A DNA stretch of 22,172 nt from the IMG/VR virus record IMGVR_UViG_3300008952_000024; one strand, given 5' to 3'. Position 1 is the stretch's first letter, and the number at the start of each line of letters is the position of its first letter. A model generated the notes under the pieces. That model was not told the origin of the DNA. It saw nothing but the letters and a program-made list of their open reading frames with translations, and did not search any database. Both the position numbers and the translations under genes were made by a program. This document shows, in pieces, positions 1 through 22,172 of this stretch. The DNA is from an uncultured virus (IMG/VR IMGVR_UViG_3300008952_000024) (taxonomy: Duplodnaviria > Heunggongvirae > Uroviricota > Caudoviricetes).

Positions 1-130
1 GGTCTAAAATCTGGGTCCGCTCTTGGTAATCAAGTTTAGACAATATCCCATCCATCGTTGGTGTTTGGGTCAACTTCATTGTCTCAATCACCGCCAGCAA
101 ATCTCCTGTCCTCTCACCATCACCGCTCAT
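1..130 (-). CDS. Hypothetical protein, N-terminal part only (runs off the left edge)
   Basis: Not in the ORF track. GGGAGG-CGTG-ATG at 130 opens a stop-free frame to position 1 (MSGDGERTGDLLAVIETMKLTQTPTMDGILSKLDYQERTQILD...) and overlaps the stop of the upstream gene. Confidence 0.7.
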   Translation of the reverse strand, partial: MSGDGERTGDLLAVIETMKLTQTPTMDGILSKLDYQERTQILD

Positions 131-758
131 CACGCCTCCCCCATAAATGACCTTGCATTGTTGCATTTTTCATCCGCTCCGCTGGCCTTTTATCCATATG
201 GAAAAACCTTGAAACGCCAGAACCATCAAAACTATGCGCTCCCGCATCCTGACACTGCCGGATTCGCTTATTAGAATTTACCCTGCCCACATGGTAGTAG
301 CAGTCCCTATCACGAGACATTTCACCCCACATACGCATTGAACTAATCTTAAATTCTGTTGTACCGCCCAAGAATATACCAATCCTGCTACAAAGATACG
401 GCTCTACATCATATGGGTTCATATTATCCTGAACAGCAATTAGAAGTAATTTGATATGGGTTAGTTTATCTAACCACTTGAGACTAAAATCTAGTGACCT
501 AGAACCCTCACCAACCACATCTGGAAGCACGACCCAATCCGCATCATCACCCATGCGGTCTATGCCATGTTGATATGCTGCTTCATCAAATGGTATCCCC
601 TGCTTGTAGCAGGTCCATGCACCACTATCCATCGCATATGGCGTATCCGGCTTCGATAGTTTCGATGATCTATGTGCCGGAACCAACATACGCCAACCCA
701 TATCGACAACTGGCTTACGCCGCTTCGCTGAACCTATATAGGAGGTATACCCTATCAT
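120..758 (-). CDS. tRNA-guanine transglycosylase (TGT)/DpdA-like TIM-barrel protein, putative DNA base-exchange enzyme
   Basis: 212 aa with ordered motifs YAMDSGAW, VLPDVVG, IAVQD, IFLGG, YHVGRVN and SFDGSG. These parallel the TGT-superfamily DSGG, D, VQG, IGG, H-x-x-G and D-x-x-D/DS motifs. No C-terminal Zn site is seen. The ATG overlaps the upstream stop (ATGA). Confidence 0.7.
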   Translation of the reverse strand: MIGYTSYIGSAKRRKPVVDMGWRMLVPAHRSSKLSKPDTPYAMDSGAWTCYKQGIPFDEAAYQHGIDRMGDDADWVVLPDVVGEGSRSLDFSLKWLDKLTHIKLLLIAVQDNMNPYDVEPYLCSRIGIFLGGTTEFKISSMRMWGEMSRDRDCYYHVGRVNSNKRIRQCQDAGAHSFDGSGVSRFFHMDKRPAERMKNATMQGHLWGRRDER

Positions 759-1621
759 GAAGCACTTTTTGAATACTGTACCGCTTTATTAACAACGCCC
801 CATGATAGCTCGCACGGATCTGCACTAATGCCGACATTATTCGAATATTCTTGCCCCATCGCCAAGATCATATGCTCCCACGTTGGCTTACCGCCAAGGT
901 TCTTTACCTTGCTTTGAAAGGTATCAATCATGCTTGCTAGTAGCCCATTAGCTGAAATATCAAATCTTGAAATAATCCCAGACTCTTCGATCGTCGTCTC
1001 GATCCCAAAGTCATCAATACATACTATTGGAGGACAATTTCTATCCGAATCGTCAGTATACGCTAATCTTCCAAAGACCCATGCATCATTCTCATCCATA
1101 CCACTAACAATAGTCCACGGTTCCCCTTCCGCTTGTTGATCATCCTTCGGTGCAGGAAAAGTGAGCAACTGTTGTTGTTTCGTAAAGCCTAACGTTACTT
1201 TAGAACCAAGAGCCTCACAAAGCACGCCAGCACTATCAATATTTACTTCAAATAACCTAATCCTAAATACTACAGAAGCCGCACCGGGCACCGCATTATA
1301 GACAACGGTTCTTACACAAGCCCTGCCATCAAACAATTGCATCAATGCGTCCGACTGTTTTAATGAAACAAACAAATCCTCTGCGGAAGGGTTTACTCTT
1401 ACCGATGTTTTAAGTTGTTCATCCCCATCTTCGGTACGCAGATACATTGCCAATGCGCCGGGAATAAGTTTATCTACAACCTTTGCATCCAAATCTGACG
1501 CAAGCATAAATGCTAAATCCAGATCAAACAACAACTCGTTATCTGCTGTCCCATCCCGCCTAATCCCTATTTTGTTAATGAATCCCGCTGCCTCATTGGT
1601 GGCTTTCGTTAAATCAAGCAT
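755..1621 (-). CDS. Hypothetical protein (~288 aa, acidic)
   Basis: Long ORF with AGGAGG-CGTG-ATG (ATG at 1621; the track's GTG at 1624 is too close to the SD). No family recognised. Confidence 0.8.
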   Translation of the reverse strand: MLDLTKATNEAAGFINKIGIRRDGTADNELLFDLDLAFMLASDLDAKVVDKLIPGALAMYLRTEDGDEQLKTSVRVNPSAEDLFVSLKQSDALMQLFDGRACVRTVVYNAVPGAASVVFRIRLFEVNIDSAGVLCEALGSKVTLGFTKQQQLLTFPAPKDDQQAEGEPWTIVSGMDENDAWVFGRLAYTDDSDRNCPPIVCIDDFGIETTIEESGIISRFDISANGLLASMIDTFQSKVKNLGGKPTWEHMILAMGQEYSNNVGISADPCELSWGVVNKAVQYSKSAS

Positions 1622-1666
1622 CACGCCTCCTAGTCTACTTATCTAAAAACCTTAAAAGTAACAGCC

Positions 1667-3655
1667 CTACCCCGGCACAATCGGTCGTAACCCCGCCTGT
1701 CCGCTTGGGGTTTCGTCCCAAGTGTCTGCAAATATACAAGCAAGGGGATCGAATGGCATAATAACATGGGCACCGGGCGACCCAAATTCACTTCTAACCT
1801 TGTCAACATAAACCTTTGCCGCAGGGAACCCCCTTTCCGCCCTTGGTGCTTGCCTTTCCACAACTAGTCCAACATGGGCATCTTGTTCAATAGCACTCGC
1901 ACCCTTTAAGTCTGATATTTTAACCCTTCGTTGTTGGCTTGCAAACGTTCTATTGGGGTGGCAAACCAATATAATAGTTACTCCATCATTCACAGCAATT
2001 AGGGCCAGATCTCTCACCACCTCTTCGATTACTTGACGCTCATTATCGCCAGCTCCCCGCGTTAAAAATCCAAGGTGGTCAATTAGTGCAACCTTCACAT
2101 TATGTCGCCGCACCGAGTACCTAATGGCATCAACAACCTGCTCTCTCGTGGTTTCGCCGTAATGGTCCATTATGTAAATTGGCAATTGTCCCAGTTCGTA
2201 CAGTGCTTCACGCCTATCATCTGGCGTAGCCTTCATAAAGTCACCACCCATTTGGGCACGCAGTAATTTCTGCACTGTACCTATTGGCCTTTGCTCAAAA
2301 GATGTAAGCATCACCGGAATGTGTAACATTGACTGTTCTCGACATACCCATGTGGCCCAAGTTGTCTTACCGTGACCAGTCTCACCCGTCACAACCCACA
2401 AGCCGGGTCGCATACCACCAATCACGCGGTCTAACTTTTCTGACCCAAGTGTCCTGCCAATCAGATCTTCTGGTGAATTAATAAGTCGTTCAATATCCTC
2501 TTGGTATTCATCTACCTTGCGTAACGATACTCCACATAATGATGTTGCTAAATCCAGGCATCGAATCACCTCTTCTATGTCCACGCCTTCCGACAAACAT
2601 TCGCCGGGATCATTAAAGGGGAGATTCGCTAAAGCACACCTGTATGTCCCAAGTTTGCCCGCCAACTTCAATGCACCCGACCGTCCCGCATCATCATCGT
2701 CATACACTATAGTAAAATGCTTATATGGCTCTAACTTATCTAACCAATCATCTGGCCAATTAGCAGCCGCCCCCGAAGTGCCGCTTACAACATTTTTATC
2801 AAAGCCGTAATGGTGCATCGCGATAACATCAAGCTCTCCCTCTGTAACAATAATGTCCGACTTGTGATTGGCTGACAACAGGTGAGCACCATACAGGGGG
2901 AGAGGGCGGCCCGCACACACCCGGTACGCCTTCTTGACGGTCCCTGACCCCCCGCATCGGCTACAGCCCTCTCTGGCCCCATTACAGGCGCATACGGTGG
3001 GTGTTCTACGGAACCTCACATTAACAATTCGGCCAATATCATCACGCAGCGGTATCGATACCCATTGTTCTACAACGTCACCACTGCTGTTCCTGATCAG
3101 GAGCGCGCCCAAACCAAACTCTCGAATCACCTGCTCGTCAAATCGTCTAACATTTACCAAATAGTCTAATGTTGCCTTTCCTTCCGGTAAAAACAAGTTC
3201 TCCATACATACATTTGGAAGATCGTCTGTCCATCGAAACGGACCAGTATCTGGCTTTGCCTTCTTTATAGGTTCTGGCTTCTTTTTAGAAATTACTTGTG
3301 AGACACCAAGCACGGATGGCCGCGTTGATCCATTAACAGGGCTACATAGCCCCATTCTATATGCATGGTCGCGCACTCCGCTCTTTTCTTGCTTGGAAGT
3401 CTCTTTTATCTTTTTCCCACATACTTTTAGGGAAACAAGATCTGCTAGGTCGCCACTAATATTACACTTCCAACAACGCCAGCCCTTGCCATTACTCGAC
3501 AGCCCAACCGGACCACGCCTGTCCGCGTCACTACGCTCTGACGCACCACAAGCCAAGCAAGGACCATACGAACGCATACGCTTTGATTCCATACCCAACT
3601 GCTTTGCAGAATCGGCTACTTTATGTTCCCCTATTTCTGATAACCAAGAACTCAT
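1667..3655 (-). CDS. Primase-helicase (T7 gp4/Twinkle-like: Zn-binding domain + TOPRIM + DnaB/SF4 helicase)
   Basis: N-terminal CLAC...CWKC; TOPRIM VTEGELD and YDDDDAG; helicase Walker A GETGHGKT, SFEQ, LIDHL, LVCHP and DLKGASAIEQDAH. Confidence 0.95.
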   Translation of the reverse strand: MSSWLSEIGEHKVADSAKQLGMESKRMRSYGPCLACGASERSDADRRGPVGLSSNGKGWRCWKCNISGDLADLVSLKVCGKKIKETSKQEKSGVRDHAYRMGLCSPVNGSTRPSVLGVSQVISKKKPEPIKKAKPDTGPFRWTDDLPNVCMENLFLPEGKATLDYLVNVRRFDEQVIREFGLGALLIRNSSGDVVEQWVSIPLRDDIGRIVNVRFRRTPTVCACNGAREGCSRCGGSGTVKKAYRVCAGRPLPLYGAHLLSANHKSDIIVTEGELDVIAMHHYGFDKNVVSGTSGAAANWPDDWLDKLEPYKHFTIVYDDDDAGRSGALKLAGKLGTYRCALANLPFNDPGECLSEGVDIEEVIRCLDLATSLCGVSLRKVDEYQEDIERLINSPEDLIGRTLGSEKLDRVIGGMRPGLWVVTGETGHGKTTWATWVCREQSMLHIPVMLTSFEQRPIGTVQKLLRAQMGGDFMKATPDDRREALYELGQLPIYIMDHYGETTREQVVDAIRYSVRRHNVKVALIDHLGFLTRGAGDNERQVIEEVVRDLALIAVNDGVTIILVCHPNRTFASQQRRVKISDLKGASAIEQDAHVGLVVERQAPRAERGFPAAKVYVDKVRSEFGSPGAHVIMPFDPLACIFADTWDETPSGQAGLRPIVPG

Positions 3656-4008
3656 TGATTACCCCTGATAAGCCGGAACGGACCATAGTTATCCTTCTCG
3701 CCTTCCTCAAGGTCTAACAGCCAATTATGTGCAGCCTCTACCCGACTCGCCAACTTGCCAATCCGAAACAAATTGGTCAGGTCTAGATACAATCGCCGCT
3801 GATCATTTGCTCCCCGCCAATACTTCGGACCCGCATCTGTACTTTCAAACGCATACTTAATTAATACAATAAGATCTTCTTCTGTATATCCATCCTTTAT
3901 CCTGCTTAAAATTAAGGACTTACGATCTTTCGTTAATCTACATAAATGTGGTCGTTTTTGTCTGCTCTTCCATTCATTAAAGACTCGCTCTATTTTCTGT
4001 CCGTCCAT
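3652..4008 (-). CDS. Small protein resembling the C-terminal domain of phage replication-initiator proteins
   Basis: 118 aa. The pattern RKSLILSRIKDGYTEEDL...YWRGAND...YLDLTNLFR resembles the 'I.ARL.EGY..ED...W...YL.P.TLF' pattern of phage initiator C-terminal domains (recalled, not searched). Coupled to the primase by ATGA; SD GAAGGA. Confidence 0.55.
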   Translation of the reverse strand: MDGQKIERVFNEWKSRQKRPHLCRLTKDRKSLILSRIKDGYTEEDLIVLIKYAFESTDAGPKYWRGANDQRRLYLDLTNLFRIGKLASRVEAAHNWLLDLEEGEKDNYGPFRLIRGNQ

Positions 4009-4561
4009 CTATTCCTTCCTTCATAACTCTAGACCATTCTGCAATTCCCGCCGCGTCTGTAATATGATCTGGACTGCCAAGTAATTTAGCCAGCTCTGCT
4101 AATCCCCTTACACGCTTTGGTATCATCAATAACGATGCGTTCTTTACATCATTACGTTTCGTATTTCGCTTCAATCCAAGTACCACCTGCCTCCAGTCAG
4201 CAGCAGCAACCCATTCAGCATTAATGTGTAATTTTTGCTCTAATGGCGAGACAACACATCCCGCACCTTTCGCCAATTCTATCGTTGTCCGAGCGTTTCT
4301 GCCTAAATAAAAATCCTCACATGCAAGCGAGGACTCGGAGATCCCCAATAGGGTTGTTAAGCCACAAAGCTGAAACCCAATTTCGGAAAATCTAGATACA
4401 ATTGTGGTTGTTGGCTTACCGCCACGATATATCATTATTAACTTTCTAACTCGTTTTTTACTACGAGTAACTGGCTTCCAGTATGCGGCGGCAACAGCCA
4501 TTTGGTTATTTAGGATAACTGCCGCGCCTTCTGAACCGGGATCTATACCAATATGATACAT
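3977..4561 (-). CDS. RuvC-like Holliday junction resolvase
   Basis: N-terminal IGIDPG, acidic CEDFY, W-R and C-terminal HITDAAGIA match RuvC catalytic D/E/D spacing. AGGAGG precedes the ATG at 4561, which is preferred over the track's GTG at 4582. Confidence 0.85.
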   Translation of the reverse strand: MYHIGIDPGSEGAAVILNNQMAVAAAYWKPVTRSKKRVRKLIMIYRGGKPTTTIVSRFSEIGFQLCGLTTLLGISESSLACEDFYLGRNARTTIELAKGAGCVVSPLEQKLHINAEWVAAADWRQVVLGLKRNTKRNDVKNASLLMIPKRVRGLAELAKLLGSPDHITDAAGIAEWSRVMKEGIDGRTENRASL

Positions 4562-4588
4562 CGTGCCCCTCCTACGGAACACAGTATC

Positions 4589-4638
4589 AAGAAATCAATT
4601 AGTTCGGGAGCCGCAATATTCTTTAGCTCCCGAACTAA
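4589..4638 (-). terminator. Probable intrinsic terminator after the SSB gene
   Basis: Perfect 13-bp inverted repeat (TTAGTTCGGGAGC 4599-4611 / GCTCCCGAACTAA 4626-4638, 14-nt loop), followed on the minus strand by TTGATTTCTT. Confidence 0.65.
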
Positions 4639-4644
4639 CTGGAG

Positions 4645-5223
4645 CTAGAATGGTATATCCTCATAGTCGCTGGACTTACTCACCGATTTGGTTGGTGCAG
4701 CCTGACCCGGTCGTGGATTCTTACTACGCCAGCTCAAGTAGCCCTCCCAATGCGACTCTGCCTTCTCGACAAGCCCCTTTTGATCGGCATTTAGTTTTTT
4801 AGACCCACTCTCGCCATAGTTAGATGGGTCATACCGATTTACACGTCTATTCGTGTACTCCCCATTCTTTTCTAGCTTCACCGATACCGTCACGGCACCG
4901 GCCATCATCACCTGTTCCAGTTCATCTTGGATTTCTGGATCAAACGGTTCACGCCAACCAGTGGCCAATGCGTAACGTGCAATCCGCCAAACCGCTTTTT
5001 CATTCAAGAAAAATGTATCAGTAAGGATATTCCCTGCGTCCCCATTTCCCTCGAGATCTTCAATACAAACAAAGCGAATCGATACAACTGGTTTGGAGTT
5101 GATCACGAAATACTCGTGCCCCACCGCCAGAACGACTTTTCGCCCCGGCCCCACCTGTTCAATACGATCTGATTGTGTTGTTTGAGTTGTTTCTTCAAAC
5201 TCATCTAACTCAATACGAGCCAT
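4645..5223 (-). CDS. ssb: Single-stranded DNA-binding protein (DUF669-like)
   Basis: 192 aa, beta-rich N-terminal part, flexible tail ending DYEDIPF (bacterial SSB tip DDDIPF-like). Lies directly downstream of the Sak4-like ATPase. Confidence 0.85.
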   Translation of the reverse strand: MARIELDEFEETTQTTQSDRIEQVGPGRKVVLAVGHEYFVINSKPVVSIRFVCIEDLEGNGDAGNILTDTFFLNEKAVWRIARYALATGWREPFDPEIQDELEQVMMAGAVTVSVKLEKNGEYTNRRVNRYDPSNYGESGSKKLNADQKGLVEKAESHWEGYLSWRSKNPRPGQAAPTKSVSKSSDYEDIPF

Positions 5224-5993
5224 TACCTTCCTCCCGTAGCTTTTTTGCTACTCTTTGATTGTTTGCCATTTACGGATGACTCCGAAAGTTGAGATTTCTT
5301 CCAGACCGCAACCCAGTCTGAAATATTCGCATCTAAAATACCATTGATAGGTGAACAAGGCTTAACCATGTACCGGCTTGGACCCTCGACCATCACCTTT
5401 CTGACAACGATTTTATTATCATCATCTTCTACTTCCCTCTTAAACAAAAGACCGACAACATTAAAGTTCGCAGCCATCATGCTCGGCAACTTCTTGCTCT
5501 GAACCAAAGGAAACACGCGCATTTCACCCGTTGTGTCGTTTAATTCATGGTTTACAAGGCTAGTAGCCACAACATGGTATGGCAAATCCCGTAAACATCG
5601 TAAGAATCGACGCATACGATCACCTAGAACCCCCCAGTCAGGCAATGACATCTTTCTGTCACCACCACCCTTGTTAGCAAGAATGTCATCAATCATTATC
5701 TGCTGCACCTCTGTAATGCCGTCAATAACAATCGTCTCCACATGATCAGGCAACTCGCCGTTCATTGCAGAGAGCAGAAAGTCCCTACACTCATTCGCCG
5801 TTGTACAGTACGCAACTAACGCATCTGGGTTAGACTGTTTTACTGACTGCATCCCATTACGCTCTGTTAGCATAATGACAGGATTTGGAGCCGTAACAGA
5901 ACAAAACGTCTTTCCCGCTCCACTCTCGCCCATAATAAGCAGCTTCAAGTGTGCCTCTAACTCTTCCGAGCCGGCCTTTATTAAATTTACCAT
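5223..5993 (-). CDS. Sak4-like (AAA_24) ATPase / single-strand annealing recombinase
   Basis: KLLIMGESGAGKT Walker A, TE-x-G, ETIVIDGITE Walker B and DWG motif. Sits between a nuclease and SSB, the usual Sak4 context. Confidence 0.85.
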   Translation of the reverse strand: MVNLIKAGSEELEAHLKLLIMGESGAGKTFCSVTAPNPVIMLTERNGMQSVKQSNPDALVAYCTTANECRDFLLSAMNGELPDHVETIVIDGITEVQQIMIDDILANKGGGDRKMSLPDWGVLGDRMRRFLRCLRDLPYHVVATSLVNHELNDTTGEMRVFPLVQSKKLPSMMAANFNVVGLLFKREVEDDDNKIVVRKVMVEGPSRYMVKPCSPINGILDANISDWVAVWKKSQLSESSVNGKQSKSSKKATGGR

Positions 5994-7303
5994 CCGAGTT
6001 TACTCCTAGATTCTTCTTTCTCGTTTCTTCCTATGACCCGCCCATCAATTTCGACGGGAAGATCGCTATCATCAACATCATCCAACCAACGAACACCATC
6101 ACCAATTGCATAGGAGTCACGAATCTCCTTACTGTCTTGGAAACATGGTGCCTTAAACTTACAACTGCCACCGGGTAGCCTACAGATAGGGACTCGCGGA
6201 TGTGTCGTATAAATTGAACTGGATTCTTTCAACTTTGCCGCTTCACGCTTTAGCTTCGCTAACTTTGAGGCAACACCGTAGATCTCTTCCATGTACTGCT
6301 TGTAAATATCACTCTGCAACGTAAGCCACTCTGTAAGATAAAGACCTTCATCTACATAAGCCTCGCGAGAAGCAATGTACTCTGCATAATCATCTGGGTC
6401 TACACCATGCATACGACAGTAATTCTTAAACCTCCAACTTGGAACGCGAGCATTATGAGCTACGGATAGCTTTCCGCTCTTTAATACCTTTGGATCTCGC
6501 TGTGGCTGTGACGATGCCACCTCGTACATAAATCCAGATACCTTTTGATCTGGACTTATCCCCTCAATATTTCCCTCCCTGATATTATGGGCAAGAAGCC
6601 AACAATAACCGGGAAGCTGCGGGTCATATAGCGCGTTCTTTAAGTATCCCTCTGGAGCAGATGAAAACTTATGATCGACAGCCCATACCGTACCACTTTT
6701 TCTATGAGCAATTACCGCATCCAATCTACCAACTTGGTAATATGGCCATCGTACCGATACCACGTCGTCACTATACGCCTCACCAGCACGGGCCTCACGC
6801 AAACCATCACCCGTCTTAATCAAGTAACCCTGTGGCCTAAACTGCCTACCTGTAGTCGGGTTCACCACGGGTGCTGCCAAAGGAGTCTCAACCCCGATAA
6901 CCCTAAAGAACTTATATGGGTCCAATCCCCGCTTAACCACCCAACCCTCAACCGCACGCTTCAAAATATCGACTTCCTTTTCCCAATCACTCTCATCAAG
7001 AAGTCCATCGAACACTGAAATAGCTGTGGCAGCAGAAAACCTTTCCACCTCATCAAACAATAGGGATTCAGGTACAGACGAGTCATTCTCCATCCAATAC
7101 CTGTATGCAGCCTCCATCACACTGTGCCAAGCAGTTCCAAGCCGAAGCACCGACGCTGTAGTTAAAGGTTTCAGATTTTCACTGTAACCAAAAAAATGTC
7201 TTCGTGGACAAGCCGCACTTTGACGCTCTGAATTAGTAAAAATGAACGACTTATCAGGTAATCCGATAATCCGCTCTTCATATCGCGGTATCACAATTCT
7301 CAT
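5987..7303 (-). CDS. PD-(D/E)XK exonuclease, Cas4/AddB-like, with probable Fe-S cluster
   Basis: CPRR at the N-terminus, GTAWH, VE, GRLDA, VDHK, QLPGY and three C-terminal Cys (CRLPGGSCKFKAPC). SD AGAGGA. Confidence 0.85.
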   Translation of the reverse strand: MRIVIPRYEERIIGLPDKSFIFTNSERQSAACPRRHFFGYSENLKPLTTASVLRLGTAWHSVMEAAYRYWMENDSSVPESLLFDEVERFSAATAISVFDGLLDESDWEKEVDILKRAVEGWVVKRGLDPYKFFRVIGVETPLAAPVVNPTTGRQFRPQGYLIKTGDGLREARAGEAYSDDVVSVRWPYYQVGRLDAVIAHRKSGTVWAVDHKFSSAPEGYLKNALYDPQLPGYCWLLAHNIREGNIEGISPDQKVSGFMYEVASSQPQRDPKVLKSGKLSVAHNARVPSWRFKNYCRMHGVDPDDYAEYIASREAYVDEGLYLTEWLTLQSDIYKQYMEEIYGVASKLAKLKREAAKLKESSSIYTTHPRVPICRLPGGSCKFKAPCFQDSKEIRDSYAIGDGVRWLDDVDDSDLPVEIDGRVIGRNEKEESRSKLGW

Positions 7304-7328
7304 TTTCTTCCTCTGGATTGATATTCAC

Positions 7329-7339
7329 CATATATATCA
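7329..7339 (-). promoter_or_regulatory. Candidate promoter element TGATATATATG upstream of the nuclease operon
   Basis: Extended -10-like TGn-TATATA, with TTACAT 17 nt upstream. A 10/11 identical copy lies at 9090-9100. Confidence 0.35.
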
Positions 7340-7368
7340 AACCAAACATGGATATGTAACCCCTACGG

Positions 7369-8976
7369 TTACAACCCGGTCATAATTTGGCCCTGCTTAT
7401 CCCTCTCCTTCTTAAACACTTCTATTGCTTTATCTGGGTCGATCGGCTCGCCGTTAAAAAAGCACTTCCCATACTCTTTTTTGTACGCTCCTGCCCTTAT
7501 CATCCACTGTCGCTCAAATTCCGATGTATCTACAAAATCAAATACAATGGGATCTCTCCCAGACTTTCTTAACGTCCTACCAACACGCTGCTTCGCAGTA
7601 CCAGTATGCCTTCCAGCCGATGTATTAATGGCACAGTCAATCGCTGGTAAGTCTAAACCCTCATCTGCTAATTGGGTCGCAATTATTACTGACGCACGCT
7701 TTTCACGGATGTCTTTGAGTAGCTTCGCCCTTGTATATTTATCATAATCAGACGTTACCCCAACTGCATCTATGTTTTCCCATCGCAGTTTCGTTACCAA
7801 ACTAGTAACCGCCGCCTTTCTTGGCACCAATACCAGAGTTGTTCTACCATCCTCTGTCGCAGCCTTAACCAACTTGCGTATAATCTCCATCCTTCCCGCA
7901 TCCAAGGACATTTCACTTACAGCCTTTGTATAATTCAGCTTCCCCATTTGCATATCTGCAACTTGCGGAATTTGCGACTTGCATGGCTTACATCTAGATC
8001 CACCATTTTGGTGCTTCGATCTTGTTGTCGGCCTCCACTTGAGGCACGCAGGGCACAGCACCGTAACAGGGTAACAATCTTCTGGGACAACCCACCCAGT
8101 CCAAACTGGCACAATAAGCGGCCTATGCAGGTAACCGTTTTTAATAAGGTAATCTGTATCTATGCTGTAGATAGTGTCACCCATAGTCAATTTGAGTAGG
8201 AATGAGAGTCCATCATTTCGACGCGGCGTTGCTGTAAGCCCCCACCTAAAACGCGCCTTAATATTATTAAGGACCAATGCCCATGTTCGCGCCGGGATAT
8301 GATGACACTCATCAGTGAGCACTGCACCCACACTAGCCAAAAACGCTTCCGCCTTCGGTCCAGCAGAATTAAGCGTCTGTATCATTGCAACCGCTGTTTC
8401 ACCTACATTAAGCGGTGATAAGTCGCTCTTCTTTGTCCCAGATATTACTCTAGGCCAATCTCTACTCATCCGATGTATTCGATGCTTCCACTGCTCTAAT
8501 ATGTCTTCCGTATGCACAATAACCAGTCCCGGTTCACCAGTCGTAAGCAATGCCGCTGCTCCCAGCTCTGTCTTACCCGCACCGCATGGCATCTGCACCA
8601 CACCCTGCACTCGTTCATGCATTGCTCGCAGCCCATCTAATTGGTATGGCCGCAAGGACACATCAAAATCATCTAGTGGTATCCCCCCCCTTGATCTGGA
8701 CACCACATCGCGAGTTAAAAACTTCGGACTAGCACCATGCTCTGTTAATGCTGTGCGGACTTTATTGATCGCTCCCCTCGGCACATACAGCCACCCCTCT
8801 CTATGCCTATAGAATCGTAAAAACTGTGGCGTACTTTTTGTGTACCTATTCTGACGCTTACGTTTTTCATACTCTGGATTCACAAAGGTAAACATATTCT
8901 CTATAGCCTTGAGTAGACGCGGCGAAAGCTCTGCAACACATAAACTTATCTCCGCACCAATGCGCACCCTAATCAT
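7369..8976 (-). CDS. Superfamily 2 DExH helicase (UvsW/XPB/RadD-like) with a Zn-ribbon insertion
   Basis: LRPYQ, MPCGAGKT, DECHH, GLTATP-R-DG, EGLDLP and QRVGRTLR; CPAC...CKPC between the two RecA domains. The start is uncertain: ATG at 8976 is preferred because the TTG at 8988 lies in the terminator U-tract. Confidence 0.92.
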   Translation of the reverse strand: MIRVRIGAEISLCVAELSPRLLKAIENMFTFVNPEYEKRKRQNRYTKSTPQFLRFYRHREGWLYVPRGAINKVRTALTEHGASPKFLTRDVVSRSRGGIPLDDFDVSLRPYQLDGLRAMHERVQGVVQMPCGAGKTELGAAALLTTGEPGLVIVHTEDILEQWKHRIHRMSRDWPRVISGTKKSDLSPLNVGETAVAMIQTLNSAGPKAEAFLASVGAVLTDECHHIPARTWALVLNNIKARFRWGLTATPRRNDGLSFLLKLTMGDTIYSIDTDYLIKNGYLHRPLIVPVWTGWVVPEDCYPVTVLCPACLKWRPTTRSKHQNGGSRCKPCKSQIPQVADMQMGKLNYTKAVSEMSLDAGRMEIIRKLVKAATEDGRTTLVLVPRKAAVTSLVTKLRWENIDAVGVTSDYDKYTRAKLLKDIREKRASVIIATQLADEGLDLPAIDCAINTSAGRHTGTAKQRVGRTLRKSGRDPIVFDFVDTSEFERQWMIRAGAYKKEYGKCFFNGEPIDPDKAIEVFKKERDKQGQIMTGL

Positions 8977-8986
8977 GACCAACACC

Positions 8987-9022
8987 AAACAAAAGGCGAC
9001 GCACCCGTAAAGGAACGTCGCC
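8987..9022 (-). terminator. Intrinsic terminator immediately upstream of the helicase gene
   Basis: Minus strand reads GGCGACG-TTCCTTTACGGGTG-CGTCGCC-TTTTGTTT: a 7-bp GC-rich stem, extendable with G-U pairs, followed by a U-tract. Confidence 0.75.
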
Positions 9023-9082
9023 AGAAGGAAGAAAGTAGTGCTGAACGCCCGAGGAACCCACTTTTACGCGGCACGGTATCTC
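8987..9082 (-). ncRNA. Candidate ~95-nt small RNA or attenuated leader
   Basis: Promoter-like motif at 9090-9100, then a GC-richer segment with a possible stem (AAAGUGG/CUACUUU), a C/U-rich stretch and the terminator. No known family recognised. The 5' end is approximate. Confidence 0.35.
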
Positions 9083-9089
9083 AACAATA

Positions 9090-9100
9090 CATATATAGCA
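9090..9100 (-). promoter_or_regulatory. Candidate promoter element TGCTATATATG
   Basis: Located in an AT-rich intergenic patch and nearly identical to 7329-7339. An alternative reading is TTGTGA-16 nt-TATTGT. Confidence 0.35.
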
Positions 9101-9124
9101 GTTATTCACAAAAATAGCATCCCT

Positions 9125-9658
9125 CTACCCATCAGATACTTTTCTTAAAGACGTATATGTTTCGTATGCCTCTGGCCCATTATCCATCCAAACATGAACC
9201 GCCTCTTCACTACCAGCAAGTTTACATAACCACCTGCCCCGCCACTCATGGTCATTATGCAACATCTGCAAAGCTAAAACATGTACACCCTCTAAATCCA
9301 AAGTCTTGAGCAATTCGTCATTTGGTCCACGATTTCGACCAATTGAGTCTTGCGCCAAAGCATAAAACTGCGGTGTAGTGGCTACCCGAACTACTGTTTC
9401 GGACTCTTCCTCACTATCATCGACGACTCCGAACTCTGACATCTTCTGTTCTATAATCGCCGCCAGCCCATCATCCGATACGTCATCGACAACTGCACCA
9501 ACAAGAGAAATAATTAATGACTTCGCTTCCGCTTTACTAAAACATTCACCCGACCCCGGATCAATAATTTTAGTTAAACTATTAGAAAACGATTCTATAA
9601 AATCCTCATTAAATATTGCTCGCCCACGCTCTAATCTTTCTTTACGACTTTCCGCCAT
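9125..9658 (-). CDS. Hypothetical protein (177 aa)
   Basis: SD AGGAG before the ATG. Acidic helical N-half, DDSEEESE linker, and a Trp/His-rich C-half (HNDHEWRGRWLCK...VWMD). Confidence 0.8.
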   Translation of the reverse strand: MAESRKERLERGRAIFNEDFIESFSNSLTKIIDPGSGECFSKAEAKSLIISLVGAVVDDVSDDGLAAIIEQKMSEFGVVDDSEEESETVVRVATTPQFYALAQDSIGRNRGPNDELLKTLDLEGVHVLALQMLHNDHEWRGRWLCKLAGSEEAVHVWMDNGPEAYETYTSLRKVSDG

Positions 9659-9783
9659 AACGTTTTCTCCTATATTGCAAATTATACTTTGTAAGACGAC
9701 CTTTCCATATTTTGTCCCAATGAAACCGCGACCGTTTTAAGTAAACGATTACGAGTTTTTTTTGCCCTTTAAGGGAAAAAATA

Positions 9784-10341
9784 TCATTTGGTTGGGAGGT
9801 CTTTTCCGTCACGATTATATTTTAATTTACCAATAGTATAAATTTCTTTATTTCGACACATAATCCAAAAACACATTTCTTTATCCATAAAGACTTTCAC
9901 TTCATCGGCCCGCATTGTTTTGGTTAGATCGTATTTAATTGGTATGGTCACATATGATCTAACACTAATCAGTTGGGCTATTTCCATAATATCAACTGGA
10001 TACATCGTTGTATTTCCAGCATCCTCTTTCAGATCATATTCTCCCGCCTTGCTATATCCTCCTCCATCGTAGGAATAGCCCTTCTTTAGTTTGGCCGCAC
10101 ATTTACGCAATGCTTTATCTAAAGTAGTCTGGTACGTCACCGGGCGAGCTTGGTCCATTGGGCCATATGATATTAAGCATTTCTCTGCTTCCATGTTCAA
10201 TGGCGTGATCTGCCAAAATTTCATACTTTGGCCAGATAGATTTTTCAGATTCGGACCATAATAAACTAGTCGCAATACCCAATCTTTCGGGCATGTTCCC
10301 TGCTTTATATCTTCCACTGTGACCCGTTGTTGGCATTGCAT
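9784..10341 (-). CDS. WGR-domain-like protein
   Basis: LRLVYY...SMKFWQI...ISYGPM...KALRKCAAKLKKGY follows the WGR consensus (S.KFW.I ... WGR ... KLKKGY) with YGP in place of WGR. SD GGTGAGG upstream of the ATG at 10341. Confidence 0.7.
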   Translation of the reverse strand: MQCQQRVTVEDIKQGTCPKDWVLRLVYYGPNLKNLSGQSMKFWQITPLNMEAEKCLISYGPMDQARPVTYQTTLDKALRKCAAKLKKGYSYDGGGYSKAGEYDLKEDAGNTTMYPVDIMEIAQLISVRSYVTIPIKYDLTKTMRADEVKVFMDKEMCFWIMCRNKEIYTIGKLKYNRDGKDLPTK

Positions 10342-11353
10342 GGCTTAATTCCTCACCACACATATCCAAATCAACCCCTAAACTGCAATGACTCCCTGTA
10401 TGTTTTTCCACCATACTTGGATTTATCAAATTGTACCCAAACCACTCATCCTCTGCATCCGCTACATCAATCTGCAATACTCGCCCATATGCGGCATTAA
10501 CCTCCGCTATAAGGCACATGGCAAGTTGTCCGCTAGGACTTTTAATGGATTCACCGGGCCTGTATAAGCCATATCTAAACCGGGGGGGTATTTTGGACAT
10601 TCTATTAAGCCAAGAGCGTCGCCGTCTAGCATCTGGACTGGATTTTTTCTCATCCATTTTGATCATAAATGAGAACAACTCGCCCATTTGTTCCTTTCTA
10701 CCTTTTGCCGCCCATCCCTTCCTACGCCAAGGACTGCGGTTGCTTTCGTCCCTTGGTTTTCTTTTAGTTCTTGGGGGGCTACAGGGGGAAGAATTTTTAT
10801 CTAAATCTACATTAGTATTATTCAGTTTATCATTTACTATTCGCACAATAGAGGATTCAATTTTTTGGTTCTCTGGAACACATGAAATACCCATGTACCT
10901 ACCAGACCTTTGTAACCATTCTGATATTGACTGTATTGCGGTATATAACTTACTAAAAAGAAATACATGGGTTCCCCAACGCCGCCCACCACTTGGCCAT
11001 CGCGGTTCATACCCAATACGCTCAAGTGTTTTGCCAATCTTCGCCCTTACTGAAAGCTCACGCCAACCAAGTAGCACCCGTAGCTCTAGCCATGCGTTTC
11101 TGGCTGTCTGTGGACTTGTATCAGCGACCTTGGCAATATAAGAGGGTGACAACTCAATACATCTATCAAGCGGCAAGCACGGGGCATTTAGGGGGCTGTG
11201 TGATAACAGCTTATAAATAATAACTTTGCCAGCCCGTACTAGGTTTGGTTTCTTTTGCTCGTTTGCTTTTATCCAATCAGCTACCGCAAGTTTCCGGCTT
11301 CGCATACTTCTGGCAGTGTCTCCAAATTCCGTAGTAGGAACACTGTCCATCAT
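10115..11353 (-). CDS. HTH-containing protein, possibly a replication initiator/replisome organiser
   Basis: 412 aa. Helix-turn-helix-like SPSYIAKVADTSPQTARNAWLEL, linker NNTNVDLDKNSSPCSPP and a basic region. Preceded by a good sigma70-like promoter. The last 227 nt overlap the WGR-like gene. The function is inferred. Confidence 0.55.
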   Translation of the reverse strand: MMDSVPTTEFGDTARSMRSRKLAVADWIKANEQKKPNLVRAGKVIIYKLLSHSPLNAPCLPLDRCIELSPSYIAKVADTSPQTARNAWLELRVLLGWRELSVRAKIGKTLERIGYEPRWPSGGRRWGTHVFLFSKLYTAIQSISEWLQRSGRYMGISCVPENQKIESSIVRIVNDKLNNTNVDLDKNSSPCSPPRTKRKPRDESNRSPWRRKGWAAKGRKEQMGELFSFMIKMDEKKSSPDARRRRSWLNRMSKIPPRFRYGLYRPGESIKSPSGQLAMCLIAEVNAAYGRVLQIDVADAEDEWFGYNLINPSMVEKHTGSHCSLGVDLDMCGEELSHAMPTTGHSGRYKAGNMPERLGIATSLLWSESEKSIWPKYEILADHAIEHGSREMLNIIWPNGPSSPGDVPDYFR

Positions 11354-11381
11354 GCTCTGCTGACCCCAAATCTATTTTCTC

Positions 11382-11410
11382 ACTATATCAGGCACACCTA
11401 AAAACAACAA
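11382..11410 (-). promoter_or_regulatory. Sigma70-like promoter at the start of the replication/early block
   Basis: TTGTTG (11410-11405), 17-nt spacer ending in TGA, then TATAGT (11387-11382), i.e. an extended -10 of the form TGnTATAGT. Confidence 0.5.
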
Positions 11411-11424
11411 CGCCCCTTAAATTA

Positions 11425-11880
11425 CTAGGGTTTTGGCTGAACTTTTTGGTTATCGGCTTCACCACTGATATATTCAGACACGGCATGCATATCTGTTAGT
11501 CTAATGCCCAGAAAGGCGGCTACTATAAACAGCATAATCATAATTGTCTGTGGTGTTATCAAGGATCTAAACCACTTCTGCCTTTCAATAGCAGCTTTTG
11601 CTTCCAACTCTTCTCGGCGTTGCCTATACTGCCGGGCTTCGTGCGCATACTCTTCATCTCGTTTTTCTTTATCACGCATTATGTCGATCATCTTATTTTG
11701 AGTACAAGTTAGTGCCTCAAACCGCTCCTTTGAACGTGTCTCTTGGAACTCTAGCGTCGTACCAATCTTACTCATATCAACCTTTAGGCTTCCAACATCA
11801 GTTTTAAGTGACGTTATATCGCCATCAAGTGCTTCGATACGTTTTGAATTATCGACTATCATGCGTTCAAGTTCTTTCAC
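11425..11880 (-). CDS. Coiled-coil protein with one C-terminal transmembrane helix (holin/XhlA-like candidate)
   Basis: Heptad-like N-terminal region (IEALDGDITSLKTDVGSLKVDMSKI) and hydrophobic IMIMLFIVAAFLGI. Last gene of the late block. GAGG precedes the GTG start. Confidence 0.55.
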   Translation of the reverse strand: MKELERMIVDNSKRIEALDGDITSLKTDVGSLKVDMSKIGTTLEFQETRSKERFEALTCTQNKMIDIMRDKEKRDEEYAHEARQYRQRREELEAKAAIERQKWFRSLITPQTIMIMLFIVAAFLGIRLTDMHAVSEYISGEADNQKVQPKP

Positions 11881-11895
11881 CCAGTATGCCTCAAG

Positions 11896-12267
11896 TTACC
11901 TAGAATTAGAATGTTTTAACGCCTGACGTTTTCTGACTCGAGCAGCTCTCCGAAGCCGCCGTGCGGCAACTTTAGTATTGCCTTTTTCCAGTGCGCGTTT
12001 TGCGCGTATTTCGATTTTATCAGGATCTAAAGTAAATGCTTTATATAATGCCTTGGCAATTTCATCAAATACCATATCATCTGCATTTTCAGCCAGCTCA
12101 CCAAGTGGTCCCGGCAGCAGCATACTTAAAGGGACCAGCGCATCAAGTGTTGTGGATAATATTTCGATTGCTTCTTCTTCGTCAATCTTCGCATCATCCA
12201 TTAATTCTGATACGGCAGAAACCGCAACCTCTTCAACTTCACGCCTTATATCATCACTAATACCCAT
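11896..12267 (-). CDS. Hypothetical protein (acidic N-terminus, Arg-rich C-terminus)
   Basis: 123 aa; strong SD AAGGAG before the ATG. Confidence 0.8.
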   Translation of the reverse strand: MGISDDIRREVEEVAVSAVSELMDDAKIDEEEAIEILSTTLDALVPLSMLLPGPLGELAENADDMVFDEIAKALYKAFTLDPDKIEIRAKRALEKGNTKVAARRLRRAARVRKRQALKHSNSR

Positions 12268-12278
12268 GATTACTCCTT

Positions 12279-13067
12279 TTATTCTGCCGCTATAGTCTCA
12301 CCCTCATTTAATATTGAGTGCTTATCTTTCAATTGATTGGCTGTTACAAGCGCACCTAAAATTGCCATTATCTCCTGCGAATCTTCATACATAGCCTCCA
12401 GAAGATCTGTCCCTTGGAGCTTCGCCTGACGGACCCGTACAGACTCTACAAGAATAGTATTATTGTTGGCAACCGCTGTTGAGTCTGTCATCTCATCGCG
12501 TACCTTGAGTAGTGCTGGAAGGTCGCGCATTGTGCATCTGATCTCCCCTGCCGCAATACGCCTAGCAAGAAGCCCAAGAGCACCATCCACCAATTGAAGA
12601 TGCTGTTGCTTAATCTTCTTTTTTCTGCGCTCCTCATCGGCAGTGGTCTTATCAGGCATTACCGCCTTACTCACTTCCTCTGCGACAGACATTGGAACTG
12701 GCGTATCAGGTAGGAATGGAGTAGCCAATCTGCCCTCAACTTCGACTATCTCGCGCAGTTTATAAATTTTATAATACTTTGCTCGGTAAATCGCGGCAGC
12801 AGTCATATCTGGCAATGAAACTTTATCGACTCGAGCTTGCCAGCTCCATCGTTTTTTCCACTGACGCATCAGACCATCAGATCTTTGGATCGCCCTAGAA
12901 GCAGCACGCGCACTGCGTCTACCCGGCTCCTGCATTGTCCAAAGGAGAAAGCACCTATAAGCCAAATCCGGCTCACCCTTCAACTGATTGATTGGTGCGT
13001 CAACTTTCTTAATATTCGCAGGTCTACCTGCACGCCTAACAGAGTTTCTTTTATCTTTAGCGGCCAT
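12279..13067 (-). CDS. Terminase small subunit-like HTH protein
   Basis: EPDLAYRCFLLW...GRRSARAASRAIQRSDGLMRQWKKRWSWQARV resembles the 'E...AY.AF..Y...G..RS...VA.....S...I.RW...W.W..R' pattern of phage TerS-like proteins (recalled). Helical C-terminal region. Confidence 0.55.
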   Translation of the reverse strand: MAAKDKRNSVRRAGRPANIKKVDAPINQLKGEPDLAYRCFLLWTMQEPGRRSARAASRAIQRSDGLMRQWKKRWSWQARVDKVSLPDMTAAAIYRAKYYKIYKLREIVEVEGRLATPFLPDTPVPMSVAEEVSKAVMPDKTTADEERRKKKIKQQHLQLVDGALGLLARRIAAGEIRCTMRDLPALLKVRDEMTDSTAVANNNTILVESVRVRQAKLQGTDLLEAMYEDSQEIMAILGALVTANQLKDKHSILNEGETIAAE

Positions 13068-13068
13068 G

Positions 13069-13488
13069 TTATTCCCAATACTTTGTATAGGTTAAAGATC
13101 TATCCTCACAGGTATATAGAACACGCAACAACAATTCGCCGCCACGTCTGTTTGAATATTGTTTCGTGAGCACACCATCAATAATAACATCCTCAACATC
13201 AACTTGAGGAACTGTATATATCTGGAGTCTTATATGTTCATCGCGTTCGCGTATATTGGAAACCAAGCCAATATTTGATGATTTAATTATATTGCCCCAC
13301 AAAGGGAGCAAACTATCATAACCCTCTACTTGTTCATTAAATCCGTCATCTTCCGATAACTGTAATGCATTTATTTGAGAACTATAATCATCATGTAAAC
13401 TAGCAGCTATACCAGATCGTATCGACAACGACAAATCGTTCAACAGTGAAACGCTTACCCCATGTCTATCAAAAGTTAAATGTGACAT
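13069..13488 (-). CDS. Hypothetical protein (139 aa), possibly tail-associated
   Basis: Fills the gap between neighbouring genes with 1-nt spacing on both sides. No family recognised. Confidence 0.75.
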   Translation of the reverse strand: MSHLTFDRHGVSVSLLNDLSLSIRSGIAASLHDDYSSQINALQLSEDDGFNEQVEGYDSLLPLWGNIIKSSNIGLVSNIRERDEHIRLQIYTVPQVDVEDVIIDGVLTKQYSNRRGGELLLRVLYTCEDRSLTYTKYWE

Positions 13489-13489
13489 T

Positions 13490-15244
13490 TCAATTCGTAC
13501 TCCTGCTAGACACCGGAACTAAATCATAAAGTATCCACATTCGTAAACCCAAAACAGCTTTTCCCGGTTCTATGGATATTTTTTCGACGGTGGCGGATAT
13601 TGGATCTTTGGTAATTGTTTCATCATATAAAATTACGTTATCACCTAATGCTAATTGCAAATATACAGAAGCAAAAGCATCATATTCAGCATAATAAGAC
13701 GGGAGCGTATAATGCTGGACGTACCAATCAATTACATGATTTGCTTGCCAATCATTGGTTATAGAATTTGGTGCACCAAGCAACGATGCTGTAGATGGTA
13801 TTACCTTACTTTCAAGCACATCCATCTCACGAGTACCCGCCTGATTAGCACTTAAAGCACACAAGGTACTATTAGACGCATCTCGACTAATTAGACCTCT
13901 ATGCGTATCGGTCATTGCATCATAATCAAAGTTAATCGTAAAACGATTCTTCAACTCTTCCTTGGCTGTTTCAGTAATAGCTGTACGCCGCTTAATTAAT
14001 GGGTACTGGCCCACCCGCAACTCCATCACCGGTTCAACCCGCCTATCATAATAGACAGGCCCATACCCCCCATCCTGCCACGCCATTGATACCATCGGGT
14101 ATGACTTACAAAGCACATCCTCAATGTACTTTATGGCCGTTGCGGAATTTGTGTTACCAGACGCATTTAATAAAACTGATGGTATAAGTGAAATGGCTTG
14201 CTTCGACATTGCACGGCTAAACATATCTTCATTGATGTTGGCCAAGCCAAGCGTAGACCACTCTACACACAAATAACGTATAACCTCAATTAACGTAATT
14301 TCTGTCCCATCGGGAGACTCGCCACCATCAATGGATGCTGGAATATATACAGTATCGCTATCTTCCCAGACCCCAGTACCACCTGTTACAAAATTGTACT
14401 GAAAGAATGATACGTTTTGTGTTTCCCCAAGTGAAATATTATAGGGATAACCGGCATCGCCGGGATTCTTCTCTTCCCCGTTGACATAAGCGTTCTTTTG
14501 AAAATGCTGTCCAAGTGGTGAGTGGAAACCAACAAATACTACGTCATTCCCAATTGAAGGTGGGAGATTGTACACTCGTACGCACGGAACAGTTGACACA
14601 TTATTAATCGCCATCGGTATTCTATACCCCAGATTATTCTCTGGCATATCTGGCCAATCTTCGGTAGTTAGGCGTACTACGGGTATTTGGAGATCATCAA
14701 TGTCTTTTGGATCTACAATTTCCAAATCTAACATCTCATCTTCGCCGCCGAACCTAACCCCGCCATTCATGTCGCCTTTTAAGATTACCCATCTATCTTC
14801 CCACCACTGTCCGTCTACCTGTAGTGAAATTTCACCATAGCCAGCTAGAAACCGTCGTGATTTCAATATAGAATAAACATCAATATCAAGCTGCGAAACA
14901 TTCAATGTGAAAGATCTGGCAGATGATGAGCCACCACCCATACTTACCACATTTTGAATGGCAGGAGCCTTAACCAGTAACGGCTTGTACGCAACGGTCG
15001 CCTCATTTCCAGGAGCCGATGATGAGAGTTTTTTTCTACTGGATATTGCTTTTGTAGAAACATTTATAGTTTCACCATTACCAAAAACAAGTTCAACACA
15101 TAAACATACAGACTCCATCATTGGGTCTAGTTTTAATATGTTCTTCCAAAAGGTAGAATTTCTTGGTTGGTGATGGGTAAGGCTTTTGCGCCACTTTTGG
15201 GTAGACCAATAAGAATAAATACGTGTTTGTGGCTCCCAGACCAT
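13490..15244 (-). CDS. Tail-tip/baseplate hub (Tal-like) protein
   Basis: 584 aa, second gene after the tape measure. Beta-rich, with C-terminal NRFTINFDY and LQLALGDNVILYD...TVEKISI typical of hub proteins. Coupled to the upstream gene by TAATG. Confidence 0.6.
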   Translation of the reverse strand: MVWEPQTRIYSYWSTQKWRKSLTHHQPRNSTFWKNILKLDPMMESVCLCVELVFGNGETINVSTKAISSRKKLSSSAPGNEATVAYKPLLVKAPAIQNVVSMGGGSSSARSFTLNVSQLDIDVYSILKSRRFLAGYGEISLQVDGQWWEDRWVILKGDMNGGVRFGGEDEMLDLEIVDPKDIDDLQIPVVRLTTEDWPDMPENNLGYRIPMAINNVSTVPCVRVYNLPPSIGNDVVFVGFHSPLGQHFQKNAYVNGEEKNPGDAGYPYNISLGETQNVSFFQYNFVTGGTGVWEDSDTVYIPASIDGGESPDGTEITLIEVIRYLCVEWSTLGLANINEDMFSRAMSKQAISLIPSVLLNASGNTNSATAIKYIEDVLCKSYPMVSMAWQDGGYGPVYYDRRVEPVMELRVGQYPLIKRRTAITETAKEELKNRFTINFDYDAMTDTHRGLISRDASNSTLCALSANQAGTREMDVLESKVIPSTASLLGAPNSITNDWQANHVIDWYVQHYTLPSYYAEYDAFASVYLQLALGDNVILYDETITKDPISATVEKISIEPGKAVLGLRMWILYDLVPVSSRSTN

Positions 15245-18200
15245 TACACTTCTTCCTCAAGCGTAATAGCCATATCGCCAGCCTGTTTCCAAATATCTAT
15301 ATCAGCAGCTGGGGAGTTAGATTTTGTTTGTTGATACCACGCGGCATTATCCAACTGTGATCCACTGGTGATACGTCCGAGAATTACATTATCTGGATCA
15401 GCATATGGCGCATACCTCGTGGCGGTGGCATCTGTGTCATCTAACACTAATACTACTGGCCTCGTTTCGTATTGGGTATGGCTTCGAAGTAACTGTCGTA
15501 GCGTATCTCGCTGCTCCTGACTCACATCTCCAACAAGCCTACCAGTAATTGTACGTTGAGGTGGTCCCTCTGGATATGCCCAAGATAATCCGCCCTTGGT
15601 TTTGTAATTTGTAACATTTGGCTGTTCATTACTTGTGGAGGTCCATTCAAGAGGCACCTCAAGCGATTCCTGAATACCAACAATTATAGTACCTACGGAC
15701 AACGCTTCATTAGTAGCATTTCCCAAGTCACGATCGCCAGTAATCTCAATGTATCTATTGCTCTGTATACCGTCATTTTTATATACCCATCTACCTGAAA
15801 ATACAGTGATCGCTGATAACGTGCCAAGCAACGTAATATCAAAATCGGTATCTAATATTAGATGATACTCGGTATCTGATATTCGTATACATTCAACAAT
15901 ATTTGCGGTTCTAGTAAAGACAGTTGGAGGAGAGCCAATAGTGCCTCCTAGATTCACATAAAATGGTTTGCCCTCACTTGTGTTCCACTCCGCGTTCTCT
16001 GGCATATAGCCCGGTCCACCACCAAGCCTCACAACGACCTTATTTGGTGACTCCATACTTAAAATATCGGGACTAAAGGCTCTAGAAATATATGTCTGGT
16101 GGGTGGGTACTACCGTGTTCCATGTCACCTTATCCTCTGATACACGGATTCCAATATTACCAATATTTGAGTTAAATGCAGCAATACAATTCCACTTAAA
16201 CTTGGTCATTGTATTGTCTGGGTCGGCCACAAGTACTACCTTGAACGTATCAGACGAGGATCGGGTCAGGTCTAATTTGGATCGATATTGTAATCGCGGA
16301 GATGGCAAGGTAAGGTTTTCTGCGCCATATTGATATTTTGTAAGACCATTAAAGTTGTCTCCAGAAAATCCAGAAGCACCACCCCATCTAGCACTAATGG
16401 CATACCCCATATTAATTGGGTTTCCCGTTATCAGGCGACCCCGCAAATGTTGAGGCCAATCGGTATCAATATCATACGCTCGAAACTGGCTTAAAGCACT
16501 ATTCTTGATTTTACCCGCACTACCACCACGCTCTTCGGACTTAAATACATTAATAGACCTCCAATTTGATCTTCTATCCATATGAGGAGTACCCCCCGGA
16601 CTATTAGGAAGGTGTCCAAAACGTAATATTTGTATAATTGAAGCTACCGTTGTTTCAGTTACTGTAAATGGCCCTACACGTTGCCATTCCCGAATCCCGG
16701 CTTCATCATATCCGCTAACGGTCTTTAGAGATAACATTACTTGGGTTTCTAAAGAAGGAGCTAAATAAGTACCAACATTAACAGATGCAATACTTAACCG
16801 TATACGATTAAAGACCGCCATATTTGCGTTTATAAACGATGCCTCTATTGGAGTTGGGCCAGCATTTACATCAATTAAAGCAATGCCATTATTCGCTATA
16901 ACGACTCGTAAGTAGACGGCTTGCCTTACACCAGAAGTATGATCTGACGCATTTACATCAAAAAATATAGTTGCATCATAACTTATCATTACATTATCAT
17001 ACCCATACTCTGTCTTTACTTCTGCTTCAATAACAACCCCGCCCTGCTGGTCGGTGGTTGGCATCCATGTTGGTTGAGCATCGGAAGGAGCAGTAGTAGA
17101 CCACGCAGTATCATCAAGTTCATTAATATAGGATTGTGCGAAAAATCCAGTATTATCTGAAAGTCGCTGTCTCCACGAATTATAACTACTCGTTACCTGA
17201 CTAACTGTTCTTGTCCAAGGAGTGCCGGGAGACACATTACCGCCAGCACCAGCCACTAATCCAAATGGTATATGCCATCCCACAATTGGAAGTGGGTAAG
17301 GATCTGACTCTGAATACAAATTTGGAGTGCTTTCGACTCTATAATCGGTATAATTTGCAATCGGCGACATGTCCCAACCACCAAGCCGAAAATAGATCGT
17401 TCTGTTGTCTGCTGTGAATAATGATGGATCATCGGTCGCATCTATGGCACCCGCAAAAAACGATAAATATTTATGGCAGTTTATAAGGTTCATATAGCAA
17501 GGAACAAACCTAATCGTTCCCTGCGACCCAGTAAGATAATTATTGCTATACCAGTCGCCCAATGGCGCATTTGGATCTATACGGAATAAAACAAATTCCC
17601 AACCGGTACGATGCCAATCTACAAGCCCAAGCGTCGGCACAATATAATAACAAAGTATTAACCAATAATAATCCTGACCACGAACCGACGTAATGTGTGC
17701 TTTCATCATCGCACTAGGAACACCAGTACCTTTAGTCACATTAGCATTTACAAATGCACCTGTACCTGTTGCAATCCCAGTCTGTAGCCGCTGTAGGGAA
17801 TCCATCCAATGCAATAAAAATGTACCAGAGTCATCCCGAAGTCCAGCCATAGTATAAACATGCTGATCTATACTGTCGCCATTCTCCACGATTGCTGGTG
17901 TAAAGGCTAACTCTGGTTCCAACCAAGATGCCCCGCCATCACCAGATACAATAGTTCTAAAATAGTTCGTGGTAGTTCCCTCTATCAAATCAATCCAAGC
18001 AAGACGAAGATAATCGCCACTACCATCCATCTTTACGGACTCATAGTTTATTGGAAACGTATCTAAATATTTAGATGCCACATCAGCAGATAATAATTCC
18101 CACTTTAATCCGTCTTCCGACCACCATATATTAATGTCATTGCGATCAGTTCTGCTCATCATGCGTAGGGTGCCATCACCCATAGCACAAACTTTGAATA

Positions 18201-19677
18201 CATCTAATGTATACCCAATACCCCAAAAGTCTTTCCGATTAAAATTAATAGTTGTTTGGGTCCATCCCCCGTTAGCCTGATCAATATTTCTATACGCAAC
18301 ATTGATTGTTGCCACATCGCCAACTGTATCCTCTGCTGTATAAATTACTTCCCGATTTAACCGTGGGATAAACGCGCCAGAAGCAGCATCCCCGCCAGTC
18401 GCAAGCAGCCCCCCGTGTGAAAAATGGACATAACGTTCTTCATTGTACCCATAATAATTTTTATTGGCTTCAAAACCATCACCGGAATGTAAGCTATTTA
18501 CATCACCTACCCATCCAAGCGGGACATGCATAGTTGGATCAACATATAGTCTTAAATTTCCACTTGTTGCCGTTAATTTTAACCTTGTAGTACCATCTAG
18601 TGATGCTGTGATCCCATGTATACTGGTCCGTGCGTTAATTGCATTACGCAACGCACTAGTTCCATCATTCGTCGTAAATACAAATGGGCCGGGACCAACA
18701 AGATCAAAGTCATTTATAAGAAGCTGTCCACTAAAAATTGTTCCACCCGCTATCTGGGATCGAAAGATTATTTCAGAATTGATCCCTAAAACACCAGAAA
18801 TATCACTAGATGGTCGTAGGTCGATATGCGTATTACTAGAAAGTGTAATACCAGCTCTATGAATAGTAGCTGTTGCCCCCGTCCACCCTAATCCCGCTGC
18901 CGCCGCCGCATCTACAAACAACCCTAAACTTGCCCCAGTGTCTAGGTTGACATCGGTTCCAGTCAACACAAGAATCCGATCTGTACCCGTTGAACCAGTG
19001 GAAACTGTACTAGCGGTAATGCCATGTGTTCCAGTATGCGCATTAATAGCATTACGCAACGTGCTCGTACCATCATTAACAACGTATGCAACTGGACCCG
19101 CGCCATTCAGTAAGTCCACATCATTGATAACTAGTTCACCATTGTCCAACGTACCACCGGCTATGCGAACATCAAACACAATTTCGGCTGCATTACCGGT
19201 TGCGGTTACTCCGTGAAGTTCAGTGTTTTCATTAATCGCAATCGCTTTTGCCAAAGCGGAAGTGGCTGGCTGAACAAGCAGAGGGGTGTAGGGATCTTTA
19301 TACCTAGTAAGCGGAGTCTCTACATCATTTACCACCAATTGAGTCCCTACAGTTATCTCGCTTGATCCTACTTTATCGGATACTATCGTACCAACAGTGC
19401 TTGTTTTATTTGGCCTATGTGCCCATGTTCCACCATTAATCCCACCAGCAACCTGAACACGAAAATCAAACTTCTTATCCTCATCAGTTAATGTAATGAA
19501 GCCGGGTTCGACATATTTTCCCTGCATAGTAGCAACAAGACTTCCTCGATTATCATTTTCGGAATCTGTAGGCCCAACATATTCACCTGCCGCTACGGGT
19601 TCGATTGAATCAATATTTTTACTACCAGTCAGACAAGGATCTGGAAAAATAATATAACTATTAGGCCCACCTGACAT
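15244..19677 (-). CDS. Large multidomain tail-tip protein: flagellin-IN-like repeats, Asp-box region, beta-sandwich region, Dit-like C-terminus
   Basis: 1477 aa, G/T/S/N-rich, directly after the tape measure. Three 'IND/VND...AIN..T..HG(I/V)TA' units; Asp-box-like SEDGLKW, SGDGGASW and SEDKVTW; C-terminal TKGG...PQRTITG...RPVVLV...ITLEEEV. Confidence 0.75.
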   Translation of the reverse strand: MSGGPNSYIIFPDPCLTGSKNIDSIEPVAAGEYVGPTDSENDNRGSLVATMQGKYVEPGFITLTDEDKKFDFRVQVAGGINGGTWAHRPNKTSTVGTIVSDKVGSSEITVGTQLVVNDVETPLTRYKDPYTPLLVQPATSALAKAIAINENTELHGVTATGNAAEIVFDVRIAGGTLDNGELVINDVDLLNGAGPVAYVVNDGTSTLRNAINAHTGTHGITASTVSTGSTGTDRILVLTGTDVNLDTGASLGLFVDAAAAAGLGWTGATATIHRAGITLSSNTHIDLRPSSDISGVLGINSEIIFRSQIAGGTIFSGQLLINDFDLVGPGPFVFTTNDGTSALRNAINARTSIHGITASLDGTTRLKLTATSGNLRLYVDPTMHVPLGWVGDVNSLHSGDGFEANKNYYGYNEERYVHFSHGGLLATGGDAASGAFIPRLNREVIYTAEDTVGDVATINVAYRNIDQANGGWTQTTINFNRKDFWGIGYTLDVFKVCAMGDGTLRMMSRTDRNDINIWWSEDGLKWELLSADVASKYLDTFPINYESVKMDGSGDYLRLAWIDLIEGTTTNYFRTIVSGDGGASWLEPELAFTPAIVENGDSIDQHVYTMAGLRDDSGTFLLHWMDSLQRLQTGIATGTGAFVNANVTKGTGVPSAMMKAHITSVRGQDYYWLILCYYIVPTLGLVDWHRTGWEFVLFRIDPNAPLGDWYSNNYLTGSQGTIRFVPCYMNLINCHKYLSFFAGAIDATDDPSLFTADNRTIYFRLGGWDMSPIANYTDYRVESTPNLYSESDPYPLPIVGWHIPFGLVAGAGGNVSPGTPWTRTVSQVTSSYNSWRQRLSDNTGFFAQSYINELDDTAWSTTAPSDAQPTWMPTTDQQGGVVIEAEVKTEYGYDNVMISYDATIFFDVNASDHTSGVRQAVYLRVVIANNGIALIDVNAGPTPIEASFINANMAVFNRIRLSIASVNVGTYLAPSLETQVMLSLKTVSGYDEAGIREWQRVGPFTVTETTVASIIQILRFGHLPNSPGGTPHMDRRSNWRSINVFKSEERGGSAGKIKNSALSQFRAYDIDTDWPQHLRGRLITGNPINMGYAISARWGGASGFSGDNFNGLTKYQYGAENLTLPSPRLQYRSKLDLTRSSSDTFKVVLVADPDNTMTKFKWNCIAAFNSNIGNIGIRVSEDKVTWNTVVPTHQTYISRAFSPDILSMESPNKVVVRLGGGPGYMPENAEWNTSEGKPFYVNLGGTIGSPPTVFTRTANIVECIRISDTEYHLILDTDFDITLLGTLSAITVFSGRWVYKNDGIQSNRYIEITGDRDLGNATNEALSVGTIIVGIQESLEVPLEWTSTSNEQPNVTNYKTKGGLSWAYPEGPPQRTITGRLVGDVSQEQRDTLRQLLRSHTQYETRPVVLVLDDTDATATRYAPYADPDNVILGRITSGSQLDNAAWYQQTKSNSPAADIDIWKQAGDMAITLEEEV
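18505..19190 (-). repeat. Internal protein-level duplication (~95-110 aa, two copies) of a flagellin D3-like domain
   Basis: AEIVFDVRIAGGTLDNGELVINDVDL...NDGTSTLRNAINAHTGTHGITAS...LFVD...LGWTG versus SEIIFRSQIAGGTIFSGQLLINDFDL...NDGTSALRNAINARTSIHGITAS...LYVD...LGWVG. DNA identity is patchy (shared GCATTACGCAACG), so the duplication is old. Boundaries are approximate. Confidence 0.9.
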
Positions 19678-19686
19678 GCCTCGCCC

Positions 19687-22172
19687 CTATGAACTCTTGG
19701 TCCAGTAATTAAAACGTCCGCGATCTAATCCTACAGTAACACCCGACGCTCGTGTTAGCTGTTTTGTAATACCGGGTGCATTGCCTCGCCTCATAGCGGT
19801 CACCTGTACCGCATCCAACAAGCGCCCCTCGGCCATAATAGCAATGTCTATAGGTGCTGACTGGCCCATAGAACCCGGTCCACCCGCACCGGCGAGGGGC
19901 TGCTGTGCTCCACCTCTGGAACGGGCTGCATTTCTATCTGCCGGTATAATTGCTTCGCCTTTGTGTACATTTACCCGCATATTTGATGGGACATAATTAA
20001 TGCCGGAATAAAAGCTATCTAGGCCCATTTCACCTATATATGCATCTTTCAGTTGTTCCTCTGTCTCGTTAGCTCTAGCGGCACGCCGCTCCTTCGCCTT
20101 CTTTTTCCCTTCTTTACCCCTAAACAAATCACCAATTGCTTGACCAATCTGCTTCATACCTTCTATGATAGCCATTAATGCAGATGTAACTATCATGCTG
20201 ACTATCTTTGGAATTGCTGGAAGAAGCTCCTTAAAGAACGCAGTAAAAAATGACGCAATAATATTTGGGATCATTTTAACGATCCCTATAACAATCCTTG
20301 GTATCAATGCGAGAACGGCACCAATCAACTTTGGCAACATTGATAATAACTCTACCAATATTGCTGGTAACGCCTCAACAATCGCACCAATAAGCATTGG
20401 GATAGCGTCAAATAAATGATCCAAGATGTCTGGTATGGCTTGTAGTAATGATATAGCTACACGCATTACCAATCGAACTAATGCCGGAAGCAACTCTGGC
20501 AACGCACCAATAACGGCCTCGAGCACTATTGGAATAATCCCAACAATTTGCTCAATAAGAACTGGAAGCGTATCCGCCAGCTGCAAAATGATTTGAACCA
20601 ATCCAGCCAATAATGCATCTAATATTGCTGGTAATTCCGCAATGATCGCATCTAGTATTTCTGGAAGTGCTGCAATTATGGTGGTGATTGCATCTGCCAA
20701 CACCGTCGCAAGGTTAGGTAGGGCACTCAATACCGCTGTTATCATCGCCGGGATGTTATCTACTATGACTTTAACTAGGTTGCCGATATTATCCGCGAAA
20801 CCCTGAATGATCTGTGGGACCATCTCCACAAATTCATTGAATAGCCCCGGCAACTGGGCCGTAAGCTCTTGCAGCAACGCCGGAACAGCGGCTACCGCCA
20901 TTTTCATAAAGCCCGTGGCCTTACTAACTAATTCCGTTACCTTTTTAGCAGCCTCCGCTTTAACATCCATTGTCGCACCCTTGGATGCCATTTCAGAAGA
21001 TGCAGCAGCGAACTCACTTACAATCCCACGCAAATCAAATTCAAAACCAGTAAAAAACTTAAATGTTTCCGCACCCTTCTTGGCTATAGCGGTCATTCCC
21101 TTAATAGTTGCTGCTATGGCCTTCCCAATATCCCCGATCACCTTGATGATCTTTCCTACCTTCTCCTTCCATATGGCAAAGGCTTCGTTAGCCATCTCCG
21201 CTTCTGCCATTTTTTGTTCGTCACGAGTCAAGGTGTCTTTTAGTGCCTTATACTCCCGACGCTTTTCATCTAATTTATGCTCACGTTCCTTCATTTTTGC
21301 GCGGGACTTCAAGAACTTCTTAAAAATCCCAAAACCTGCACGCTCGGACAATAGCTCTAACTTCGTAGCTTTACGACCCCGATCTCGTATACTCTTTAGG
21401 GTTGCAAACTCCTCTTTTGCGAGTTGGCGCAACTTTAATTTATAAATATTTTTAGCAATCTCCAGTTGGGCTTTGGACGCATGAACTTTACGCATCTCGT
21501 TTACACGTTTTGAATACTCTAATTGCAACGCCAGTCGTGGACCCATCAGTGCTTTGGCTAAATCTTCTGCCTCCCCTTGAAGGGTGTCGCGAAATTCCTC
21601 GCGGGCCTTTGCCTCAATTGCTCGCTCACGATTCGCTTGCGTTTCTCGTAGTTTAGCTCTGGCCTGTGCATAAGCATAATCAATATCCATCCGCTCTAAT
21701 GCACCTTCCTCGTACATTTCCACAGCTTTGTCTCTTTGGAGTTTTAGATCAGCTAACTCGGCCTGATTTGCTACCTTCCGCTTCTCTTTTTCTGTTAATG
21801 CTGCATTTTCATGATCTTCTGCAACCAGCTTCTCTCGCATCTGTCTCATTTCAGAATAAAATTCTGCTATCGACTTGGTAATTATATCTTCGCGCGTTCT
21901 TATAGCTTGCCGCTCTATCTCTTCACGTTTCGCATGGCCCTCTTTATAAAGTTTAGTAGTTTCATCAACTAACTTTTGGTGTGCTTCCAGCTCATCTTCT
22001 AGTTGAAATCTCCTTTCCAATAATCCATGACTATCTAAAAGTCTTTTTTCACGAGCCAACTTTTTCTCAAATTCTGCTAACTTGAGTTCCGCCTTCATGC
22101 GCTTTTCAACTAGTTTTTGATGCTCTTTGCTGACCCGCTCATCCGCATCCGCCTTCTCATTGGCAACTCGTA
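19687..22172 (-). CDS. Tail tape measure protein, 5'-truncated by the window edge
   Basis: The frame stays open upstream of the track's ATG (22098) to the window end. Charged coiled-coil region, then amphipathic repeats with Pro mostly every 11 residues (LPAILDALLAG-type), and a C-terminal FYSGINYVP...VHKGEAIIPA motif typical of tape measures. Confidence 0.9.
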   Translation of the reverse strand, partial: RVANEKADADERVSKEHQKLVEKRMKAELKLAEFEKKLAREKRLLDSHGLLERRFQLEDELEAHQKLVDETTKLYKEGHAKREEIERQAIRTREDIITKSIAEFYSEMRQMREKLVAEDHENAALTEKEKRKVANQAELADLKLQRDKAVEMYEEGALERMDIDYAYAQARAKLRETQANRERAIEAKAREEFRDTLQGEAEDLAKALMGPRLALQLEYSKRVNEMRKVHASKAQLEIAKNIYKLKLRQLAKEEFATLKSIRDRGRKATKLELLSERAGFGIFKKFLKSRAKMKEREHKLDEKRREYKALKDTLTRDEQKMAEAEMANEAFAIWKEKVGKIIKVIGDIGKAIAATIKGMTAIAKKGAETFKFFTGFEFDLRGIVSEFAAASSEMASKGATMDVKAEAAKKVTELVSKATGFMKMAVAAVPALLQELTAQLPGLFNEFVEMVPQIIQGFADNIGNLVKVIVDNIPAMITAVLSALPNLATVLADAITTIIAALPEILDAIIAELPAILDALLAGLVQIILQLADTLPVLIEQIVGIIPIVLEAVIGALPELLPALVRLVMRVAISLLQAIPDILDHLFDAIPMLIGAIVEALPAILVELLSMLPKLIGAVLALIPRIVIGIVKMIPNIIASFFTAFFKELLPAIPKIVSMIVTSALMAIIEGMKQIGQAIGDLFRGKEGKKKAKERRAARANETEEQLKDAYIGEMGLDSFYSGINYVPSNMRVNVHKGEAIIPADRNAARSRGGAQQPLAGAGGPGSMGQSAPIDIAIMAEGRLLDAVQVTAMRRGNAPGITKQLTRASGVTVGLDRGRFNYWTKSS

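What the first reader, a model, noticed from the sequence alone, without database searches (positions are those of the whole stretch)
18505..19360. Phage tail-tip protein carries flagellin outer-domain (D2/D3, 'IN motif')-like modules
Seen in sequence: three related units, QLVVNDV...SALAKAIAINENTELHGVTAT, ELVINDV...NDGTSTLRNAINAHTGTHGITAS and QLLINDF...NDGTSALRNAINARTSIHGITASLDGTTRLKLTATSG. Established knowledge: the hypervariable D2/D3 domains of many flagellins and FliD carry the Flagellin hook IN motif, of the form ING...D..G.L..AINA....TGV.AS.D..G.L.L. From memory, unit 3 tracks Campylobacter/Helicobacter-type flagellins closely. The layout also looks nested as in flagellin: half of unit 1, inserted unit 2, a return strand (AGITLSSNTHIDL), then a second D3-like copy. 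The conserved D0/D1 helices are absent. Inference: the phage captured the surface-exposed part of a bacterial flagellin and displays it at the tail tip. It might dock onto host flagellar filaments through flagellin-like self-contacts, or reuse the flagellin's adhesin activity. This would be an unusual receptor-binding strategy and a direct clue to the host.
Basis: partly seen in the sequence, partly recalled or inferred. Interest (0 to 1): 0.85.

Follow-up and report, generated by a model that had tools for sequence, protein, structure and literature searches.

The report
Flagellin outer-domain cassette in phage tail protein
A large tail protein of an uncultured long-tailed phage really does carry a stretch related to the surface-exposed middle part of bacterial flagellins, but the same module also occurs in non-flagellar proteins, and nothing yet shows that it binds flagella or names the host.

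Summary
The 1477-aa ORF (15244-19677, minus strand) lies directly after the tape-measure gene. Residues ~96-400 hold three related units, and Pfam Flagellin_IN scores above its curated cut-off.

The similarity extends beyond the short motif. Residues 91-288 align colinearly, at 33% identity over 200 columns, with the whole outer region of a bona fide flagellin. In fold searches the confident part of an AlphaFold model matches Helicobacter and Campylobacter flagellins best, then FliD, and only then phage sheath insertion domains. No D0/D1 helices are detected.

Unit 3 is an intragenic duplicate of unit 2. It is absent from a relative that is 30% identical.

The cassette is present in all relatives found, so it is old in this lineage. 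The same cassette also occurs in long non-flagellar proteins. Donor, host and flagellum binding therefore remain open.

Most likely the modules are exposed Ig-like adhesion or decoration domains under purifying selection. The rest of the protein has no recognisable family, and its model failed.

The parts
15244..19677 (-). Gene for the 1477-aa post-tape-measure protein (P0001). It is the presumed tail-tip or minor tail protein.
   Evidence: ORF. It starts 10 bases after the tape-measure ORF ends. The order major tail, tape measure, this gene is the same in relative L003. The whole protein has no PHROG match, and Flagellin_IN is its only Pfam match.
19393..19677 (-). N-terminal region, residues 1-95. 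It is the most conserved part of the protein and a possible docking part (inference).
   Evidence: Identity to P0003, P0004 and P0008 is 94, 81 and 39%. It was not modelled; pLDDT is ~25.
19183..19392 (-). Unit 1 ('A' type), residues 96-165, carrying SALAKAIAINENTELHGVTAT.
   Evidence: It aligns to SAIAKAATINRGSATHGVTA of flagellin P0012 and to the SAIAKA.AIND..TGV.AT units of P0005 and P0006. It is only weakly seen by the B-unit HMM (E 0.0025), and Pfam does not call it as a separate stretch.
18793..19182 (-). Unit 2 ('B' type), residues 166-295, including the return strand AGITLSSNTHIDL (275-287).
   Evidence: It is one of two Pfam Flagellin_IN stretches. pLDDT is ~80 for residues 165-240. 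Fold matches to flagellin and FliD span 160-276. It is colinear with flagellin P0012 residues 243-350.
18478..18792 (-). Unit 3, residues 296-400: a second 'B' copy made by intragenic duplication.
   Evidence: It holds the best Pfam stretch, 334-371. Units u2 and u3 of P0001, P0003 and P0004 form one clade with support 99/96, and the u3 subclade has 100/99. The unit is absent from P0008.
15244..18477 (-). Body, residues 401-1477 plus the stop codon, of unknown fold. It holds one canonical Asp-box-like motif, SGDGGASW, at 578-585 (window 17923-17946).
   Evidence: No Pfam, PHROG, NCBIfam or PDB-sequence match. The AlphaFold model has mean pLDDT 33.7. The motif is conserved in 4 of 4 family members.
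19687..22170 (-). Tape-measure protein gene, which runs off the window end.
   Evidence: phrog_5493 at E 4.1e-26, plus 10 further tape-measure PHROGs among the 16 families matched. The full ORF is 1558 aa in the identical locus L001.
13490..15244 (-). Downstream 584-aa gene, a conserved partner of unknown family.
   Evidence: Its ends are conserved with the 881-aa neighbour in L003: 37% identity over 178 columns at the N-terminal end and 46% over 285 columns at the C-terminal end. The middle varies in length. It has no family hit.

Best explanation
The gene encodes the large protein made directly after the tape measure of an uncultured siphovirus-type phage. By gene order it is part of the tail tip. 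Residues ~96-400 are a true homologue of the outer-domain cassette of Flagellin_IN-type flagellins. That cassette is an 'A' unit, a 'B' unit and a return strand, as found between D1-N and D1-C of Campylobacter- and Helicobacter-type flagellins. A second B unit was added by duplication within the gene. The D0/D1 polymerisation helices are absent, so the protein cannot be a filament subunit. The cassette belongs to a pool of roughly 100-residue beta-rich modules shared by flagellins, cap and hook proteins and non-flagellar multi-domain proteins that look secreted. Shown: the homology, the layout, the duplication, purifying selection, and presence in all relatives. Inferred: the modules project from the tail tip as exposed Ig-like domains that give weak, reversible adhesion to a host surface polymer, either a glycan or a filament. 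They would help adsorption rather than act as the sole receptor-binding site. When and from what the cassette was acquired is not resolved.
For: Family membership: Pfam Flagellin_IN scores 37.5 bits against a cut-off of 22.7.

Sequence search: phmmer of residues 67-411 against 1.84 billion representatives gave 11 hits at E <= 0.001. Two are family members. All 9 others carry Flagellin_IN above its cut-off, and 4 of those 9 have flagellin terminal domains.

Colinear matches: the segment aligns with flagellin P0012 at 33% identity over 200 columns.

Single-unit scores: with a B-unit HMM, the best scores outside the family are flagellins (54.6, 49.9, 47.6 and 41.2 bits). The best non-flagellin scores 37.7.

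Fold searches: Foldseek against PDB puts C. jejuni FlaA, H. pylori FlaB and FlaA in the top 3, at E 1.1-1.4e-04 and 22-26% identity. VIA gives Z 10.0, 8.9 and 8.6 over 155-160 residues, spanning model 96-290 and chain 173-361. A Foldseek-independent search of 48,161 chains ranks H. pylori FlaA first and FliD in the next 7 rows. Phage sheath proteins follow at Z 5.3-6.2.

Duplication. A relative without unit 3.

Selection: omega is 0.16-0.23 for the modules and 0.19 for the body in the comparison with L002.

Tail context.
Against: The N-terminal model is poor overall (mean pLDDT 47). Only residues ~165-240 and ~300-380 are confident.

Z values of 7-10 are called 'middling' by the tool's own notes.

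Pfam support is uneven in the family. P0003 passes at 37.1 bits, P0004 fails at 17.6, and P0008 has no hit at E <= 0.01.

By sequence alone, only one PDB flagellin reaches E < 0.01 (H. pylori FlaB, E 0.0098). The single-sequence PDB search found nothing.

Nothing here shows surface exposure, adhesion or a position at the tail tip. The body has no family, and its model failed.

No solved or annotated phage counterpart was found to anchor a function.
Confidence: 0.6

Rival explanations
1. Flagellum docking. The flagellin-like modules bind the host's flagellar filament through the kind of outer-domain to outer-domain contacts that flagellins make with each other. This would make the phage flagellotropic.
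For: The cassette is homologous to the part of flagellin that lies on the filament surface. Outer domains of some flagellins do contact each other in filaments; I saw this only in the abstracts of PMC8931119 and PMC10256154 in the listing. The modules are kept under purifying selection.
Against: There is no evidence of binding. The host and its flagellin are unknown. The same cassette sits in non-flagellar proteins, so it has no necessary link to filaments. In the passages read on flagellotropic phages, attachment is through short tail fibres, and no flagellin-like domain is mentioned (PMC11972413).
Confidence: 0.15
2. Structural decoration only. The modules stabilise or space the tip complex, as extra domains of tail sheath proteins are thought to do, and bind nothing on the host.
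For: The same fold occurs as an insertion domain of phage sheath proteins (XM1, Mu, E217 and A-1(L), Z 5.3-6.2). A relative works with one unit fewer.
Against: Purifying selection equals that on the body, and all relatives retain at least the A+B cassette. Both facts are compatible with this reading as well as with adhesion, so it cannot be separated from the best explanation here.
Confidence: 0.2
3. No specific relation to flagellin. The region is a generic phage insertion domain, and the 'AIN' motifs are chance or convergent.
For: Z scores are moderate, and phage sheath domains also match. The fold-level likeness of a flagellin beta-domain to the T4 gp11 finger domain is already known (PMC9751261, passages).
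Against: The Pfam score is above the curated cut-off. All 9 non-family phmmer hits out of 1.84 billion proteins carry Flagellin_IN. There is 33% identity over 200 colinear columns with a flagellin. Flagellar proteins fill the first 8 ranks of 48,161 chains. tblastn of the segment against 50,697 phage records found nothing at E <= 1.
Confidence: 0.05

Closest known systems
Outer domains of Campylobacterota flagellins (C. jejuni FlaA, PDB 6x80; H. pylori FlaB 9yh1 and FlaA 9ygu)
   Same: They are the best fold matches, covering unit 1, unit 2 and the return strand (model 96-290, chain 173-361). Z is 8.6-10.0 with 22-26% identity. H. pylori FlaB is also the only PDB sequence hit (E 0.0098). PMC11532411 (passages) describes this type as two Ig-like domains and counts 1094 entries in that structural cluster.
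   Different: The phage protein has no D0/D1 helices and has an extra B unit. The cassette sits near the N-terminus of a 1477-aa tail protein.
Metagenomic flagellin P0012 (473 aa; Flagellin_N 5-141, Flagellin_C 387-472)
   Same: It shares 33% identity over 200 colinear columns, spanning its whole outer region 169-350.
   Different: It is a true filament subunit from an unknown organism. Its nearest genome relative found is only 34% identical (Aquabacterium sp.).
FliD (filament cap) D2-D3 domains
   Same: Unit 2 superposes at Z 6.8-7.8 with rmsd ~3 A over 93-98 residues for most rows; the H. pylori FliD row (6iwy, Z 6.8) has rmsd 16.1 A over 160 residues. From recall of Pfam's description, not from a call: Flagellin_IN also covers cap and hook-associated proteins.
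   Different: Sequence identity is lower (9-21%), and there is no FliD_N or FliD_C.
Non-flagellar Flagellin_IN repeat proteins (P0005, P0006, P0007, P0009)
   Same: They use the same A and B units. P0006 aligns colinearly at 33% identity over 238 columns through the A helix, B, the return strand and the next B.
   Different: They are long proteins with other parts: collagen repeats plus DUF7151 in P0006, and FGE-sulfatase plus C-type lectin in P0009. Their function is unknown, and they are not known to be viral.
Phage sheath insertion domains and the T4 gp11 finger domain
   Same: The fold is the same (Z 5.3-6.2). The likeness of a Flagellin_IN-bearing flagellin beta-domain to the T4 gp11 finger is in print (PMC9751261, passages).
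   Different: That likeness is at fold level only. According to that paper the gp11 finger has no IN motif. Here the similarity is detectable by sequence.
Ig-like decoration domains on phage structural proteins (Fraser et al. 2006, recalled; seen only as an entry in the reference list of PMC9230969)
   Same: The concept is the same: small beta-sandwich modules shared with cell-surface proteins, added to tail or head proteins, and proposed to give weak adhesion.
   Different: To my recollection, the families described there (Big_2, I-set, FN3) are not Flagellin_IN. No such Pfam family matches here.

Membership tests
Pfam Flagellin_IN (PF07196) | Score at or above the curated gathering cut-off (22.7 bits) | tested here: met
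   37.5 bits for the whole protein and 40.4 for the fragment. Among relatives, P0003 scores 37.1, P0004 scores 17.6 (below the cut-off) and P0008 has no hit.
Pfam Flagellin_IN (PF07196) | Ile-Asn pair at the centre of the motif (as described in PMC9751261) | tested here: met
   AINE at residue 147, AINA at 210 and AINA at 346.
Flagellin (FliC/FlaA filament subunit) | N-terminal D0/D1 helices (Pfam Flagellin_N) | tested here: not met
   No match at E <= 1. Residues 1-95 are unrelated and conserved only within the phage family.
Flagellin (FliC/FlaA filament subunit) | C-terminal D1/D0 helices (Pfam Flagellin_C) | tested here: not met
   No match at E <= 1. NCBIfam 'flagellin A' scores only 12.2 bits against a cut-off of 752.
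Flagellin outer-domain cassette (Campylobacter/Helicobacter type) | Colinear similarity across the whole region between D1-N and D1-C | tested here: met
   P0001 residues 91-288 match flagellin P0012 residues 169-350 at 33% over 200 columns. Model 96-290 matches FlaA/FlaB residues 173-361 at Z 8.6-10.0.
Flagellin outer-domain cassette (Campylobacter/Helicobacter type) | Nested 3D topology, with the return strand pairing with the first unit | tested here: inconclusive
   Unit 1 and residues 268-299 have pLDDT below 50 in the model.
Siphophage tail-tip or distal tail proteins (Dit, Tal, gpJ-like) | Gene directly downstream of the tape measure in a tail module | tested here: met
Siphophage tail-tip or distal tail proteins (Dit, Tal, gpJ-like) | Sequence or fold similarity to a described Dit, Tal or gpJ family | tested here: inconclusive
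   No PHROG, Pfam, NCBIfam or PDB-profile hit for the body. The body model is unusable, with pLDDT 33.7.
Receptor-binding protein of a flagellotropic phage | Binding to the flagellar filament; infection dependent on flagella | not testable with these tools

The most novel reading that the evidence does not exclude
The phage displays a flagellin-derived outer-domain cassette at its tail tip. It uses flagellin-type outer-domain contacts to latch onto the host's own flagellar filament. This would be a receptor-binding strategy based on mimicry of the receptor's subunit, with the duplicated B unit tuning avidity.
Probability: 0.12. Interest if true: 0.8.

Novelty: new variant of a known kind. Interest (0 to 1): 0.5.

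Why it matters
Phage tail proteins often borrow small beta-sandwich modules from cell-surface proteins. A fold-level likeness between flagellin outer domains and phage baseplate or sheath domains is already in print. Here the link is detectable by sequence and covers a whole flagellin outer-domain cassette, placed in a siphophage protein next to the tape measure.

This shows that the Flagellin_IN cassette moves between filament subunits, non-flagellar multi-domain proteins that look secreted, and phage tails. It gives a concrete case for asking what the cassette binds, which is also unknown for flagellins. If the modules did recognise flagella, that would be a new receptor-binding principle.

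My four literature searches found no paper describing Flagellin_IN in a phage tail protein: 'Flagellin_IN' with 'phage', 'PF07196', 'flagellin-like' with tail terms, and flagellin with sheath insertion-domain terms. The library is incomplete, so this is not proof of absence.

Tried and rejected
1. tblastn of the whole protein (E <= 1e-5) and of residues 101-400 (E <= 1) against 50,697 phage records found no match.

2. The PDB sequence search with the fragment gave only a chance hit at E 1. A profile of the whole family gave only a chance hit at E 1.3.

3. All three word-indexed protein searches returned only the family itself: the full protein, the B-unit profile against longer proteins, and the family profile. 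The planned census of flagellin versus non-flagellin carriers therefore rests on the 11 hits.

4. Scans with the family alignments found four loci in viral contigs, three in metagenome contigs and none in genome contigs. No prophage was found, so there is no host.

5. The window's own assembly is not held. The nearest record, G001 (12.9 kb), lacks the gene.

6. The AlphaFold model of residues 400-1477, built from 5 sequences, had mean pLDDT 33.7. I did not use it for fold search, because matches would be meaningless.

7. The BFVD fold search gave only high-rmsd, low-TM matches to sheath, baseplate-J-like and fibre proteins. There was no clear viral counterpart.

8. The ESM Atlas gave nothing for residues 400-1477. 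For residues 1040-1477 it gave only unnamed viral clusters.

9. The unit tree did not resolve whether the phage units branch within flagellin units (support 48/70).

10. The Kreutzberger 2020 paper on the C. jejuni filament is not held, so the D2/D3/D4 domain names for 6x80 are not taken from it.

11. The earlier-findings index had nothing for this genome.

12. I did not run complex prediction, because no binding partner is known.
Full report
**Observation**

The window is phage DNA, and all long ORFs lie on the minus strand. From the high-coordinate end they are:
- a tape-measure protein (19687-22170, open at the window end; phrog_5493 at E 4.1e-26 and ten further tape-measure PHROGs among 16 families matched);
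- the 1477-aa ORF 15244-19677;
- ORFs of 584, 139 and 262 aa;
- replication and recombination genes: helicase, PD-(D/E)XK exonuclease, Sak4-like annealing protein, RuvC-like resolvase and primase/helicase.

The finding's coordinates correspond to residues ~107-391. Unit similarity is far beyond chance: z = 27 for u2-u3, 7.6 for u1-u2 and 9.2 for u1-u3, and 0 of 500 shuffles reached the observed score in each case.

**Is it flagellin-like?**

Pfam Flagellin_IN matches at 37.5 bits (cut-off 22.7, E 2.6e-09, 2 stretches), and the fragment alone scores 40.4 bits. No other family matched the whole protein at E <= 1, so Flagellin_N and Flagellin_C are both absent; the excised fragment had one further chance-level hit (TPIP1, E 0.046, below its cut-off). 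PHROGs gave nothing for this protein.

A phmmer search with residues 67-411 against 1.84 billion representative proteins gave only 11 hits at E <= 0.001.
- Two are full-length relatives of the phage protein (P0004, P0008).
- All other 9 carry Flagellin_IN above its cut-off.
- Of these 9, 4 have flagellin terminal domains: P0012 and P0013 have both Flagellin_N and Flagellin_C, P0014 has Flagellin_C, and P0011 has a Flagellin_C match just under its cut-off.
- The other 5 do not: P0005, P0006, P0007, P0009 and the 298-aa P0010. P0010 comes from a 1,082-base contig, and its units are nearly identical to those of P0006.
- Sources name P0011 and a cluster-mate of P0013 'flagellin-like hook-associated protein FlgL', and P0014 'flagellin'.

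**The similarity covers a whole cassette**

BLASTP aligns P0001 residues 91-288 with residues 169-350 of flagellin P0012 in one colinear block: 33% identity over 200 columns, single-pair E 3e-12. P0012 is 473 aa, with Flagellin_N at 5-141 and Flagellin_C at 387-472. The block runs through unit 1 (SALAKAIAIN...HGVTA against SAIAKAATIN...HGVTA), unit 2 and the return strand (ITLSSNTHIDL against LTLTSRQDILL). So the phage segment corresponds to essentially the whole region that a flagellin inserts between its D1 halves.

Two unit types can be told apart in the hits. The 'A' type carries SA.AKA.AIN...TGVTA. The roughly 100-residue 'B' type carries ND..G.LR.AIN..T..TGV.AS.D....L.L, then a beta-rich stretch ending in a ...L.S...I.L strand.

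**Structure**

An AlphaFold2 model of residues 1-480, built from a 4-sequence alignment, is poor overall (mean pLDDT 47). It is usable for residues ~165-240 (pLDDT ~80) and ~300-380 (~70).

- Foldseek against PDB ranks C. jejuni FlaA (6x80, E 1.1e-04, 26% identity over 155 columns), H. pylori FlaB (9yh1, 1.2e-04) and H. pylori FlaA (9ygu, 1.4e-04) first. The Sphingomonas cell-surface flagellin p5 (2zbi) and FliD follow.
- Re-alignment with VIA gives Z 10.0, 8.9 and 8.6 for those three flagellins over 155-160 residues, spanning model 96-290 and chain 173-361. FliD D2-D3 scores Z ~6.1-7.8 and Vibrio flagellins ~7.0-7.4. Phage sheath proteins (XM1, Mu, Pa193) score Z 5.8-6.0, and T7-like nozzle proteins ~4.
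- A search that does not depend on Foldseek, over 48,161 representative chains, puts H. pylori FlaA first (Z 8.6) and FliD in ranks 2-8. Phage sheath proteins follow at Z 5.3-6.2.
- The tool warns that Z 7-10 is middling, so I rely on these matches together with the sequence evidence.
- A profile of five B units finds H. pylori FlaB as the only PDB sequence at E < 0.01 (E 0.0098, residues 252-319).
- NCBIfam gives only sub-threshold 'flagellin A' matches (E 0.07, and 0.016 for P0008).

That condition is not met.

**Is flagellin the preferred relative?**

By whole-protein E-value the non-flagellin proteins P0005-P0007 lead, but they contain several repeats. Scored unit by unit with an HMM of the phage B units, the best units outside the family are flagellins: P0014 at 54.6 bits, P0012 at 49.9, P0011 at 47.6 and P0013 at 41.2. 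The non-flagellins score lower: P0007 at 37.7, P0010 at 34.1, P0005 at 33.0 and P0006 at 32.6.

Pairwise, however, P0006 aligns as well as P0012 does: 33% identity over 238 columns, colinear through the A helix, B, the return strand and the next B. A maximum-likelihood tree of 27 B units leaves the deep branches unresolved (support 48/70). The sample is small.

I conclude that the cassette belongs to a module pool shared by flagellins and other multi-domain proteins that look secreted. Those other proteins carry collagen repeats plus DUF7151 (P0006), FGE-sulfatase plus C-type lectin (P0009), and a lipoprotein-like N-terminus by eye (P0007). The donor cannot be named.

**History within the phage lineage**

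The family is rare. Beyond an identical copy, I found:
- a 91%-identical partial gene (L006);
- P0003 (73%);
- P0004, which is the gene in L002 and L005 (62%);
- P0008, which is the gene in L003, L004 and L007 (30% over 1273 columns).

All of them keep the cassette. P0008 has unit 1, one B unit and the return strand, but no unit 3.

In the unit tree the six B units of P0001, P0003 and P0004 form one clade (99/96), with the three u3 copies as a subclade (100/99). Unit 3 therefore arose by duplication inside the gene, after the split from the P0008 lineage. The cassette itself predates that split, so it is not a recent capture.

Against L002, omega (dN/dS) is 0.16-0.23 for the units and 0.19 for residues 401-880. 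The units are thus maintained by selection like the rest of the protein. They are also the least conserved part at protein level: unit 2 shows 61% and 50% identity to P0003 and P0004, against 94% and 81% for residues 1-95.

**What the protein is**

In L003 the order is Ig-domain major tail protein, a 176-aa ORF, tape measure (1509 aa), the homologue (1342 aa), an 881-aa ORF, ORFs of 139 and 268 aa, then helicase and exonuclease. This is the same order as in the window. In L001 the tape measure is 1558 aa, which implies a long non-contractile tail. No sheath gene was seen in the parts examined.

The assignment as a tail-tip or minor tail protein is therefore an inference from gene order. The body (401-1477) has no Pfam, PHROG, NCBIfam or PDB-profile match, and its model failed (mean pLDDT 33.7).

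**Mechanism**

Shown: a flagellin-type outer-domain cassette, without polymerisation helices, sits after a conserved 95-residue N-terminal part of a protein encoded next to the tape measure. The cassette is duplicated and is under purifying selection.

Inferred: the modules project from the tip complex as Ig-like domains. PMC11532411 calls the C. jejuni-type outer domains Ig-like. They would give weak, reversible adhesion to a host surface polymer, as proposed for Ig-like domains on phages (Fraser et al. 2006, recalled).

The passages I read on flagellotropic phages describe attachment by short tail fibres (PMC11972413). The Sphingomonas flagellin p5 binds alginate, but according to the review this occurs in a cleft near its N- and C-terminal parts, not in the Flagellin_IN beta-domain (PMC9751261, passages). 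It therefore gives no ligand hint for the cassette.

**Host**

No prophage copy exists in 185,579 species genomes. The nearest named relative of flagellin P0012 is an Aquabacterium sp. flagellin at 34% identity. The Campylobacterota matches reflect which flagellins of this type have solved structures. PMC11532411 counts 1094 entries in that outer-domain cluster. No host call is justified.

**Novelty**

Fold-level likeness between a Flagellin_IN-bearing flagellin domain and the T4 gp11 finger domain is published (PMC9751261). Sheath insertion domains share the fold. A sequence-detectable, complete flagellin outer-domain cassette in a siphophage tail protein was not found in four literature searches or in 50,697 deposited phage genomes by tblastn. 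I rate it a new variant of a known kind (module borrowing by tail proteins), with interest 0.5.

Noticed in passing
window 18478-19182 (residues 166-400), compared with L006:6001-8649: Between the window and the 91%-identical relative L006, synonymous divergence is 0.055 (unit 2) and 0.026 (unit 3). It is 0.32-0.68 in the flanking parts of the same gene. This mosaic pattern suggests recent recombinational exchange of the module region, or of its flanks, between related phages.
   Followed up: partly
window 17923-17946 (residues 578-585) and 18100-18120 (residues 520-526): An Asp-box-like motif, SGDGGASW, is conserved in 4 of 4 family members. A shorter form, S.DG..W, is present in 3 of 4. This hints at a BNR or beta-propeller-like domain in the body. 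Pfam did not call it, and the model failed.
   Followed up: partly
proteins P0012, P0013 and P0014 (hits): Bona fide flagellins match PHROG phrog_16088 (510 positions, 'unknown function') at E down to 1.4e-79. The phage-protein library therefore already holds a flagellin family. This fits reports of phage-encoded flagellins; I saw only the abstracts of 10.1101/2025.07.22.666180 and PMC13418256 in the listing.
   Followed up: no
PDB 8vbx_A, residues 196-232: The tail nozzle gp51 holds an IN-like stretch that aligns with the B-unit profile (...L..INAQTGTHGITAT...). The match is not significant (E 0.83). The papers that cite this entry concern Pectobacterium phage PhiM1; I saw only the listing. 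It is a possible second case of the motif in a phage tail.
   Followed up: no
proteins P0005, P0006, P0007 and P0009: These are long non-flagellar proteins built from tandem A and B Flagellin_IN units, combined with collagen repeats plus DUF7151, or with FGE-sulfatase plus C-type lectin. They form an uncharacterised class of repeat proteins that look secreted. P0006 also matches tail-fibre PHROGs weakly through its collagen part.
   Followed up: partly
window 13490-15244 (-) and L003:14026-16671: The gene downstream of the tail protein has conserved ends (37% identity over 178 columns and 46% over 285 columns) and a middle that is about 300 residues longer in L003. This is another tail protein with a variable insert and no family match.
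   Followed up: partly
window 12279-13067 (-): The 262-aa ORF has a weak match to Glyco_hydro_108 (E 0.07, below the cut-off). It may be the endolysin.
   Followed up: no
window 18464-18862 (+) and 18938-19216 (+): ORFs of 132 and 92 aa lie antisense to the repeat region. I take them to be shadow frames of the minus-strand gene and did not examine them further.
   Followed up: no
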